NCBI GenBank assembly: GCA_020444325.1
Contig: JAHLLD010000002.1
Location: 286,882 to 350,881 of the forward strand
Source: a bacterium
GTDB lineage: Bacteria > Bacteroidota > Ignavibacteria > SZUA-365
Direction of reading: 5' to 3'
Length of the DNA stretch: 64,000 nt
Shown in pieces: positions 1-64,000 of the stretch. Both the position numbers and the translations under genes were made by a program. The notes beneath the pieces are model-generated. The model searched no databases, was not told where the DNA came from, and saw nothing but the letters and a program-made list of their open reading frames with translations. Each line of letters starts with the position of its first letter. Position 1 is the first letter of the stretch.

Positions 1-265
1 GAAAACGGACGTAGCCGTTCTCATGATTGCGCAGCAGGGGAGCGGGATCGAAGGCCTTTTCGAGAAAGGACCGGCGTTCGAGCTCTGCGCTGACCAGCGC
101 ACATTGCTTCGCGCTCGACTGCGGGGTGAGCATGCAGTAGCAGAGTTCGTAAAACCAGCGGTGCTCGGGAACGGCACGGAATTCTTCGAGTCGAACACGG
201 ATATCTGCTCCATGCTCAGCGTATTCCTTCACCAGTTCTTCGTAAATATCGCTTTCCGCTCTCAT
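1..265 (-). CDS. ogg: 8-oxoguanine DNA glycosylase / N-glycosylase-DNA lyase (Ogg2-type), 5' part only; gene continues beyond the window start
   Basis: My own translation of the minus strand from an ATG at 265..263: MRAESDIYEELVKEYAEHGADIRVRLEEFRAVPEHRWFYELCYCMLTPQSSAKQCALVSAELERRSFLEKAFDPAPLLRNHENGYVRF. The ELCYCMLTPQSSA...ALV motif resembles Ogg2 / archaeal-type 8-oxoG glycosylases. The start lies 2 nt downstream of the mutY stop. Not in the ORF track because no stop falls inside the window. Confidence 0.55.
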   Translation of the reverse strand, partial: MRAESDIYEELVKEYAEHGADIRVRLEEFRAVPEHRWFYELCYCMLTPQSSAKQCALVSAELERRSFLEKAFDPAPLLRNHENGYVRF

Positions 266-267
266 GT

Positions 268-1275
268 CTAATCCGTCATGCAGATTTTCAAATCTTCGAG
301 TCCTTCCGCATATGCGCGCAGATCTGTCACCTGGCGTCTGCCCCTGCGTGCGCGAATCATGCCGTCCCGCTGCAGCGTCGCGAGAATATCCAGCAGCCTG
401 GGACGCAGATCCGCCTCGCGTGTTGCCCCTGCAGTACCGGCAGGAGTAGTTTCCCCGGCGAACGTCTTTTCCCCGAGTGTTGCGGCGGACATGCAGTGCC
501 CCTTCGCCTGTCTGAGCAGTTCGATAATGCGTCCCCGGTAAATGCGCCGCGGTGTCTCGCGCAGCACGTTGCGTTCGGCCGGAGCCTTTTCTTCGAGCTT
601 GCCGGAAGAGGGACACTGCGTGGTGAGGGGACACTGGTCGCAGGAGGGAACGCGGGCTGTGCATATCGTGGCACCGAGATCCATGAGTGCCTGATTCCAG
701 TTGTAGTATGCGCGTTCGGGGAGGAGCAGGGCCGCTGTCTGCCATATGAGAGGCTCGGGCAGCATGTGGCTGCTGTTTCCCATGTTCTCACTCAGGCGTG
801 AAAGCACGCGCCGGATATTCACATCCACCACCGCATGCCGCTTTCTGAAGCCGAAGCAGGCGATGGCTGATGCCGTATAGCGTCCCACTCCCGGTAGTTT
901 CTGTAATTCCGCCGGATCCGAGGGCAGCGTCCCACCATACTCGTCGCGCACCATGCGTGCTGCCTCATGCAGATGCAATGCGCGGCGATTATAGCCCATT
1001 CCCGACCATGCAAGGAGTACCTGGCGCCGGGTCGCCGCTGCGAGTGCATTGATGTCTGGAAAGCGTCCCACCCATCGAGGAAAATGCTCGAGCACGCGCG
1101 CAACCTGCGTCTGCTGCAGCATGAATTCGCTTACGAGTACGTAGTAGGGATTGTCGATGTCTCGCCATGGCAGGGTGCGTGCATGACGAGTATACCAGCG
1201 GAGAAGACGTTCGCGCAGCTGTTTGCGCCTGTGGGCGGGGAAGGACCGGGATTGAACGTGGACTTGCGCCCTCAT
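268..1275 (-). CDS. mutY: A/G-specific adenine DNA glycosylase MutY
   Basis: 335 aa. HhH-GPD fold region (LPGVGRYTASAI). 4Fe-4S cluster loop C-x6-C-x2-C-x5-C (CTARVPSCDQCPLTTQC). MutY-like N-terminal YYVLVSEFMLQQTQV. Confidence 0.9.
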   Translation of the reverse strand: MRAQVHVQSRSFPAHRRKQLRERLLRWYTRHARTLPWRDIDNPYYVLVSEFMLQQTQVARVLEHFPRWVGRFPDINALAAATRRQVLLAWSGMGYNRRALHLHEAARMVRDEYGGTLPSDPAELQKLPGVGRYTASAIACFGFRKRHAVVDVNIRRVLSRLSENMGNSSHMLPEPLIWQTAALLLPERAYYNWNQALMDLGATICTARVPSCDQCPLTTQCPSSGKLEEKAPAERNVLRETPRRIYRGRIIELLRQAKGHCMSAATLGEKTFAGETTPAGTAGATREADLRPRLLDILATLQRDGMIRARRGRRQVTDLRAYAEGLEDLKICMTD

Positions 1276-1670
1276 TCGAGGTAAGGCAGAATCGGCAGTG
1301 ACCCTTCAAGCATCTCATAGGTGTGAATCTGTTCAAGTGTCACCCACTTGACATCCTCAAAGACCTTGTTCTGGATTGTACCGCTGTATTCTGTGACGAG
1401 GAAAAATGTGATCAGGAAATTCCCTCCATCCGGATACGTCGCCTGTATTGTGCGCAGTTCCTTGGCCTTCACCGGCTCGATATCGAGTTCCTCCCACAGC
1501 TCGCGCTCGAGGCATTCGCGCAGGGTTTCGCCCTGGATGAGCTTGCCGCCGGGGAATTCCCACTTGAGTCCGTAGCGATGGTTGATCCCACGCTGACAGA
1601 TGAGGAACGTCTCCCCGTCACGGATAACAGCGACAGCGACGCGTACGAGTTCTTCATGATCGTCAAACAT
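1272..1670 (-). CDS. NUDIX hydrolase, probable 8-oxo-dGTP diphosphatase (MutT-like)
   Basis: 132 aa. Canonical Nudix box GGKLIQGETLRECLERELWEELDI (GX5EX7REUXEEXGU). Its stop overlaps the mutY start by 4 nt, suggesting translational coupling. Confidence 0.75.
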   Translation of the reverse strand: MFDDHEELVRVAVAVIRDGETFLICQRGINHRYGLKWEFPGGKLIQGETLRECLERELWEELDIEPVKAKELRTIQATYPDGGNFLITFFLVTEYSGTIQNKVFEDVKWVTLEQIHTYEMLEGSLPILPYLE

Positions 1671-1953
1671 GGCAGCACCTGGAAAAAGTGTTGTAGATAG
1701 CGAGGTGAACCGGTGTCCCGAAGTTCACGACACCAACCGTTCCCTGTAGTCATGGCGGTGTGCGTGCAATATAAGAAATCTTTGTACAGAACAAAGGGAA
1801 GAAAACGGGCTCCCTCTCCGTTTTTTTTTCTCGAAACACCAGAAATAAACGGGGGAAATGTCCTTGATATCTTTCATCTTACTGCAGAAATTTCTATAAT
1901 CATCCTGATACCCTTAATCCACGTACCTACATTCCAAACAGAAGGAAGGACCA

Positions 1954-3231
1954 ATGCCGAAACTCCAGGAAAAACTGGCAGAAGTCTACGCTCCGAAACG
2001 CGATGAGATCAAGCAGCTCGTCAAGGAGCATGGCGACAAAGTCGTCTCTCAAGTAACTATCAAGCAGGTGTATGGCGGTATGCGCGGCGTAAAGGGCCTC
2101 GTCTGCGATACCTCCGTTGTTCCGCCGGACAAAGGACTTATTATTCGCGGTATCGAGCTGAAAGAGCTCACCGAGAAACTTCCCGAAGAAATTTTCTACC
2201 TCCTCCTCTCCGGATCGCTCCCGAATGACGAAGAGCTGGCTGATCTGCAGGCACAGCTGCGCGAGAAGCAGGACGTTCCCAGTTACGTTTGGGACGTGCT
2301 CAGCGCCATGCCGGCCGACTCGCATCCGATGGCCATGTTCAACACCGCCATTCTCGTCATGGAGAAGGAATCGGTGTTCCGTCAGCGCTATGACGAAGGC
2401 ATGAAGAAGGACGAGTACTGGATGGCAACGCTCGACGATGCCATTTCCATCGTCGCCAAGCTGCCGGCCATCGCCGCATGGATCTATCGCAAGCGTTTCG
2501 GCAAGGGCGAAGCCATCATGCCCGATCCGAAGCTCGACTGGGGCGCCAATTACGTGCACATGCTCGGACTCGGCGATCCCAACGGTGAATTCACCAAGTT
2601 CATGCGCCTCTACCTCGTTCTCCACAGCGACCACGAGGGTGGCAACGTCAGCGCGTTCTCGGCCGCGACGGTCAACAGCGCACTGTCCGATCTCTACTAT
2701 GCCATGTCGGCAGGACTCAACGGCCTCGCCGGTCCGCTGCATGGACTCGCGAACCAGGAATGCCTCAAGTGGATTCTCGACGTCAACAAGGAATTCGGCG
2801 GCGCACCGTCGAAAGAACAGCTCGAGAAGTTCGCGTGGGATACGCTCGATTCCGGAAAGGTGATTCCGGGTTACGGCCACGCCGTGCTGCGCATCACCGA
2901 CCCGCGCTTCGACGCCTTCCTCGCCTTCGGCAAGCAGTATTGCATGGATGATCCCGTGTTCCAGACCGTTTCCAACGTCTTTGACGTGGTCCCGGGTGTG
3001 CTGCGCCAGATCAAGAAGATCGCCGATCCCTGGCCAAACGTCGATGCCGGCTCCGGCGCCATGCTGTATCATTACGGACTCAAGGAGTTCTCCTACTACA
3101 CGGTGCTCTTCAGCGTCAGCCGCGCTCTGGGAATCGCATCCCAGGCAGTCGTCGCCCGCGCCTACGGACTCCCCATCACCCGTCCGAAATCCGTCCCCTC
3201 GTCATGGGTCAAGGATCAGATTAACAGTTAA
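1954..3231 (+). CDS. gltA: citrate synthase
   Basis: 425 aa. Strong similarity to type-I citrate synthases (GGMRG, LVLHSDHEGGNVSA, GYGHAVLR motifs). Full length. Confidence 0.92.
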   Translation: MPKLQEKLAEVYAPKRDEIKQLVKEHGDKVVSQVTIKQVYGGMRGVKGLVCDTSVVPPDKGLIIRGIELKELTEKLPEEIFYLLLSGSLPNDEELADLQAQLREKQDVPSYVWDVLSAMPADSHPMAMFNTAILVMEKESVFRQRYDEGMKKDEYWMATLDDAISIVAKLPAIAAWIYRKRFGKGEAIMPDPKLDWGANYVHMLGLGDPNGEFTKFMRLYLVLHSDHEGGNVSAFSAATVNSALSDLYYAMSAGLNGLAGPLHGLANQECLKWILDVNKEFGGAPSKEQLEKFAWDTLDSGKVIPGYGHAVLRITDPRFDAFLAFGKQYCMDDPVFQTVSNVFDVVPGVLRQIKKIADPWPNVDAGSGAMLYHYGLKEFSYYTVLFSVSRALGIASQAVVARAYGLPITRPKSVPSSWVKDQINS

Positions 3232-3260
3232 TCATGATCTGATAATCTGGCTGAATCTTT

Positions 3261-3500
3261 GGAAACCCTCGGTGTTACCGGGGGTTTCCTGCATACGGCA
3301 GATTGCAGATGACAAATTGCAGATGACAAATGGCAGATGACAAATTGCAGATGACAAATGGCAGATGGCAAATGACAAATGACCATCGTCCCCACGCAGA
3401 GCGTGTGGCCGATGAGCTAATCTGCCATCTGCGATCTGCCATCTGCAATTTGCAATTTGCAATCTGCAATCTGCAATCTGCAATCTGACATCTGCAATTT
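3261..3500. repeat. intergenic composite repeat: hairpin, direct 14-bp GCAGATGACAAA-type array, then an inverted heptamer (GCAATCT)n array
   Basis: Seen directly. A 13-bp-stem hairpin ggaaaccctcggt/accgggggtttcc at 3261-3289. About 5.5 tandem copies of [T/G]TGCAGATGACAAA at 3304-3381. A central spacer at 3383-3416, then about 12 tandem 7-mers of ATCTGC/CAATCTG at 3417-3500. The ATCTGC units are the reverse complement of the GCAGAT units on the left, giving a large imperfect palindrome. Confidence 0.85.
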
Positions 3501-3552
3501 ACCCCCCATTCCCGTATCTTTAGAATCCTGTTACAAGCACTAGGATCACACT

Positions 3553-4635
3553 ATGCAGATCGGACTCGTAGGACTCCCTTTCAGTGGGAAATCGACACTC
3601 TTTCAAACCATGACGCGGACGCATCTCGATGAGGCGACGCTGGCCAAGCAGCAGTCGCAGCATGCTATGGTGAAGGTGCCGGATGCGCGCGTGGATAAGC
3701 TGGCGGAATTCTTCAACCCGAAGAAGAAAGTCTATACCTCAATCGAATTCGTCGATGTGATCGGCCTCAAGAAGGGCGACCATTCTTCGACGCAGTTCAC
3801 CAGTTCTTTCCTCGGATCAGTGAAGACGAACGACGCCCTCATGCACGTGGTGCGCATGTTCGATGATCCGATGTATCCGCATCCCGAAGGTGGAGTGGAT
3901 GCGGCCCGCGATATCGAAATCCTCGAGACGGAATTCCTCCTCAGTGACATGGAAATGGTTGAGAACCGCGTCGAGAAGCTGCGCAAGCAGGTGCAGAAGG
4001 TGCAGGACGATAAGCTCAAACACGAACTTGTGGTGCTCGAACGCTTCAAGGAAGCACTCGACGAAGGAAAGCCGCTGCGCACGGTGGAGATCGACAAGCA
4101 GGATGCACAGCTGATAAAAGGTTTCCAGTTCCTCACGCAGAAACCGCTGCTCGTTGTCCTCAACATGGAAGAGGACAAGGTGGGAGAGACCGATGGTATC
4201 GTGAATGAGCTGCAGGAGCGCTTCAAGGACAGTGGTATCAGCGTGGATGCCTTCTTCGGCAAGATCGAGATGGAACTCGCACAGATGGAGGATGAGGACG
4301 CCGCCGAGTTCATGAAGGACTATGGCATCGAGGAATCGGCTCTGACGCGTATTATCCGCTCAGCCTATGAGATGCTCGGACTCATTTCCTTCCTCACTTT
4401 CGGCGAGGATGAATGCCGCGCGTGGAATGTTCGCGGCGGAAGCGTCGCTCCGGAAGCAGCGGGTGTCATCCACAGCGACCTGCAGGATCGCTTCATTCGT
4501 GCAGAAGTGGTCCACTTCGAGGATTTCGTCGAGTACGGGAGTATCTCGGCCTGCAAGGAGTCCGGGCACTGGCGGCTTGAAGGGAAGGAATACCTGGTGC
4601 AGGATGGGGATATGCTGACGATAAGACACGGGTGA
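3553..4635 (+). CDS. ychF: ribosome-binding ATPase YchF (Obg-family GTPase with TGS domain)
   Basis: 360 aa. P-loop GLPFSGKST; N-terminal MQIGLVGLPFSGKSTLFQTMT matches the YchF N-terminal region; length and C-terminal TGS-like end fit. Confidence 0.88.
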   Translation: MQIGLVGLPFSGKSTLFQTMTRTHLDEATLAKQQSQHAMVKVPDARVDKLAEFFNPKKKVYTSIEFVDVIGLKKGDHSSTQFTSSFLGSVKTNDALMHVVRMFDDPMYPHPEGGVDAARDIEILETEFLLSDMEMVENRVEKLRKQVQKVQDDKLKHELVVLERFKEALDEGKPLRTVEIDKQDAQLIKGFQFLTQKPLLVVLNMEEDKVGETDGIVNELQERFKDSGISVDAFFGKIEMELAQMEDEDAAEFMKDYGIEESALTRIIRSAYEMLGLISFLTFGEDECRAWNVRGGSVAPEAAGVIHSDLQDRFIRAEVVHFEDFVEYGSISACKESGHWRLEGKEYLVQDGDMLTIRHG

Positions 4636-4689
4636 TATCTCTTGATTGCACAAAGTCACGGAGACACCAAGTCACCAAGAGACTGTAAT

Positions 4690-4720
4690 AAAAAAACCGC
4701 CTGTGCTGGGCGGTTTTTTT
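4690..4720. terminator. bidirectional rho-independent terminator
   Basis: aaaaaaACCGCCtgtgctgGGCGGTttttttt. A perfect 6-bp GC stem with an A-run upstream and a T-run downstream. Lies between convergent ychF (+) and the VanZ-like gene (-). Confidence 0.8.
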
Positions 4721-4813
4721 ATCACAATCGGACCATTTACAGAAAAGGTATGGCACAATATACGTGCTGGGGTGACGCTAATCAATACCTGGTCTAAATA
4801 ATATTACGTTTTT

Positions 4814-5302
4814 TCAGGATTTTTCCGATGGAAGAGGAAGGCGGAGGAGTCGGGCGGAGAGGTGCAGGATGCGCATGCGGCCGGTGATGGCAATGAACAG
4901 GCAGGCGAGCGCGATGCCGATGGCATTTGCAAGAATGTCGTACGTGTCGGCGAGGCGCGATGTGAAGACGTCCTGGTAATATTCGCTGAGTGCGCCGAAA
5001 ATCAGGGTGATAATGGCGGCACGGAGCAGGAGCCCCCAACCGGGATTGGGCTGGACACCATTTTCAGTTTTGCTGCCGGCATTGTGTTGCCCGCCGCTCT
5101 CGGATGAACTTCCGGCTGCTCTGCGGTACGCAAATGCGATCCAGAGGAGCACGGTCTGCATGCCGAAGAGTCCGAAATGCGCGATTTTGTCGGGCTTCCA
5201 GAAATTGACTTCAGGGAAGGACGATCCGGGGAGGGACAACAGCACCATGATGAGAAGAAACCAGAGGGTGGCGGGAAGGACGGTACGCTGGCGATGGCTC
5301 AT
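4814..5302 (-). CDS. VanZ-like family membrane protein
   Basis: 162 aa, 4 predicted TM helices. PDKIAHFGLFG motif, typical of the VanZ family. Confidence 0.55.
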   Translation of the reverse strand: MSHRQRTVLPATLWFLLIMVLLSLPGSSFPEVNFWKPDKIAHFGLFGMQTVLLWIAFAYRRAAGSSSESGGQHNAGSKTENGVQPNPGWGLLLRAAIITLIFGALSEYYQDVFTSRLADTYDILANAIGIALACLFIAITGRMRILHLSARLLRLPLPSEKS

Positions 5303-6882
5303 CGCTGGGCGGCATCCGAGCCGTTGAGCAGATCGCGGATAATCTCGCCGTACGCGTGCATGATGTCCGTGGCAATCAGCCCGTACTCACCGACGATATC
5401 CCGTGCATGATCGCCCGCGAGTCCGTGCAGATACACGCCCAGGCATGCGGCCTGCTCCATGCTGGCACCCTGCGCCGCGAGTCCTGCGATGATGCCGGAA
5501 AGCACGTCACCAGATCCCGCCGTGGCCATGCCGGGATTGCCCGTAGAGTTGATGAAGGTCTTCCCATCCTTCGTGGCGACGACTGTCGGGGCTCCCTTGA
5601 GCACGAGGGTGACACCGAATTCCACGGCGAACGTCTGTGCGATGTCGATGCGCTTGCTCTCGATTTCTTCCTTGGACTGCACCACGAGACGCGCGAATTC
5701 CCCGACATGGGGTGTGAGGATGATGTCGTTCTGCGTCTGCTGCAGCAGCGGGAGATGCTCGCGCAGGGCGTACAGCGCGTCAGCGTCGAGCAGGAGGGGA
5801 CGCGAGGCGCGTTCGATGAGGCGGCGCACGAGATTCTGCGTCTCATACTGCCGGGAAATGCCCGGACCGAGGATACTGATGCTGGCGTCGTCACAGCGTT
5901 TGAGTATGGCATCGAAATCCTGCAGACTGAAGCTCCCGACACTGGTTTCCCCGAAGGGAATGGTCATGACTTCGGTCAGCTTGATTTCCAAGATGGAATT
6001 GAGGCTGGCTGGAACACCGAGATTGACGATGCCGGCACCGCTGCGCAGTGCCGCTTCCGATGCCATGGCGGCCGCACCGGTGAGCCCGGTTGACCCGGCA
6101 AGCACGAAGACATTTCCCAGCTGATACTTGTGCACATCGTGCCGGCGCCGCGGCAGCCATTTGCGCATGGCGTGCTCGGTGAGCTGGAAAGTTGAAGTCG
6201 CATGTTCGGTGTATCCCGCCTGCGCATTGCCGATATCAATATTGAACACCTCTCCGGCATACACGCGTCCCTCACGCAGCAGTAGTCCGCGCTTGAGTCC
6301 GCCCATGGTCGCCGTCGCGGCGCATTCGAGCGCAATGCCCAGTACTTCGCCGGTATCCGCATTGATGCCTGTGGGAATGTCCACCGCGAAGACGGGGATG
6401 TCGGACTGGTTGAGTACCTCAACGATCTCGGCGATTTCCCCCTTGATTGGCGAACTGATTCCGGTCCCGAGCATGGCGTCCACCACGAAGTCGGGCCGCC
6501 GGTCGATCGTGTCCTGCAGCGCAGCGCTGCCGCTCAGAAGCTGCACGCGCAGGAGATCCGTGTCTTTCTCCATCCGTCGGATGATCCGAAGGTTTGCTGC
6601 CGCGTCTCCCTGCGACGCTTCATCGGGTCCCAGCGTGTACACCAGCACGCGTGCCCGGCGATTGACCAGGTGCCGCGCCATGGCGAAACCATCCCCGCCG
6701 TTGTTGCCTTTGCCGCAGAGTATGACGACGAAGGCGCCCTCCATGTCGCCAAAAAATTCTTCGGCGGCATCGACGGCGCCCCGTGAGGCATTTTCCATGA
6801 GGACGATGCCGGGAATTCCGTATTCTTCGATCGCGGCCCTGTCACAGGCGCGCATCTCGTCAGATGTGTAGACAGGAAGCAT
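5299..6882 (-). CDS. nnr: bifunctional NAD(P)H-hydrate repair enzyme Nnr (epimerase + ADP-dependent dehydratase)
   Basis: 527 aa. N-terminal YjeF_N motif (GKGNNGGDGFAMARHL); C-terminal carbohydrate-kinase-like dehydratase domain (GPGISRQY...GSGDVLSGIIAG). Confidence 0.88.
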   Translation of the reverse strand: MLPVYTSDEMRACDRAAIEEYGIPGIVLMENASRGAVDAAEEFFGDMEGAFVVILCGKGNNGGDGFAMARHLVNRRARVLVYTLGPDEASQGDAAANLRIIRRMEKDTDLLRVQLLSGSAALQDTIDRRPDFVVDAMLGTGISSPIKGEIAEIVEVLNQSDIPVFAVDIPTGINADTGEVLGIALECAATATMGGLKRGLLLREGRVYAGEVFNIDIGNAQAGYTEHATSTFQLTEHAMRKWLPRRRHDVHKYQLGNVFVLAGSTGLTGAAAMASEAALRSGAGIVNLGVPASLNSILEIKLTEVMTIPFGETSVGSFSLQDFDAILKRCDDASISILGPGISRQYETQNLVRRLIERASRPLLLDADALYALREHLPLLQQTQNDIILTPHVGEFARLVVQSKEEIESKRIDIAQTFAVEFGVTLVLKGAPTVVATKDGKTFINSTGNPGMATAGSGDVLSGIIAGLAAQGASMEQAACLGVYLHGLAGDHARDIVGEYGLIATDIMHAYGEIIRDLLNGSDAAQR

Positions 6883-6888
6883 ATGCTT

Positions 6889-8313
6889 CTAGAATAAGCG
6901 GCCCATCCAGTCGAGTATCCACGACGGGAAAACGCCGATCAGCAGGATGCCGACGGCTGAAAGCGCGAGTGCAAAGGCACTGCTGCCGGAAAACACCGTC
7001 TGCTGGGGCTGTTCCTCTGTCTGGAAGAACATTACCACGACGACACGGAGATAGTAGTACACCGAAATCATACTGGTAATGACACCGATAATGGTGAGCC
7101 AGGTGTAACCGCCTTCGATTGCGGCGACGAAGATGTAGTATTTCCCGAAGAAGCCCGCGAGCGGGGGGAGTCCCACCAGCGAGAACATGAATACTGCCAT
7201 CATCACCGCGAGCGTGGGACGGCGGTAATAAAGTCCTTTGAAGTTGTCGATGGCCGTGCCGCCCTGCTCACTGTTCTCGATCACCGAGGCGATGCCAAAG
7301 GCGCCGATGTTGGTGAGTGTGTAGGAGATCAGGTAGAACAGCACGCCTGCCAGACTGATCTCACCACCGACCGTGAGTCCGATAAGCATGTAGCCCGCAT
7401 GCGCAATGCTCGAGTATGCCAGCATGCGTTTGATGTTGCTCTGTGCCAGCGCCACGAGGTTTCCAATCAGCATCGAAGCGACAGAGAGGACGGCAAACAC
7501 GGTGTTGATGCTGCTCTCGGTGAACTTGAAGGTTGATGTGAAGACAAGCAGCAGGGCCGTGAAGGCCGCGGCCTTTGCGCCGGTGGACATGAAGGCGGAG
7601 ACCATCGTGGGGGAGCCTTCGTACACGTCGGGCACCCACATGTGAAAGGGGACGGCGCCGACCTTGAAGGCGAAGCCGACAAGCAGCAGTCCGACCCCTG
7701 TCAGGAACAGGGGATCGGACTTGAGTGCCTGCAGATTCTGAGCGATTTCAAGAATGTTGGTCGTACCGGTGCTGCCGTAAATCAACGCGATGCCGTAGAG
7801 AAAGAAGCCGGTGGCGAAGGCGCCGAGAAGGAAGTATTTCAGCGCGGCTTCGTTGGCTTTGAGAACGCGACGGCTGAAGCCGGCGAGCACGTAGAGGCAG
7901 ACAGACATCAGCTCGAGGCCGATAAAGGTCACGACGAGGTCGGTTCCTGTGGCAAGCGCCATCATTCCGCCGACTGCAAGGAGAATGAGATGGAAAAATT
8001 CTCCGTACGCGACACCGATTTTCGCGATGTATTCCCGGGAGAGCATTATGGTGAGTCCCGCCGCCACAAGGAATATGATATTGACAAGACTGGCGTAGCC
8101 GCCTGTCATCACCATCCCGTCGAAGGCTGTTCCACGGTGCGGGAACGTCCACACGGCCAGCGCGATGTTGCCGAGAATGCCGATGAGCGACACCCAGTAC
8201 TCCGCTGTGTGCGAATCTTTCTTCAGCGCATTGATCATGATAACGATCAACGCGAGGAGAATCGTACCGGCGACCGGTGCGGTGTTCAGCGTATCAGTGA
8301 GCAGTTGTTCCAT
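6889..8313 (-). CDS. nuoN: NADH-quinone oxidoreductase subunit N
   Basis: 474 aa polytopic membrane protein with a NuoN/ND2-like profile (TDLVVTFIGLELMSV, HMWVPDVYEGSPT). Confidence 0.9.
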   Translation of the reverse strand: MEQLLTDTLNTAPVAGTILLALIVIMINALKKDSHTAEYWVSLIGILGNIALAVWTFPHRGTAFDGMVMTGGYASLVNIIFLVAAGLTIMLSREYIAKIGVAYGEFFHLILLAVGGMMALATGTDLVVTFIGLELMSVCLYVLAGFSRRVLKANEAALKYFLLGAFATGFFLYGIALIYGSTGTTNILEIAQNLQALKSDPLFLTGVGLLLVGFAFKVGAVPFHMWVPDVYEGSPTMVSAFMSTGAKAAAFTALLLVFTSTFKFTESSINTVFAVLSVASMLIGNLVALAQSNIKRMLAYSSIAHAGYMLIGLTVGGEISLAGVLFYLISYTLTNIGAFGIASVIENSEQGGTAIDNFKGLYYRRPTLAVMMAVFMFSLVGLPPLAGFFGKYYIFVAAIEGGYTWLTIIGVITSMISVYYYLRVVVVMFFQTEEQPQQTVFSGSSAFALALSAVGILLIGVFPSWILDWMGRLF

Positions 8314-8352
8314 CGTGTATGCCTGAAATCGCAGTGTAAGGAAAAATCCTGG

Positions 8353-9879
8353 TTAGGAAAAATACAGCCACCAGATCAGGATGAAGATCGGCAGCAGTAT
8401 GGGTATTGAAAACTTGATCATGTAGCCGAAGAACGAGGGCATCTTCGCGCCCATCTGTTCGGCGATGGACTTCACCATGAAGTTCGGGGCGTTGCCAATA
8501 TACGTCATCGCACCGAAGAAGACGGCGGAAACGCTGATGGCCATCACGTACAGCGGGTGCACGCTGATCAGCTGTGACACCTGGATGTCGCTGAGCGGCA
8601 CGCTGTTTGCGGCCACCATGCTCGGGTGATATTCCACGAGCGTCTTGACCGTCATACGTACTTCCTCGGAATACTGCATGAAGTTCGGGGCGTGCAGCGC
8701 ACCGTTCGCAATGACTTCCTGCACCTGGTGAATCAGGTCGGGCTGGACGAGCAAACCGATTTCGGCGCTCAGGAAATTCAGGTACGTCGGCGCATTGTCG
8801 AGGAAGGAGGAAAGGATGCCCGTGCCCCAGTAAAACTGTCCCGGAGCCGTGATGCCGAGCGAACCGGCGTTCAGCTCGAGCCAGTCGAGGGCAGGCACCA
8901 TCGTGGCGAAGAGCCCGAGGAAGAGGAAGCCCACTTCCTTGATCGGGAAGAAATTGAAGTCGTTGGCCTTGTGCACATGCTCCTTCGTCGTGTAATAGGA
9001 ACCCGCGGCGGCGATGATCATGATGGCTTCGCGCACGAAGGGGGGATCCTGGATAAACACGGCGACGAGAATCATCAGCAGGAAGCCGATGTTGTGCAGT
9101 CCTTCCACCTTTGTCTTATCCCCGGCGTCATCCTGCTTGTGCCTGATGTCGGCGGGCATCTTCATATAGTAGAACCAGTCGATGGCGACGAATACCGCGA
9201 GAATCATGAGGATGGTCAGTCCCCAGATATCCCACACATACTCGAGCACCCAGAAAAAGGGTATGCCTTTCAGGTAGCCGAGGAAGAGCGGGGGATCGCC
9301 GATCGGGGTGAGTCCGCCACCGATGTTGCTGACGATGAAGATGAAAAAGACGATGTGGTACGCGTGCAGACGCGACTTGTTGTTGCGGAGGAAGGGACGG
9401 ATGAGAATCATCGACGCGCCGGTGGTACCGACGATATTCGCGAGTACGGCACCGATGGCGAGGATGATGGTGTTTTTAATGGGCGATGCATAGCCCTGCA
9501 GGGCGATGTGCAGCCCGCCCGCGACGATATACAGTGAACCGACGAGGGCGATGAAACTGAAGTACTCGATTCCCGAGTGCAGCATGCGCACGGGATTCTG
9601 AAGGAAAAAGACATAGTAGATGATGGTGATGAGGCCGAGTCCGATGGCCACATGCGGAAAATAATGATGCCACCAGTGTCCGTTGATGAAAGGCATGAGG
9701 GCAATGGCGAGCAGGAGAAGGATGAAGGGAATCACCATAAGGGGATCGGGCTCAATTAAATGCATTTCACCCGCCTCCGACGCGAAGGCCGGGACGTTGA
9801 AAAGCATCAGAGCCACGAGCGTGGTCATACACGCTCTGAAAATTCGGGAAAACGGTTTCAACAAGGTGCTCCTGTGCAT
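8353..9879 (-). CDS. nhaD: NhaD/ArsB-superfamily Na+/H+ antiporter-like transporter embedded in the nuo operon
   Basis: 508 aa, about 12 TM segments, ion-transporter (CitMHS/ArsB/NhaD) superfamily pattern. It sits between nuoM and nuoN, the same position as nhaD in the Rhodothermus marinus nqo10-14 operon (established knowledge). Confidence 0.75.
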   Translation of the reverse strand: MHRSTLLKPFSRIFRACMTTLVALMLFNVPAFASEAGEMHLIEPDPLMVIPFILLLLAIALMPFINGHWWHHYFPHVAIGLGLITIIYYVFFLQNPVRMLHSGIEYFSFIALVGSLYIVAGGLHIALQGYASPIKNTIILAIGAVLANIVGTTGASMILIRPFLRNNKSRLHAYHIVFFIFIVSNIGGGLTPIGDPPLFLGYLKGIPFFWVLEYVWDIWGLTILMILAVFVAIDWFYYMKMPADIRHKQDDAGDKTKVEGLHNIGFLLMILVAVFIQDPPFVREAIMIIAAAGSYYTTKEHVHKANDFNFFPIKEVGFLFLGLFATMVPALDWLELNAGSLGITAPGQFYWGTGILSSFLDNAPTYLNFLSAEIGLLVQPDLIHQVQEVIANGALHAPNFMQYSEEVRMTVKTLVEYHPSMVAANSVPLSDIQVSQLISVHPLYVMAISVSAVFFGAMTYIGNAPNFMVKSIAEQMGAKMPSFFGYMIKFSIPILLPIFILIWWLYFS

Positions 9880-11421
9880 TTACTGGTCTGAAACAGTGGT
9901 TGACAGCAATTCACCACGCTGTACCTGTTCCAGCTTGTCGACGACGCGCTGCATCGTGGGTTCGGTTTTCTCCATGAAGGTGCTCGGATAAATGCCGATC
10001 CACACGATGAAAAGCAGTATAGGCAGGAGCAGCCCGATTTCACGTGACGACAGGTCGACAAGTTTGCTGTTTTCCTCGCTGCGGGAGACACCGAACACCA
10101 CGCGCTGGAACATCCAGAGCATGTAGACGGCCGCAAAAACCACGCCCGTGGCAGCGAAGATGACGTACCAGTGCGAGCCCAGTACAGTGGAGTTGAAGGA
10201 GCCGAGGAGGATAAGGAATTCCCCGACAAAACCGTTGAGTCCGGGGAGGCCGATCGATGACAGTGTGACGATCATGAAGAACGTCGAGAACACCGGGATC
10301 TGTCGGGCGAGTCCGCCGAAATCTTCAATCATGCGCGTATGACGTCTGTCGTAAATCATGCCGACGATAAGGAAGAGTGCGCCGGTGGAGAGACCATGAT
10401 TGATCATCTGGATGAGTCCACCCTGCAAACCCTCAATCGTCATGCCGAAAATGCCGAGAAGAATGAAACCCATGTGGCTGACGGAGGAATAGGCCACAAG
10501 TTTTTTCACATCCTTCTGCACCATGGAAACGAGTGCTCCGTATATAATGCCCACCACGCCAAGCGCGGAAAGGACGGAGGCGAATTCAATGGAAGCCAGC
10601 GGGAAAAGCTGGAGGTTGAAACGGATCAGACCGTAGGTCCCCATTTTCAGCAGCACACCGGCCAGGATAACCGATCCGCCGGTGGGTGCCTGGACGTGTG
10701 CGTCCGGCAGCCAGGTGTGCAGCGGGAAGGCGGGAACCTTGATGAGAAAGCTCAGCGCAAAGGCCGCGAACATCCATCCTTGAATGTCGAGCGGAATCGT
10801 CGGCGCGATGTCGAAGAGCATGGTAATGTCGGTGGTGAACGTGCCGCCCGGAAGGGTGGAGGCATAGTAGCCCAGCCAGATAATGGCGATGAGCATGAGC
10901 AGCGAACCGACCATGGTGTAGATGAAGAACTTCACCGTGGCGTAAATGCGCTCTTTGCCGCCCCAGATACCGATGATGAAATACATCGGGATGAGGATCA
11001 ACTCCCAGAACACGTAAAACAGGAAGGTGTCGAGGGAGGAGAAGACGCCGATCATGGCCGTTTCAAGCAGCAGCATGAGTGCGACATAGGCGGGCACCTG
11101 CTTCGTCACGGATTTCCACGACGAAATCAGCACGATGGGAGTCAGGAAGGTGGTCAGCACCACCAGCAGCAGGGAAATCCCGTCGAGTCCGACATGATAG
11201 CTCACGTTGAGGGCGGGAATCCAGCTGACTTTCTCCACGAACTGCATCGCCGGATTTGCCGGGTCGTAGGCAAAGAACAGTTCCAGCGAGACGAGGAAGT
11301 TCAGCAGCGAGGCGCCGAGTCCCGTCCAGCGGGCGGCTCCGTCACTGCGGCGCGCGAGCAGCACGGCTGCGAGGCCGATGAGGGGGAGAAAAAGTACGAC
11401 GTTGAGAACGTGTGGAATCAT
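9880..11421 (-). CDS. nuoM: NADH-quinone oxidoreductase subunit M
   Basis: 513 aa. Antiporter-like complex I subunit with NuoM/ND4 motifs (FYVFWELILIPMYFIIGIWGG, HTWLPDAHVQAPTGGSVILAGVLLK). Confidence 0.92.
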   Translation of the reverse strand: MIPHVLNVVLFLPLIGLAAVLLARRSDGAARWTGLGASLLNFLVSLELFFAYDPANPAMQFVEKVSWIPALNVSYHVGLDGISLLLVVLTTFLTPIVLISSWKSVTKQVPAYVALMLLLETAMIGVFSSLDTFLFYVFWELILIPMYFIIGIWGGKERIYATVKFFIYTMVGSLLMLIAIIWLGYYASTLPGGTFTTDITMLFDIAPTIPLDIQGWMFAAFALSFLIKVPAFPLHTWLPDAHVQAPTGGSVILAGVLLKMGTYGLIRFNLQLFPLASIEFASVLSALGVVGIIYGALVSMVQKDVKKLVAYSSVSHMGFILLGIFGMTIEGLQGGLIQMINHGLSTGALFLIVGMIYDRRHTRMIEDFGGLARQIPVFSTFFMIVTLSSIGLPGLNGFVGEFLILLGSFNSTVLGSHWYVIFAATGVVFAAVYMLWMFQRVVFGVSRSEENSKLVDLSSREIGLLLPILLFIVWIGIYPSTFMEKTEPTMQRVVDKLEQVQRGELLSTTVSDQ

Positions 11422-11430
11422 CGTGTTGTA

Positions 11431-13368
11431 TCAGCTCAATATGATCAATCCGAGAACGATAACGATACCGAGAACGATCAGGGCGGCGTAACTCTGCACG
11501 ACGCCTGTCTGGATCACGCGAATACTGCGGCTGACCCATGCGGTCAGTGTTGCGACGCCGTTGACGATACCGTCAATGATGCGTACGTCGAACACGCGGA
11601 ACAGGAAGCTTTCCGAGGTCTTCACGAGGGGACGCACGACACTGCCGTTGTACCCCTCGTCGACATAATACTTGTTGGCAAGCAGGCGGTAGAGGAAACC
11701 GGTTTTCGCGGCAATCTTGTTGTCCGCTTCCGGGTTCTTCAAGAACACCGAGCGACCGAACCAGAAACCGATGAAGCCGATCGCGACGCTCACCGCCATG
11801 AGGATGTACTCGAGCGTGTGATTGTGATGCTCGGCCAGCGCCATGGTGTGCTCCGCCTGTGCGAAAATGGGATGCAGCCACTGGTGAATGGCGTTGCCGC
11901 CGCCGAGCACGGCGGGGATGCCGATGAAGCCGCCCACAATGGCCAGGAAAGCAAGCACGATGAGCGGAATGGTCATCGTGGCCGGGGATTCATGCGGATG
12001 CTTGTCTTTCGCCCAGCGCGGCTCGCCTTCAAAGGTGAGTGTGACCATGCGGAACATGTAGAATGCCGTCATCAGTGCTGCCAGCGCACCGATGCCCCAG
12101 AGCAGTACCGAGCCGTCAGCGAAGGATTTCCAGAGAATCTCATCCTTGGAGAAAAACCCTGCCAGCGGCGGGAAGCCCGCGATGGCGAAACTGGAGATGA
12201 GGAAGGTCCAGTACGTCTTCGGCATGACGCTCTTCAGTCCGCCCATGTAGCGAATGTCCTGCTCCTCGTGCATGGCATGAATCACCGAACCGGATCCGAG
12301 GAAGAGGCAGGCCTTGAAGAACGCATGCGTCATCACGTGGAAAATACCAGCGGTGAAAGCGCCCACACCGAGGGCGAGGAACATATATCCGAGCTGGCTG
12401 ACGGTAGAGTATGCCAGCACTTTCTTGATGTCGTTCTGTACGAGTCCGATAGACGCGGCCATGATGGCGGTGAGCGCACCGACGATGGCGACGACCATCA
12501 TGGTGTCAGGCGCCAGTGCGTACAGCGCGGAGTTGCGTGCCACCATGTAGACGCCGGCGGTAACCATGGTTGCGGCATGGATCAGGGCGCTGACGGGGGT
12601 GGGACCAGCCATGGCGTCGGGCAGCCAGACGAACAGCGGGATCTGCGCCGATTTTCCGGTTGCGCCGATGAAAAGCAGCAACGTGATCCAGAACACGGTG
12701 CTGTTCCCGACAGCCAGGTGTTCCGAACCCTGCATGACTTCATTGAACGTCAGCGAACCGAATTCCTTGAAGATCAGGAACATGCCGAGCATGAAGGCGA
12801 AGTCGCCGATGCGGTTGACCCAGAAGGCCTTGTTGCCCGCGTCACCCGTCCATGTAATGCCCACGCCGTCGAATTTCTTGTCGTACCAGAACCCGATCAG
12901 GAGGTAGGAACAGAGTCCGACACCTTCCCAGCCGAGGAACATCAGCACGTAGTTGTCGGCAAGGACGAGATTCAGCATGGCGAAAATGAACAGGTTCAGG
13001 TAGGTGAAAAACCTCCAGAAACTGCGGTCGCCGTGCATGTAGCCGATCGAGTAGACGTGAATGAGGAAACCGACACCCGTGACAACGAGGGTCATGAAGA
13101 TGGAAAGCTGGTCGACCTGGTAGGCGGCGGAAACCTTGAATGTGCCGGCGGCCAGCCAGGTGAACAGCGTAACCACGCTTCCACGCTCTTCGGCGGGCAT
13201 GCCAAGCATTTCGATGAAAATGCCTGCGGCTACGAGGAAGGAAAGCCCCACCGCGCCGCTGCCGATGCTTCCGATCAGCTTTTCATTCTTGATTTTCCGT
13301 CCGAACAGCCCGTTGATGAGCAGTCCGATCAGCGGAAAGAGTACGATAAGCCCGACGTATTGATGCAT
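11431..13368 (-). CDS. nuoL: NADH-quinone oxidoreductase subunit L
   Basis: 645 aa. NuoL/ND5 motifs (LGWEGVGLCSYLLIGFWY, LFVWLPDAMAGPTPVSALIHAATMVTAGVYM), plus the long C-terminal extension typical of NuoL. Confidence 0.92.
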   Translation of the reverse strand: MHQYVGLIVLFPLIGLLINGLFGRKIKNEKLIGSIGSGAVGLSFLVAAGIFIEMLGMPAEERGSVVTLFTWLAAGTFKVSAAYQVDQLSIFMTLVVTGVGFLIHVYSIGYMHGDRSFWRFFTYLNLFIFAMLNLVLADNYVLMFLGWEGVGLCSYLLIGFWYDKKFDGVGITWTGDAGNKAFWVNRIGDFAFMLGMFLIFKEFGSLTFNEVMQGSEHLAVGNSTVFWITLLLFIGATGKSAQIPLFVWLPDAMAGPTPVSALIHAATMVTAGVYMVARNSALYALAPDTMMVVAIVGALTAIMAASIGLVQNDIKKVLAYSTVSQLGYMFLALGVGAFTAGIFHVMTHAFFKACLFLGSGSVIHAMHEEQDIRYMGGLKSVMPKTYWTFLISSFAIAGFPPLAGFFSKDEILWKSFADGSVLLWGIGALAALMTAFYMFRMVTLTFEGEPRWAKDKHPHESPATMTIPLIVLAFLAIVGGFIGIPAVLGGGNAIHQWLHPIFAQAEHTMALAEHHNHTLEYILMAVSVAIGFIGFWFGRSVFLKNPEADNKIAAKTGFLYRLLANKYYVDEGYNGSVVRPLVKTSESFLFRVFDVRIIDGIVNGVATLTAWVSRSIRVIQTGVVQSYAALIVLGIVIVLGLIILS

Positions 13369-13442
13369 GGGTCGAAATGGACGTTATGAAGTTTCAGTAG
13401 TCGATGGATTGGTAATGCTGTCCCGCACAGGCCGAGACAGTG

Positions 13443-13745
13443 TCACCACTTGAGAATATTGACGTCGTTGATGTTGACCGTCTGCTTGTTTCGGAACAGT
13501 GCGATAACGATCGCGAGTCCGACCGCAGCTTCCGCTGCAGCGACGGCCATGACAAAGAAGACGAAAATCTGTCCGTTGACGTTGCCGAGATACGACGAGA
13601 ACGCAACGAAGGTCAGGTTCACCGAGTTGAGCATCAGCTCGATACACATGAAGATGATAATCGCATTGCGGCGTGTGAGCACTCCCACCACACCGGTGAT
13701 GAACATGACAGCGCTGAGAATCAGGTAGTAGTGTATGGGGATCAT
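13443..13745 (-). CDS. nuoK: NADH-quinone oxidoreductase subunit K
   Basis: 100 aa, 3 TM. NuoK/ND4L motifs ([35 protein letters not shown]). Confidence 0.9.
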
Positions 13746-13772
13746 GAGTCCGTATTCCGTTTGGTCATTCGA

Positions 13773-14294
13773 TCAGGGGAAACGCTTTTTGGCCAGCACC
13801 ACGGCACCGATCATGGCCGCGAGCAGCAGAATGGACGTCAGTTCAAAAGGAAAGACGAAGCGCGTGAACAGCACGCCGCCGATATGTTCGACAGTCCCTA
13901 TTTCAGCGCTCGTCGGCGCCTGCTGTGTGAAACCGGCAAGTGAATCGGCCCCCTTCCATGCTATCACTTCAATAATGAGTCCGAGGGTCACGAGGGCGAA
14001 CAGCAGGCTTGCATAATGCCGTTTCGTCATGGTTTCACGGAGCGGCACTTCGTCCTCGAGATTGAGAAGCATGATGACGAAGAGCACGAGCACCATGATC
14101 GCACCTGCATACACGAGTATCTGTATGATGGCGACGAACTGGGCGCTGAGTGTGAGGTAAATGCCGGCGAGGGAAATGAAATTCAGGATGAGGAACAGGG
14201 CGCTGTTGACCGGATTCGCGCGCGTGATCATCAAAATCCCTGAGAGTACCGCGACGGCGGCAAGGACGAGGAAGACGATCAAATCGGAAGACAC
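13773..14294 (-). CDS. nuoJ: NADH-quinone oxidoreductase subunit J
   Basis: 173 aa. NuoJ/ND6-like membrane protein (ILVYAGAIMVLVLFVIMLL) at the head of the J-K-L-M cluster. Confidence 0.85.
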   Translation of the reverse strand: MSSDLIVFLVLAAVAVLSGILMITRANPVNSALFLILNFISLAGIYLTLSAQFVAIIQILVYAGAIMVLVLFVIMLLNLEDEVPLRETMTKRHYASLLFALVTLGLIIEVIAWKGADSLAGFTQQAPTSAEIGTVEHIGGVLFTRFVFPFELTSILLLAAMIGAVVLAKKRFP

Positions 14295-14399
14295 ATTTTC
14301 TCCGGGAAAGGGTGAAAATCAGCTCGTAATCATACGAATATAGCCGGAATGCGTGACTGATACAAACCAGCAGGGAACAGGCACTTGCGCAGTTTCCGG

Positions 14400-15224
14400 T
14401 CAGGAAAATGCGAGCCAGGCATCGCGCAGCGGAAGCATGCCTTCAGCCGGGAAGAGGGGGACGGCATGGTTGCCGACATGGCTGACCGGAAAGGGTCCCA
14501 GCAGGGCGTTTGCCACGCAGATTATCGCTCCCGAGGTAAGCTCCTGTGGCTGCACGGTGCGCCGCTGTACCTCCATGCCCAGGTCGCTGCATATTTCCGC
14601 CATGACACCACTGGTGATGCCGGGCAGCGCATCGTCAGATTCTGGGAGCACCAGTTTGTCGTCGTCGAAAATCAGGAGTGATGTGAACGTGCATTCGGAG
14701 ATGTTGCCCCGACGGTCGCGCAGCACGGCGTCGTCATACCCCTCACGCCGCGCGGCGTGCAGCAGGTGGCGGTAGGAAAGATAGCTCGTGCTTTTGTGTC
14801 CGGCGATGGGCGTCGCCAGCATCTGTTCCGGTGCACGGAGTTTCCAGGCGATGTCCTGCGGGGGACGCACGTAAGGCTCAGCAGTGATCATCACGGTGTC
14901 GTGACGATGCGTCCAGTGCTGCGCTACGTCCCCGGGCGTTGCGAGAATTTTTACACGGCATTCGAAGTCCAGCAGTTCATTGCGCGTGAGCAGTTCGCCG
15001 ATGATGTGGCGCACCTCTTCGTCCTCAAGTGCAAACGGGATGCCGAGCGCGTTGGAGGAAGCACGCAGCCGGGCCAGATGCCTGTCGAGCAGACGGGGCG
15101 TTCCATTTCGAGCGAGCAGGGTTTCAAACAGTCCCGCCCCGAACAACATGCCGGCATCCATGGCGGGCACGCGGGCTTCACGCGCGGGGTGGTATTCTCC
15201 GTTGACATAAATGATCTGCTGCAT
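14400..15224 (-). CDS. pabC: aminodeoxychorismate lyase (class IV aminotransferase fold)
   Basis: 274 aa class-IV aminotransferase-like sequence, directly downstream of pabB with a 5-nt gap. Confidence 0.72.
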   Translation of the reverse strand: MQQIIYVNGEYHPAREARVPAMDAGMLFGAGLFETLLARNGTPRLLDRHLARLRASSNALGIPFALEDEEVRHIIGELLTRNELLDFECRVKILATPGDVAQHWTHRHDTVMITAEPYVRPPQDIAWKLRAPEQMLATPIAGHKSTSYLSYRHLLHAARREGYDDAVLRDRRGNISECTFTSLLIFDDDKLVLPESDDALPGITSGVMAEICSDLGMEVQRRTVQPQELTSGAIICVANALLGPFPVSHVGNHAVPLFPAEGMLPLRDAWLAFS

Positions 15225-15229
15225 CGGTA

Positions 15230-16690
15230 TTACTCCTCAAGGCCGGATTCCACTCCGGCGATGTTGAAAAATGTCGCGCCCTTGTGCAGGGTCTCCATGT
15301 ATTCGTCCGACGGATCGGAATCAAACACGATACCGCCTCCCACCGAAAGGTGACAGATGCCGCTGCGTACCACCGCGGTGCGGATGGCGATATTGAAATC
15401 CGCCGTGCCGTCCGCTTCAAGCAAACCGACACTCCCCGTGTAGACATGACGAGTCTCCGGCTCCAGCGCATCGATGATTTCCATTGCGCGGATTTTCGGA
15501 CAGCCGGTGATCGATCCCCCGGGAAATACCGCGCGGAACACATCGTCGATTCCAGCTTCGCCGGACAGTGTGCCTTCGACAATGGACACCAGGTGCATGA
15601 CGTTGGCATAGCGTTCGATGCGCCGGTGTTCCCGCACGCGCACAGTTCCCGTGCGGCATACACGTCCGAGATCGTTGCGCGCAAGGTCCACGATCATCGA
15701 AAGCTCCGCATCGTCTTTCTCGCTGGCCAGCAGGGCGCGTTCCTGTTGGCTGTCATCTTCATCGTTCTGTCCCCTGGGACGCGTGCCTTTTATCGGACGC
15801 GTCTCGATGTGCACGCTCTTGTCATCCGCTGTCTCCAGGCGGAACAGCCTCTCCATCGATGTCGAAAGCACGCAGTGATCCCCGGCGTTTACCCAGGCAT
15901 AGAAGGGAGCTGGGTTCTGCTCGAAGAGCCGGAGCCAGATCGAAAATGCCGGCTGCGGCAGCGGGAAGCTGAAACGCTGGGAAAGATTGACCTGGTAGAC
16001 GTCGCCGTCGTAAATGTGCTGCCGCACGCGGCGTACGGCAGACTCATACTCCTCACGCGAAAAGCCGCGCCTTGGCAGCGACGCAGGTGAATATGCGGTT
16101 TCTGCATATTTTCTCGGGCCGGAATATGCAGAATCTGCATAATGCGCTGAAATACCGTTCTCCGAAAGCGGCTGCAACTGCTCGCCGTCCATCGCCCAGA
16201 CGATACTGTATTCGCTTCGCTGCGCCGCGGCATGATCGAAGTGCAGCATGCGTGTAGGCCAGAGAAGGACGAAATCCGGCAGGTCCAGCACATCCTCCGC
16301 TGCTGCGGGCAATCGTTCGATGTACCTTCCCGCTTCGTAGGCGACATAGCAGGCGACAGCCGCCGTGGCGTCCCGCTCTGTTTCAATGCCGGTGAGTCCT
16401 TCCCTGACTGCGGCAAGCAGTGTGAAAGGGTCCGTATTTTCTTCCCGCTCGCAGCCGCGTGTCGTAAGCAGTTCAGCGACGCCGTTTTTGACGCGGAGCA
16501 TGGCGGCGGGACGAAGCATTGCAAGTGATCGGCGGCTGCAGTCGTGCTCCGCCCCACTGAGATATATGGCTGAAGGCAGGGATTCGGCATCCGGCTGCAT
16601 TTCCGCGACGAAGTCATCGTGGCTTCCCCGGGAGGTACTTTCCCGCCTCACTGAAGGACGCATCGAGCGGAGGCGATCATGAAAACTCAT
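15230..16690 (-). CDS. pabB: aminodeoxychorismate synthase component I (chorismate-binding enzyme)
   Basis: 486 aa. C-terminal chorismate-binding motifs (FPGGSITGCPKIRAMEII, GGGIVFDSDPSDEYMET). Overlaps pabA by 4 nt. Confidence 0.82.
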   Translation of the reverse strand: MSFHDRLRSMRPSVRRESTSRGSHDDFVAEMQPDAESLPSAIYLSGAEHDCSRRSLAMLRPAAMLRVKNGVAELLTTRGCEREENTDPFTLLAAVREGLTGIETERDATAAVACYVAYEAGRYIERLPAAAEDVLDLPDFVLLWPTRMLHFDHAAAQRSEYSIVWAMDGEQLQPLSENGISAHYADSAYSGPRKYAETAYSPASLPRRGFSREEYESAVRRVRQHIYDGDVYQVNLSQRFSFPLPQPAFSIWLRLFEQNPAPFYAWVNAGDHCVLSTSMERLFRLETADDKSVHIETRPIKGTRPRGQNDEDDSQQERALLASEKDDAELSMIVDLARNDLGRVCRTGTVRVREHRRIERYANVMHLVSIVEGTLSGEAGIDDVFRAVFPGGSITGCPKIRAMEIIDALEPETRHVYTGSVGLLEADGTADFNIAIRTAVVRSGICHLSVGGGIVFDSDPSDEYMETLHKGATFFNIAGVESGLEE

Positions 16691-17283
16691 CGCGGGTCCT
16701 CCGGCTTCATCCTCATCCCGGCAAGCGCAAGGAAGTTTGCAGCCATCGCGCTGCCGTGTTCCGTCATGAATGATTCGGGGTGAAATTGCACGGCATGAAT
16801 TGGCAGTGCGCTGTGGTGCAGTGCCATCACGCAGCCGTCATCGGTCCACGCATCTTCAACGAGTAGTTCCGACGCTCGCTTCACTGCGAGCGAATGATAG
16901 CGCGCGGCACGGAAGGGGGAAGGGAGTCCGGCAAACACCCCCGCACCGCTATGTCGCAGAAGCTGGGCTTTCCCATGCACGGGAAGTGGCGCGTGCACCG
17001 TACGTCCTTCATAGTGTTCATTGATCACCTGCATCCCGAGACAGACACCGAGTATAGGCAGCTCGCGCTCCCATCGCCTCAGCGCCTCACGGCTGACGCC
17101 GCTGTCGCGTGGCGTTCCCGGTCCCGGTGAAATGCATAACGCATCCGGTCGCAGAGCGGCCAGTTCGTTAACCGGAACGTCGTTCCGCCGCACGACGACA
17201 TCCACTTGATCTCCGAGTGCCGCAAACAGCTGGGCCAGGTTGTAGGTGAATGAGTCGAAGTTGTCGATGATCAGTAAACGCAT
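16687..17283 (-). CDS. pabA: aminodeoxychorismate/anthranilate synthase component II (class I glutamine amidotransferase)
   Basis: 198 aa. GATase1 catalytic triad region (GVCLGMQ ... HPES). N-terminal LLIDNFDSFTYNL. Confidence 0.85.
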   Translation of the reverse strand: MRLLIIDNFDSFTYNLAQLFAALGDQVDVVVRRNDVPVNELAALRPDALCISPGPGTPRDSGVSREALRRWERELPILGVCLGMQVINEHYEGRTVHAPLPVHGKAQLLRHSGAGVFAGLPSPFRAARYHSLAVKRASELLVEDAWTDDGCVMALHHSALPIHAVQFHPESFMTEHGSAMAANFLALAGMRMKPEDPR

Positions 17284-17352
17284 CCCACAAGATAATCACC
17301 GGGAAAAAGAAAAACCCCGTCCTTCGCAAGGAAGAACGGGGAGTATCTTTTC

Positions 17353-17428
17353 TGGAGCCATCCATCGGACTCGAACCGACGACCTGCTCATTACGAGTGA
17401 GCTGCTCTACCAACTGAGCTAGGATGGC
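17353..17428 (-). tRNA. tRNA-Thr (anticodon CGT)
   Basis: The reverse complement folds as a canonical cloverleaf: GCCATCC-TA-GCTC AGTTGGTA GAGC-A-GCTCA CTCGTAA TGAGC-AGGTC-GTCGG TTCGAGT CCGAT-GGATGGC-T-CCA. The 7/7 acceptor stem is perfect. Anticodon loop CTCGTAA gives CGU, reading ACG. CCA is encoded. Confidence 0.88.
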
Positions 17429-17591
17429 GAGTCAACAAATATAGGAGCGATGCAAGATAAATGCAACAAGCTGCGCTCAACGGGAACACGGATGTTCACC
17501 CGTCTTCGTCCTCGCTACGCTCGGACTTCGCCGCGGCAGGCCGGAGGAAAGGAGAGGCCCGATTTGCCAGCAGTGACTGTAGCGGTTGACA

Positions 17592-17658
17592 AATTCGGAT
17601 TCCCCCAGTCTCCGCGAAGATTCGTATAATCCGTGGAGATCCGTGTTCCCCTTGATTG
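17592..17658. repeat. degenerate partial copy of the AATCCGTG...CCCTTGATTG palindromic intergenic element
   Basis: aattcggattc...aatccgtggagatccgtgttccccttgattg matches the right arm of the element at 32680-32835 (aaaatccgtaggatccgtgagaatccgtgttaccattgattg). Confidence 0.45.
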
Positions 17659-17890
17659 CGCTGATTGTGGCCTTTTTCGGAAAAGATTTTTCTCTTACCT
17701 TTTAATAATACCGCATTCTGAGCGGGAAGTAGTTGCGGTTCCCTGCTGTGTTCCTTCCCTCCGCATTGAAAGGTGAGTGAAGAACATGTACCGGTACTGA
17801 GCCTGTAAGCTGCAGGATCACCGGAGGCGGAGCTACGACATAGATTGATCGATTGATAACGTCATATTATTACCTGATAGGAAAACTTCC

Positions 17891-19039
17891 ATGTCTTATC
17901 TCTTCACATCCGAATCCGTATCCGAAGGACATCCGGACAAAGTCTGCGATGCGATTTCCGATGCGGTGCTCGACAGTATTCTTCGTGACGATCCGCAGGC
18001 GCGGGTGGCCTGCGAGTGCTTTACGACGACAGGTTTCGTGCTGGTCGGCGGTGAGATTACCACGGACGCGTATGTGGACGTGCAGGAAATCGTACGCGAG
18101 ACGGTACGCGAGATCGGTTATACGGATCCCAAGTATCGCTTCGACGCAGACAGCTGCGGCGTCGCATCGCATATTCACCAGCAGTCTCCCGACATTTTCC
18201 GCGGCGTGAAAGGCGGCGGTGCGGGCGACCAGGGTATCATGTTCGGCTACGCGACGAACGCGACTCCCGAATTCATGCCGCGTCCGATTCTCTACTCCCA
18301 CAAGCTGGTGCAGCGGCTCGCCGAGATCAGGAAGAATGAGCCGAAGCTCATGCCGTACCTACGTCCCGATGCGAAGTCACAGGTGACTTTTGAGTATGAG
18401 GGACGCGAAGCGAAGCGTGTGCATACCATCGTCGTATCTACGCAGCATGATCCGAGCGTCTCCCAGAAGCAGATCAAAGAGGATGTGCGTGAGCATGTGA
18501 TTGAAAAAGTCTTTCCCGAGGAATTGCTCGAGGGACGCGTCAAGCTGCATGTGAATCCCACGGGACGATTTGAAATTGGTGGCCCCCACGGGGATTCTGG
18601 ACTGACGGGACGCAAGATCATCGTCGACACGTACGGTGGATGGGCTCCCCATGGCGGCGGCGCGTTCAGCGGTAAGGATCCGTCGAAAGTGGACCGCAGT
18701 GCAGCATACGCCACGCGTCATCTCGCGAAGAACCTCGTCGCAGCTGGTGTGGCGGACGAATGCACGATTCAGATCGGCTACGCCATCGGCGTGGCCAAAC
18801 CGGTGTCGGTGCATGTCGATACGCACGGCACGGCGAAGAACGGCGTCACCGATACCGATATCGAGCGCTGGGTGCAGAAGAACGTGGACCTGACGCCGGC
18901 CGGTATTATCGAACGGCTGAAACTGCGTCGTCCCATCTACCGCGCAACCGCAGCGTACGGACACTTCGGGCGCAGCGAGAAGACGTTCACCTGGGAGAAA
19001 CTCGACATGGTGAAAGACATCAAGAAGAAGCTGGTATAG
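17891..19039 (+). CDS. metK: S-adenosylmethionine synthetase
   Basis: 382 aa. Highly conserved MetK motifs ([43 protein letters not shown]). Confidence 0.95.
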
Positions 19040-19088
19040 ATCATCAATTTCGATTAACCGTTTATTTCAATACAGGAGTGATCCCCTG

Positions 19089-20369
19089 ATGGCAAAAGCC
19101 AAAAAGAACTACAAGGTCAAAGACATCAAGCTCGCCGACGAGGGCCGCAAGAAAATTGAGTGGGCCGAAAGCCGCATGCCTGTCATGATGGCGCTGCGCG
19201 AGAAGTACAAGAAGACCAAGCCGCTGAAAGGTTTCCGCATTGCGGGCTGCCTCCACGTGACCAAGGAAACCGCCGTACTCGTCGAAACGCTCGCCGCTGC
19301 TGGAGCAGATGTGAGCTGGAGCGGATGCAATCCGCTTTCTACCAATGACGAAGTGGCCGCCGCGCTCGCCGCAAAGGGTACGTCCATTTACGCATGGCAC
19401 GGCATGAACGTGAAGGAATTCTACTGGGCCATCGAGCGCACGCTCGATTTCAAGCCCAACCTCACGCTCGATGATGGCGCGGACCTGATTTTCACCATCC
19501 ACAACAAGCACAAAAAATTGATCCCTGAAATCCTCGGTGGTACGGAAGAGACCACGACCGGCGTGCATCGCCTGCGTGCCATGGCGGATGCGGGACAGCT
19601 CGAATACCCGGTCATCGCTGTCAACGACGCCGAGACGAAGTGGGATTTCGATAATGTGTACGGTACCGGACAGTCTACCCTCGACGGCATCCTGCGCGCA
19701 ACGAGCATTCTGTTCGCTGGCAAGAACGTCGTCGTCGCCGGTTATGGCCACTGTGGAAAGGGCGTCGCCGAACGTGCGAAGGGACTCGGCGCCAATACCA
19801 TCGTTACCGAAGTCAAGCCGACCGCGGCACTCAAGGCCACGCTCGAGGGACATGAGGTGATGACCATGGATCAGGCAGCCAAGGTGGGCGATGTGTTCAT
19901 TACTGCTACGGGCGTGAAGGATGTCATCCGCGAAAAACATTTCCAGATGATGAAAGACGGCGCCGTGGTCTGCAACACCGGTCACTACGACTGTGAAATC
20001 AATATCCCTGAGCTCGAGAAGATCAAAAAGAGCAAGCGTCAGATCCGTGCCAACAACGAGGAATACATCCTCAAGAAAAACGGCAACCGTGTATACCTGC
20101 TCGCGCAGGGACGCCTGGTCAACCTGGCTGCCGCCGAGGGACATCCCTCCGAGGTGATGGATATGTCCTTCGCCAACCAGTTCCTCTCGCAGTTGCGCCT
20201 GGCCGAACTCGCGAAGAAAGGCAAGCGCCTCGACACCGCGGTGCATGATATCCCTGTCAAGCAGGACCAGGATATCGCCGCGCTCAAACTCCGTACCATG
20301 GGCTACAAGATTGACAAGCTCACGAAGGAGCAAAAAGAGTACATGGACGATTACAGCGCCGGTACCTGA
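19089..20369 (+). CDS. ahcY: adenosylhomocysteinase
   Basis: 426 aa. NAD-binding GYGHCGKG and SAHH signatures. 50 nt downstream of metK (activated methyl cycle pair). Confidence 0.95.
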   Translation: MAKAKKNYKVKDIKLADEGRKKIEWAESRMPVMMALREKYKKTKPLKGFRIAGCLHVTKETAVLVETLAAAGADVSWSGCNPLSTNDEVAAALAAKGTSIYAWHGMNVKEFYWAIERTLDFKPNLTLDDGADLIFTIHNKHKKLIPEILGGTEETTTGVHRLRAMADAGQLEYPVIAVNDAETKWDFDNVYGTGQSTLDGILRATSILFAGKNVVVAGYGHCGKGVAERAKGLGANTIVTEVKPTAALKATLEGHEVMTMDQAAKVGDVFITATGVKDVIREKHFQMMKDGAVVCNTGHYDCEINIPELEKIKKSKRQIRANNEEYILKKNGNRVYLLAQGRLVNLAAAEGHPSEVMDMSFANQFLSQLRLAELAKKGKRLDTAVHDIPVKQDQDIAALKLRTMGYKIDKLTKEQKEYMDDYSAGT

Positions 20370-20401
20370 TCCTGCCTGTTTCCGGTACGAGCATTTTGCA
20401 G

Positions 20402-20437
20402 CGCCGTTTCTCATGAGAGGGACGGCGTTGTTTTTTT
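20402..20437 (+). terminator. putative rho-independent terminator after ahcY
   Basis: CGCCGT-tttctcatgagagg-GACGGCG followed by ttgttttttt. A 6-7 bp stem with a long loop, hence moderate confidence. Confidence 0.5.
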
Positions 20438-20553
20438 CGGAGACCAACCACCTGCGCGGTAACAGGACCGACTGCTCCCGCCCGATCACGTTTTTTCGCC
20501 TGCCCGCGAGACTGTATATTTCATCAGGAATTCATCATCACTATCCCATCGCC

Positions 20554-21219
20554 ATGCCAACCGTAAACCTCCTTCCAGACAGTCAGTCCATCAAAGCAGG
20601 CACGATTTACTGCATTGGACGCAATTACATCAAGCACATCCAGGAACTGGAAAATGAATTCAACGCCGAACCGGTACTCTTCCTCAAACCTGCGGCGTCG
20701 CTGATCACCGGGGAACGTCAGATCGAACTGCCGGCATTCAGCAGTGATGTGCACCACGAGACGGAGATCGTACTGCTGGTTGGAAAAGAAGGAAGAAACA
20801 TCTCCGAAGAAAACGCATTGCAGCATGTTACCGGTGTAGGGATAGGACTCGATCTCACCGCCCGCGATACGCAAAAAGCATTGAGGGACAAGGGACTGCC
20901 ATGGACGGTGTCCAAGGGATTTGAAACTGCTGCCTGCGTTTCGGATTTCCTCCCGTTGCAGCGACTTGGTGAGCTTTCCCGCCTGCGCTTCTCGCTTCGT
21001 GTCAACGGAGAAATGCGGCAGGAGGGAGACAGCAGTCTCATGATATTCTCCATCCCGAAGATCATCGCCTACATCAGCAGCATCGTGACGCTGCTGCCGG
21101 GCGATCTCATTTATACCGGCACGCCGCACGGCGTCGCTCCCATCGCCGGTGGCGACAGGCTCGAGCTGTCGCTCGAAAACATCCTGCACGCCTCGTTTAC
21201 CGTCGCGGAGGCGAATTAA
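20554..21219 (+). CDS. fumarylacetoacetate hydrolase (FAH) family protein
   Basis: 221 aa from the internal ATG (MPTVNLLPDS...). FAH-fold motifs (ETEIVLLVGKEG, PGDLIYTGTPHGV). The longer ORF from 20245 overlaps ahcY in another frame, so it was trimmed. Confidence 0.78.
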   Translation: MPTVNLLPDSQSIKAGTIYCIGRNYIKHIQELENEFNAEPVLFLKPAASLITGERQIELPAFSSDVHHETEIVLLVGKEGRNISEENALQHVTGVGIGLDLTARDTQKALRDKGLPWTVSKGFETAACVSDFLPLQRLGELSRLRFSLRVNGEMRQEGDSSLMIFSIPKIIAYISSIVTLLPGDLIYTGTPHGVAPIAGGDRLELSLENILHASFTVAEAN

Positions 21220-21235
21220 CCCGGTGAAATCCGTG

Positions 21236-23470
21236 ATGCGCAGTGCCGTCGCCCCCGTCCTTATTGTCCTTGCCATTTCCTTCGGGTATGTGTTGCTGTC
21301 AGGCAACGATACTTCGCAAGAGCGTGTGGAAAAGGAGCGTGTCAGCAATCGATATGACACACTGGAGACGGACTGGGATGACTACCTCTGGCCCACGAAT
21401 GCCGGGACAATTCGCACGTCGGATTTCGCGGAATTCCGGCGCACGCATTTTCATGCCGGAATCGATGTCAGTACCGGGGGACGCACCGGCTACGATGTAT
21501 ACGCCTCGCGTGATGGCTGGCTGCATTCGATCATGTTCGAACCCGGCGGCTACGGCTGGTTCCTCGTCCTCAAACATCACGACGGTTATCACACCTGCTA
21601 TGCGCATCTCGAGAGCTTTTCAGAAAACGTGCTGAAAGCATATCGCCGTCGTCTCGCACAGCTCGACCGTTCCTATGGCTATGCGCTTCTCGATGCGAAA
21701 GACACCACCTGGGTGAAGAAAGGAGAGGTTGTCGCATTCACGGGTGCGACCGGGGCGGGACCTGCACATCTGCATTTCGAGGTGCGCGATCGCGATTTCA
21801 ATCCTGTCAATCCGGGACTCTCACGCAACCTTCGTCCCGCCGATTCCATCCCTCCGGAACTGCGTCAGCTTTGCCTGCAGCCTCTCGACGGAAGCTCGAG
21901 CATCGACGGGGTATTTGAACAGAGCGTAGAGAATCTCCGGGGCTCCGGAAGCTCGTTCCGCGTAAACGCGGTACCGGTGATCAGGGGACGCGTAGGACTC
22001 CTGCTCCGCGCCCATGACAGGGCGAACGGGGCGACGGACTATCCGACGCCGTACAAGATCATGATGTTCGTCGACGGGAAGGAAGCCTTTTCCGTCGTGT
22101 CGAATCGCTTCTGCGACACCCTCAATTTCCATATTCGCATTGACAGGGACCACTGGCTCATGCAGTCGCGAAAGGGAGAATTCCGCAAGCTGTATCGCGA
22201 AGATGGCAATCTGCTCGAAACCTATGTGCAGCGTGCTGCGGACGCAGGAGTACTCTCCGAAGCCAATCTGGGCATCGGGGAAAAAAGACTGCTCATTGTG
22301 GCTGAGGATCTTGCAGGCAATCGCTCCATGCTCTCCATGCGTGTGATGATTGCAGCGGATGTGAAACTCGAACAGAAGCTCGAAGGGAAAACGCTGCACT
22401 TGAAAACTCTCGGAAACTGCGAAGCGCTGATTTTCGAGGAGCGCAACGGACGCCATTGGAAGGAAGTGCGTCAGTGGCCCGGCACTGCTGCGGGCAACGG
22501 TGTGGATGTTGATCTCGCGAGAATGCAGAAAGGCGATCTACGTGCCCGTACCCTCGATGCTGCAGGGAACGAGACGGTGCAGGCGACCTGGAACACCGCG
22601 CCGGTCAAGCACAGCGTAGGACGCCTCTACCAGAAGCGGGAATTCCTGTTCGATGAAATCGTGTACAGGCTCAAGATTGCGGCACCGTACGCCGAGCCGC
22701 CGACAGTGCGTATTACGCAGGGCGACAGAACGGAATTAGCGCAGGTGCTGCCGCTGGACGATGACACCTACCGTGCCGTCTGTCCCACATGGCCAGGCTT
22801 CGCCGGTGAAGCTGTCGTGAGTGTCGATTACAGGGTGGGACGAAAATCCATTCACTGGACAGACAATTTCAAGGCATATCACATCAGCGCACTCGACGGT
22901 GGACAGGTGACAGCGGATGATGGACGCTTTGTGATGTCCTTCAAGCCGGGCGACGTGTTCCGCTCTATGCTCTGTTTCGTGAGCAGTCCATCAGGTGATT
23001 CCATTCCCACCTGGAGAGTTGAGCCGGAAGACATGCCACTTGCCGGCCGTCCCCTCGTCAGCGTGGTGCCGCGTGTACGCAGGAGCGATTATCTGCTCAC
23101 TGCTGATTATCCGGTCAAAAATTATGGTGCGGTACATATTCCGAATTCTCCCGCCGTCGCCGCACACTTCGGAAGATTTCTCGGAACCTATCATCTCAGA
23201 CATGATGATGAAGGGCCCGATATTTCCGTCGCGTTCGCGTTCCGCAGTCGTGAACCGATTCGCCTCTCCATCAGCGATTCCGTGTCCGGGGTGGACTGGA
23301 ACTCCATCGCTGTGTACATCGACAAGGCACTCATTCCCGTTGAATACAACGAGCGCCGTAATCTGCTCGTCGTTCCCTACGATGTGTACAAATCCATCGG
23401 CAAGGGCACACTTACCGTTCATGCGAAAGACCGGGCCGGGAACAGCTCCGTACTCAAACGGAAGATGTAG
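21236..23470 (+). CDS. M23 family metallopeptidase with N-terminal membrane anchor and long C-terminal beta-rich extension
   Basis: About 744 aa. M23/LytM motifs HFHAGIDV ... GPAHLHFEVRD. Signal-anchor MRSAVAPVLIVLAISFGYVLL. The start was chosen at the ATG 17 nt after the FAH stop; an in-frame GTG at 21224 is an alternative. Confidence 0.78.
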   Translation: MRSAVAPVLIVLAISFGYVLLSGNDTSQERVEKERVSNRYDTLETDWDDYLWPTNAGTIRTSDFAEFRRTHFHAGIDVSTGGRTGYDVYASRDGWLHSIMFEPGGYGWFLVLKHHDGYHTCYAHLESFSENVLKAYRRRLAQLDRSYGYALLDAKDTTWVKKGEVVAFTGATGAGPAHLHFEVRDRDFNPVNPGLSRNLRPADSIPPELRQLCLQPLDGSSSIDGVFEQSVENLRGSGSSFRVNAVPVIRGRVGLLLRAHDRANGATDYPTPYKIMMFVDGKEAFSVVSNRFCDTLNFHIRIDRDHWLMQSRKGEFRKLYREDGNLLETYVQRAADAGVLSEANLGIGEKRLLIVAEDLAGNRSMLSMRVMIAADVKLEQKLEGKTLHLKTLGNCEALIFEERNGRHWKEVRQWPGTAAGNGVDVDLARMQKGDLRARTLDAAGNETVQATWNTAPVKHSVGRLYQKREFLFDEIVYRLKIAAPYAEPPTVRITQGDRTELAQVLPLDDDTYRAVCPTWPGFAGEAVVSVDYRVGRKSIHWTDNFKAYHISALDGGQVTADDGRFVMSFKPGDVFRSMLCFVSSPSGDSIPTWRVEPEDMPLAGRPLVSVVPRVRRSDYLLTADYPVKNYGAVHIPNSPAVAAHFGRFLGTYHLRHDDEGPDISVAFAFRSREPIRLSISDSVSGVDWNSIAVYIDKALIPVEYNERRNLLVVPYDVYKSIGKGTLTVHAKDRAGNSSVLKRKM

Positions 23471-23719
23471 GCGTCACTCACAGCAACCAACGCATTGTGT
23501 GCGCGCACGGGAGATGCGCTGTGCAGAAGATGCACTGAGGTTGCGGTCTGCTGTCGCGGGACGTATGTGCGTGCAGCCTCTTCGCATGGCTGTGCGGCAA
23601 GCACCCACCCCATATTGCACTTCTGCCGCGTACTTCCGATAATAACGTGTTGCATATACGTATGCATCCCATGCCAGCACGCGACAGTCTGTATTTTCAA
23701 TGATAAGAAGGAGTACACC

Positions 23720-24007
23720 ATGGCCAACGAAGGGTATCATGAGCCTGTCTCGGAACTGTCACAGGAAACAAAGGACATGCATCGCGCACTGGTTTCACTC
23801 ATGGAAGAGCTGGAAGCGGTGGACTGGTACAACCAGCGCATGGATGTCTGTGCAAACAAGGATCTCAAATCCATCCTCAGGCACAACAGGGACGAAGAAA
23901 AGGAACACGCCGCCATGCTGGTGGAGTGGATTCGCCGCAACGATCCAAAGTTCGAAGATGAATTGAAGGACTATCTTTTCACAGACAAGTCCTTCTCCCA
24001 TGATTAA
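23720..24007 (+). CDS. encapsulated-ferritin-like (EncFtn family) small ferritin-like protein
   Basis: 95 aa. LVSLMEELEAVDWYNQRMD...ILRHNRDEEKEHAAMLVEWIRRND closely resembles EncFtn proteins (E...E..H ferroxidase motif). A perfect AAGGAG Shine-Dalgarno lies 8 nt upstream. Confidence 0.65.
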   Translation: MANEGYHEPVSELSQETKDMHRALVSLMEELEAVDWYNQRMDVCANKDLKSILRHNRDEEKEHAAMLVEWIRRNDPKFEDELKDYLFTDKSFSHD

Positions 24008-24037
24008 CACGCCGGATTCGGTGGAATATTTACATAG

Positions 24038-24613
24038 ATGGAGGCAGCCATGAGCGCCGTAGATAAAGCGCTGCAAACGCAGCTCACAAACATACAGGAG
24101 CGGACGGGGAAGAGCCTGTCGCAGCTCAAGAAGGTGATCGAGAAGAGCGGGCTCGAGAAGCACGGACAGATTCGGGACATGCTCAAGAAAGACCTGGGGA
24201 TGGGGCATGGTGATGCGAATACCCTCACGCATATTTACCTGAACGGTATGCCGGACGAAGCCTCGGGAGGAAGCGATGATGTGTTGGAGAGTATTTACAG
24301 CGGGAAAAAGGAGGTGTTTCTGCCCGTGCACGACAAGCTGATGAAGGAAATCAGTAAGTTCGGGGAATTCGAAATTGCGCCGAAGAAAACCTATGTGAGT
24401 CTGCGGCGGAAGAAACAGTTTGCCACCATCGGTCCCCCCACGAACTCACGAATGGAGGTGGGACTCAATATGAAAGATGTCGAAGCCACGGAACGACTCG
24501 AAGTGCTGCCGAAAGGACAGATGTGTCAGTACAAGGTGCGTCTCACAACCCCTGAAGAAGTGGACAAGGAATTGATCGACTGGATACGTATCGCGTATGA
24601 TTCCGCCGGTTGA
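24038..24613 (+). CDS. DUF4287/DUF5655 domain-containing protein
   Basis: 191 aa. N-terminus (LQTQLTNIQERTGKSLSQLKKVIEKSGLEKHGQIRDMLKKDLGMGHGDANTLTHIY) matches the DUF4287 pattern. Confidence 0.6.
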   Translation: MEAAMSAVDKALQTQLTNIQERTGKSLSQLKKVIEKSGLEKHGQIRDMLKKDLGMGHGDANTLTHIYLNGMPDEASGGSDDVLESIYSGKKEVFLPVHDKLMKEISKFGEFEIAPKKTYVSLRRKKQFATIGPPTNSRMEVGLNMKDVEATERLEVLPKGQMCQYKVRLTTPEEVDKELIDWIRIAYDSAG

Positions 24614-24650
24614 GCCGGATGTAATTTGTACCGTTCGAGTAGTTGAAAAC

Positions 24651-24683
24651 AAAAGGCCGTCCCGGTGATCGGGACGGCCTTTC
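24651..24683. terminator. bidirectional rho-independent terminator
   Basis: aaaaGGCCGTCCCGgtgatCGGGACGGCCtttct. A perfect 10-bp stem between the convergent DUF4287 gene (+) and the OMP gene (-). Confidence 0.82.
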
Positions 24684-24756
24684 TCGTGGAATGACCACTG
24701 GTCGTGATTGTTGAAGAGGGCACTGCTCAATTGCCCTCATCCGTTATTCCCATCTG

Positions 24757-25521
24757 CTAGGGGACAGGGAAATTCAAGTCGAGCACGAAGCGAACGTTGT
24801 CGATTCTCCAGGTATCCGCATACGGCGCGTCGATCACGTTTGTGAGACCGAACTCGTAGATGAGCTGCGGTGTGAGGAAACCGTAGCGGAAGAAGAAATC
24901 GTAACCGAGTCCGACGCTGGCAGCATAGCGCATGCCGTTGACGTCCTCGATTTCGCCTTCCTGCGGAGGAGCAATGCTGCCGCTCGCCCATTCCGGTTCG
25001 ACAAGTGTTGCTTCATGAGAGAAATTATCCTTGATCAGCGTGCCGACATTGAGTCCGCCGCTGACGAACAGTCCGGGACCGCTCATCGGGTACAGTTTCG
25101 TGTACACGCCAAAGGTGAGGTATTGCAGTGTATAGTCGACCGTCTGGTCACGGACGACCTCACTGACAATCGTGGGATCATCGGGGTCGGCGACACGGAA
25201 GGGGTCCGTGAAGCGGCCCTCGACATCCCCCGACATCTGGTTGAATGCGAGCCGGAGACCGAACACCACGTAACGCGTCACGGATTTTTCACCCTGCACG
25301 CCGAAGAGGAAATTGGTGGTGTTGCCGTCGGCATAAAAACCGTTCTCCGCCGAGGGGAGGAGAGGCACGTTCCCGTTGTGGAAACTCTGGTTGGCTCCGA
25401 TGAAAAGTCCTCCGCGCACGGTATACCAGGCCCTGTCGCCAACCCGGAAGCCCTGCGCATGCGCTGCATACGTGCCGGCGAATGTCAGTGCAAGGAGGAG
25501 AATGATGCTGATGCGTTTCAT
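24757..25521 (-). CDS. outer-membrane beta-barrel protein (porin/OMP_b-brl family)
   Basis: 254 aa. Signal peptide MKRISIILLLALTFAGTYAAHAQ. Alternating hydrophobic beta-strand pattern, aromatic girdle residues, and a C-terminal ...FVLDLNFPVP strand. Confidence 0.65.
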   Translation of the reverse strand: MKRISIILLLALTFAGTYAAHAQGFRVGDRAWYTVRGGLFIGANQSFHNGNVPLLPSAENGFYADGNTTNFLFGVQGEKSVTRYVVFGLRLAFNQMSGDVEGRFTDPFRVADPDDPTIVSEVVRDQTVDYTLQYLTFGVYTKLYPMSGPGLFVSGGLNVGTLIKDNFSHEATLVEPEWASGSIAPPQEGEIEDVNGMRYAASVGLGYDFFFRYGFLTPQLIYEFGLTNVIDAPYADTWRIDNVRFVLDLNFPVP

Positions 25522-25532
25522 GAGTCAGCTCC

Positions 25533-28500
25533 TTAGTTGGCTATGATCAGTTTCTGGGCGCTGCGGAACGTTCCGGTTGTCATCACCACGAAGTACACTC
25601 CCGGGCGCATGCGGTCCGCCTGGTAGCGGAAGCTGTACGCACCCGATTTGAGCATGCCGCGGTGGATGACGTCGGTTTCCACACCGAGCAGGTTGTAGAG
25701 TTTGATTTCCACATAGCTGTCACGATCGACGGATACCTGGATCTGCGTTTCGCGTCCGGTCTTTCCATCAAGGACGTTGGGACGCGGCGGTGTCAGACTG
25801 GTGATGCCGAGATCGGCGAGAGTGGTGACACCGTTGCGGGGACGAATGGTAATCGTACCGCTGGTGCCATCATCCGCGGTGATCTGTGCGATGTCGGGTT
25901 CGAGCGCAGCGTTGGAAATACTCCATTCCGTGCTTGAGGTTCGTCCGACCAGCACTTCCATTGAAATCCGAACAAGTGGACCGGCGGTGAAGCGGGAGGC
26001 GGAAACCGTCACGGTCAGGCTGTTGGCGCCTGTTCGCGCGAATTCTGCACTTCCCTGACCGGCGGAGACATGGTCGGGGTTGAGTGAGATACCGTCGAAG
26101 TTGAGATCGAAACTCAGCGTTCCGTTCTCGATTTCGCAGACGAGATCTTCAGTGACGAAGACCGGGATTTCGACGATGTCACCGGGACGCGCACTGAGCT
26201 GAGGTGCCGTACCGCCATTTTCGCTCGCACTGATCGCGAAAGCGGGACGCTCGTACTCGACATTCATCGCGACGGAAATTTCACTGCCGCAGCGATTCTC
26301 CATCGCGTAGAGGGTTGCGGCGTTGCTTTCGCCTTCCATCGGCGTGTAGAGCACGTTAACCGCAGCGCGGTCATGCGCGGGAATGGTGAGCTGGGTCTGA
26401 CCGCTTTCGAAGCTGAATGCGGAAGAACCATCAATGTGCAGTGTGAGCGTCAGGTCGACGTCACCGTTGTTCATCAATTCGGCCTGGAGCATCACCGGTT
26501 CGGTCGCACAGGTGGCGGTCGCGCCGAGCGTGTCCTGCACGAACGCGTACGACACGCGACTGAGCTGTCCGGCGAACGGAATCACCTTCGTTTCGGGGAC
26601 GCATCGCATGTCACGCACCGTGGTGACCTCAAGCACACCGCTGAAGTCACGGTCCTGCTCATCAAACGGAGGCTGCACGGCGACGGTGATTTCCTGCGAC
26701 GCACCCGCTGCCACGATGAGCGGCCAGCTGAGTGGTGCCATGAAGCGAACCGGAGAATTCGCGGGCTGAATCTGACCGCTGATCTCCAGCGGTACTGCGC
26801 CTGTATTGCGGAAGATGAGTTTCTGTTCGAGCTGGGCCTGGTCATCAGGGTGGACGAAGCCGTCGGGACAGAGAAGAATGTCACCGAAGTCCAGTGCCTG
26901 CGGTTCGAGTGTGTAACTACTGTTGATGACGGTAGCCTGCACGGGGAAGGCCGCCTGAATGTCGCAGGGCGCGCCGAACAGTGTCACCAGCCCGCTGTAA
27001 TCACCCGGCTCCGTTGCGGTGAATCGTACGATGACGTTCCGCGACTGTGAGGGTTGCAGCGTGAAGGGGAACTGCTCGGGTGGATCGTAGACGAAGCCTT
27101 CCGGAAGGAGACTGCCGTCCTGCACCGTGACCGGCGTCGGTCCGGTATTCTGTACCGAAGCCGTGATCTGACGCGATTTGCTCGTCTCACAGCTCAGGAC
27201 TTCAAGGCGTCCCTGGGGACTGACATCGGTGACCTCGAAGAAGGGTTGCACACCGCGTCCGCGCACCGTAAAGGCTACGCTGTCGCTGCAGTAGTCCGAG
27301 CTGAAGAAAATGGTCTGTGCATCGATACCGACCTGGAGGGGATTGTAGCGAATCGGGAATTCGCGGTACGCACCCGGCTCCAGCGTAATCTTGAACGGTT
27401 TTGCAAGCAGCTGGAAAGGCGAGAGAGCAGTAAAGCCATCTGTCATGACCGTGAGCCGCTTGTCGCCGGTGTTCTCGACAATGAAGCCGCGAACCACCGA
27501 ACCGTCGACACAAACGTCGCCGAAGTTGGTGCTGTAGCCGTTCTCACGCACGAGGAAGCGGGGCTCATAACGTTCGCCGCGAAGGACGACGGGGAAGGTC
27601 TCCCGGCAGTAGCCTCCGGTTCCGGCGATGATTTCGAGTTCGAGGGTATCGCTGAACTTGCCGCCCATTCCCGGACGCGCAATGACATCGATTTCACGGG
27701 AATCGTTCGCCGCTATTTCCACACCCTGTGTCGGGAAGGGGATGGGACCGAGGCGCAGTTCATATTTCGAGGCTTCCGCCAGTGCGTTGAGCGTGACAGG
27801 AAGCGGCGAATTGTTTTCGATGGTGATGACACGGCTGGGACCGCTTGCACCATCGGCGCAGGAGATGATTTCTCCAAAGTCCAGCGTTTCGGGTGTGATC
27901 GAAACCTGCGGAAGGACGCGTTCACCGGCGAGGGTGAAGTACACCGTGCTGCCGCAGGGTTTGCCGAACCATTGCACGCTGCCGCCAAAGCTGCCACCGT
28001 CGCCGAGAGGCGGTTCGAAGCGAATGTATGCCTCGAAAGGATTCATCGAATCAGGCGGGATAACGATGGGAAGGCGCAGTGCCTCATCCCACGCGAAACC
28101 GTTCGGCAGTGCCGGCAGGTCTTCGAAGCGAACGGGCTCCGTGCCTGCGTTGTAAACCTGGAGCAGCATCTTCGCACTCGGTTCGCAGTTTGCCAGCGTA
28201 ATGCTGGGCGGGGTCACCGAGGAAGTCAGCAGCTGCTGCGAGAATGTCACACCGCGGAGATCTACGCTTGCCTCGAGGTCGCAGAGATTCGCGGAAATCG
28301 TAAGTGTCTCTTCGAACAGGCCCGGTGCGGTGGGATGGAAGCGTATGGGAACCACACGGTCGGCACCCGGCTGCAGCGGGAAGGTGTTGCTGAAAGCATC
28401 GATCTCGAACGGTGCGGCCACGCCGATAGTCATCAGCAGTTCCGCCGTCCCGTTGTTGACGATGCGAATGCTCTTGGCTTCGGAATACTCACCGACGCAG

Positions 28501-30311
28501 GTCGTGTCGTACAGCTGCGGCGGAAGCATGCCCGGTGTCGCGACGGCCTCAGCAAAGAACGATGGGCTCTGACGTGTGCCCTGCATGTCGATGCTGAAGC
28601 GTTCGGCGCAGATGCCGAAATCGGCTTCGATGCCGAGGACGCCAGAGATTGTCTCCGCTCCCAGACGCGCCGGCTCAATCGTCACCGTCGTCGAAGTGCC
28701 GCCCGGAAGGGAATCCGGTGCGTTCACCAGTGTGAAGCCGGAAGGTACGTTGTAGCGGAGCACCGCCAGCTGACTGTGTGCGTTTTCGAGCACGATGTCG
28801 CGTTGAGGCAGCGGGTCGACACCGCAGGCGTTGACCAGTCCGAAATCAAGTTCAAATACGTCGGCTGTGACGGTGGGTGCGATGCGGGAGGCTTCGAGCT
28901 TGAAGAGAATCTCCTGACCGCATTTGTCCGCTGCCATGATGACGTTTTCGATAATGGTACCGCGCTGCATCGGTGTGGGAGCGAACTCGATATACATTTT
29001 TACCGAGTCGCGGGCCGGAATGGCCAGCGGGAAGATATTCGGATTCTTCAGCACGAAGCCTTCGCCGAGGTCAGGAGGCGTGCTGAAATCGACACCGTTG
29101 AGTCCTTCATTGAAAAGCGTCACTGTGATCAGATCGGTCGCCTTGTCCTGGCAGCTCAGGATGGAAGGCATGCCATCGACCGTTGCAGACAGACTTGTGC
29201 GGCCGATGCGGAGAATGACCGGAATTTCAATGGTGTTCGGATCGGTGAAATCGGAAGTCAGCTCGATAGTGCCGGCATGTGTTCCCGGACAGGGAATGGC
29301 CGAGGTGATGACTTCCACTTCGAGGGAGTCATTTCCCATACCGACGGTTTTCGACAGGCGCAGCCATGGGACTGTAGGTGTGGCCGTCCATGTATAGCAA
29401 CTGAGTCCGCTGTTGGTGATGTACACCTTCTGCGGATCCGGCGGATTCTGTGTCACTACGAAGGTATCGAGTTCGGAAACCGTCACGGGGAAAGTGCGCG
29501 GGGCGTAGTTCGCAATCACCGTCTTGTTGCTGGTCATGCTGACCGTGAGAAGGTTGTTGGTACCGGATGCGTCACCCGACCAGTGCGAGAACACATAGCA
29601 GGTATCCGGGGCCGGAAGATTCAGGGCCACGAGTCCAACACCCGTCCCCGGTGCATAATCAGGCAGCAGCGGGAATCGCAGCACCTGTCCCTTGCCCGGG
29701 GGATTCACTTCAACGTTCAGCGTATATCGTGTGGGAGGCGGATCGCCATACGTTACCTCAATGAGGTAGCGGTTCGTGCCGACCGGGAGTTCCACCTGCG
29801 CCAGGGAACTCATATCCTCATCCACAATGGTGGGATCGGGATACGACACCAGACGCATGCTGGAAATGCCCGTGGCGAGGGGAAGGCTCCATTTCATCCA
29901 GGTTGTCGTCGCACCCGGGTCACGACGGACCCGAAGCTCGAAGGTCTGGGAGATGGGAGGAGCGGTGAAAATACCGCGAAGATCCTTGACGACACCGTTC
30001 CCGAGTATGGATGGCGTGCGGATATCGTTGTCGATCAGACGGGCATCGTAATTGCCGGGAACATAGGGGGGAAGCTCGACTTCACCCAGTCCCGCATCGA
30101 TGCCGTCGGATGCCGACGCATGAATGCCGATACGCAGGTCGGTGCTGTTGGCGACGTTGTCAAATACCGTCAGAACTGTCTGAATGTTCTGAGCAGCAGC
30201 CTGCTGCGTTCCCGAGGCCAGGAAGACAAGCAGTACCGCCGGTATCAACAACAGGAGCCGGGGTCTCGTAGTAACGGACGATGGCATAATCAACCTCTTA
30301 ACCTGTTGCAA
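25533..30311 (-). CDS. giant T9SS-secreted cell-surface protein with multiple choice-of-anchor-D/ASH (HYDIN-like) Ig-fold repeats and a type-A Por secretion C-terminal domain
   Basis: 1592 aa. Signal peptide. At least 8 repeats of the FG[DE][IV]..C.DG..........[IV].N.G..PL.[IV] type. C-terminus LYNLLGVETDVIHRGMLKSGAYSFRYQADRMRPGVYFVVMTTGTFRSAQKLIIAN is a canonical type-A T9SS CTD (TIGR04183-like). Confidence 0.85.
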   Translation of the reverse strand: MQQVKRLIMPSSVTTRPRLLLLIPAVLLVFLASGTQQAAAQNIQTVLTVFDNVANSTDLRIGIHASASDGIDAGLGEVELPPYVPGNYDARLIDNDIRTPSILGNGVVKDLRGIFTAPPISQTFELRVRRDPGATTTWMKWSLPLATGISSMRLVSYPDPTIVDEDMSSLAQVELPVGTNRYLIEVTYGDPPPTRYTLNVEVNPPGKGQVLRFPLLPDYAPGTGVGLVALNLPAPDTCYVFSHWSGDASGTNNLLTVSMTSNKTVIANYAPRTFPVTVSELDTFVVTQNPPDPQKVYITNSGLSCYTWTATPTVPWLRLSKTVGMGNDSLEVEVITSAIPCPGTHAGTIELTSDFTDPNTIEIPVILRIGRTSLSATVDGMPSILSCQDKATDLITVTLFNEGLNGVDFSTPPDLGEGFVLKNPNIFPLAIPARDSVKMYIEFAPTPMQRGTIIENVIMAADKCGQEILFKLEASRIAPTVTADVFELDFGLVNACGVDPLPQRDIVLENAHSQLAVLRYNVPSGFTLVNAPDSLPGGTSTTVTIEPARLGAETISGVLGIEADFGICAERFSIDMQGTRQSPSFFAEAVATPGMLPPQLYDTTCVGEYSEAKSIRIVNNGTAELLMTIGVAAPFEIDAFSNTFPLQPGADRVVPIRFHPTAPGLFEETLTISANLCDLEASVDLRGVTFSQQLLTSSVTPPSITLANCEPSAKMLLQVYNAGTEPVRFEDLPALPNGFAWDEALRLPIVIPPDSMNPFEAYIRFEPPLGDGGSFGGSVQWFGKPCGSTVYFTLAGERVLPQVSITPETLDFGEIISCADGASGPSRVITIENNSPLPVTLNALAEASKYELRLGPIPFPTQGVEIAANDSREIDVIARPGMGGKFSDTLELEIIAGTGGYCRETFPVVLRGERYEPRFLVRENGYSTNFGDVCVDGSVVRGFIVENTGDKRLTVMTDGFTALSPFQLLAKPFKITLEPGAYREFPIRYNPLQVGIDAQTIFFSSDYCSDSVAFTVRGRGVQPFFEVTDVSPQGRLEVLSCETSKSRQITASVQNTGPTPVTVQDGSLLPEGFVYDPPEQFPFTLQPSQSRNVIVRFTATEPGDYSGLVTLFGAPCDIQAAFPVQATVINSSYTLEPQALDFGDILLCPDGFVHPDDQAQLEQKLIFRNTGAVPLEISGQIQPANSPVRFMAPLSWPLIVAAGASQEITVAVQPPFDEQDRDFSGVLEVTTVRDMRCVPETKVIPFAGQLSRVSYAFVQDTLGATATCATEPVMLQAELMNNGDVDLTLTLHIDGSSAFSFESGQTQLTIPAHDRAAVNVLYTPMEGESNAATLYAMENRCGSEISVAMNVEYERPAFAISASENGGTAPQLSARPGDIVEIPVFVTEDLVCEIENGTLSFDLNFDGISLNPDHVSAGQGSAEFARTGANSLTVTVSASRFTAGPLVRISMEVLVGRTSSTEWSISNAALEPDIAQITADDGTSGTITIRPRNGVTTLADLGITSLTPPRPNVLDGKTGRETQIQVSVDRDSYVEIKLYNLLGVETDVIHRGMLKSGAYSFRYQADRMRPGVYFVVMTTGTFRSAQKLIIAN

Positions 30312-30518
30312 TTAAAGAGACTACTACCATTAACTTAAGTACTTTATGAGAAAAATGCAGTAAAAATCAAGTTTTTGTCCAAAAAAATATTTGAGGGTTT
30401 TCGGCCTGCTTTTTGGCGCATTTAACGCCGTTCTCATATCAATTCACGGAGATTATTGCTACATTCATCGTGCAAACAGTCCCTTTATATAGTAGCAAAC
30501 CGGCATGGGAGTCACTGT

Positions 30519-31271
30519 ATGCTAACGTTGTACCTGGCATGTCTCGTTTTCGGCGGCGTGCTGCTGACCATCTCGCTCTTTGCTGGAGGGGATGCGGATG
30601 CGGACGTGGATCACGGCATGGATCTGCAGGGTGATGTCGATATGGACCACTCCATCGATCTGCATGGTGACGTCGACATGGACCATACGCTGGATCTCCA
30701 GGGTGACGTGGATACCGCGGTCGATCTCCAGGCTGAATTCGGGGAAGGGGACCTCCCGGCGGATATGACAGTGGACGGGGGACATCCGGCCGTGGACACG
30801 GTGCAGGATATTGAGAGTGGGGGACATGGGACTTCCGCGCTGTCCGCTGCCTTCGAATTTTTCAGCTTCCGCAATATGGTGTACATGACCACGTTTTTCG
30901 GTTTGACCGGGAGCGTGTTAAGCTGGCTCACCATGCCGTTCGGACTTACCCTCGGGTCCTCCATCGGCATGGGACTGTTTGCCGGGGTCGTCGGCCATCG
31001 ATTCATGCGCTACCTCAAAGGCTCGGAATCCGGCGACGCCCTGCATATCGCCAGCCTCATCGGGCACGTTGCGGTCGTGACGCTGCCGGTGACGAAATTC
31101 CGTCGCGGGAAGGTGCGTGTCGAGGCGGCGGGGCAAATCGTAGAGCTGCTTTCGCTGCTGCACGAATCCAGCGAGGCGGACGAAGTGCGACCGGGGGACC
31201 GCGTGTTCATCCTTGCTCTGGAAAAGGATGTGGTCCTGGTTGACAAAGGGGATTTTCTCGAGGAACGCTGA
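30519..31271 (+). CDS. NfeD-like membrane protein (flotillin-associated) with an Asp/His-rich tandem-repeat insert
   Basis: About 251 aa. N-terminal TM helix. C-terminal OB-fold segment (KVRVEAAGQIVELL...PGDRVFILALEKDVVLV), typical of short NfeD/YqiJ proteins. 49 nt upstream of the flotillin gene. Contains four 12-aa D.D.DH..DLQG repeats. Confidence 0.68.
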   Translation: MLTLYLACLVFGGVLLTISLFAGGDADADVDHGMDLQGDVDMDHSIDLHGDVDMDHTLDLQGDVDTAVDLQAEFGEGDLPADMTVDGGHPAVDTVQDIESGGHGTSALSAAFEFFSFRNMVYMTTFFGLTGSVLSWLTMPFGLTLGSSIGMGLFAGVVGHRFMRYLKGSESGDALHIASLIGHVAVVTLPVTKFRRGKVRVEAAGQIVELLSLLHESSEADEVRPGDRVFILALEKDVVLVDKGDFLEER

Positions 31272-31319
31272 CTGCATTTACCATCGCTATCCATACACAG
31301 CACAGAGTGACGTATCACC

Positions 31320-32681
31320 ATGGAAGAATTCATCGTATCAATTTTCGGTATCGCGCTGTTCGCGATCATCGTCATCATGGTTGCCATCAGCCGTTTGCTT
31401 CTGATCTGTCATCCCAACGAAGTCATCGTCCTTTCCGGACGCAAGCGCAAACTCTCGGACGGTTCCATGGTCGGGTACCGTCTCATCCGCGGGGGACGCG
31501 CGATTCGCGTGCCGCTGATCGAGAAAGCCGCGCGCATGTCTCTTGAAACCATTCCTCTCGACCTGAGCGTCATGAACGCATATTCCAACGGGGGTATTCC
31601 ACTCAAAGTGGAGGCGATCGCCAATATCAAGATCGACAGCAGCGAGCCAACTTTTGGTAATGCCGTCGAACGTTTTCTCGGGAAATCCATGGCGGAGATA
31701 CATGAAATCGCAAAGGACACACTCGAGGGTAACCTGCGTGGCGTACTCGCAACACTGACCCCCGAAGAAGTCAACGACGATCGCCTCAAATTCGCCGGCA
31801 GTTTGATTGAAGAGGCGGATACCGATCTGAAGGCGCTCGGACTGCAGCTCGATACCCTGAAAATACAGAATGTCTCCGACGACGCCGGATATCTCGACAG
31901 CATCGGCCGCAGGAAAACCGCGGAGGTGCTTTCGAATGCGCGTAAGGCGGAAGCCGAAAGGAAGTCTGAAGCTGAGCAGTCCGAAGCCGATGCGCAGCAG
32001 AGGGCCGAGGTGGCCAAGGCCAATGCGAAGAAGGAAATCGAATCCGCGCAGATCAATGCCGAACGCACTATCAATGTAACCAAGGCCAAGGCGCAGCAGG
32101 ACGTTGAGATCGAGAATAACAACCTCCGCATCAAGAAGGCGGAACTCGAGCGCGAAGCGATCATCAAGGAGAAAGAAGCGGAAGTCGCCGGAGAAAAGGC
32201 GCGCGTTGTGTACGAGCAGGCCATGGAGCAGGAACGCATCGAACTGCAGAAAAAGCGTCTCACCGCCGATGTCATCGAACCGGCCCGCGCGAAGAAGGAG
32301 GCCATGGAACTAGAGGCCAAGGGCGACGCCGCCAAGATCATTGAAAACGGACTCGCGAACGTGAACATCCTCAACCAGATGATTAGCGCGTACAAGACGG
32401 CAGAAGGCGACGGAGAGAAGGTGTTCATCCTGAACATGCTGCCGGAAATCATCAATCAGCTGGTCGGTACTGTCGGCAAGCTCAACATCGACAAAATTTC
32501 TGTGGTGGACAGCGGCAGCGGCAAAACGGTTGGTGGACTCATGGGCCAGCTCCCTTCCGCGGTGATTTCCCTCAACGAAATCATTGAAAACGCCACAGGC
32601 GTGAACATCCTCAGCAATTTCAAAAAAGAAGAACTCCAGGCCGCCACGAAAAAAATCGACAATCTGACCCCCGAACAATAA
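31320..32681 (+). CDS. flotillin (SPFH/band-7 family, YqiK/FloA-like)
   Basis: 453 aa. N-terminal TM helix, SPFH domain, then a long Ala/Glu/Lys-rich coiled-coil (EA repeats) and a flotillin C-terminal region. Confidence 0.9.
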   Translation: MEEFIVSIFGIALFAIIVIMVAISRLLLICHPNEVIVLSGRKRKLSDGSMVGYRLIRGGRAIRVPLIEKAARMSLETIPLDLSVMNAYSNGGIPLKVEAIANIKIDSSEPTFGNAVERFLGKSMAEIHEIAKDTLEGNLRGVLATLTPEEVNDDRLKFAGSLIEEADTDLKALGLQLDTLKIQNVSDDAGYLDSIGRRKTAEVLSNARKAEAERKSEAEQSEADAQQRAEVAKANAKKEIESAQINAERTINVTKAKAQQDVEIENNNLRIKKAELEREAIIKEKEAEVAGEKARVVYEQAMEQERIELQKKRLTADVIEPARAKKEAMELEAKGDAAKIIENGLANVNILNQMISAYKTAEGDGEKVFILNMLPEIINQLVGTVGKLNIDKISVVDSGSGKTVGGLMGQLPSAVISLNEIIENATGVNILSNFKKEELQAATKKIDNLTPEQ

Positions 32682-32835
32682 TCAAGGGGAACATCAATCA
32701 AGGGGAACACAGATCTGCGCGGATTCTACGGATTTGCACGGAGAAGGTAGAAAGAACTCGCCATAATCTCCGTGAAAATCCGTAGGATCCGTGAGAATCC
32801 GTGTTACCATTGATTGATGTTACCCCTTGATTGTA
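32680..32835. repeat. ~155-bp palindromic intergenic element (MITE/REP-like), also a likely transcription stop for the flotillin gene
   Basis: Terminal inverted repeats aatcaaggggaacatcaatcaaggggaacac (32680-32710) and gtgttaccattgattgatgttaccccttgattg (32801-32833). Internal AATCCG[T] repeats in opposite orientations. A related degenerate copy lies at 17592-17658. Confidence 0.6.
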
Positions 32836-32899
32836 ATTGCCTGTTGGTCGCGGGAAGTGTACTTTTCAGGATTGCTCGTTTTTTACCGAAGAGGAACAC

Positions 32900-33514
32900 G
32901 TGAAAAAGTATTTCGTCCTGACCATTGCCGCACTCATGGTAACTGCCTGCGGCAGCGATAAAGATAAGACCGAACAGTCCGCCCAGCAGGAAGAATCTCC
33001 TGTCGTACGCATGCCCTTTGCGGAGGATTCCGAGGTCCCGGAGCCGTCTCCGGATGCGCTCGCCCCTGCGGAGAATATTCCGGATGAGGATCTGCCCGAT
33101 CTGAGCAAGCTCAGTACTGTTGAGCGGCAGATCTTCCGGAGAACGGTAAGTATCCAGGTCCCGTACTACGACGCGCTGGAGAAATGGGCCGATGCTGCCA
33201 ACGATATCAAGAAGGGAAGTGACGCCGCAAAGTCCCTTCGCAAATACATCGCGCTGCAGAATGATTTCGCCATCGAGATGCAGCAGATCGATGCGGAGTT
33301 CGCCGGGAAGATTGATGCGAACTATCAGGGTAGCCAGGAATTCCAGCGTGTGCTGGATGCCTACCTGAACGATCCGGATTTGATGCGGCGCACGGATTAC
33401 ATCATGCGTAGTTACATGTCTCTGATTCAGCGTTTCAAGGATGATCCTGCATGTAAGGATGTATTCGCCGATATCGAGCGTATGGCGCGTGAGGCGCAGC
33501 AGCAGATGCAGTAA
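32900..33514 (+). CDS. hypothetical lipoprotein
   Basis: About 204 aa from a GTG start (VKKYFVLTIAALMVTACGSDKDK). Signal peptide plus lipobox-like MVTAC. Acidic, helical. Start uncertain; the ORF track begins at 32837. Confidence 0.4.
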   Translation: MKKYFVLTIAALMVTACGSDKDKTEQSAQQEESPVVRMPFAEDSEVPEPSPDALAPAENIPDEDLPDLSKLSTVERQIFRRTVSIQVPYYDALEKWADAANDIKKGSDAAKSLRKYIALQNDFAIEMQQIDAEFAGKIDANYQGSQEFQRVLDAYLNDPDLMRRTDYIMRSYMSLIQRFKDDPACKDVFADIERMAREAQQQMQ

Positions 33515-33538
33515 GGTTGGTTACGGAGCGGATGAAGA

Positions 33539-35464
33539 TCAGTCTTCGAGCCGCTGGGCAAACTCCAGCCATTTGTCAGATAATTCTTCGATACGCGCAT
33601 CAATCTCCCTGATGCGCTCCCCGATTTCGGCCAGGCGGGCATAGTCCCCGCCTGCGCCATTTTCCAGCTCATCTGAAAGCGTCGCTTTTTCTTCCTCCAG
33701 GGACTGGATGTCGGTTTCCAGTTTTTCGAAGGCGCGTTCTTCCTTCCAGGTCAGTTTCTTCGGATTTTTTATCGGACGCGGCTCCGCGGGCTGCCTGGTC
33801 GAGGTGTTCTTCTGCACACGCTCCTGCGTTTCCGCTTCCTGCTGTGCTTCTGCTTCCTTGCGCTCCAGATATGAAGTGTAATTTCCGGGATACTGGCGAA
33901 TCTGTCCCTCACCGTCAAATGAATAGATGTAATCGACCGTGCGGTCGAGAAACATCCTGTCGTGGGAGACGATGACGAGGAAGCCGAGGAAGTTGGTCAG
34001 GTATTCTTCGAGAGCGGACATCGTCTGCAGATCGAAATCATTCGTCGGTTCGTCGAGGAAGAGCACATTCGGATTGTTCATCAGCACGATGAGCAGGGCC
34101 AGGCGGCGGCGTTCTCCGCCCGAAAGAGTGCCGACCAGCGCTCCCTGTTTTTTATGGGGGAAATGGAATTTTTTCAGCATATCCGTCGCCGAGAGATAGC
34201 GGTCTCTTCCCACACCCGTGTCGATGTACTCCGCCACTTCACGCAGCGTGGCGATGACACTTTTACTTGGATCGAAGTCCGTGTTTTCCTGCCGGAAATA
34301 ACCGATGCGTACGGAGCTCCCGATCTTCACACTTCCTTCGTCGGGCTCGATGTTCCCGCAGAGCACGTTGAGCAGGGTGGATTTCCCGCAGCCATTGGGT
34401 CCGATAATGCCGATGCGATCACCTGCCGTTGCGCGATAGGTGAAATGCTCGAAAAGGAGCTTGCCGCCTATGCTCTTTGCGATATTGACAGCGTCGATGA
34501 TTTTGCTGCCGAGGAAGCTGTCGCCCACTTCGATCTTGATGCGTTTTTCCTGCACCGGTTTTGGTGCCGCATGCATCTTCGCGATCCAGTCGATGCGGCT
34601 TTTCTGTTTGCTCCGTCTCGCCCGCGCTCCGCGCTGTAGCCAGGCAAGTTCCTGCCGCAGTTTCGAGCGTGTGCGTTCGGCTTCTGCCTCCTGTGCGTTT
34701 ATCATCGATTCGCGCCGCTCGAGGTATTGCTCATAGTTGCCGGGGAAACTGATGAGCTGCTGCTGATCCATTTCCACAATACGATTGACCACGGCGTCGA
34801 GAAAATAGCGGTCATGGGTGATCAGCAGCAGGGCGCGGGGGGACTGCTGAAGGCGGTCCTGCAGCCACTGCACGGAATCCGCATCCAGGTGATTTGTCGG
34901 TTCGTCGAGGATAAGCAAATCCGGATCGCGCAGCAGTGCACGCGCAAGTGCGACGCGCTTTCGTTGTCCGCCCGACAGTCGGCGCACATCCGCGTCAAAC
35001 TCCTGCACACCGAGTTTCTGCAGGATGATGCGTGCGTCCGTTTCCAGCGACCAGCCCTGCACATGCTCGATGCGCTCCGTTACGGTATCGAGTTCCTTCT
35101 GCAACGCTGCATCGTGCGACTTCGCGACGAGGCCGCACAGCTGCTCATGCCTGTCGAGCAGATCCCGTACCTCGCTTCTGCCATCGAGTACTGCATCAAG
35201 CACCGTCTGCTCTACGGGAAAGGATGGCATCTGCTCAAGGTATTCGAACGTGGCCTTGCTGTTGAAGGCGACCTTCCCGTCATCCGCATCTTCCGTGCCC
35301 GCAATGATGCGCAGCAACGTCGTCTTGCCCACGCCGTTCTTCCCGATAATGCCCACACGTTCGCCTTCCTCCATACCGAAGGCCACATCCGTAAATAGCG
35401 GCTGCTCGTGAAATGTCTTACTGAGTCCGTTGGTTGAAAACAATACCATGCATGCAATGTACAT
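33539..35464 (-). CDS. ABC-F family ATPase (tandem ABC domains, no TMD; translation-factor type)
   Basis: 641 aa. Two Walker A sites (GKNGVGKTT, GPNGCGKST), two signature motifs (LSGGQRKRVALA, LSGGERRRLALL), an inter-domain linker and a C-terminal coiled-coil. Confidence 0.9.
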   Translation of the reverse strand: MYIACMVLFSTNGLSKTFHEQPLFTDVAFGMEEGERVGIIGKNGVGKTTLLRIIAGTEDADDGKVAFNSKATFEYLEQMPSFPVEQTVLDAVLDGRSEVRDLLDRHEQLCGLVAKSHDAALQKELDTVTERIEHVQGWSLETDARIILQKLGVQEFDADVRRLSGGQRKRVALARALLRDPDLLILDEPTNHLDADSVQWLQDRLQQSPRALLLITHDRYFLDAVVNRIVEMDQQQLISFPGNYEQYLERRESMINAQEAEAERTRSKLRQELAWLQRGARARRSKQKSRIDWIAKMHAAPKPVQEKRIKIEVGDSFLGSKIIDAVNIAKSIGGKLLFEHFTYRATAGDRIGIIGPNGCGKSTLLNVLCGNIEPDEGSVKIGSSVRIGYFRQENTDFDPSKSVIATLREVAEYIDTGVGRDRYLSATDMLKKFHFPHKKQGALVGTLSGGERRRLALLIVLMNNPNVLFLDEPTNDFDLQTMSALEEYLTNFLGFLVIVSHDRMFLDRTVDYIYSFDGEGQIRQYPGNYTSYLERKEAEAQQEAETQERVQKNTSTRQPAEPRPIKNPKKLTWKEERAFEKLETDIQSLEEEKATLSDELENGAGGDYARLAEIGERIREIDARIEELSDKWLEFAQRLED

Positions 35465-35496
35465 CGAATGCAGTCAAATCCCCGAATTGGCAATTT

Positions 35497-35925
35497 GCAG
35501 ATGGCAGATTGCAGATTACAGATTGCAGATTACAGATTACAGATTACAGATTGCAGATGGCAGATGGCAGATGGCAGATTGCAAATTGGGCAGGAGCGGG
35601 GATTGCTTCCCACGGCGTGTCCCCGGATGCTTGCCTGGCGCCCGGAAGCAATCCCTGATTTGCGGAACATGGAAGTATTGAAAGATCGAATAATGGAATC
35701 ATAAGGATGATGTCATATTTCCATTTTCCATCATTTCATTTTTCCATACTCAGCGTTCCTCCGGTAGCACTCAGAATCAGGGATTGCTTCCGGGCTTTGC
35801 GCAGGTATCCGGGAACACGCCGAGGGAAGCAATCCCTGCTCCTGCCGAGTTTGTAATCTGTAATCTGTAATCTGTAATCTGTAATCTGCAATCTGCCATA
35901 TGGAATATGGAATCTGTTATCTGGA
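35497..35925. repeat. ~430-bp composite inverted-repeat element: heptamer (RCAGATK)n array plus hairpin module on each arm, flanking a 106-bp AT-rich core
   Basis: Left arm 35497-35660: 13 tandem heptamers (GCAGATG/GCAGATT/ACAGATT), then ggcaggagcgGGGATTGCTTCC-33nt-GGAAGCAATCCCtgatt. Right arm 35767-35925 is the ~85%-identical reverse complement (tcagGGATTGCTTCC...GGAAGCAATCCCtgctcctgcc, then (GTAATCT)n). The core 35661-35766 is about 70% AT. The element lies between divergent ABC-F (-) and M20 peptidase (+) starts. Confidence 0.85.
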
Positions 35926-35995
35926 CTGATTTTTTGTATATTCCTCAATTCACGTCTAAATCGCCCAATTTCGTGCACCAGCAGGAGCTATAGTG

Positions 35996-37378
35996 ATGAA
36001 AGAGCTTGCGGAGTATTTCAAAGCCAACCAGGATCGCTACATGGAGGAGTTGGCGGAGTTTATCAAGATTCCGAGTATCAGCGCGCATGCGGAACGGCGG
36101 AAGGACATCTCAAAGGCCGCCAAATTCACGGAAAAACAGCTGAAAGCGGCGGGATTGAAGAATGTGAAACAGTATCCCACCAAGGGGAATCCCGTTGTGT
36201 ACGGTGAATGGCTCGGTGCAAAGGGAGCACCCACCGTTCTGGTGTACGGACATTATGATGTGCAGCCTGTCGAGCCGCTTGAGAAATGGAAATCCGAACC
36301 GTTCACCATGACGATTCGCGGTGGGAAAATGTTCGGCCGCGGTACGGCGGATGATAAGGGACAGGTGTTCATTCACTTCAAGGTGATCGAAGCTTACCTC
36401 AAGACACAGAAGAAGTTACCGGTCAACATCAAAGTCATCGTTGAGGGTGAGGAAGAGGTCGGTAGCATCAATCTGGTGGATTTTGTCAAGAAGCATCGCA
36501 AGCTGCTGACCTGTGATACCATCCTGATTTCCGATACGAACATGCTCGGGAAGACCAAGCCGAGTATCACGTACGGACTGCGTGGACTCACGTACCTCGA
36601 GCTTTCCGTGACCTCCCTCAACGGCGACCAGCACAGCGGTACCTTCGGCGGCGGCGTGGCCAATCCGATTCAGGTGTTGTCGGAGCTTCTCGTCAAGTGT
36701 AAGGACCCGAAAACCAGCAAGGTGAAAATTCCAGGATTCTACGATGACGTGGTCCCCCTGAGCCGTAAGGAGCGCAATGAACTCGCAAAGATTCCGCACG
36801 ATGACAGGATGTATGCAAAATCCATCGGCGCGGTCAATACTTTCGGTGAGAAGGGGTATACGACCATCGAACGCACCGGTGCTCGTCCCACCTTTGAAAT
36901 CAACGGCATGTGGGGTGGACACACGGGAGCGGGTGTGAAAACCGTGCTGCCGGCATCCGCGCATGCGAAAGTTTCGATGCGCCTTGTCGCCAATCAGGAT
37001 CCTGACAAGATTGCAAAGCTCTTCAAAGACTATATCAAGAGCATCGCGCCGGACACGGTGAAGGTGGATGTCAAACTGTATGAGAACAACGGGTATGCCG
37101 CGCTGACGCCCATCAACGCTGACGGTATGAAGGCAGCGGGAGCCGCGATCAGAAAGGTGTACAAGAAGGATCCCTTCTTTACCCGCGAAGGTGGTTCCAT
37201 TCCTGTCGTGGCCGATTTCCAGCGCCTGCTCGGAGTGGAAGCCATTCTCCTCGGTTTCGGCCTGCCTGACGACAATCTGCATGCTCCCAATGAGAAAATG
37301 GATATATCCCAGTTCAATAAGGGACTCACGACAACGATGCATTTTCTCGAGGAATATGCCGCGCTGAAGCAGAAATAG
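35996..37378 (+). CDS. M20 family dipeptidase/peptidase (ArgE/DapE/CPG2-type, with dimerisation domain)
   Basis: About 460 aa. M20 metal-binding motifs (GHYDVQPV, GRGTADDKGQ, EGEEEVGS). Confidence 0.85.
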   Translation: MKELAEYFKANQDRYMEELAEFIKIPSISAHAERRKDISKAAKFTEKQLKAAGLKNVKQYPTKGNPVVYGEWLGAKGAPTVLVYGHYDVQPVEPLEKWKSEPFTMTIRGGKMFGRGTADDKGQVFIHFKVIEAYLKTQKKLPVNIKVIVEGEEEVGSINLVDFVKKHRKLLTCDTILISDTNMLGKTKPSITYGLRGLTYLELSVTSLNGDQHSGTFGGGVANPIQVLSELLVKCKDPKTSKVKIPGFYDDVVPLSRKERNELAKIPHDDRMYAKSIGAVNTFGEKGYTTIERTGARPTFEINGMWGGHTGAGVKTVLPASAHAKVSMRLVANQDPDKIAKLFKDYIKSIAPDTVKVDVKLYENNGYAALTPINADGMKAAGAAIRKVYKKDPFFTREGGSIPVVADFQRLLGVEAILLGFGLPDDNLHAPNEKMDISQFNKGLTTTMHFLEEYAALKQK

Positions 37379-37381
37379 TGC

Positions 37382-37406
37382 TTTTTATGCAGAAACTGCA
37401 TAAAAA
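37382..37406. terminator. bidirectional rho-independent terminator
   Basis: TTTTTATGCAG-aaa-CTGCATAAAAA. A perfect 11-bp AT-rich stem immediately after the M20 stop and upstream of the convergent methyltransferase gene end. Confidence 0.6.
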
Positions 37407-37485
37407 CGCGTCTGCGTTTATGCACATTCTGCATATTTTCCTTCGTGAAGGGCTGCTCACACGGGCGGCCCTTTCCTTTTCTCGC

Positions 37486-38670
37486 TTAATCGATACGCTC
37501 GGCGAACATCATGAGGTGTTCATCACCTCGACGAGTAACGATAATCACACCGTTGCGGCTGCCTCGCAGGGAGAGCTGACGCCGCAGCTGTTCCGGCGTT
37601 TCCGGGAAACCGCGCTTTTTGATCTCCGTGGTGGGACCGAAATCCAGTTCGGTCGCGATGCGGCGGAGACGCTTGCGGTTGAATGCTTCGACACGCAAAA
37701 GATGAAAGCTGCGATGCCAGATGGAGGGCAGGGGACGCTCTTCACTCCAACCGTAGGCGATCTGAGGATCCAGTGCTTCCGCGCGCTGCTCGCGCAGGTA
37801 ATGCGCCACGCTACCAGTGCGGATGATGGCTGCATGTGGCTCGATGAGAAATGTCGGATCGCCGATATTCCTTGAAGGCGCGTCACCCGGAATCCACCGT
37901 TCTCCGTTGTCCGCATGCAGGGCACAGCGGGAAGGGAGTCCGCAGTTGCGCGTCAGCAGTTGTTCGGGACAGGCGCTGCCTGTGGCAACCGTCGCAACCT
38001 GCCATCCGGGAGGAGCATCGGCCCCGGGTGCAATCTTCACCACCACGGGGGTGGCAGACGGAAGCGCATCAAACAGGTCCAGCGAGGGCTGGTATTCTTC
38101 GATGTCACGGAAACGGCGGCCGGTATCCCGGCGAGCGGGATCCGCAAAGACTCCGGAGATTTTCTCCGTCCGCAAATGCGGGAGCCAGTGTTCCGCCAGT
38201 CCCTGCAATGCGAGTGCGTTTCGACATCCGGAAACGGAAAGGTTGTGTCGCAGCAGCCGGACGTGTGCTTCATCCGCTTCTATGCAGAGTAGTCCATCGG
38301 CACGCTGAGTCAGGGCCAGCGCATCACTGCCGATACCTGAGGCAATGTCGAGCAGCACACCCTGCGACGGGAGGAGCGATGCATGCAGTCTGGCCGTCGC
38401 CGCCGATGAGGCCATCTCGAGTCCTTCACGCGTGACCAGGCATCCTGACGCAAACCCGCATTTTTCAATTGCCGCGGCTTCGAGTGCGAAGGCTTCCATG
38501 CATGCGGCAAGCAGGGACGTATCGAGGTCAGCAAATACTGCCCTCAGCCTGGTTTGCATTCTGAGTGAATCTCGGTATTTTTCAGCTTGTCTCCGGTATT
38601 CCGTTCGGATTTCGGAGGCGCGGCCAGAGGTGAGAAACGCTGCCTGTGTCCTGCTAAACCGGTATCGCAT
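37486..38670 (-). CDS. class I SAM-dependent methyltransferase with C-terminal THUMP-like domain
   Basis: 394 aa. SAM-binding motif I VLLDIASGIGSDALAL. C-terminal about 100 aa resembles the THUMP-like module of this methyltransferase family. Confidence 0.55.
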   Translation of the reverse strand: MRYRFSRTQAAFLTSGRASEIRTEYRRQAEKYRDSLRMQTRLRAVFADLDTSLLAACMEAFALEAAAIEKCGFASGCLVTREGLEMASSAATARLHASLLPSQGVLLDIASGIGSDALALTQRADGLLCIEADEAHVRLLRHNLSVSGCRNALALQGLAEHWLPHLRTEKISGVFADPARRDTGRRFRDIEEYQPSLDLFDALPSATPVVVKIAPGADAPPGWQVATVATGSACPEQLLTRNCGLPSRCALHADNGERWIPGDAPSRNIGDPTFLIEPHAAIIRTGSVAHYLREQRAEALDPQIAYGWSEERPLPSIWHRSFHLLRVEAFNRKRLRRIATELDFGPTTEIKKRGFPETPEQLRRQLSLRGSRNGVIIVTRRGDEHLMMFAERID

Positions 38671-38770
38671 TCGCTCGCTGTCTATTGATCTGCAGATCAG
38701 GCAAGGTACGATAAAACGCCTTTCTTTACTCCATGCCGCATTTTATTCACCGGATTAAACGCTGGATTGT

Positions 38771-41005
38771 ATGAAGCGAATTGCGACGACTGCGACCATC
38801 CTGATTCTCACCATCGTATTTTCCCAACAGGTCTTTGCCCAGAAGAATGGAGGCATCAAGGGAATTGTCTCCGACTCCCTGACCGGCGAGCGGCTCTCGC
38901 TGGTGAATATTTATATCCCCTCTGAAGGACTCGGTGCGGCGACGGATGCGAACGGGTTCTTTTTCATCGGCAATATTCCCCCGGGAAAAAAGACCTTCCG
39001 CATCACCCTGATTGGATACGGTATGATCACGAAGGAGTTTGAGATCCAACCGGGAAAAATCGTGACGATGGATCTTCAGCTCTCACCATCGGTCGTGGAA
39101 ATGGATGTCGTGGAAACGACGGCTGAGCGGCGCATTCGTTATGACACGGAAATCAGCACCATGCCTATTTCCGCTGCCGAGATTTCCGTCGTGCCCAAGG
39201 CGGTGGAAGCAGATCTTTTCCGAACCATTGCGGTACTGCCGGGTGTGGTTTCGACGAGCGATGTCAGCAGCAAGTTCTACGTACGCGGTGGTGGCGGAGA
39301 TCAGAACCTGATCATCCTCGACGGTATGACCATTTACAATCCTTTCCACGCTCTCGGCATCTTCTCCATCTTTGATGCAGATGCCGTCAAGGAAGCGGAA
39401 ATCATCAAGGGCGGTTTCCCCGCGCAGTGGGGCAACAGGCTCTCGTCGGTGATCAACATCCGCACGCGAGAAGGCAACAAGAACCGGCTTTCCGGAAAGC
39501 TGAACATGAGCCAGGTGAGCGGCAAGGCGCTGCTCGAAGGACCCACGCCCTGGGATGGTTCATGGATGGTGTCGGCAAGAAAGAGCTTTTTCGATGAGGT
39601 GCTGCAGAATTTCGTGCAGCAGGACACTCCGTTCGATTTTTATGATGTCATTGCACGCATGAACGTTGCCACCGGTGAGAGCGGACGGCTGTCGCTGCAC
39701 ACCCTTTTCAGTGGTGACGTCATCCGGCCCGGCTCCACCTTCGATCCGGAATACGAGTGGAAGAACGCCGCCTACGGTATGAGCTGGTTCCAGGTTCTCG
39801 AGAACAAGTATCTCATCGAGACGACATTCAGTTTCTCGAATTTCCTCGGGGAATTGCGTCCCCGGTCGAACGCGCAAATCACTCCCCGCATGTCCGAGGT
39901 CAATGACGTGTACTTCAACGGGTCCGTCACGTATTTCCGCGACAACGGTGACCAGTACGGCGCGGGCTTCATGTTCCGGCTTCCAGAGTACCACTACAGC
40001 TTCGTCAACTCCGCGAATTATCAGCGCGATGAGGTGAAGAAGAGCAGCGAAACGGGTATATGGTTCAAGTACAAAATCAAGCAGTTCCGGCCGTTCTCCC
40101 TCGAACTGGGAGTGCGCTCCGATCTCTTCTCCGTGCTTTCCCCGAACAGTTCCGATGCCTTCGAACCCAGGATCGGATTCGCCTGGGATATCAATCCGAA
40201 ACTTGCCTTCAAGCTCAGCTACGCCCGTGTGCATCAGCGTGTCATCACCATTACGAATGAAGACGACGTTGTGTCGCTGTTCGAGACATGGATTCCGGTG
40301 CCGGAGGACGAGCCCTCCGAGCAGGCGGATCACTATATTGTCGGCGTGGACGGTGATATTCCCGGTGTGCCGGGGTTGAACTTCAACGTGCAGGCGTACT
40401 ACAAGGACATGAAGAACCTTGTCGATTACAACCGCGACAAGGTCGATGCCGACGATCCTGATTTTACGCGAGCGGAAGGAGAATCCTATGGATTCGAATT
40501 TTTCCTCGAGGAGCGTCACCCGAAGTATTACGGACTGCTTTCCTATTCGCTCGGGTACACCAACCGCAGTATCGGCACGTTCACCTACAGTCCGCGTTAT
40601 GACCGTCGGCACAATCTCAACATCATCGCGGGTTGGAAGCCGGCGGAAGGCTGGGATGTCAATGTGCGTTGGGAATACGGCTCCGGACTTCCGTTCTCCC
40701 AGATCATCGGCTTTTACGACAGGCTGCAGTTCGGTGGACTCTTCGACGGTAAGGGGTATATCGGTGAAAGCGGTCAGCCCTACACCATGCTTGGTCCCAA
40801 AAACTCGGGCCGTCTGCCTTCGTACCACCGCATGGATGTCAGCGTGTCAAAAGCCTTCCAGTTCGAATTCATCAAGCTGGTTGCGGAAGCAAGCGTGCTC
40901 AACGTGTATGACCGCAACAACATGTTCTACTATGACCGCACGTCAGGCGATCGCATCGACATGCTCCCGATCCTGCCGACAGTAAATCTCCGGGTCGAAT
41001 TCTAG
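38771..41005 (+). CDS. TonB-dependent receptor with N-terminal carboxypeptidase-regulatory-like (CarbopepD_reg) domain
   Basis: 744 aa. Signal peptide, CarbopepD_reg_2-like segment (GIKGIVSDSLTGERL...ANGFFFIGNIPPGKKTFRITLIGY), plug domain, 22-strand barrel ending in a terminal F (LRVEF). Confidence 0.88.
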   Translation: MKRIATTATILILTIVFSQQVFAQKNGGIKGIVSDSLTGERLSLVNIYIPSEGLGAATDANGFFFIGNIPPGKKTFRITLIGYGMITKEFEIQPGKIVTMDLQLSPSVVEMDVVETTAERRIRYDTEISTMPISAAEISVVPKAVEADLFRTIAVLPGVVSTSDVSSKFYVRGGGGDQNLIILDGMTIYNPFHALGIFSIFDADAVKEAEIIKGGFPAQWGNRLSSVINIRTREGNKNRLSGKLNMSQVSGKALLEGPTPWDGSWMVSARKSFFDEVLQNFVQQDTPFDFYDVIARMNVATGESGRLSLHTLFSGDVIRPGSTFDPEYEWKNAAYGMSWFQVLENKYLIETTFSFSNFLGELRPRSNAQITPRMSEVNDVYFNGSVTYFRDNGDQYGAGFMFRLPEYHYSFVNSANYQRDEVKKSSETGIWFKYKIKQFRPFSLELGVRSDLFSVLSPNSSDAFEPRIGFAWDINPKLAFKLSYARVHQRVITITNEDDVVSLFETWIPVPEDEPSEQADHYIVGVDGDIPGVPGLNFNVQAYYKDMKNLVDYNRDKVDADDPDFTRAEGESYGFEFFLEERHPKYYGLLSYSLGYTNRSIGTFTYSPRYDRRHNLNIIAGWKPAEGWDVNVRWEYGSGLPFSQIIGFYDRLQFGGLFDGKGYIGESGQPYTMLGPKNSGRLPSYHRMDVSVSKAFQFEFIKLVAEASVLNVYDRNNMFYYDRTSGDRIDMLPILPTVNLRVEF

Positions 41006-41017
41006 CAGCCGCATCCC

Positions 41018-42430
41018 ATGGCGAAACCGCGCCGAAACGACTTCCTCATTCCCCTGATGGCCGTGCTCTCAGACAGCGCGGCCATTCTCGCATCCTTTTA
41101 CCTGGCCTACCTGATTCGTTTCGAGAGTCCTCTCGTCAACTTTATTCCCGTGACCAAAGGTTTTCCGCCTGTGAGCGCATACCTGATCGGGGGACTGGTT
41201 ATCACGCCGATCTGGCTGCTGATGTTCAGTGGACGCCGGGTGTACCGCGCACGGCGCGATGTGGATATGAGCCTCGAACTTTTCCAGGTCATCCGTTACG
41301 TCAGCATCGGGATGCTGGTAGTGCTCAGCCTCGCATTTTTCTATCGTGAGTTTTCGTATTCCCGTATTGTGTTCGTGTTTATCTGGGGACTCTCGATCGC
41401 GCTGATTTTCCTCGGGCGTGTTCTCGTGCTTTCGTATGAGAAAAGACTGTACGCGAAGGGCAGGGAACTGCGGAACGTACTCATTGTCGGTACGAACAAG
41501 ATGGCACAGGACCTCGCACTCAAGATGCAGCATCAGCCTGCAAACGGCTACCGCCTGATGGGGTATCTTTCGCATGAGGATGAACGGATTGAGAGTGTTG
41601 CCACGCCGCGTCTCGGCAGTATTGAGAATATTGTTCGCGTGGTTGAAGAGCAGCGTATTGAGAGTATTCTCGTCTGTCTCTCGGTCGGTGAAAACAACGA
41701 ACTTGCGCAGCTGTTTTCCATGCTCGAAGGAAAGACGGTGCAGATTCTGCTGCAGCCGGATGTGATCGGTATCACTCCAACGCGTCTTCGGCTCGGTGAA
41801 TTTCTCGGCAATCCACTTCTCGGTGTGAAGGACCTGCCGATGACGACCTGGGCACGCATCCTGAAAAGGCTGTTCGATATCGCTTTCAGCCTGCTCGTGC
41901 TGCTGTTATTCTCCCCGTTCGCGGCGTTGATTTTCCTGATCATCTGGATTGAGTCGGGACGACCCATATTTTACCGGCAGGTGCGAGTCGGACTCGAAGG
42001 AGAGGAGTTCGAACTGCTGAAATTTCGCACCATGAAAGTCAATGCGGAGCAGGAAACCGGTCCGACATGGACGAAGCGTGGTGACCCACGCGTCACGCGC
42101 ATCGGGAAATTGCTCAGGCGTCTAAGCCTGGATGAAATTCCGCAGTTCATCAATGTTCTGCGCGGAGAGATGAGCGTCGTCGGTCCGCGCCCTGAGCGCC
42201 CGGAGTTCGTCCGTCAGTTTCAGCAGTATGTACCCAAATACCTCGAGCGCCATCGTCTCAAGACCGGGCTCACGGGCTGGGCACAGGTCAACGGTCTGCG
42301 TGGGGAAGTCCCGATTGCAGAACGCACGAAATTCGACCTTTACTATATTGAAAACTGGTCGCTCAAACTTGACCTTCGCATTATCTTCAAAACCGTATAC
42401 GCCATTTTATTCGGCAAGGACGCATACTGA
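41018..42430 (+). CDS. undecaprenyl-phosphate hexose-1-phosphate transferase (WbaP/bacterial sugar transferase family)
   Basis: 470 aa. N-terminal TM segments plus a C-terminal PF02397-like domain (KRLFDIAFSLLVLLLFSP, LLKFRTM, MSVVGPRPERPEFV). Confidence 0.88.
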   Translation: MAKPRRNDFLIPLMAVLSDSAAILASFYLAYLIRFESPLVNFIPVTKGFPPVSAYLIGGLVITPIWLLMFSGRRVYRARRDVDMSLELFQVIRYVSIGMLVVLSLAFFYREFSYSRIVFVFIWGLSIALIFLGRVLVLSYEKRLYAKGRELRNVLIVGTNKMAQDLALKMQHQPANGYRLMGYLSHEDERIESVATPRLGSIENIVRVVEEQRIESILVCLSVGENNELAQLFSMLEGKTVQILLQPDVIGITPTRLRLGEFLGNPLLGVKDLPMTTWARILKRLFDIAFSLLVLLLFSPFAALIFLIIWIESGRPIFYRQVRVGLEGEEFELLKFRTMKVNAEQETGPTWTKRGDPRVTRIGKLLRRLSLDEIPQFINVLRGEMSVVGPRPERPEFVRQFQQYVPKYLERHRLKTGLTGWAQVNGLRGEVPIAERTKFDLYYIENWSLKLDLRIIFKTVYAILFGKDAY

Positions 42431-42431
42431 C

Positions 42432-42740
42432 ATGATCGCCATCATCGTTTTCTATCTGCATATCATCGGAGCCGTATACGCCTTCAGCAAAGGGTATGTG
42501 GAACACAAGCTGGTAGACGCCTTCATGTCGCTGGCTTTCGTTGCCATTATTTTCTCGGTGGGCTGGACCATGGCCGGTTTCATCGTGCGTTTTCTCTTCC
42601 CGGAGAAGGGATTTGGCACCTGGCTCGACAACGATACCATTTCGCTGATACTGGTGACATTCTTCGAAGTCATTCTCTATGTCACCTATTTTGTCAAGCA
42701 GAGAGGGAAGGATGAGACCGCAGGACAAGCAGCGTCCTGA
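42432..42740 (+). CDS. small hypothetical membrane protein
   Basis: 102 aa, 3 predicted TM helices. ATG overlaps the sugar-transferase stop (ATGA-type coupling). The longer ORF from 42228 was trimmed. Confidence 0.4.
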   Translation: MIAIIVFYLHIIGAVYAFSKGYVEHKLVDAFMSLAFVAIIFSVGWTMAGFIVRFLFPEKGFGTWLDNDTISLILVTFFEVILYVTYFVKQRGKDETAGQAAS

Positions 42741-42776
42741 AAGCACATCGGCAAAGTCTGTACCTGAATGGAAATG

Positions 42777-42805
42777 AAAACGTCCCCGCGCTGCGGGGAC
42801 GTTTT
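42777..42805. terminator. bidirectional rho-independent terminator
   Basis: gaaACGTCCCCGCgctGCGGGGACGTttt. A perfect 10-bp GC-rich stem with a 3-nt loop, between convergent genes. Confidence 0.82.
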
Positions 42806-42832
42806 GCGATGTATACGTACGGGACGACAGTC

Positions 42833-43471
42833 TCAGATGATTTTCTGTGCGAGTTCGATGCCCAGTCCCTCACGGGTGATCTCCGGAACTTCTTCCGTGA
42901 AGTCGATCATGGTTGAAAGGCGATCACCGAAAGGGGACCGGTACTTTGCATCGACTTCAATAATGATGTCGACGAAAGGATCGAACAGATCGAACAGGCC
43001 TTCATTGGTATCCGGTTCTTCCCAATCGGGCAACTTGGCGGACATGGAAATCAGAGGATTGCCGAGTTCGGCGATCAGCATCTGGCAGAGGAAATGGTCC
43101 GGCACCCGGATACCTGTCACTTTGCGGCGGGAATTGAGCACGAGGTTCGGCACCATTTTCGTCGCCGGCAGCAGAAGTGTGTACGGTCCGGGCACGAGCT
43201 GCCGTATGATCTGATAGGTGGTGTCGGAAATCTTGGCGTAGTCTGAGATCTGGGAGATATCCGCTGCGACGAAGGTGAGCGGTTTGGCTTCTGGCAGATT
43301 CCGCATTTTGCGAATGCGTTCCTGTCCCGCTTTGTTGCGAATGTCGCAGCCAATGGCGTAGACGGTGTCCGTGGGATACAGCATCACCGCACCACGCTGG
43401 AGCTGATCGACTACCGTGTCGATGAGGCGCAGCTGGGGATTATCGGGATGAATGTTGTAACGGGTAGCCAT
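42833..43471 (-). CDS. tsaC: L-threonylcarbamoyladenylate synthase (YrdC/Sua5 family, short TsaC type)
   Basis: 212 aa. YrdC-domain motifs (VMLYPTDTVYAIGCD, ISMSAKLPDWEEP). Confidence 0.82.
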   Translation of the reverse strand: MATRYNIHPDNPQLRLIDTVVDQLQRGAVMLYPTDTVYAIGCDIRNKAGQERIRKMRNLPEAKPLTFVAADISQISDYAKISDTTYQIIRQLVPGPYTLLLPATKMVPNLVLNSRRKVTGIRVPDHFLCQMLIAELGNPLISMSAKLPDWEEPDTNEGLFDLFDPFVDIIIEVDAKYRSPFGDRLSTMIDFTEEVPEITREGLGIELAQKII

Positions 43472-43537
43472 TTCTCGCTGTCCGGTTGTGCTTTGATGGT
43501 GTGGATATGAATTACTTACGTGAATATACGCAAACGG

Positions 43538-44293
43538 TTACGGCTTGCGCGATGCGAATATTGATGCCAGCTCAGAAAGCTGTTCAACAGTATTGACTCC
43601 GCGAATCTCGTCAAAACTCTCGACCACATGCGGAATCATCGTACGCTGCTCATTCTGGAAAATCTCAAAGACGTCCGGGAGGTAATATTCGCCCTGTGCG
43701 TTGTCGTTCGTCACACGGGCCAGGGCATCGAAGAGGGGGCTTTTCTGAAAGACATATATCCCGCTGTTGATTTCCCGCACCGCGCGCTCTTCCTCGCTTG
43801 CGTCCTTGTGTTCGACGATACGCAGAATTTCCCCATCGCTGCCACGTATGACACGGCCGTACCCGGTGGGATCGGGAAGCATTGCCGTGAGTACGGTCAC
43901 CGCTGAGGCGGCCTCATGGTGCTTATCGAGCGCAGCCTGCATGGTCTCACGTCTTGTCATGGGAGCGTCCCCCGAGAGGATCATGACATCGCCTTCAAAG
44001 TCAGCGAGCAGGGGCTCCGCCATCCGTACGGCGTGTCCGGTACCCAGCTGTTCTGCCTGCACGGCGAACTCGATGTCCGGATCGAGGCCTGAAAGATAAT
44101 CCATTACCTGCTGGCGCTGATGACCGACAATGACGATGATGCGCTGGGCGCCGAGGTCTTTTGCCAGGCGGACAACATGCTCGACAAGAGGCACACCGGC
44201 AAGCTCGTGCATGACCTTGGCCTTATCGGGGTTTTTCATGCGCTTGCCCTGCCCGGCTGCCATGATTACTGCGGCAAGAGAGGGTGTATTCAT
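43538..44293 (-). CDS. sugar-phosphate nucleotidyltransferase (GlmU N-terminal-like NTP_transferase domain only)
   Basis: About 251 aa from MNTPSLAAVIMAAGQGKRMKNPDKAKVMHELAGVPLVEHV. This is the G-x-G-x-R nucleotidyltransferase signature, similar to GlmU/MobA-like proteins, with no LbH acetyltransferase part. The ORF track start at 44356 was trimmed to the internal ATG. Confidence 0.7.
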   Translation of the reverse strand: MNTPSLAAVIMAAGQGKRMKNPDKAKVMHELAGVPLVEHVVRLAKDLGAQRIIVIVGHQRQQVMDYLSGLDPDIEFAVQAEQLGTGHAVRMAEPLLADFEGDVMILSGDAPMTRRETMQAALDKHHEAASAVTVLTAMLPDPTGYGRVIRGSDGEILRIVEHKDASEEERAVREINSGIYVFQKSPLFDALARVTNDNAQGEYYLPDVFEIFQNEQRTMIPHVVESFDEIRGVNTVEQLSELASIFASRKP

Positions 44294-44378
44294 ACGATGA
44301 TCTTGAGATGACTTGACAGGAAGGTACGAGGGATGTGTGGGACCCCCATGTGACATCCGTTCCCGGTGCTGACGGTGC

Positions 44379-44735
44379 TCACAGGATCTGCTTTACGTTG
44401 TTGTGCTCGTCGACGAGAATGATGGAAGGTTTATGGCCGCTGAGTTCGCTGTCTTCATATTCGGCATAGGTAATAATGATGACTTCGTCTCCGACGTGGC
44501 CAAGCCGTGCGGCTGCGCCGTTCAGGCATATCGTTCCACTTCCGGCTTCACCCTTGAGTGCATAGGTTTCGAAGCGTTGACCATTGTTCACATTCACCAC
44601 CTGAACCTTCTCGTATTCGAGAATATCCGCCTGCGCCATGAGGTCACGGTCGATGGTGATGCTGCCTTCGTAGTACAGCTCCGCCTGTGTGACACGTGCA
44701 CGGTGAATCTTGGATTTGAACATGATGCGCTTCAT
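44379..44735 (-). CDS. panD: aspartate 1-decarboxylase
   Basis: 118 aa. Strongly conserved PanD sequence ([23 protein letters not shown], the self-cleavage G-S site, [12 protein letters not shown]). Confidence 0.92.
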
Positions 44736-45592
44736 TGCTGCGTCGCCTGCTTTCCGAGTAAGATGTTGTCAATCAATCGTGTCTTTCCGACACGACCGGC
44801 AATGGCTATCAGGGCTGTTGTTTCGATACGGCCTTCGATGGGAAGGAAGGTCGCCGGATCGACGACTTCGACGTAATCGAGCGTGACACCACTGCCCATA
44901 ATCTCCTCTTCCACAGCGTTGCGAAGGGTTTCTGTGTGGCGTTCGCCGCGTAAAAACATCGCTTCCGCGCTGCGGAGGGAACGGGAAAGCGCGAGAGCTT
45001 CCAATCGTTCCTGATCCGAAAGATACGTGTTTCTCGAACTCATTGCCAGTCCATCCGGTTCCCTGCGGATGGGGGCGACGACGATCTCGATGCCGAAATG
45101 GAGGTCGGTTGTCATCCGGCGGATGATGGCGGCCTGCTGAGCGTCTTTCTGGCCGAAAACGGCGGCGTGGGGTCGCACGATATGAAACAGTTTGCTGACC
45201 ACGGTGGTAACGCCGCGAAAATGTGTCGGACGATGGGCACCTTCAAGAGTTGCTCCGAGCCGGTCGACGTTGACCCAGCTGCTGTCGTTCTCAGGGTACA
45301 TCTCACCGGCGGTGGGAGTGAAAATGATGTCGCATCCCGCGGCTTCCGCGAGCTCTCTGTCACGCGCGAGGTCTCGCGGGTAGCGTTCGAGATCTTCACC
45401 TTCCGCGAATTGTGTGGGATTGACAAAAATGGACATCACGACAATATCGCCGTGCTGACGGGCCAGGCGCAGCAGGTCAAGATGCCCCTCGTGCAGATAG
45501 CCCATCGTGGGCACAAATGCGATGCGTTTGCCTTCGGCGCGGAGACGGTCTGCAGTCTCCTGCATCGATGCAATGGAATTGATAAGTATCAC
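44732..45592 (-). CDS. panC: pantoate--beta-alanine ligase
   Basis: 286 aa. PanC motifs ([24 protein letters not shown]). Overlaps panD by 4 nt. Confidence 0.92.
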
Positions 45593-45603
45593 AGCGCGTC
45601 CGA

Positions 45604-46449
45604 TCAGACGTTATGCATGTGTTCGAGGAGGGTGCCGAGTGTATCGCGCATATCCGCGCGCGGCACAACCTTGTCAAGAAAGCCTTTATCAAGCAGAAAT
45701 TCGGCACGCTGAAAGCCTTCGGGAAGATCGCGTCCGATGGTCTGCTTGATCACACGGGGACCTGCGAAACCGATCAGCGCCTTGGGTTCGGCCAGGATGA
45801 TATCGCCCAGCATTGCGAAACTGGCGGTGACGCCGCCTGTCGTCGGATCGAGCAGGATGGATATGTACGGCAGGCCGGCATCGTGCAGCAATGAGAGCCG
45901 TGCGCTGGTTTTCGCCATCTGCATCAGGGAATAGGCACCTTCCATCATACGCGCGCCGCCGCTGGAGGACACGATGATGAGGGGACATTTCTGTTTGATC
46001 GCGCGGTCGATCGCTCGCGCGATCTTCTCGCCGACAACAGAACCCATGCTCCCGCCGATGAATCCGAAATCCATCACCGCGATGGAAACCGTGCGGCCGT
46101 GGATTTTTCCGAGTCCGCTGCGCATGGCGTCCTGCAGACCACTTTTCTTTATCGTTGCTTCGACACGATCTGCATAGGGCTTGCTGTCGGTGAATTCGAG
46201 GGGATCGGTCGCCCGCATCTTGCGGTCATATTCCTTGAAGCTCCCCTTGTCGAGGATGATTTCCAGGTACTGGGAACTGCCGACACGAAAGGAAGCACCG
46301 CAGTGAATGCAGGTGTAGAGGGCAGCCTCGAGCTGTTTCTGATGCATCATTTCACTGCAATGATTGCATTTCACCCACGATCCGTCCGGTACGTCGCGCT
46401 TACGGCCTGAAGTTTCTATGTTGGATTTGCTGCGTTTAAACCACGCCAT
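45604..46449 (-). CDS. accD: acetyl-CoA carboxylase carboxyltransferase subunit beta
   Basis: 281 aa. N-terminal Zn-ribbon CNHCSEMMHQKQLEAALYTCIHCG, then a carboxyltransferase domain (GGSMGSVVGEKIARA...GGARMMEG). Confidence 0.9.
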   Translation of the reverse strand: MAWFKRSKSNIETSGRKRDVPDGSWVKCNHCSEMMHQKQLEAALYTCIHCGASFRVGSSQYLEIILDKGSFKEYDRKMRATDPLEFTDSKPYADRVEATIKKSGLQDAMRSGLGKIHGRTVSIAVMDFGFIGGSMGSVVGEKIARAIDRAIKQKCPLIIVSSSGGARMMEGAYSLMQMAKTSARLSLLHDAGLPYISILLDPTTGGVTASFAMLGDIILAEPKALIGFAGPRVIKQTIGRDLPEGFQRAEFLLDKGFLDKVVPRADMRDTLGTLLEHMHNV

Positions 46450-46464
46450 GATGGAAGCTCCGTG

Positions 46465-47163
46465 CTATTCCTTTTCCGTTGCTGTAAACAGGGGATTTTT
46501 TGCCTGTTTTACAATAAAGTCCTGCAGGTACAGCGGTTCGCAGGTTTCAGGGTCGGCGGATTGTCCCGCCGCTAACATTTCGGTACCGAGCAGGACGATG
46601 TCTTCCGCCGTTGCGCAGGCGACAGATAACACTGTGCCACGGGAGAACCGTTCCGCCAGTGTCTGTGCTGCATCGCCGGCAAGCAACAGCGGTGCTGCAT
46701 GCGGTGCTTTCAGGTCGTCAATTGCGGAGAGGGCCGGGCCCGAAATTCTTGTCCATGCGTCCCCTTCGGACCGGTATGCTGCATGGTACACGCGCTCTCT
46801 GCGCGCGTCGAGTGCGACAAGCAGTTGCGAGTCGTGCTCGACATTCCTCTGGCGACGGACAGCGAAGGCGATCGCGTCCATGGTCGGGACAGCGATGAGC
46901 GGTATCGCAAGCGAGAATGCGAAGCCTTTTGCCATGGCCATACCGATCCGCAGTCCGGTAAACGAACCTGGTCCCGATGCCACAGCGACGGTGGAAAGAT
47001 CAGCGGCCTGCAGCCCGTTTTCCTTCAGCAGTTCCTGTATGACTGGGGCGAGCATTGCGTCGTGCGCATTCGGTATGTCTATCGATTTGCGGGCGACGAT
47101 GCTTCCGGTCTCTGCCAGTGCGACGCCGAGCGTCTGCGCTGCGGTATCGATGCCGAGTATCAA
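46465..47163 (-). CDS. tsaB: tRNA threonylcarbamoyladenosine biosynthesis protein TsaB (YeaZ)
   Basis: 232 aa. MILGIDTAAQTLGVALA ... VAVASGPGSFTGLRIGMAMAKG, typical of YeaZ/TsaB. Confidence 0.85.
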   Translation of the reverse strand: MILGIDTAAQTLGVALAETGSIVARKSIDIPNAHDAMLAPVIQELLKENGLQAADLSTVAVASGPGSFTGLRIGMAMAKGFAFSLAIPLIAVPTMDAIAFAVRRQRNVEHDSQLLVALDARRERVYHAAYRSEGDAWTRISGPALSAIDDLKAPHAAPLLLAGDAAQTLAERFSRGTVLSVACATAEDIVLLGTEMLAAGQSADPETCEPLYLQDFIVKQAKNPLFTATEKE

Positions 47164-47642
47164 GCGGACCTCTGGAACATCTGCTGCGGTGCGCTGAGGA
47201 TGCTCTTGCCCCCATGCTCGAGCCGATGAATGCGGTAGGAGCGATGGGATTCTGAATCGCCGTGGGCTGCCGCAACTTCAAAGCGGGGAAGTGGCAGCAG
47301 GGGCAGCGCACGCTCAGCCCATTCGACGAGAATGATCCCATCTTCAGAGAACAGCGCATCGAGTCCGATTTCCAGCATGTCCTCAACCGCATCAAGGCGA
47401 TAGAGATCGCAATGCCGCACGCTGCGCGATCCGGAGTACTCGTTGACGATGGTGAAGGTAGGACTGCTCACCTGTCCCGCACAATCGAAATAATCACATA
47501 CGCCCTGAATGAACGCAGTCTTTCCCGAGCCGAGATCACCACAGAACGCAACGAGCGCCGACGCCGGCAGGGTCGAAGCGAAACGGCGTCCCAGGGCACG
47601 CGTTTCCTCCACGCTGTATGTCTCATGCACTTCGTCGGACAC
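47160..47642 (-). CDS. tsaE: tRNA threonylcarbamoyladenosine biosynthesis ATPase TsaE (YjeE)
   Basis: 160 aa. Walker A GDLGSGKT, SPTFTIVNEY and HCDLYRL motifs of YjeE. 4-nt overlap with tsaB. Confidence 0.85.
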   Translation of the reverse strand: MSDEVHETYSVEETRALGRRFASTLPASALVAFCGDLGSGKTAFIQGVCDYFDCAGQVSSPTFTIVNEYSGSRSVRHCDLYRLDAVEDMLEIGLDALFSEDGIILVEWAERALPLLPLPRFEVAAAHGDSESHRSYRIHRLEHGGKSILSAPQQMFQRSA

Positions 47643-47645
47643 GGT

Positions 47646-49208
47646 TCAGGCCTTCGCCTTCATGGTGATGACGGGGAGAATGAGTTCTTCTAGCGACATG
47701 CCGCCATGCTGGAAGCTGTCGCGGTAATACGAGAGATATTTGTTGTACTCTGTCGGATAGACGAAGTAATAATCTTCCTTGGCGATGACGTAGTTCACCG
47801 TTACGCCGCGCTTTGGCAGTTTGTACTCTTCAGGATTGCGGATGTACATCGCGTGCTTGGTGTCGGCCTTGACATTCCGCCCGTATTTGTAACGCAGATT
47901 CGTTGAGGTTTCCCTGTCGCCGAGTACCTTGCTCCCGCGCATACAGCGCACACTGCCATGATCCGTTGTCACGACGATGGTCGCGTTGGGCGTCTTCGCG
48001 ATCTGCTGGAACATGTTGTAGAGCGACGAATGCGTGAACCAGGTGTTGGTAAGGGAGCGGTAGGCCGATTCGTCCGGCGCAATCTCTTTCAGGATGGGGT
48101 AATCGGAACGTGAATGCGCCAGCATGTCAACAAAATTCACGACGATTGCAGTGAGGTGGTTTTTCACGAACGACGCGATGTTGCCCACCATCTGCTTCCC
48201 GAACTCGGGATCGATGATTTTGATGTATTTCAGGTCATTGCGCAGTTTGATGCGGCGGCGCTCGAGAAGCTTCTCGAGGAATTCCTTCTCGTACTTGTTC
48301 ATTGAATAATCATCGTCATCCTTCGAGGCCCAGAGATCCGGGAACACCCGTTCAATTTCGGAAGGATAGTACCCGCTGAAAATCGCATTGCGCGCGTACG
48401 GTGTCGCCGTCGGAAGAATTCCCATGTAGAATTCTTTCTCGATAGTGTAAAGATCGCGCAGGTGTTGTTCCATGATCAGCCACTGGTCGTAACGCATGCA
48501 GTCGATTACGAAGAAGAACACCGGCCCCTTGCTTTCGAGATGCGGGAGAAGAAAGCGATCCACTACCTGGGGTGAGAGGGTGACATCGTCGTCCTCAAGC
48601 CAGTCGCGGTAATGACGCTCGACGAACTTGCAGAATTCCTGGTTGCATTCCTTCCGCTGATCCGCCATGGTCTGCTGCAATCCCAGACGCGGATGCTGAT
48701 CGAGTTCGATTTCCCATTCCACAAGTTTCTTGTAAATCTCCATCCACTCTTCAAGGTCGAGCGGACCCTGCAGTTTCATTGACACATCGTTGAACTCGCG
48801 GATGTAATACTGTGCCGTGCGGTCGCCAACGATACGTTTCCCCTGCAGCACTTTTTTGGCGACGAGCAGAATCTGACTTGGATTCACCGGTTTTGTGAGG
48901 TAATCGCTGATCTGCTCGCCGATGGCCTCTTCCATCAGCGCCTCTTCCTCGTTTTTCGTCACCATGACGACGGGGATATCCGGTTGCATGGCTTTGAGCT
49001 CCGACAGCGTTTCGAGTCCGCCCATGCCGGGCATCGATTCGTCGAGCAGAATCAGGTCAACCGGCTCATTCCGGACAAAATCCAGCGCGTCCTCACCGTT
49101 GGTAACGGTACTCAGACGGTAGCCACGCTGTTCGAGGTGAAGGATATGAGGCCGGAGAAGTTCCACTTCATCGTCGACCCAGAGAATATGTCCCTTGTCT
49201 TCCGCCAT
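47646..49208 (-). CDS. porX: PorX-family response regulator (CheY-like receiver domain fused to a PglZ alkaline-phosphatase-superfamily domain)
   Basis: 520 aa. Receiver domain (ILWVDDE...DLILLDESMPGMGGLE...TKP) plus PglZ-type motifs (VIDCMRYDQW, TTDHGS). Same architecture as Porphyromonas gingivalis PorX, which regulates T9SS. Ends 3 nt before tsaE. Confidence 0.8.
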   Translation of the reverse strand: MAEDKGHILWVDDEVELLRPHILHLEQRGYRLSTVTNGEDALDFVRNEPVDLILLDESMPGMGGLETLSELKAMQPDIPVVMVTKNEEEALMEEAIGEQISDYLTKPVNPSQILLVAKKVLQGKRIVGDRTAQYYIREFNDVSMKLQGPLDLEEWMEIYKKLVEWEIELDQHPRLGLQQTMADQRKECNQEFCKFVERHYRDWLEDDDVTLSPQVVDRFLLPHLESKGPVFFFVIDCMRYDQWLIMEQHLRDLYTIEKEFYMGILPTATPYARNAIFSGYYPSEIERVFPDLWASKDDDDYSMNKYEKEFLEKLLERRRIKLRNDLKYIKIIDPEFGKQMVGNIASFVKNHLTAIVVNFVDMLAHSRSDYPILKEIAPDESAYRSLTNTWFTHSSLYNMFQQIAKTPNATIVVTTDHGSVRCMRGSKVLGDRETSTNLRYKYGRNVKADTKHAMYIRNPEEYKLPKRGVTVNYVIAKEDYYFVYPTEYNKYLSYYRDSFQHGGMSLEELILPVITMKAKA

Positions 49209-49414
49209 TATGCGTCCTTGATGCTAAGGTGTGTGGAAGCGATACAAACATGAAAGCTACAAAAGATCACAGGGGTAAACAAGGTACGGGAACGCCTCCG
49301 CGGAGGGGGGCATGCTGCGGAATCCGGGTGGGTTGCGCAGGGCGTCCTCAAGGCTGTATTGCCGATTGTGAGGCACTTTGTTGTGTTTGAGGGAGTATTG
49401 AGATAGATTCGGAC

Positions 49415-50461
49415 ATGGTTGCGTTACTCCTGATCAGTGTTGGTATCCTTGCCCTGTCTTTCCTTGCTTCGAGCATGGAAGCGGCCTTGTTTTCCGTCAC
49501 TGCCATACAGATAGAGCAGATGGTGGAGAAGGGGGAGCGCGGGGCGCTCCGGTTGCGCGCGAACAAGGAGAATATTCGGGACAGCATCGTTGCCATCGTG
49601 ATTCTCAACAACCTGAGCAATATTGCGGGCTCCATCATCGTGGGAGCGCTCGCCGTGGACGTGTTCGGGGACCTTTGGGTAGGCGTGTTTTCTGCGATCC
49701 TGACATTTGTCATCATCCTCCTTGGCGAGGTGGTACCGAAAACCATTGGTGAGCGCAACGCCGCCAGCTATGCCCGCCACACGGCCGTGATCGTCACCGT
49801 CCTGCGCATTCTTTTCTATCCGTTCGTTCTCATCATCAATCTCATGACACGCCCCGTCGGGGGATCCGAGGATGCCTCACGGCAGCTGAGCGAGGACGAG
49901 ATTACCGTGCTGGCACGCCTCAGCCATCGCGACGGCAACATTCTCGACATGGAGAACAAGCTGATCAGGCACGTCTTCCAGCTCGATGACATCATGGCCC
50001 GGGATATCATGACACCGCGCACAGTGGTCTTCGCATTGCGTGCGGATGAGACGTTGGATGAAGTCCGGCACGAACTGTTCAAAGCCTCCGTCAGCCGTAT
50101 ACCGATCTTCGGGGAGGATATGGACGATATCCTTGGACTCGCGCATATCAGGGACCTCCTTGCGGCACTTGCGAAAGGGAAAGGGCAGCGGCGGATGTCC
50201 GAATTCGCGGTGGAAGTCCACTATGTGCCCGATACCGCCCGGCTTAATGTCATACTCAGCGATTTCCTGAAAAACCGTGAGCATCTTGCCATCGTGGTCG
50301 ACGAGCATGGCGGGATGGCGGGGGTGATTACGCTGGAGGATATTCTTGAACAGCTCGTCGGAGAAATCGTCGACGAACACGACAGGGACGTGGATTTGCG
50401 AGTGCGCGCACGCATGTTGCAGGAACGGCGCGGCAGGGGGAAGGACGAATTTGCATCCTGA
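49415..50461 (+). CDS. CNNM/DUF21 transmembrane domain + CBS-pair protein (hemolysin/CorC-family divalent-cation transport-associated)
   Basis: 348 aa. 4 TM DUF21 domain, then two CBS motifs (IMTPRTVVFAL ... DEHGGMAGVITLEDILE). Confidence 0.85.
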   Translation: MVALLLISVGILALSFLASSMEAALFSVTAIQIEQMVEKGERGALRLRANKENIRDSIVAIVILNNLSNIAGSIIVGALAVDVFGDLWVGVFSAILTFVIILLGEVVPKTIGERNAASYARHTAVIVTVLRILFYPFVLIINLMTRPVGGSEDASRQLSEDEITVLARLSHRDGNILDMENKLIRHVFQLDDIMARDIMTPRTVVFALRADETLDEVRHELFKASVSRIPIFGEDMDDILGLAHIRDLLAALAKGKGQRRMSEFAVEVHYVPDTARLNVILSDFLKNREHLAIVVDEHGGMAGVITLEDILEQLVGEIVDEHDRDVDLRVRARMLQERRGRGKDEFAS

Positions 50462-50497
50462 TCGCCACATCCGCTGCGGATGCGGGATGCATGAAAA

Positions 50498-51631
50498 TTA
50501 CGGGGCGAAACGGTAGGCGATTCCACCACTGAAAATGAGATGCTTGGCAATTCCCGTGCTCGCGAAGAGCTGCATCGGACCAAGATGCCCGGTCACACCG
50601 ATCGTGGCCTTGACCGCGTCGTCGCTCAGGGAAACCGGCACGGTCTGCGGATCAATATCGTAGCCGATTTCATCCTTGATGTTCTGCGGAAGGGTGAAGG
50701 TATAGCTGCCTTCGGAATTCAATGTCTCATAGCTGATGCCCACATAGGGCTCGAGCCAGTGGAAAAAGCGCCGGCTTGCATGCAGGTTGACCGCAAAAAG
50801 GTCGGTGTCGGCCTCGAGCTTGGCCTTGGTGATGCCGACTTCATTGGTAATGGAGCTTGTCTGAAATGCGACCTGAACCGCCGCATTGAAGGGGGGATTC
50901 TCAATCCAGTTGGTAAACGCGTGTTTGACGGCGACACCGAAGAAGCTGAATTTTCCGACGTTCTCATCGAAAACGACAGGCGGAACGTAGCGCAGAAGCA
51001 GTTCAGTGCTGTAGTAGGAGCCGATGGTAAGCTGCGGCACGGCGGCAAGGACGAAATCCTGGTTCGTACCGTCCGTAAGAGGGAGCTGGCTCGGCAGTCC
51101 CGCCAGTGTGGCACTGTCGATGCCGGCAACGTTCTCGAGCAGATATTCCTTCGGCACATTGAAACCGGCACCCTTTCCTCCGAAGACGGTGGCTGTTTCC
51201 ACCTCGGGCTGCAGCTCACCCGCCGCGACAGCACCGCGCAGCTGTGTTTTGAAATAGTTCAACTGCAGGACACGCTGCCATTCTTCGGAAAGGATTGGAT
51301 AGGGATTCTCGGCATTCTCAAGCGGAAGCCGTCCGATGAAGGTGCGCTCCTCGTCGATCACAGTTGCGTACATACTTCTGACGGAAATGTCGAAGTAGAA
51401 CACGTTTTCCTTCGGCACATAGGCGCTGTTGTAAAACGCATCGTTCGCGCCGACGTTGGACACGATGACGAGCGGACTCATGAAGCCCTTGGCATTGGCC
51501 TCGAAAAGTTCACGGGAATAGTCCTCGAGCAGTGCCTTGGTATCGATTTCCACCTGTGCGCTCGCACTGGCGGTAAACATGAGGAGCAGGATGGGGAGTG
51601 CGAGGCTCCGAAGCATGATGCGTCCTTTCAT
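50498..51631 (-). CDS. secreted/outer-membrane protein of unknown function (paralog A)
   Basis: 377 aa. Signal peptide MLRSLALPILLLMFTASASAQ. Beta-rich. Shares motifs with the adjacent gene (ATVFGGKGAG vs ATVVGNKGAV; GKFSFFGVAVKHAFT vs GKVSFYGAALKHELT). Confidence 0.5.
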   Translation of the reverse strand: MKGRIMLRSLALPILLLMFTASASAQVEIDTKALLEDYSRELFEANAKGFMSPLVIVSNVGANDAFYNSAYVPKENVFYFDISVRSMYATVIDEERTFIGRLPLENAENPYPILSEEWQRVLQLNYFKTQLRGAVAAGELQPEVETATVFGGKGAGFNVPKEYLLENVAGIDSATLAGLPSQLPLTDGTNQDFVLAAVPQLTIGSYYSTELLLRYVPPVVFDENVGKFSFFGVAVKHAFTNWIENPPFNAAVQVAFQTSSITNEVGITKAKLEADTDLFAVNLHASRRFFHWLEPYVGISYETLNSEGSYTFTLPQNIKDEIGYDIDPQTVPVSLSDDAVKATIGVTGHLGPMQLFASTGIAKHLIFSGGIAYRFAP

Positions 51632-52557
51632 AAGGAGAGTCCTATTCCGATTGAGAGGTTGTCCATTTCGCCCAAACTATAACCGGCAGTGATATCAAGC
51701 AATGGGAGCAGCGTAATTGCTCCACCGAAACTGAAACGCAGATTCCGTCTGCGGAATTCCAGCGTGATGTCCTCGGGCTGCTGTCCCGTCTGCACGGGAG
51801 TGTACGTGTAACTCACATCGATGGCGTATGCTTCGTACCCGAGTCCGGCGAACAGCGTGATCGCAGCGAAGTCCCTGCTGACCAGCAGCATGCCGTTCAG
51901 GCTGTTTCCCTGTACCGCGTCTCCGATTTCAAATTGCTGGTAGCCGGCCAGAACGGCAACCTGGACGGGCGAGTCATACCAGTGGGTCAGTTCATGTTTC
52001 AGCGCGGCACCGTAAAACGATACTTTCCCGATTTCCGTGTCGAAGGTAGCGGGCGGCAGGCCGCGGAGTATGATATCGGTACCGAGAACGGGACCGAAGC
52101 TGACCTGCGGAAGCAGAAGTGCTGTCTGTCGCAGCCCGGTCCCATCCGGGAGCACGATGTCCGGTGCCGAAGACTGATTGGATTGCAGTACCGCCCCCTT
52201 GTTGCCGACGACGGTGGCGGTTGTCACATGATCGGGATAGCCTGCCGAAACCAGCGCCTCCGGCAACACGCCAACGAAGGTCTGCTGCTGCTCGGGAATA
52301 AACGTGAAGATCGCTTTTGCACCGGCCCAGATGTGAAAGGCCGTATCGACGCGTGCGGTATGCGCATACCCACTGTTGATGGTGTAGCCGATGGCATCGA
52401 CACCGGGACGCAGGTAGTCGCGCGCAAGTTCCTCGACGCCCAGTTGCTCGACGAGGTCACTCAGTGACTGCGCACGCAGCGTGACGGCAGATGGGAATAA
52501 AAATGCGGCGGTCAAAAATAGCGCCGCCGCAACAGTGTTCATTCTGCGAATATGCAT
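51628..52557 (-). CDS. secreted/outer-membrane protein of unknown function (paralog B)
   Basis: 309 aa. Signal peptide. Paralogous to 50498-51631, in tandem with a 4-nt overlap. Confidence 0.5.
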   Translation of the reverse strand: MHIRRMNTVAAALFLTAAFLFPSAVTLRAQSLSDLVEQLGVEELARDYLRPGVDAIGYTINSGYAHTARVDTAFHIWAGAKAIFTFIPEQQQTFVGVLPEALVSAGYPDHVTTATVVGNKGAVLQSNQSSAPDIVLPDGTGLRQTALLLPQVSFGPVLGTDIILRGLPPATFDTEIGKVSFYGAALKHELTHWYDSPVQVAVLAGYQQFEIGDAVQGNSLNGMLLVSRDFAAITLFAGLGYEAYAIDVSYTYTPVQTGQQPEDITLEFRRRNLRFSFGGAITLLPLLDITAGYSLGEMDNLSIGIGLSL

Positions 52558-52565
52558 ATCAGGTC

Positions 52566-53120
52566 TTACACACGATGTTCGACAGCCGTGATGATCTGCC
52601 CGGTGATGTCCGTGATATCGCCCACACCCTGAATGTCGACGAGCAGACCTTTTCCGCGGTAATACTCCGCGAGCGGCTCTGTTGTTTCATGGTAGATATG
52701 GAGGCGGTGGCGAATGGTGTCAAGCGAATCGTCGGAGCGACCGCGCTTTCCGAGACGCTCAAGCAGTTCCTCTTCCGGAACAATCATGTTCAGCACCGCA
52801 TCGAGGGTTGCTCCGTCAGGAAGGAAGGAGTCGAGTGCCTCCGCCTGTGCCGGAGTGCGTGGATAGCCGTCGAGCAGAAACCCTGCCGCTGTATCCGGCT
52901 TCTCGAGCCGCTCCTTGACCATCGCATTCGTCACGCTGTCAGGAACAAGGTCGCCTGCCTCGGAGTAGCGCTTGGCTTCGATGCCGAGTGGCGTTCCGTT
53001 GCGGATGTTTTCCCGGAAAATATCTCCGGTCGAGATGTGCGGAATGTTGAAATGCGTGGAAATGAACTGCGCCTGTGTTCCTTTGCCGGCCCCGGGAGGG
53101 CCGAAAATCAGAAGCCGCAT
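52566..53120 (-). CDS. adk: adenylate kinase (short lid type)
   Basis: 184 aa. P-loop GPPGAGKGTQA. NMP-binding and short LID segments. Confidence 0.92.
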   Translation of the reverse strand: MRLLIFGPPGAGKGTQAQFISTHFNIPHISTGDIFRENIRNGTPLGIEAKRYSEAGDLVPDSVTNAMVKERLEKPDTAAGFLLDGYPRTPAQAEALDSFLPDGATLDAVLNMIVPEEELLERLGKRGRSDDSLDTIRHRLHIYHETTEPLAEYYRGKGLLVDIQGVGDITDITGQIITAVEHRV

Positions 53121-53209
53121 GTAGTCCTCGAGATTGGAAGGGATACTGGATGTAAGTTCTGTCTAGCGAACGGATAAAATAAAGTAAGGATTTTCCTTAC
53201 GTGAACAAA

Positions 53210-54328
53210 TCAGAGGTTCTCCGTCTGTTTTGTCGTATGCCTGACGGCCAGCTGGCCGCAGGCTGCGTCGATGTCTTTTCCCGAACTCGAACGCAGCATG
53301 ACGGTTACATCCTCCTTGCGCAGTGCAGCGGCGAAACGCTCGATGTGTTCACGGGATGGTGACGCAAGCGTGAGCGGCATGCCGTCGGGATACGCTGTGC
53401 TGATCTGATGAAAGGGGATGATGTTGACCTTGCTCGGCACGCGGCGTGTGAGCTTGACCAGTCGCCTGACATCCTCGGGACCGTCATTGAGTCCGTCAAA
53501 GAGTATGTACTCGTACGTAATGCGCCTTCGCGTTTTCCGGTAATAATATTCTGCTGCGTCGAGCAGTTCGGAGAGAGGGAATTTTTTGTTGATGGGCATC
53601 AACCGGAGACGCAGTTCATCCGTCGTCGCATGCAGTGAAATGGCCAGCTTGATTTTCCGATTCTCATCGGCCAGCTGTCTGATGCGATCCGCGAGTCCGG
53701 CTGTCGACAATGTCATATGACTTGTCGCGATACCTTCGGTTTTCTCATGCGTCATGATTTCAACGCTGTGCATGACGTGATCGTAGTTCAGCATGGGCTC
53801 GCCCATACCCATGAACACCAGGTTGGTGATGCGCCGTGCGGAATGCTTCTGCACGGCGAGATACTGCCCGAAGATCTCGCCGGGGTGGAGGTTGCGCTTG
53901 AGTTTCATCGAAGCTGTGGCGCAGAACTTGCAGTCGAGCGGACACCCCACCTGCGTCGACACACAGATGGTGAGGCGCCTGGGTTCCCCTTCATCCTCAC
54001 TCTCGGAGGGAATCAGCACGGTTTCGACATTCCTGCCGTCGTCGAGCGCGAAGAGAAACTTCCGGGTTCCGTCTTCGCTCTGCTGTTCGCGGACGAGCGT
54101 CGGATGTGCGATACGGTAGTTTTGCTCGAGTTCGCTGCGCAGGGCCTTCGGCATGTTGCCGCATGCGCTGAAAGTTTCGACGCCCCGGTTATAGAGCCAG
54201 TAGAACAGCTGCTCGGCACGAAAGCGCGGCTGACCGGCAGACGTCATCTCTTCTTCGAGCTGGCGGAGGGTGAGGCCGAAAATATTTTTTTTCTGTGACT
54301 GCATGGGAGATATGTGTGCTTCTGTCAT
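53210..54328 (-). CDS. rlmN: 23S rRNA (adenine2503-C2)-methyltransferase / dual-specificity RNA methyltransferase RlmN (radical SAM)
   Basis: About 372 aa from MTEAHISPMQSQKK. Radical-SAM CPLDCKFCAT; RlmN motifs (FRAEQLFYWLY, NLVFMGMGEPMLNY, conserved C-terminal Cys region). The ORF track start at 54628 is probably too far upstream; an alternative start is at 54301. Confidence 0.85.
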   Translation of the reverse strand: MTEAHISPMQSQKKNIFGLTLRQLEEEMTSAGQPRFRAEQLFYWLYNRGVETFSACGNMPKALRSELEQNYRIAHPTLVREQQSEDGTRKFLFALDDGRNVETVLIPSESEDEGEPRRLTICVSTQVGCPLDCKFCATASMKLKRNLHPGEIFGQYLAVQKHSARRITNLVFMGMGEPMLNYDHVMHSVEIMTHEKTEGIATSHMTLSTAGLADRIRQLADENRKIKLAISLHATTDELRLRLMPINKKFPLSELLDAAEYYYRKTRRRITYEYILFDGLNDGPEDVRRLVKLTRRVPSKVNIIPFHQISTAYPDGMPLTLASPSREHIERFAAALRKEDVTVMLRSSSGKDIDAACGQLAVRHTTKQTENL

Positions 54329-54453
54329 AGCAACATAGGGATTTTCCCGGCATTGCTGAAGTGCGGGAATCCGGTGCCAGGGGGAACGAATCGCTGACTT
54401 GTTCAGCGCAGTCGGTGGTCGTATTTTATTCGATTGGCTGATTTCTCCAGTGA

Positions 54454-55380
54454 ATGAGGATTTCGTCCGTGTCCCGTCTGCCTTCCCTGCGTGTGCTCTG
54501 TCTCTCCGCTTTTGTTTTCCTCTTTCTGTTCCGCCCAGTGGCGGCGCAGCAGGACAGTGTTTATACCCCGGTTCCGTTTGAGGGATACGATCCTCATGAA
54601 ACACACTGGCAGTGGGAGAATCTCGCAATCGTCGGGGGGGTGCTGGGCGCGACGGTGACAGGGATTCATATCTATCAGCAGAATGCGTGGTGGCAGGGAC
54701 AACGTGGGCCGTTTCATTTTGTCAACGATCCGGATTACGCCTTGAACGTTGACAAGGCGGGACATTTTTATGGCGGGGCATTCGGGTCGTGGCTGGGACA
54801 GAAGTCAATGGTCTGGTCGGGCGCCTCGCAGGAAACCGCTGTCTGGGGCGGCTTTGCACTTGGCTCGCTCTTTGAACTGTATGTGGAATTTGAAGACGGC
54901 TTTGCCACGGGTTGGGGATTCAGTCCGGGTGACGCCTACGCCGATGTTGCCGGTGCCGCCTGGCCTGTGCTGCAGCACTACGTGCCGTATCTCTCGAGTT
55001 TCCAGCCAAAGTTCACCTACTGGCCGTCCGATGCCTTCATCAATGGGACGCACAAGGGGAACGCCATCGATGACTACGAGGGACAGACGTACTGGATGGG
55101 TATCCACATGTATGAGCTGCTGCCTCCTTCCTGGCAGGATTACTGGCCGTCGTGGCTGGGAATTGCAGTTGGAATCTCCATTCGCAACATGCATACGGAG
55201 CAGGGGTATGAGAACCTGCAGCGTAATGTCATCATCGCGCTTGATTATGACATGCGCGAGATCATCCCCGGAGATTCCTGGCTGCTGCACACATTGAAGG
55301 AGGCGTTGAATTTTATTCATTTTCCCTCGCCCGCAATACGCATCTCACCCAATTACATCGCTTACGGTATTTATTTCTAA
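54454..55380 (+). CDS. DUF2279-like secreted protein
   Basis: 308 aa. Signal peptide. DKAGHFYGGAFGSW motif reminiscent of the DUF2279 family. Trp/Tyr-rich. Confidence 0.45.
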   Translation: MRISSVSRLPSLRVLCLSAFVFLFLFRPVAAQQDSVYTPVPFEGYDPHETHWQWENLAIVGGVLGATVTGIHIYQQNAWWQGQRGPFHFVNDPDYALNVDKAGHFYGGAFGSWLGQKSMVWSGASQETAVWGGFALGSLFELYVEFEDGFATGWGFSPGDAYADVAGAAWPVLQHYVPYLSSFQPKFTYWPSDAFINGTHKGNAIDDYEGQTYWMGIHMYELLPPSWQDYWPSWLGIAVGISIRNMHTEQGYENLQRNVIIALDYDMREIIPGDSWLLHTLKEALNFIHFPSPAIRISPNYIAYGIYF

Positions 55381-55397
55381 ACCAGCCGCTGCACTAC

Positions 55398-56120
55398 GTG
55401 ATTTCAATAATCATCCCGACGCTTGACGAAGAAAAACTGCTGCCGCAGATTCTTGCGCAGTTCCCCGCAGAACTGTGCCGCGCACATGATGTGGAAATCA
55501 TCATCAGTGACGGGGGCAGCAAGGATGCGAGCACACAGATCGCGCGGGAGCATGGAGCCGTCGTCGTTGAGCATGAGGGCGATCACCGGCAGACCATTGC
55601 CGAAGGAAGGAATCGCGGTGCGGAGGTTGCCCGGGGCGACATCCTCGTTTTCATCAACGCCGACATCCGTATCAGTGATGTGTCCTCCTTTTTCCGGGAT
55701 ATCGAAAGCTGTCTGCAGCGTGATACTGTCAGCGGTGTCACGGCAGTGGTGAGGGTGTTTCCCGAAGAGGAGATCCTCTCGGACCGCATGTTCCATTTCT
55801 GGCACAATCATTACGTGCGCTTTCTCAACGCCATCGGCGAGGGAATGGGGAGGGGAGAATGCCAGGTGCTGCGCAGGGAAATGTTCCGAAGCATCGGCGG
55901 CTATAACGCCTCGATGGTCGCGGGCGAGGATTACGACCTGTTTCGCCGTGTGCGGAAAAAAGGGAAAGTCGTCATGATGCCGCATACGGTGATCTATGAA
56001 TCCCCCAGGCGCTTCCGTAAGTATGGTTACCTGCACATTTTGTGGGGCTGGACGAGAAATGCGCTGGCGGTGATTTTCCGGAATAAGTCCTCAAGTGAGG
56101 AATGGGAAGCAGTGCGCTGA
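55398..56120 (+). CDS. family 2 glycosyltransferase
   Basis: 240 aa. GT2 fold motifs (IIIPTLDEE, DGGSKD, FINAD, acidic ED motif). Confidence 0.8.
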   Translation: MISIIIPTLDEEKLLPQILAQFPAELCRAHDVEIIISDGGSKDASTQIAREHGAVVVEHEGDHRQTIAEGRNRGAEVARGDILVFINADIRISDVSSFFRDIESCLQRDTVSGVTAVVRVFPEEEILSDRMFHFWHNHYVRFLNAIGEGMGRGECQVLRREMFRSIGGYNASMVAGEDYDLFRRVRKKGKVVMMPHTVIYESPRRFRKYGYLHILWGWTRNALAVIFRNKSSSEEWEAVR

Positions 56121-56162
56121 GGAATGGGAAGCAGTGCGCTGAGGAATGGGAAGCAGTGCGCT
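56097..56162 (+). repeat. perfect 22-bp tandem repeat x3 (gaggaatgggaagcagtgcgct) spanning the GT2 stop codon
   Basis: Seen directly: three identical consecutive copies at 56097-56118, 56119-56140 and 56141-56162. The first copy encodes the C-terminal EEWEAVR-stop of the GT2 gene. Confidence 0.92.
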
Positions 56163-56235
56163 GAGGCTTGGAATTCAGTTCGCCTGGCGGCATATTTTAT
56201 ATGGAGTTGTTCAATCTCGTCTGCAGGTGAAAAGT

Positions 56236-57057
56236 ATGTTTTCAAGATTTCCTGTCACGCTGGCTGTTCTTCTGCTCAGTGTCCTCGTTCTGGGCGCATG
56301 CGACGATGATGATGGCGGTGGTGACCCGAGTGCGTCGCTTGAAATGGTCAACATTCCCGCTGGAAGCTTTACTATGGGGGATCCCAGTGCTTCGCATGAG
56401 ATCAATGAGCGCCCAGCCCGGGAGGTTTTAATCAACGCGTTCAGCATGAGTAAATTCGAGGTGTCACAGAAGCTGTATTCGGATGTCATGGGTGAAAATC
56501 CCAGCAGCAATAAGGGCGACAACAATCCCGTTGAGAAGGTGAAATTTGCGGATGCGCTGCGCTTCTGCAACGCGCTTTCTGAGCGAGATGGACTGACGCC
56601 GGTTTACTCTGATATTGATGGTGCCGTCAAGGCGAACTTCGACGCGAACGGTTACCGTTTGCCTACGGAAGCTGAGTGGGAATATGCCTGTCGTGCCGGC
56701 ACGACCACGGATTTCTATACGGGTTCGACGCTTGAGGACCTGCAGTCCTGTGGATGGTTTTCCGGGAATGCTGACGGTCATACTCATGAGCGCGGGAAGC
56801 TCGCACCAAACGACTTTGGGCTTTATGACATGCACGGAAACGTATTCGAGTGGTGCTGGGACTGGTACAGCCAGAATTATTATGCGCAGGGTGTAAACAA
56901 CAATCCGCATGGTCCTGCCGGTGGGACACAGCGCGTCTGCCGCGGTGGTTCATGGTTTGTCTATCAGTACGGGTGTCGTTCCAGTTTTCGTTCCATGCTC
57001 GAACCGAAGTACGACAGCATCGACATCGGCATACGCCTGGTCAGAAATGCCGGGTGA
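56236..57057 (+). CDS. formylglycine-generating-enzyme (FGE-sulfatase/SUMF1) domain lipoprotein
   Basis: About 273 aa. Lipoprotein signal (LVLGAC). FGE-sulfatase domain motifs (VNIPAGSFTMG, GYRLPTEAEWEYACRAG, YDMHGNVFEWCWDWY, RVCRGGSW). Confidence 0.8.
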   Translation: MFSRFPVTLAVLLLSVLVLGACDDDDGGGDPSASLEMVNIPAGSFTMGDPSASHEINERPAREVLINAFSMSKFEVSQKLYSDVMGENPSSNKGDNNPVEKVKFADALRFCNALSERDGLTPVYSDIDGAVKANFDANGYRLPTEAEWEYACRAGTTTDFYTGSTLEDLQSCGWFSGNADGHTHERGKLAPNDFGLYDMHGNVFEWCWDWYSQNYYAQGVNNNPHGPAGGTQRVCRGGSWFVYQYGCRSSFRSMLEPKYDSIDIGIRLVRNAG

Positions 57058-57223
57058 AGTCCCATAGCGGAACCATCGCGCTCCGGAGCAAGTTATTACT
57101 GATAGCCGTCTTAGACTGCCCTCCATGGCCGCGCCGTTGCGCATTGATTTCAACAGTGACTTTTGCTACCATGTAAGCGGACAAGACATTTTCGCACTTC
57201 CCCATTTCAGATAGAGAAGCACC

Positions 57224-58825
57224 ATGTTCAAACAGAAAATCTCCCTGGCGAGTGTTTTTATTCTGCTGGTCTTCGGAATTTTCATGGGTACGCAGATCCG
57301 AGCGATATCCGAAGACAACATCTATGAACAATTCACCAAGTTCAAGGATGTTCTCAACTACACGCAGAAATATTACGTAGATGAGGTCAAGGTTTCGGAC
57401 CTGGTCACGCATGCTGTCGAAGGGATGCTCAAATCCCTCGATCCGCATTCCGTGTACATCAGTCCGAAGCAGCTCGAAAAGGTACAGGAGGATTTCAAGG
57501 GAAGTTTCGAAGGCATCGGTATAGAATTCCGCATCGTGAATGATACCATTACAGTCGCCAATGTCATTTACGGCGGACCCAGTGAGAAAGTGGGACTGCT
57601 CTCGGGAGACAAAATCATTGGCATTGACGGTGAAAGTGCCATCAAGTTCAAGAATGAGGATGTGCAGAAAAAGCTGCGTGGCGAGAAAGGCACCGAGGTG
57701 GTGGTCACCGTCAAGCGATTCGGCCTGGCAGATCCCATTGATTTTACCATCTCACGCGACAAGATTCCGCTTTACAGCGTAAATGCCGGTTTCCTTCTTG
57801 ACGATGGAATCGGATACATGAGTATCAATCGCTTCTCTGCGACGACATATGAGGAGTTCCTCACCGGACTGCGTGATCTCAAGAAGCAGGGTATGAAAAA
57901 GCTCGTTCTTGATCTGCGCGGCAATCCCGGCGGCTATCTCGAACAGTCGTTCCGCCTGGCGAATGAATTCCTGAGCAGGGGGCAGAAGATTGTGTACACG
58001 AAGGGACGCCGCAGCGATTTCGACGAGAACTACGTTGCCACAGGCAGCGGGGAGTTCCAGGATCTGCCTCTCATCGTCCTCCTCAGTAACGGCAGTGCTT
58101 CGGCAAGCGAAATCGTTGCCGGCGCGGTGCAGGATCATGATCGCGGTTTGATCGTCGGTGAAACCTCCTTCGGAAAGGGACTCGTGCAGCGTCAGTTCGA
58201 CCTCAGCGACGGCTCCGCCTTCCGTCTGACAACCGCGCGTTATTACACGCCCAGCGGACGCATGATTCAGCGTCCCTATGATGGTTCTGACGAGGATTAC
58301 TACCGCAACGCCTATCACCGCGAGGAAGTGGATGGCGACAATATCGAGCATACGGAAGAAGCCGACAGCACGCGTCCGGTATTCCACACCGACAGCGGTC
58401 GCCCGGTTTACGGCGGCGGTGGCATCACGCCCGACTACATCGTCCGCTATGAAGATCTGAGCGAATACGTTGCACGCATGCGCATCCTCGTCTTTGAATT
58501 CGGAACGCATTACATGGACAAGAAGGGCGCCACACTTCGTGAGAAGTACGAAAACGCCGACGCTGCCGCTTTTGTGAAGTCCTTCCAGGTCAGCGACGCC
58601 ATGATGAAGGAACTGATTGCCTTCGGCAAGGCGAAGGGCGTGGAATTCAAACAGGAGGAATACGACAAGGACAAGGACTATCTCCGTGCCGTGGTCAAGG
58701 CGCAGATCGCCAGGACGCTCTATGGCAATGAGGGACAGTTCCGCTCCATGCTGGAAGTCGATCCTCAGTACGGCAAGGCGACGAGCCTCTTTCCCGAGGC
58801 GAGAAAGATCGCCGGCCTCCGCTGA
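57224..58825 (+). CDS. ctp: carboxyl-terminal processing protease (S41 family, with PDZ domain)
   Basis: 533 aa. Signal anchor. PDZ (GLLSGDKIIGIDG). S41 catalytic region (LDLRGNPGGYL, GSASASEIVAGAVQDHDRGLIVGETSFGKG). Confidence 0.9.
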   Translation: MFKQKISLASVFILLVFGIFMGTQIRAISEDNIYEQFTKFKDVLNYTQKYYVDEVKVSDLVTHAVEGMLKSLDPHSVYISPKQLEKVQEDFKGSFEGIGIEFRIVNDTITVANVIYGGPSEKVGLLSGDKIIGIDGESAIKFKNEDVQKKLRGEKGTEVVVTVKRFGLADPIDFTISRDKIPLYSVNAGFLLDDGIGYMSINRFSATTYEEFLTGLRDLKKQGMKKLVLDLRGNPGGYLEQSFRLANEFLSRGQKIVYTKGRRSDFDENYVATGSGEFQDLPLIVLLSNGSASASEIVAGAVQDHDRGLIVGETSFGKGLVQRQFDLSDGSAFRLTTARYYTPSGRMIQRPYDGSDEDYYRNAYHREEVDGDNIEHTEEADSTRPVFHTDSGRPVYGGGGITPDYIVRYEDLSEYVARMRILVFEFGTHYMDKKGATLREKYENADAAAFVKSFQVSDAMMKELIAFGKAKGVEFKQEEYDKDKDYLRAVVKAQIARTLYGNEGQFRSMLEVDPQYGKATSLFPEARKIAGLR

Positions 58826-58836
58826 TCCCGCTCCCC

Positions 58837-59703
58837 ATGACTGACATGAACATTTATCGGAAACGTGGTTTCTTCGGGAACCACGTTTTTCTTTTCCTGG
58901 CTGCCGGACTACTGCTGGTATCACATGCTTTTTCGCAGTCGAAAAAGCAGCAGCAGAATGAGTGCAAGCCGAACTTCGCCGTGTTCACAGAGGGAGAGGA
59001 GCTTACCTATGAGGTCAGCTATCTCGGTATGGGACTCGGGACAATTCGCACCCGGGTTCTTCGCGTGCGCAACGGGGAACATGGCCTGCAGGTCTGGCTG
59101 GAAGGCCTCATTCGCACCTACAGGGGTGTACCCTTCGTGACGCTCAATACGCTGTACCGGAGTCGCATCGGCGGAACGCTCGCTTCACAGGATTTTCACA
59201 ACAAGGAATACCTGCGAAACGACACCGTGTACAAACACATCGACTACGATTTCGACAGCAAAAAGGATGTCGTTTATATACACGAGACCGTCGACGACAA
59301 TCCATATTGGATTCGTGACGACACGCTCGCCCTTGAAGGAAAGCACTGGCAGGATGGATTGAGTCTGCTCTTCTATGCAAGGGCGTATGCGCACGCACAT
59401 TGCCGGAAAAAGGTGCCTGTGCTCATGTATCGAGACAAGGCCATCACCACGATAAATTTTGGTGTGGAACGTGAGGAAATGGACCTCGATGCCATCGACC
59501 GAGAGGTGCGGACGGTCAAACTCGATGGTGAAACCGGTTTTACCGGGATTTTCGGACTTACGGGGGGATTCGAGGGCTGGTTCAGTGAGGACAGGGCGGC
59601 CATACCCATTGTCGCCAAAATGCATGTTCTGATCGGCAGCGTGTATATTGAATTGATCAAATGGAAGCGGCCCGGATGGTCGCCGCCACTATACAAGGAT
59701 TGA
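58837..59703 (+). CDS. DUF3108-like secreted protein
   Basis: 288 aa. Signal peptide. FTEGEELTYEVSYLGMGLGTIRTRVL matches the characteristic DUF3108 N-terminal beta-hairpin motif. Confidence 0.45.
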   Translation: MTDMNIYRKRGFFGNHVFLFLAAGLLLVSHAFSQSKKQQQNECKPNFAVFTEGEELTYEVSYLGMGLGTIRTRVLRVRNGEHGLQVWLEGLIRTYRGVPFVTLNTLYRSRIGGTLASQDFHNKEYLRNDTVYKHIDYDFDSKKDVVYIHETVDDNPYWIRDDTLALEGKHWQDGLSLLFYARAYAHAHCRKKVPVLMYRDKAITTINFGVEREEMDLDAIDREVRTVKLDGETGFTGIFGLTGGFEGWFSEDRAAIPIVAKMHVLIGSVYIELIKWKRPGWSPPLYKD

Positions 59704-59717
59704 CGGGAGACAACTCC

Positions 59718-60290
59718 ATGATTTATCCCTATCAGGGTATTTACCCGCAGATTCACCCGAGCGTGTTCATGACGGAAGACGTCACCATTATCGGGGATGT
59801 GCGTATTGATGAGGATGCCAACATCTGGTTCGGTTCAGTCGTTCGAGGTGACGTCAATCGCGTCACGATTGGCGCGCGAACGAACATACAGGACAACTGT
59901 ACGCTGCATGAGACCTGGAAGAAATATCCTCTCGTGATCGGGGCGGATGTCACCGTAGGACACGGCGCCATTCTGCACGCTTGCACCATCAACGACGCCT
60001 GCCTTATCGGCATGGGCGCAAAGGTACTTGATAATGCGACGGTCGGCAGTGAATCGCTCGTCGCGGCGGGTGCCGTCGTGCGTGAAGGATTTACCGTGCC
60101 CGAAGGGATGCTCGTTGCTGGTGTCCCTGCGAAAGTCGTTCGTGAACTCGATGACGAGGAGCGCGCGCATATCCGTAATTCTGCGAAAAACTACCTTCAT
60201 TACGTGGGTGAGTACCGCAAGCATCGGGATCTCGAGAAAGGACTCGACTTCCACTCCTATATTGAATACCGAAACAAGGGCCGCATATGA
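59718..60290 (+). CDS. gamma-class carbonic anhydrase-like / hexapeptide-repeat (LbH) protein (YrdA/PaaY/CamH family)
   Basis: About 190 aa from MIYPYQGIYPQIHPSVFM. LbH hexapeptide repeats with conserved His ligands (HETW..., VGHGAILHAC). Confidence 0.85.
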   Translation: MIYPYQGIYPQIHPSVFMTEDVTIIGDVRIDEDANIWFGSVVRGDVNRVTIGARTNIQDNCTLHETWKKYPLVIGADVTVGHGAILHACTINDACLIGMGAKVLDNATVGSESLVAAGAVVREGFTVPEGMLVAGVPAKVVRELDDEERAHIRNSAKNYLHYVGEYRKHRDLEKGLDFHSYIEYRNKGRI

Positions 60291-61168
60291 GACTGAGTAT
60301 TCTTCACGACAGTACCATGCTGCAGCGAATTGAAGCTGCGCTGCGCGAGGACGTTGGGACGGGAGATGTCACCACCGAATGTACCGTGCCAACGGATCTC
60401 AAGGGTGAAGGGGTATTCCTTGCAAAGGCCAACGGCGTACTTTCAGGACTGGAAGTTGCCGCAACGGTATTTCATCTGGTGGATAATGAACTGGTCATCG
60501 ACGCCAGCATTACCGATGGCATGCCCGTGCTCCGCGGAGCGTCCATTGCAGTCGTACGCGGCAATATCGCGTCCATGCTGACCGCCGAACGCGTTGCCCT
60601 CAACTTCCTGCAGCGTATGTCCGGCATCGCCACCGCCACGGCATCCATGGTGAAGCTGGTGGAAGGCAGCGAGACGCAGATACTGGATACCCGCAAAACC
60701 GTGCCCGGCCTGCGCGCGTTCGATAAACTCGCCGTTGCACACGGTCGCGGCACCAATCACCGATTCGGTCTCGACGATATGGTTCTTATCAAGGACAATC
60801 ACATCGCCGCAGCCGGGGGACTCAAGGAGGCTGTTGATCTCGTAGCCGGACGGCTCCCCGCCGATCGGAAGATCAAGATCGAAGTGGAGGCAGACAGCCT
60901 CAACCAGGTGATCGAGGCACTGTCTTGCAAAGCAGTGGATATCATCATGCTCGATAACTTCACGCTCGATGAAATGGCCACGGCGGTAAAACTTATCCGT
61001 GGCAAGCGCAGCGATGTGCGCATTGAAGCATCTGGAAATGTATCAGAACAGACCGTGCGTGCGATTGCCGAAACAGGCGTCGATATGATTTCCGTCGGAG
61101 CGCTTACGCATTCCGTCGCCGCGCTTGACATTTCCTTCAATATCAGTGAAAAGAAAGCGTCGTTGTGA
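60287..61168 (+). CDS. nadC: nicotinate-nucleotide pyrophosphorylase [carboxylating] (quinolinate phosphoribosyltransferase)
   Basis: 293 aa. NadC motifs (LREDVGTGDVTT, TRKTVPGLR, MVLIKDNHI, IMLDNF). 4-nt overlap with the upstream gene. Confidence 0.92.
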   Translation: MRLSILHDSTMLQRIEAALREDVGTGDVTTECTVPTDLKGEGVFLAKANGVLSGLEVAATVFHLVDNELVIDASITDGMPVLRGASIAVVRGNIASMLTAERVALNFLQRMSGIATATASMVKLVEGSETQILDTRKTVPGLRAFDKLAVAHGRGTNHRFGLDDMVLIKDNHIAAAGGLKEAVDLVAGRLPADRKIKIEVEADSLNQVIEALSCKAVDIIMLDNFTLDEMATAVKLIRGKRSDVRIEASGNVSEQTVRAIAETGVDMISVGALTHSVAALDISFNISEKKASL

Positions 61169-61755
61169 CCGCTGCAGATCCTTCACCTTCACTCAGTGCA
61201 ATCCGCACCGTCCTTTCCGGGCACAGTCGGGACATGCTTGATCGGCCCGGCTACCGGCGGGCGGCGGTATTGATACCGCTGATCGCGGTGCAGGGGGACT
61301 GGGATCTTCTGCTGACCAGGCGAAACAGCGATTTGCCACATCATCGGGGGCAGATCGCTTTCCCGGGTGGCAGTGTCGAGGAAGGTGAAGATTGCAGGCA
61401 GGCAGCATTGAGGGAAGCGGAAGAGGAGATTGCTCTTGCACCGTCAAACGTTGAAGTTCTTGGCTGTCACGATGATATATGGACACCAAGCGGTTTCATC
61501 ATTTCCCCTGTAGCTGCAGTGCTGTCGTCAGATGATGGATTGACCCCGAATCCGGATGAAGTGGCGAGGATGTTTCGTGTGCCGCTATCATTTTTCGCAC
61601 AGCGCGGGAATGTCAACATTCAGCTTTTCGAATTCGAGGGGCGTGAGCGGGAAGTGTATTTCTACAGCTATGATGGCGAAACCATCTGGGGTGCAACAGC
61701 CCTGATCATCAGGAATTTTCTGCGGGATCTGCAGCTTCTTGATGCATCGGCCTGA
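61165..61755 (+). CDS. NUDIX hydrolase, CoA pyrophosphatase type (NudL-like)
   Basis: 196 aa. Nudix box GQIAFPGGSVEEGEDCRQAALREAEEEIAL. Upstream AAVLIPL motif typical of CoA pyrophosphatases. Overlaps the nadC stop by 4 nt. Confidence 0.75.
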   Translation: MTAADPSPSLSAIRTVLSGHSRDMLDRPGYRRAAVLIPLIAVQGDWDLLLTRRNSDLPHHRGQIAFPGGSVEEGEDCRQAALREAEEEIALAPSNVEVLGCHDDIWTPSGFIISPVAAVLSSDDGLTPNPDEVARMFRVPLSFFAQRGNVNIQLFEFEGREREVYFYSYDGETIWGATALIIRNFLRDLQLLDASA

Positions 61756-61779
61756 GCCGAATCCGAAACATGAGAACAA

Positions 61780-61816
61780 GAAAAAACCCTTCCCGGTAGC
61801 GGGAAGGGTTTTTTCT
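61780..61816. terminator. bidirectional rho-independent terminator
   Basis: aaaaaACCCTTCCCGgtagCGGGAAGGGTtttttc. A perfect 10-bp stem with an A-tract and T-tract, between convergent genes. Confidence 0.88.
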
Positions 61817-61844
61817 CACGTTCCACGAAAATCGTGGGTCACTA

Positions 61845-62309
61845 TCAGAAGGGGTATACGACCTGTGCGGTGTAGATCGGCTTTTCGGACCTGTTGTCCC
61901 ACTTGCGCACCAGCGTCTGGCAGTGCTTTGCGACGCGGTCGGAGCCATCGAGCATCGCGGTCTGCTGCACGGCGAAGCGGCTCTTGCGGGAATCCTGGTA
62001 CTCATAGAGAGCGAGGGCGGAGATGATACGAATGCCGTCATCAGACTCGTTCTTCAGTTTGTCCATCAGGGGAATGATCGCATAGTCGAAGTCGTATTCG
62101 GGGTAGGCGCGCTTCAGATCGATCACCAACTGCACGTAGTCTGCCTGTACTTCCATGGACGGATGCTGAAGTCCTGCCAGCACGTTCTCCTTGATGTACT
62201 CCTGTCGTTCCTGACTCAATGGGGGATTGGCTTCACCTGCCAGTGCCACCTGGGTAACTGCACTTATCGCGAACAGCATCATCATCGTTATCATTACCTT
62301 TTTCATCAC
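61845..62309 (-). CDS. small secreted hypothetical protein
   Basis: 154 aa. Signal peptide MMKKVMITMMMLFAISAVTQVALA. Helical. No recognisable family. Confidence 0.4.
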   Translation of the reverse strand: MMKKVMITMMMLFAISAVTQVALAGEANPPLSQERQEYIKENVLAGLQHPSMEVQADYVQLVIDLKRAYPEYDFDYAIIPLMDKLKNESDDGIRIISALALYEYQDSRKSRFAVQQTAMLDGSDRVAKHCQTLVRKWDNRSEKPIYTAQVVYPF

Positions 62310-62688
62310 AGCCTCCGGCTTTTTGATGTATTTGAACAGCTTGATTGTTGTTTACACACTGTCGTGTACGCGGTGATCAGGGACGAGTTGCAGCTGCGAT
62401 AAAAATCTTGTACGGATTTATTTTTGCACTGAAAAAAAGATGATTCCAGTGCAACTTTTTTTGTATTTGCCGCGGGCAGAAGACTACCCACTGGTCAGGA
62501 ATTCGGCTGTAAAAATCCGGATGTCCCTGGCTGAAGGCGGGAATTCAGCACTGGCGGCGTGGCGGTGAAAAACGTAACTTTCCACAGTGTACATGTGTCG
62601 TAAATGAGTGGCCAACATCTGCCCGGTCACACCGCGGATTTTCCACCCGCACATGCTGTCTCCGTTCCGCGCACCAAGAAAGAACTCC

Positions 62689-64000
62689 ATGACACGTTCG
62701 TTCCGAGCTGTATTTTTCCTGGCACTGAGCGTCCTGCTCCTCTCGTCCGCCGGCCAGCAGGCGCGGGCGCAGCTTGCTATAAAGGAAGGAATCCCGGTCG
62801 ATTCGCTGGTGCGCACATACTTCATCGGGGGCGGAGCACAGGTCGACAATATCACATACAAAGGCTTCGCCAGGGGAATAGGTTATTTCGACGGCTCGAA
62901 ATCCAACATAGGGATCAACGAGGGAGTATTGATGACGACGGGGTGGATCGGCTACGCCGTGGGACCGAACAACTACGATGACATTTCCTACCCCGCACTC
63001 AGGGCAGGCGACCCGGACCTCTCGCAGCTTGTGGGATATTTCACCTTCGACGCATCCGTTCTCGAGTTCGATTTCATTCCTTATCAGGACACCGTGTCTT
63101 TCGATTACGTCTTTGCCTCGGAAGAGTATCCCGAGTATGTAGGATCCGTGTACAATGACGTGTTCGCATTCTACATTTCCGGTCCTGGCTTCCCGGTGAA
63201 GAAGAACATCGCCCTCATCCCCGGAACGAGTATCCCTGTCGCTATCAATACTGTCAATCATATTGACTCCACCCGTTACTATGTGAACAATGCGATCGGA
63301 CAGTCGGTGGAATACGACGGCTTCACAACGGTACTGCGGGCGTCAGCAGTGGTCACCCCCTGTGAGACCTATCATCTCAAGCTGGCAATAGCGGACGTTT
63401 CCGATAATCTCTATGACTCGGGAGTGTTTCTCCGTTCCGGGAGTTTCGATGCAGGGAATCAGCTGAGCGTCGTCGGATTGAAAGACGCTGCAGAAGGAGG
63501 CTGCGATCCGGGCGTGATTGAGATTCAGCGGATGGGGAATCTCGAAGATACCATGACGGTGAGTTTTCAGCTGCGGGGAGAAGCGATCAATGACAGCGAT
63601 TACGCGCATGTGGTCAACACGTTCACCTTTGCAAGGGGACAGGCGAGCTATCGCATTCCCATCAGTGCATTCAAGGACGCTGTTTCTGACGATGGTGAAT
63701 GGGTGACGGTGTACATCCCGGATATCTGTAATACGGGACTCGTGCGTGACTCCATTCGCATCGTCGAGGTTCCGGACATGCAGGCAGTAGCGCATGCGGA
63801 TACTATTCTCTGTGCCGGAGCGTCACTTCGTTTCGAAGCCAGAATCATTGGCGGGTCAGGGTACTTCGGATATGAGTGGAGTGGAGGTATGGGAACGGAT
63901 CGGGTGCTGAGCATGGATCCCGCTGTGTCAGGGACCTATGTGTTTACGGTGTACGATTCCATCACCGGCTGCAGCAGTATGGATACACTGCATGTAACGG
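62689..64000 (+). CDS. large cell-surface adhesin-like protein, N-terminal part (signal peptide + choice-of-anchor-L domain + Calx-beta-like and Ig-like repeats); runs off the window end
   Basis: My own translation from the ATG at 62689: MTRSFRAVFFLALSVLLLSSAGQQARAQ...GAQVDNITYKGFARGIGYFDGSKSNIGINEGVLMTTG...FASEEYPEYVGSVYNDVFAFYISGPG...ADVSDNLYDSGVFLRSGSF. These are choice-of-anchor-L hallmarks. No stop before position 64000. Confidence 0.7.
   Translation, partial: MTRSFRAVFFLALSVLLLSSAGQQARAQLAIKEGIPVDSLVRTYFIGGGAQVDNITYKGFARGIGYFDGSKSNIGINEGVLMTTGWIGYAVGPNNYDDISYPALRAGDPDLSQLVGYFTFDASVLEFDFIPYQDTVSFDYVFASEEYPEYVGSVYNDVFAFYISGPGFPVKKNIALIPGTSIPVAINTVNHIDSTRYYVNNAIGQSVEYDGFTTVLRASAVVTPCETYHLKLAIADVSDNLYDSGVFLRSGSFDAGNQLSVVGLKDAAEGGCDPGVIEIQRMGNLEDTMTVSFQLRGEAINDSDYAHVVNTFTFARGQASYRIPISAFKDAVSDDGEWVTVYIPDICNTGLVRDSIRIVEVPDMQAVAHADTILCAGASLRFEARIIGGSGYFGYEWSGGMGTDRVLSMDPAVSGTYVFTVYDSITGCSSMDTLHVT

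Follow-up and report, generated by a model that had tools for sequence, protein, structure and literature searches.

The Correia elements of Neisseria (CREE/NEMIS) are non-coding intergenic sequences of about 100-155 bp that are bounded by terminal inverted repeats, occur in hundreds of copies and are flanked by a TA target duplication. They frequently lie at the end of a gene and are transcribed together with it; the long hairpins that result affect mRNA 3' ends and serve as substrates of RNase III. The ERIC/IRU, RUP and BOX-type repeats, whose function is debated, occupy transcribed intergenic regions and are imperfect palindromes about 100-130 bp in length. The REP sequences and REPINs, which are mobilised by RAYT transposases and have been proposed to be non-autonomous, are dispersed extragenic hairpin palindromes often found 3' of genes; a REPIN consists of two inverted copies of a short REP, itself an imperfect palindrome, and target duplications were not reported for it (PMC3116915, PMC3337134). 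Tandem arrays of short units include the cyanobacterial STRR and the TAACTGA arrays of Beggiatoaceae, Cyanobacteria and Bacteroidetes, as treated in PMC4679880 and in Mrazek 2007 cited there. These arrays are mostly one-sided direct repeats, an indirect repeat being present in one of 170 sets (PMC4679880). The intervening sequences of 23S rRNA with an S23p gene (Coxiella, Leptospira) are regarded as selfish, and their RNA is cut by RNase III; in Coxiella the terminal stem measures 28 bp, and GACAGAT heptamers are repeated in tandem upstream of the S23p ORF (PMC4990558).

Here we analyzed a small palindromic element, e32k, in a stretch of 64,000 nucleotides (the window, in which all positions are counted) from an uncultured Bacteroidota/Ignavibacteria-like MAG. 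The features of e32k are as follows.

32678..32836, no strand: e32k, the whole palindromic element, 159 bp, non-coding (arm complementarity and fold)
32679..32682, no strand: left flanking 4-bp direct repeat TAAT, candidate target-site duplication (register test)
32679..32710, plus strand: doubled left terminal repeat TAATCAAGGGGAACA-T-CAATCAAGGGGAACAC with a 16-nt period (15-mer matches, Tandem Repeats Finder)
32703..32808, no strand: inner hairpin of the CRGAT-decamer class (covariance model R1, arrays, 10-nt period)
32802..32833, minus strand: doubled right terminal repeat TGTTACCATTGATTG-A-TGTTACCCCTTGATTG, mirror of the left one (15-mer matches, Tandem Repeats Finder)
32834..32837, no strand: right flanking 4-bp direct repeat TAAT (register test)

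The initial annotation had placed a palindromic element with terminal inverted repeats at 32680-32835, directly after the flotillin stop, and the sequence there is as it described; the stop codon TAA (32679-32681) overlaps the first bases of e32k. The element is a near-perfect palindrome, with arms at 32686-32744 and 32767-32825 that are 83% complementary over 59 nt and separated by 22 nt. The secondary-structure prediction proposed in that annotation returned a strong hairpin, since the RNA of 32670-32845 folds at -94.9 kcal/mol, whereas 200 dinucleotide shuffles averaged -41.9 ± 4.1 (z = -12.8); a low value (z = -11.4) was also obtained for the minus strand of this region. At the left end, TAATCAAGGGGAACA at 32679-32693 (one mismatch) is followed by an exact CAATCAAGGGGAACA at 32695-32709, and at the right end the minus strand carries CAATCAATGGTAACA at 32802-32816 and CAATCAAGGGGTAAC at 32819-32833. 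The inner hairpin has on its 5' arm three units of about 10 nt ending in CRGAT (ACAGAT, GCGGAT, ACGGAT) and on its 3' arm the mirror ATCCGT units, so that 3 + 3 units lie at 32710-32801 in the order CRGAT then ATCYG with a 10-nt period. Tandem Repeats Finder reported periods of 16 (2.3 copies, 32673-32709), 10 (3.6 copies, 32769-32803) and 17 (1.9 copies, 32802-32833). The organism was also assembled independently in Logan, where all 601/601 bases agree, and therefore e32k is not an assembly artefact; six Logan samples contain the contig, among them SRR14069905, SRR14069912 and SRR14069924.

A second copy, e17k, was found 15 kb away.

17474..17662 (element proper 17478-17658), no strand: second copy e17k (fold, alignment, flanking repeats)
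17474-17477 and 17659-17662, no strand: flanking direct repeats CGCT / CGCT of e17k (register test)

This copy is located between the divergent genes for tRNA-Thr (minus strand, 17353-17428) and metK (plus strand, start 17891); the identities given earlier to the neighbour genes, flotillin (PF01145) and metK (PF00438, PF02772, PF02773), hold. A partial copy upstream of metK had already been noted, with a shuffling test named as the way to challenge its likeness to e32k. The homology is real, as the local alignment of the two copies scores 60, well above 1000 shuffles (16.2 ± 2.1, highest 28) and above the top score among 1263 other real windows (30), but the copy is not partial: it is a full-length palindrome with a decayed left arm. 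It matches the e32k arm with 84-89% identity over 36-50 nt (84% over 50 nt) and has an exact 15-mer at 17644-17658 on the minus strand. The terminal repeat consensus (C/T)AATCAAGGGGAACA is present at both ends of both copies in inverted orientation, and the two loci have in common the 16-mer CAATCAAGGGGAACAC, which is unique and non-repetitive rather than a tandem unit. The fold of e17k is weaker (-82.8 kcal/mol, z = -3.3), its left arm is degenerate (CGCTCAACGGGAACACGGAT) and its centre is longer than in e32k, and we infer that e17k is the older copy and has decayed. Both copies (e32k 159 bp, e17k 181 bp) have stop codons in all six frames, and a protein-database search with the concatenated six-frame translation, aimed at copies mis-called as small ORFs, gave no match in any frame. 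The earlier placement of e17k in a long metK leader is probably incorrect, judging by a conserved promoter-like block, TTTTAATAATACCGCATTCTG at 17700-17720, that lies downstream of the copy. Because it is probably outside the leader, e17k is an unlikely attenuator; a role as attenuator or riboswitch was rejected on its position upstream of this block and on a separate invariant leader block downstream.

Like the Correia elements, e32k and e17k are small, non-coding and intergenic and have terminal inverted repeats, but their flanks are 4 bp (TAAT, CGCT) instead of TA, their arms consist of phased CRGAT units of about 10 nt with doubled termini, and two copies are known in contrast to hundreds. 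The terminal sequence has no visible resemblance to the Correia repeat, and the two are presumably unrelated in sequence. The small intergenic imperfect palindrome is also a feature of the ERIC/IRU, RUP and BOX repeats, although these occur in other host clades, have no internal phased decamer units and presumably no sequence relationship to the present copies. As in REP/REPIN systems, the copies are dispersed extragenic palindromes that fold into hairpins; unlike in those systems, the 15-nt terminal repeat CAATCAAGGGGAACA lacks self-complementarity, 4-bp repeats flank the element, and the 79 kb available (the window and 15 kb of extra flank) showed no RAYT gene. The heptamer arrays dealt with in PMC4679880 are similar in being intergenic tandem arrays of lineage-specific units of 5-11 nt, in their patchy distribution across phyla, in their absence from orthologous sites of sister species, and in the breaking of assemblies inside them. 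What distinguishes the present elements from those arrays is the two facing arrays of fixed polarity that form a long hairpin, together with a unique terminal sequence common to the copies. The 23S rRNA intervening sequences are comparable in their long inverted-repeat terminal stem and GACAGAT-type heptamers (PMC4990558), while e32k is intergenic between protein genes and not in rRNA, has no ORF and is much smaller; the only link to them is through PF05635 genes that lie within similar palindromes in relatives.

Two further palindromes of the window were compared with e32k.

3290..3500, no strand: related palindrome of another family, with GCAGATG/ACAAATG arm units mirrored by AATCTGC (R1, repeats)
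35480..35925, no strand: related composite palindrome with GCAGATT/ACAGATT heptamer arms (arrays in CRGAT-then-ATCYG order)

The covariance model R1 was built only from 19 IMG/VR hairpins, unrelated to the window, and represents a class of CRGAT-decamer hairpins defined in this analysis. It matched the inner hairpin of e32k (32703-32808) with 30.9 bits on the minus strand (E = 3.8e-6) and 29.9 bits on the plus strand (E = 7e-6), and the heptamer palindrome at 3341-3452 with 25.7 bits (E = 1e-4). The palindrome between the divergent ABC-F and M20 peptidase genes gave a weak match (35638-35797, E ~ 0.1), and the decayed e17k gave none at E ≤ 10. The initial annotation had counted two distinct families of structured repeats. 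Since one model of unrelated hairpins matches both, and both have CRGAT units in the same polarity, they are not clearly distinct and would rather be variants of one cross-phylum class. All paired arrays (28/28) run 5'-CRGAT…ATCYG-3' and none the reverse, and this fixed polarity is the behaviour expected of elements defined by terminal inverted repeats. The class consensus across unrelated contigs is AACCRCRGAT-GAACRCRGAT-GNACRCRGAT, a loop and the mirror image. From this e32k departs in the base of its stem (GGGGAAC…GTTACC, not AACC…GGTT), its spacers (CTGCG, TCTA and TTGCA, not GAAC) and its extra outer repeat; on these sequence grounds it is a variant and not a typical member.

The class has members in one MAG of the Burkholderiales (52-59 bits) and in over 120 stretches of IMG/VR; in 108 kb from the closest relatives of the window organism it is absent. 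Gain by transfer accounts for such a patchy distribution better than vertical conservation does. Rfam searches with the element and the class returned only sub-threshold miRNA-precursor look-alikes typical of any long hairpin, and a literature search for the unit sequence strings found nothing relevant; the class is widespread and apparently uncatalogued. The units presumably have only partial resemblance to IHF-site, CsrA-site, DnaA-box and Pho-box sequences, a GGA core not being conserved (CAGAT variants). We also considered widely spaced pairs of CRGAT arrays as ends of larger transposons and rejected this, as they enclose ordinary phage or host genes.

The flotillin 3' end was compared with that of five syntenic relatives (flotillin 88-92% identical), none of which has the element after flotillin. 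Instead, each of them has a 14-15-bp hairpin (-24 to -28 kcal/mol), followed in three cases by a T-rich tail. Two of these relatives, L140 and L143, have one-sided heptamer arrays adjoining the flotillin terminator. The stem of e32k is about five times longer than the relatives' terminators, and a conserved block (TTGCCTGTTG…GGGAAGTGTACTTT) starts directly after the element. The hairpin had been called the only stem-loop after the flotillin gene, and it is indeed the only strong one before the next gene; a consensus scan from the flotillin end (32681) to the next gene found no terminator-like site, although canonical terminators are used elsewhere by the same organism. With respect to intrinsic termination, e32k has a stable stem-loop at the stop codon, but the stem is followed by GUAAUUGCCUGUUGG, with no U-tract. 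The suggested terminator role in its canonical form is accordingly not supported. Of the four such palindromes that the window contains, two are flanked by divergent genes, an arrangement in which no role at mRNA 3' ends is possible. The possibility that e32k is an outgrowth of the ancestral flotillin terminator was rejected because the arm polarity is opposite, with CGGATT on the 5' arm of e32k and AATCCG on the 5' arm of the relatives' stems.

Each copy combines terminal inverted repeats and flanking duplications with small size and no coding capacity, as a MITE would. The target-site duplications that the initial annotation had suggested looking for are represented by 4-bp direct repeats, TAAT/TAAT and CGCT/CGCT, in identical register in both copies. 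Any consistent 4-nt register among the 289 tried arose in only 0.1% of flank shuffles (p ≈ 0.001), in a post hoc test with two copies and asymmetric inferred ends. With these repeats, and with the element missing after flotillin in the relatives, the MITE nature proposed earlier is plausible. The asymmetry of the inferred e32k ends (CAAGGGG left, CCCCTTGATTG right) speaks against a mobile reading, and viral-contig members of the class had no consistent flanking duplication. The flotillin site of the relatives is not a true empty site, because e32k is not a clean insertion but has taken the place of an ancestral spacer and terminator of about 125 nt. The empty-site sequences predicted for the two copies are …CCCGAACAATAATTGCCTGTTGG… and …AACAAGCTGCGCTGATTGTGG….

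The 79 kb of the source genome contain two copies, and BLAST of both against about 108 kb from relatives and the 15 kb of source flank found no further copy. The exact 19-mer AATCAAGGGGAACACRGAT had 6 matches in GTDB species representatives and 10 in JGI metagenomes, collections that do not include the source genome; none was a copy of the element, and apart from one Burkholderiales hairpin they were chance RBS-plus-ATG contexts. A 14-mer had at least 120 matches in viral contigs, swamped by chance ones. BLASTN in 'distant' mode found no match to the element in plasmid and phage collections, and neither the 79 kb nor these collections yielded a transposase or a longer element bounded by such ends.

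Our preferred explanation, for which we put the chances at about even, is that e32k is a non-coding MITE-like dispersed palindrome whose transcript hairpin would stand in for the lost flotillin terminator. Its inner CRGAT hairpin, a local variant of the widespread class, is capped by family-specific terminal inverted repeats CAATCAAGGGGAACA, doubled in e32k. A trans-acting enzyme would have copied the element to at least two intergenic sites of the genome, each insertion leaving a 4-bp duplication (TAAT, CGCT). Given its start at the flotillin stop codon, e32k is expected to be transcribed with flotillin, and the RNA is predicted to form a duplex of about 70 bp at the exact place of the relatives' short GC hairpin and T-run. 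As the element occupies the position of the relatives' terminator, the flotillin mRNA most likely owes its 3'-end structure to it. The element may serve there as a pause or termination signal, as a block to 3' exonucleases or as a substrate of the double-strand-specific RNase III, and it would shield flotillin from the next gene's promoter-like block, which begins directly behind it.

A broader reading, which we hold only tentatively and regard as rather less probable, is that a class of cis-elements spans Bacteroidota, Burkholderiales and viral contigs, with a dedicated protein (transposase-like or RNA-binding) recognising the units; the families of the window would then be two of its variants, and the class might be related to the S23p/PF05635 cassettes.

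It is unlikely, in our estimation, that e32k arose in situ, i.e. by local rise and turnover of tandem-unit palindromes through slippage and intrastrand template switching at hairpins, with the copies alike by gene conversion or sequence bias. Repeats with units of 5-11 nt, mostly heptamers, are already known to be abundant and slippage-prone in some genomes (Mrazek 2007, as reported in PMC4679880). At the orthologous tRNA-Thr/metK site every relative has a different long palindrome of short tandem units, three of them with units of their own (GCGAAACCGAAA, CATGNN and CGATAT/CGCAAT), and at this site in-situ turnover or a hot spot fits as well as transposition does. The one-sided arrays of L140 and L143 point the same way, as do the tandem doubling of the e32k termini on both arms, the extension of the 16-nt period into the last flotillin codons, and the unequal unit lengths (14 vs 7 nt) in the arms of the heptamer palindromes. 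Against such an origin are the non-tandem 16-mer that is identical at both loci, the same register of the 4-bp repeats at both copies, the orientation of the e32k arms opposite to that of the relatives' terminator stems, and the same architecture in distant phyla and viral contigs.

We give a similarly low probability to a cis signal selected by host or phage, in which CRGAT arrays or hairpins bound by a dedicated protein would act in processing, stability or termination and be kept for this function and not through mobility. The conservation of the class consensus across unrelated contigs and the position of e32k in place of a terminator are in its favor. Among 26 viral-contig hairpins, 6 lie between plus/plus genes, 5 between minus/minus genes and 5 between convergent genes, in tight gaps, with none clearly divergent. 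Single-armed arrays are mostly co-oriented with the neighbouring genes; by the crude gene calls used here, starts outnumber stops 34 to 10 downstream of the array, and stops outnumber starts 43 to 17 upstream of it. Compensatory R/Y changes between the arms also exceed expectation (36 double-change cells vs 17.2 ± 3.3 in shuffles, with 0/500 shuffles reaching 36), but this does not show selection on RNA structure because any palindrome copied as a unit gives the same pattern. The absence of the class from the 108 kb of closest relatives argues that it is not a conserved host requirement. Moreover, e17k and the 35.5-kb palindrome lie between divergent genes, e17k is decaying, and no partner protein was found.

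Very improbable is the derivation of e32k from hairpin cassettes with an S23p (PF05635) gene, the arms being a remnant after gene loss: relatives do have PF05635 genes inside tandem-unit palindromes (in L145 at the tRNA-Thr/metK site itself, the other in L144) and the Coxiella heptamer GACAGAT is a CRGAT-type unit (PMC4990558), but the arms around the relatives' genes are built of other units, widely spaced viral array pairs enclose ordinary genes, and tblastn of the window and 15 kb of extra flank found no PF05635 homologue.

Taken alone, e32k is ordinary, being one more small intergenic palindromic repeat of an uncultured bacterium. Its use is mainly in annotation, where the MITE-like palindrome of our preferred reading accounts for the flotillin terminator that is missing, and it illustrates clearly how a repeat can replace a canonical terminator where a gene junction is conserved. 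It is at arrays of this kind that short-read assemblies of the organism break. The wider value is in the class of CRGAT units, whose polarity is fixed, whose members occur in distant bacteria as well as viral contigs, and to which Rfam has no match. Should this class indeed possess a dedicated partner protein or a mechanism of mobility, it would represent new biology of bacterial and phage genomes.

The intergenic element that follows the flotillin gene (the 32.7-kb element, 32678-32836) is a real, non-coding compound palindrome of 159 bp, and its sequence agrees with the initial annotation of a palindromic element with terminal repeats at 32680-32835. The terminal repeats, and the direct repeats that flank this element and its homologue upstream of metK (the metK copy, 17474-17662), are as follows:

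32679-32693: left terminal 15-mer, first of a tandem pair, TAATCAAGGGGAACA
32695-32709: left terminal 15-mer, second of the pair, CAATCAAGGGGAACA
32802-32816, minus strand: mirror copy of the 15-mer at the right end
32819-32833, minus strand: mirror copy of the 15-mer at the right end
32679-32682 and 32834-32837: direct repeat TAAT flanking the 32.7-kb element
17474-17477 and 17659-17662: direct repeat CGCT flanking the metK copy

Over 59 nt, the two arms (32686-32744 and 32767-32825) show 83% complementarity, and 22 nt separate them. Tandem Repeats Finder reports periods of 16 nt (2.3 copies, 32673-32709), 10 nt (3.6 copies, 32769-32803) and 17 nt (1.9 copies, 32802-32833). As RNA, 32670-32845 is predicted to form a single long hairpin of -94.9 kcal/mol, compared with -41.9 ± 4.1 for dinucleotide shuffles (z = -12.8; equalled by 0 of 200), and the minus strand is similar (z = -11.4). 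Stop codons break all six frames. A separate Logan assembly of this organism agrees at 601/601 bases of the region, which rules out an assembly error as the source of the palindrome.

The second copy upstream of metK exists as described, although it is larger than the partial copy noted. Minus-strand positions 17644-17658 match the 15-mer exactly, the 50 nt next to them share 84% identity with the 32.7-kb element's left arm, and a degenerate left end, CGCTCAACGGGAACACGGAT, starting at 17474, pairs with the right end, so that the copy is a full palindrome (17474-17662). Its left arm is decayed and its centre longer (fold -82.8 kcal/mol, z = -3.3). The local alignment score of the two loci is 60, against 16.2 ± 2.1 for shuffles (maximum 28, n = 1000) and 30 for the highest-scoring of 1263 further 189-nt stretches of real sequence; the similarity is therefore not at chance level. 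As judged from the alignment, the two copies are homologous and have unique terminal sequence in common. The element is a genuine small dispersed palindromic repeat, already a known kind; related literature covers REPINs (PMC3116915) and one-sided heptamer arrays with long simple-sequence repeats (PMC4679880). The metK copy is unlikely to act as an attenuator in the metK leader, because it sits upstream of a conserved, promoter-like block (17700-17720). Within the metK-ahcY 5' leader, the window and three relatives have an unchanged 35-nt block in common (17790-17824, ACCGGTACTGAGCCTGTAAGCTGCAGGATCACCGG) amid variable flanks; with no Rfam match at E ≤ 1, it is a candidate uncatalogued riboswitch or leader.

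If CAAGGGG… is taken as the left end and …CCCCTTGATTG as the right, candidate 4-bp target-site duplications flank both copies (n=2). A boundary scan of 289 registers returned solely the TAAT/CGCT register and its sub-registers, and just 0.1% of flank shuffles yielded any register consistent in both copies. These repeats, seen at two copies, are the chief evidence for insertion with target duplication, and they imply ends that are slightly asymmetric; the element may have spread by copying and insertion, MITE-like, through a putative enzyme. The known copies number two in 79 kb (the window plus 15 kb of extra flank), with no further one in those 15 kb of Logan contigs. The 32.7-kb element had no match in plasmid and phage collections or in a six-frame peptide search, and gave only sub-threshold miRNA look-alikes in Rfam.

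The window flotillin shares 100% identity with "hypothetical protein KQI65_04085 [bacterium]", and its nearest relatives come from MAGs labelled Bacteroidetes/Bacteroidota or Ignavibacteria. Five syntenic relatives (flotillin identity 88-92%) have the common order 250-aa protein, flotillin, lipoprotein, ABC-F, and the element follows flotillin in none of the five. All five instead carry a 14-15-bp hairpin there (-24 to -28 kcal/mol), with a T-rich tail in three and one-sided heptamer arrays upstream in two. The relatives' conserved block TTGCCTGTTG…GGGAAGTGTACTTT (window 32837-32865) begins directly 3' of the element; hence, by this comparison, the element is a replacement of the ancestral spacer and terminator, not a clean insertion. 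It is the sole strong stem-loop between flotillin and the lipoprotein gene, with no other terminator-like site there. The element occupies the terminator position, but its stem lacks a 3' U-tract, which leaves a canonical terminator role unsupported; canonical terminators occur elsewhere in this organism. The flotillin transcript would end in a duplex of ~70 bp or undergo processing there. The lipoprotein RBS and start context (32889-32902, AAGAGGAACACGTG) resembles the terminal-repeat core AAGGGGAACAC; speculatively, this region might base-pair with the right arm. Upstream of flotillin, a 250-270-aa ORF with no Pfam family contains an in-frame tandem repeat (30603-30709, 36-nt x 3).

No clean empty site for the element was found. 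At the tRNA-Thr/metK site, each relative examined has its own, different long palindrome, with arms of short tandem units (GCGAAACCGAAA, CATGNN, or CGATAT/CGCAAT). The site is a hot spot, or else its palindromes turn over rapidly in situ. Generation of the element itself in situ, by slippage and template switching, would suit such turnover and is unlikely given the flanking repeats at both copies. The intergenic site between ABC-F and M20 varies as well: relatives have no palindrome (L138 7577-7750), a small hairpin of ATGAAAA units (L141 14167-14441) or AATCYGY-type heptamers (L140 4890-5579), and the window has a composite palindrome of 440 nt. At 56096-56166, a perfect tandem repeat of the 22-nt unit TGAGGAATGGGAAGCAGTGCGC (3.2 copies) begins within the final codons of an ORF, whose stop codon falls on the first boundary between units.

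An exact 19-mer search of GTDB species representatives and JGI metagenomes gave chance matches only, except one Burkholderiales hairpin with arms (GAACACGGAT)n; a second, with arms (GAACGCAGAT)n, lies 4.4 kb away. Both belong to a class of hairpins whose arms consist of ~10-nt units ending in CRGAT. The pattern CRCRGATGAACRCRGATG has at least 120 matches in IMG/VR. Among the matches listed (1.1 Mb), 170 arrays have at least three CRGAT units, 295 of 351 steps between units measure 10 nt, and all 28 array pairs within 400 nt read 5'-CRGAT…ATCYG-3' (reverse, 0); 1.17 Mb of unrelated viral loci contained one array and no pairs. The consensus is AACCRCRGAT-GAACRCRGAT-GNACRCRGAT, a loop and the mirror image. 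A covariance model, R1, built solely from 19 viral-contig hairpins (IMG/VR), gave these results:

Class hairpins and matches to R1
L130 (Burkholderiales MAG contig) 2913-3077 and 7419-7562: one of CACGGAT units, the other of CGCAGAT units; 52-59 bits
32703-32808, inner hairpin of the 32.7-kb element: 30.9 and 29.9 bits, E ≈ 4e-6
3341-3452, heptamer palindrome: 25.7 bits, E = 1e-4
35.6-kb palindrome: weak, E ≈ 0.1
Decayed metK copy: no match at E ≤ 10
108 kb from relatives of the window organism: no match

Because R1 matches both the inner hairpin and the heptamer palindrome, the two repeat families initially annotated as distinct are variants of one class. On these model matches, the 32.7-kb element is a variant member, set apart by an additional outer repeat and by unit spacers that have diverged, and the class is patchily distributed even among close relatives. 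The CACGGAT and CGCAGAT pair of unit types also co-occurs in the window. Heptamer-array palindromes of the class lie at 3290-3500 (GCAGATG/ACAAATG) and 35480-35925 (GCAGATT/ACAGATT), and Logan contigs of the window organism end within these arrays.

Of the four class palindromes in the window, two are flanked by divergent genes; viral-contig hairpins occupy tight gaps between co-directional or convergent neighbours. Single-armed arrays are, by crude gene calls, mostly co-oriented with neighbouring genes; what follows them 3' is a gene start 34 times and a stop 10 times. Many occur co-oriented along IMG/VR contigs (L149-L268, e.g. L173, L254, L160, L226), often directly ahead of a start codon and its RBS, which suggests a strand-specific role separate from the hairpin form. 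R/Y positions co-vary between hairpin arms (36 double-change cells vs 17.2 ± 3.3 in shuffles); the same pattern would arise in any DNA palindrome that is copied whole, so selection on RNA structure is unproven. That the element is a selected cis-signal recognised by a protein, as such placement might suggest, is improbable. The L145 palindrome at the tRNA-Thr/metK site encloses a PF05635 gene (S23p, the 23S-rRNA intervening-sequence protein), and the Coxiella 23S intervening sequence carries GACAGAT heptamers (PMC4990558), yet descent of the element as an ORF-less relic of S23p-carrying cassettes is very improbable. In the relatives, palindromes with tandem-unit arms contain PF05635 genes at L145 4949-5770 and L144 2700-3240.

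The class had no match in Rfam, and a literature text search found no mention of its unit strings. The 32.7-kb element, whose spread we prefer to read as MITE-like, is connected to a widespread, polar CRGAT-unit hairpin class for which no catalogue entry was found, and it provides a clear case of a repeat in place of a terminator.

Follow-up and report, generated by a model that had tools for sequence, protein, structure and literature searches.

A lineage-specific palindrome of facing heptamer arrays between divergently transcribed ABC-F and M20 dipeptidase genes

Introduction

The origin and function of heptamer microsatellites, which many bacterial genomes contain in excess and often as facing pairs, have called for an explanation ever since cyanobacterial STRRs were first described. 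Heptameric SSRs are over-represented in bacteria (PMC4692102). Xanthomonas genomes each carry ~185 GGGAATC arrays, mostly of four units and forming 70-75 convergent pairs, which vary between close species and whose function is unknown (Rehm et al. 2015, PMC4692102). The TAACTGA repeats of Beggiatoaceae, Cyanobacteria and Bacteroidetes (MacGregor 2015, PMC4679880) precede start codons and come as 169 direct sets and one inverted set, within a few nucleotides of the start codons; relatives may have shorter, repeat-less spacers, and contigs often end in the repeats (PMC4679880). REPINs are doublets of REP sequences that RAYT transposases mobilise (Bertels & Rainey 2011, PMC3116915). Finally, the parS/operator site of plasmid pSM19035 consists of 7-10 contiguous 7-bp heptads in mixed orientation, at least four of which are needed, located upstream of promoters and served by a cognate RHH protein, omega (PMC9499535).

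Here, we describe a ~430-bp composite quasi-palindrome (site A, 35495-35923) in a 64-kb stretch of bacterial DNA, hereafter the window, together with a sibling site 3.3 kb into it (site B, 3297-3498). With their 7-nt tandem unit, intergenic location, facing pairs and a unit family shared by two loci within 64 kb, these arrays belong to the heptameric SSR class. Like the Xanthomonas pairs, they are dispersed and have a genome-specific unit, are often convergent and close, could form a stem-loop or cruciform, and vary among close relatives. Unlike those pairs, they have 10-13 units rather than mostly four, site A encloses 263 nt with a second palindrome layer (H1/H2, see below), and the taxon is an uncultured lineage, homologues of the flanking proteins coming from MAGs labelled Ignavibacteria or Bacteroidota. 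Moreover, in contrast to the G-rich units of Xanthomonas and Nostoc (GGGAATC, GGGGAYT), the units of site A (CAGATTG, CAGATTA, CAGATGG) contain no G-tracts, which makes a G-quadruplex impossible. The window arrays also resemble the cyanobacterial STRRs, the Nostoc heptamers and TAACTGA in being genome-specific, intergenic tandem heptamers, often shortly upstream of start codons. They differ from TAACTGA, almost all of whose sets are direct and a few nucleotides from starts, in forming facing pairs that end 45-78 nt upstream. As for pSM19035, the likeness lies in contiguous 7-bp units of mixed orientation upstream of promoters, whereas the window site is chromosomal, has up to 13 units per arm in strictly facing blocks, has a different consensus and is associated with no known protein.

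Results

Site A lies where the initial annotation had placed it, between divergently transcribed genes encoding an ABC-F ATPase (Uup/EttA-like, - strand) and an M20 dipeptidase (+ strand). From left to right, it is composed of (CAGATTR)x13, GGCAGGAGC, a 57-nt hairpin module (H1), a 114-nt non-palindromic AT-rich centre, a second hairpin module (H2), GCTCCTGCC and (YAATCTG)x10 (Table 1). Tandem Repeats Finder gave a period of 7 for both arrays, with 13.4 copies and 89% matches on the left and, in inverted orientation, 10.3 copies and 87% matches on the right. The inverted arms were confirmed by a repeat search, which placed them at 35512-35660 and 35775-35923, 149 nt long, 81% complementary and 114 nt apart. 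The stem 12-mer, GGGATTGCTTCC, occurs exactly four times, at 35599, 35644 (- strand), 35780 and 35825 (- strand), against a chance expectation of 0.44 with up to one mismatch, and the observed number of matches was reached in none of 100 shuffles. Similarly, a pattern of three heptamer units gave 23 matches for 0.00 expected, all of them within 3299-3494 and 35498-35902. Together with the folding energies below, these counts bear out the claim that the ~430-bp composite palindrome is real, organised and far beyond chance.

Table 1. Coordinates of the features of sites A and B and of the conserved blocks flanking site A
Feature	Position	Strand	Description
ABC-F-side conserved block	35450..35466	-	Short, shared with relatives; TACATT box at 35461-35456
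Left heptamer array	35495..35588	+	13.4 units; outer to inner: CAGATGG, CAGATTG, CAGATTA, CAGATTG, CAGATTA x3, CAGATTG, CAGATGG x3, CAGATTG, CAAATTG
Inner junction GGCAGGAGC(G)	35589..35598		Complementary to 35838-35846
Hairpin module H1	35599..35655		12-bp perfect stem GGGATTGCTTCC/GGAAGCAATCCC, 33-nt loop
Centre	35656..35779		TGATT/AATCA (35656-60, 35775-79) prolong the palindrome
Inner centre	35661..35774		114 nt, 61% AT, non-palindromic; ATGGAA motifs left, TTCCAT motifs right
Hairpin module H2	35780..35836		Reverse complement of H1; stems identical, loops 24/33
Right junction T-GCTCCTGCC-GAGTT	35837..35851		Pairs with 35589-35597
Right heptamer array	35852..35923	-	10.3 units, TGTAATC on + strand; - strand, outer to inner: CAGATAA, CAGATTC, CATATTC, CATATGG, CAGATTG, CAGATTA x5, CAAACTC
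M20-side conserved block	35929..35995	+	~88-92% identical to L122, which lacks the element
Site B left array	3297..3383	+	12 units, CAGATGA/CAAATTG/CAAATGG; higher-order periods 14 and 42
Site B centre	3384..3418		35 nt, small hairpin CCACGC-agag-CGTGTGG
Site B right array	3419..3498	-	11 units; - strand GCAGATT/GCAAATT/GCAGATG

Symmetry is unevenly distributed along the element. In the arrays 59 of 77 positions match, in the junctions (GGCAGGAGC/GCTCCTGCC) 9 of 10, in the stems plus TGATT all 29, in the loops 24 of 33, and in the centre 13 of 57; the centre is therefore non-palindromic, and the palindrome ends at 35660 and 35775. The perfect match of the stems, compared with loops and arrays, points to constraint on the hairpins or to their active homogenisation. 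As H2 repeats H1 in reverse complement, the two hairpin modules of the initial annotation are the two arms of a single palindrome rather than separate units. An AT-rich core is indeed present, but not one of 106 bp with ~70% AT as stated: the best 106-nt segment reaches 66%, and 70% is attained only in the central 81 nt. This inner centre may be what is left of an earlier facing array that has since degenerated; we found no homologue of it in the searched collections or at the relatives' loci. The units of the two arrays are interchangeable variants, alignable in many slipped registers, and the outer units of the right array are degenerate, with two ATGGAAT among them.

The predicted folding of site A is extremely stable, with energies of -263.6 kcal/mol (z = -19.8) for the + strand as RNA, -243.2 (z = -20.0) for the - strand as RNA and -156.6 (z = -21.4) as DNA, none of which was equalled by any shuffle; H1 by itself, as RNA, gives -35.6 kcal/mol. 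Rfam, at gathering score, returned tRNA only over the whole window, and when 35400-36050 was searched with E up to 10, the best hits had E >= 1.8 and none was relevant. The ORFs that run over the element are artefacts, as had been supposed, produced by read-through of stop-free heptamers.

Site B separates citrate synthase from ychF, with a terminator on one side and the probable ychF promoter on the other, and consists of 12 units facing 11 (CAGATGA, CAAATTG, CAGATTG) of the same heptamer family around a 35-nt centre; Tandem Repeats Finder counted ~11 copies in each arm. Its right array ends 54 nt ahead of the ychF ATG, with a TATCTT box in between (3515-3520). The suggestion that site A shares its unit with this locus, as part of a dispersed family of arrays, thus holds for the arrays only: both sites are convergent, and they have in common the heptamers (CA[GA]AT[GT]N), not the hairpins, the centre or the flanks. 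Site B RNA folds 25 kcal/mol better in antisense than in sense (-126.9 vs. -101.4 kcal/mol), whereas the better-folding strand at site A is the + strand, a pattern that selection acting on a sense transcript would not be expected to produce. Outside the arrays, heptamers in the window are neither enriched nor skewed, and a Chi-like or otherwise dispersed single-copy signal was rejected on these grounds. Separately, CCCACGC-loop-GCGTGGG hairpins recur intergenically in the clade (window 3391-3407; L128 3098-3115 and 3160-3177; L125 11426-11443), one of them in the middle of the palindrome at the ychF site, and may, from these few cases, be a REP-like motif.

The window holds other repeats. A third long intergenic palindrome, at 32686-32825 just after a Band_7 gene, has 59-nt arms that are 83% complementary around a 22-nt centre and are made of 16-nt tandem units (GAACAnnAATCAAGGG x2) and ~10-nt ACGGATTnnn x3; the corresponding position is occupied by (CTAGGAC/GTAGGAC)x6 in L125, by a degenerate version in L127 and by nothing in L122. 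A perfect 22-nt tandem repeat of 3.2 copies, TGAGGAATGGGAAGCAGTGCGC, at 56096-56166 runs into an ORF that starts at 56146. The 36-nt x 3 repeat at 30603-30709 (77% matches) seems to be located within coding sequence and so is probably a protein repeat.

When a degenerate heptamer pattern was scanned on genome contigs, it matched at least 120 loci in many phyla. Among the matches listed, many of the genomes also carry other period-7 arrays, and facing unit pairs within 400 nt were convergent in 10 cases and divergent in one, with centres usually of 3-59 nt. A higher-order version of the facing-array theme was seen in a member of the Chloroflexota, Oscillochloris sp. ZM17-4 (L018 2937-3247), where four ~66-nt tandem composite units, (ATTGCAG/ATTGTTG)n + TCCGGATCCCGACCGAGCAGGCACAGATAA, are followed by inverted (GCAATCT)x4.

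The ABC-F start is recorded at 35464 (641 aa), but the start codon is probably the alternative ATG at 35449, giving 636 aa: the proteins of relatives are 635-637 aa long, and the DNA upstream of their genes aligns at that point. The M20-side conserved block, which contains a T-tract, a TATATT box (35937-35942) and, ahead of the M20 start codon (ATG, 35996), an AGGAG, is the probable promoter and leader of that gene, and the ABC-F-side block is the probable core promoter region of the other; both lie outside the element. TA[ACT][ACT]TT boxes have a density ~7 times higher upstream of genes than within genes (0.47 vs. 0.07 per 100 nt), each of the conserved blocks between array and start codon (M20, ychF and ABC-F) contains one TAnnTT box, and the arrays end 45-78 nt ahead of the start codons beside such promoter-like boxes. 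The promoter positions are inferred from this enrichment and from conservation. A scan of 35350-36050 for sigma-70 promoters and intrinsic terminators gave no hits, no clear promoter consensus emerged from hexamer enrichment, and the Bacteroides-type TAnnTTTG box had no exact match in 49 upstream regions, only the looser TAnnTT being enriched. Since the blocks next to the start codons are shared with relatives, both promoters are probably outside the element, which would thus sit in DNA without transcription between two divergent core promoters. The AT-rich centre, lying upstream of both, appears dispensable as a promoter, and the proposal that the core is the promoter source does not agree with the placement of the conserved TAnnTT blocks outside the arrays.

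Comparison with relatives reveals how the locus has changed. In the closest of them (L122, L123 and L124, with 92% aa identity in M20), the ABC-F and M20 genes likewise stand side by side in divergent orientation, but their spacer measures 172 nt, has no element and is conserved with the window only over ~67 nt before M20 (35929-35995) and ~17 nt beside the ABC-F start. In the sister lineage (L128 and L147, 89%), the same place upstream of ABC-F is occupied by (GTGCAAA)x4 facing (TTTGCAC)x4, with arms of 49 nt that are 80-86% complementary and a centre of ~150 nt. The window's inner junction at 35589-35598 resembles GGGAGGGAGCCGC at the corresponding position in these two loci, the likeness being between their GGGAGGGAGCCGCTGGATT and the window's GGGCAGGAGCGGGGATT. 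L128 and L147 are 93% identical to each other, with equal copy number and shuffled unit variants. In L127 (83%), (ATCAGCN)x3 immediately precedes the ABC-F start, one copy of this motif being retained in L125 and L128. Beside the ABC-F start, L128 also carries a relic of a unit other than GTGCAAA, AAGATGGC AAGATGGA, and the window unit GGCAGAT is this relic octamer less one base. From these comparisons, the left array looks to have arisen locally, out of motifs that relatives already possess upstream of ABC-F.

The picture at site B is similar. Members of the same sister lineage (L155 and L156) have (GTGCAAA)x4 ... (TTTGCAC)x3 around a 125-nt multi-hairpin centre, which carries ACCACGC-gtaa-GCGTGGT, matching the CCACGC-agag-CGTGTGG of the window. 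In L157 the units are octamers, GGCAAGAT x3 facing ATCTTGYC x4, and in L154 purine-rich facing quasi-arrays persist despite a different upstream gene. The arms are complementary in every case, with differing units. As judged from these alignments, position and architecture persist while unit sequence, and even unit length, turns over; units have been replaced alike at both sites of one genome. The palindromes with a different unit at both sites of the sister lineage indicate that the feature is more than an accident of a single strain.

More distant relatives have one to three small genes between ABC-F and M20 (213-227 aa, no Pfam; L125 8389-9725, L127 7874-9871, L128 2215-2883). As these are missing in both the window and L122, a deletion has occurred here in the window's sub-lineage. 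We tried and rejected the idea that the element is a remnant of these lost genes, the inner part being unmatched in blastn and tblastx comparisons of 35440-36000 with the relatives' loci. A GGATTGCT motif upstream of the small genes, considered as a source of the hairpin stem, was dismissed as a coincidence, the 222-aa protein of L128 being unrelated to the others.

Discussion

The element is a fast-changing, lineage-specific palindrome of an already known, poorly understood kind, and is probably neither a MITE nor a sequence-specific conserved regulatory site. Our preferred reading, to which we assign a probability of about 0.5, is that it is a palindromic microsatellite in probably untranscribed DNA upstream of promoters, grown by slippage, with arms that correct each other and a propensity to form hairpins or cruciforms. 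Two convergent 7-bp SSR arrays would thus flank an inverted duplication, from which the junction and H1/H2 may have originated, and a short unique centre. The arrays would lengthen and shorten through replication slippage, and the complementarity of the arms could be kept up either by selection for pairing or by repair in which, within a hairpin or cruciform, one arm serves as the template for the other. Such structures would be extruded under negative supercoiling between the divergent promoters, making the locus unstable and prone to loss, and the element would at most modulate or insulate the adjoining promoters. We count in favor of the palindromic microsatellite the second window site, with the same architecture and unit family but another centre, the interchangeable units of the arrays, the facing heptamer arrays seen in many phyla, and the short-read contigs of the same strain that end inside the arrays.

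Because these contigs stop in the arrays (Logan contigs L152, L001 and L153, from the same strain in SRR14069905 and five other samples, end at ~35534, 35866 and ~3466), the interior of the element rests on the window's own assembly, and with 35535-35865 uncovered by these independent contigs a chimeric inverted join had to be weighed. We see next to no chance of this. A fold-back artefact would be near-perfect, whereas here the complementarity of the arms is only 81%, their units follow different orders and the loops have diverged; in addition, the flanking genes are neighbours in relatives too, and the independent assemblies of L128 and L147 have a similar architecture at the orthologous site. 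Mobility, with the facing arrays and perhaps the inner module spread as a MITE or REPIN-like variant by a transposase-like activity, is more probable than an artefact, though still unlikely. The element is small, non-coding and AT-rich in its middle like a MITE, with long inverted terminal regions (149-nt arms, 81%), and like REPINs it is extragenic, forms a hairpin from two inverted copies and belongs to a lineage-specific repeat family at more than one site (PMC3116915). The L128 relic beside GTGCAAA arrays could, moreover, mean successive waves at one site. However, there is no target-site duplication, the flanks AATTGGCAAT and GACTGATTTT not forming a direct repeat; the outermost ends are microsatellites of variable length instead of defined termini; and no related IS was found in the window. 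Where REP sequences are defined palindromes of ~20-30 nt, the window has tandem heptamers, and we found no REP-like conserved 20-30-nt unit, centres and junctions differing between sites that share only arrays, never inner parts or flanks. No second copy of the hairpin module or the centre was found in the window or at the relatives' loci, nothing elsewhere in the 64-kb window matches the arms, the hairpin module (exact stems with a 25-40 nt gap) had no hits in JGI metagenome contigs or viral contigs, and blastn of 35589-35851 against plasmids and phages gave no match. Finally, the unit GGCAGAT is close to motifs that pre-existed at that position in relatives. The MITE-like mobility raised by the initial annotation therefore finds no support in the termini, in the inner module, of which no second copy turned up in the window or the collections searched, or in the left array, seemingly derived in place.

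Equally improbable, in our view, is a regulatory role in which transcription would start in the AT-rich centre and proceed outward in both directions, and in which ABC-F and M20 would be controlled through structured 5' leaders (RNase III targets, for instance) built from the hairpins and the array stems. The extreme folding stability of both strands, the perfectly conserved H1/H2 stems, and the position of TAnnTT-like boxes such as CATATTTCC in the most AT-rich part of the element would all fit. Yet relatives devoid of the element retain promoter-like blocks by the genes, the scans returned neither sigma-70-like hits nor an Rfam family, and the sibling site folds better in antisense. The ordinary 172-nt spacer of the closest relative, an outcome that the initial annotation itself had named as speaking against conserved function, weighs against both this role and any conserved regulatory element. 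Less easily dismissed, although we consider it doubtful, is the possibility that the arrays are contiguous sites, one per 7 bp, for a putative unit-specific DNA-binding protein, so that facing arrays upstream of promoters would be operator- or centromere-like, with unit and protein evolving together. This would account for one unit being used at both sites of a genome and another in a different lineage, for the 10:1 orientation bias among the matches listed, and for arrays that end 45-78 nt before start codons beside promoter-like boxes. The contiguous heptads of pSM19035 parS offer a precedent: of the four or more contiguous 7-bp sites needed there (PMC9499535), the window has 10-13 per arm and the sister lineage four. 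On the other hand, the closest relative has lost the ABC-F/M20 site without replacement, the unit becomes 8 nt long in L157, heptamers are not enriched outside the arrays, and no candidate binding protein was identified; it would also be hard for a regulator to have two to three of the seven positions altered in every one of its sites within so short a divergence.

The palindromic microsatellite reading accommodates most of these observations, but local slippage alone leaves unexplained why each genome has one unit at both sites and sister lineages another. The facing repeat hairpin kept upstream of ychF in four lineages, even in L154, could reflect selection for a function. The concerted, genome-specific unit and the perfect H1/H2 stems together leave room for a trans-acting, unit-specific mechanism. 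In its boldest form, which is speculative and which we think unlikely, the repeat unit would be specified in trans in each genome of this clade, with a putative heptad-binding protein, or a templated process that adds or copies repeats, installing and maintaining the facing arrays at sites upstream of promoters, and a shift in its specificity would replace all arrays in concert (RCARATK in the window, GTGCAAA in the sister lineage, GGCAAGAT in L157).

On a practical level, such elements break short-read assemblies and yield spurious ORFs. More broadly, the locus offers a comparative case in which two intergenic sites keep a palindrome of facing arrays while the sequence and length of the unit are replaced at both together, and this joint replacement separates three ideas: pure slippage, conversion between loci, and a unit-specific factor. 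Were the unit indeed specified in trans, the element would be one site of a genome-wide, undescribed system of co-evolving DNA and protein, which would perhaps extend to the many phyla in which such arrays are found.
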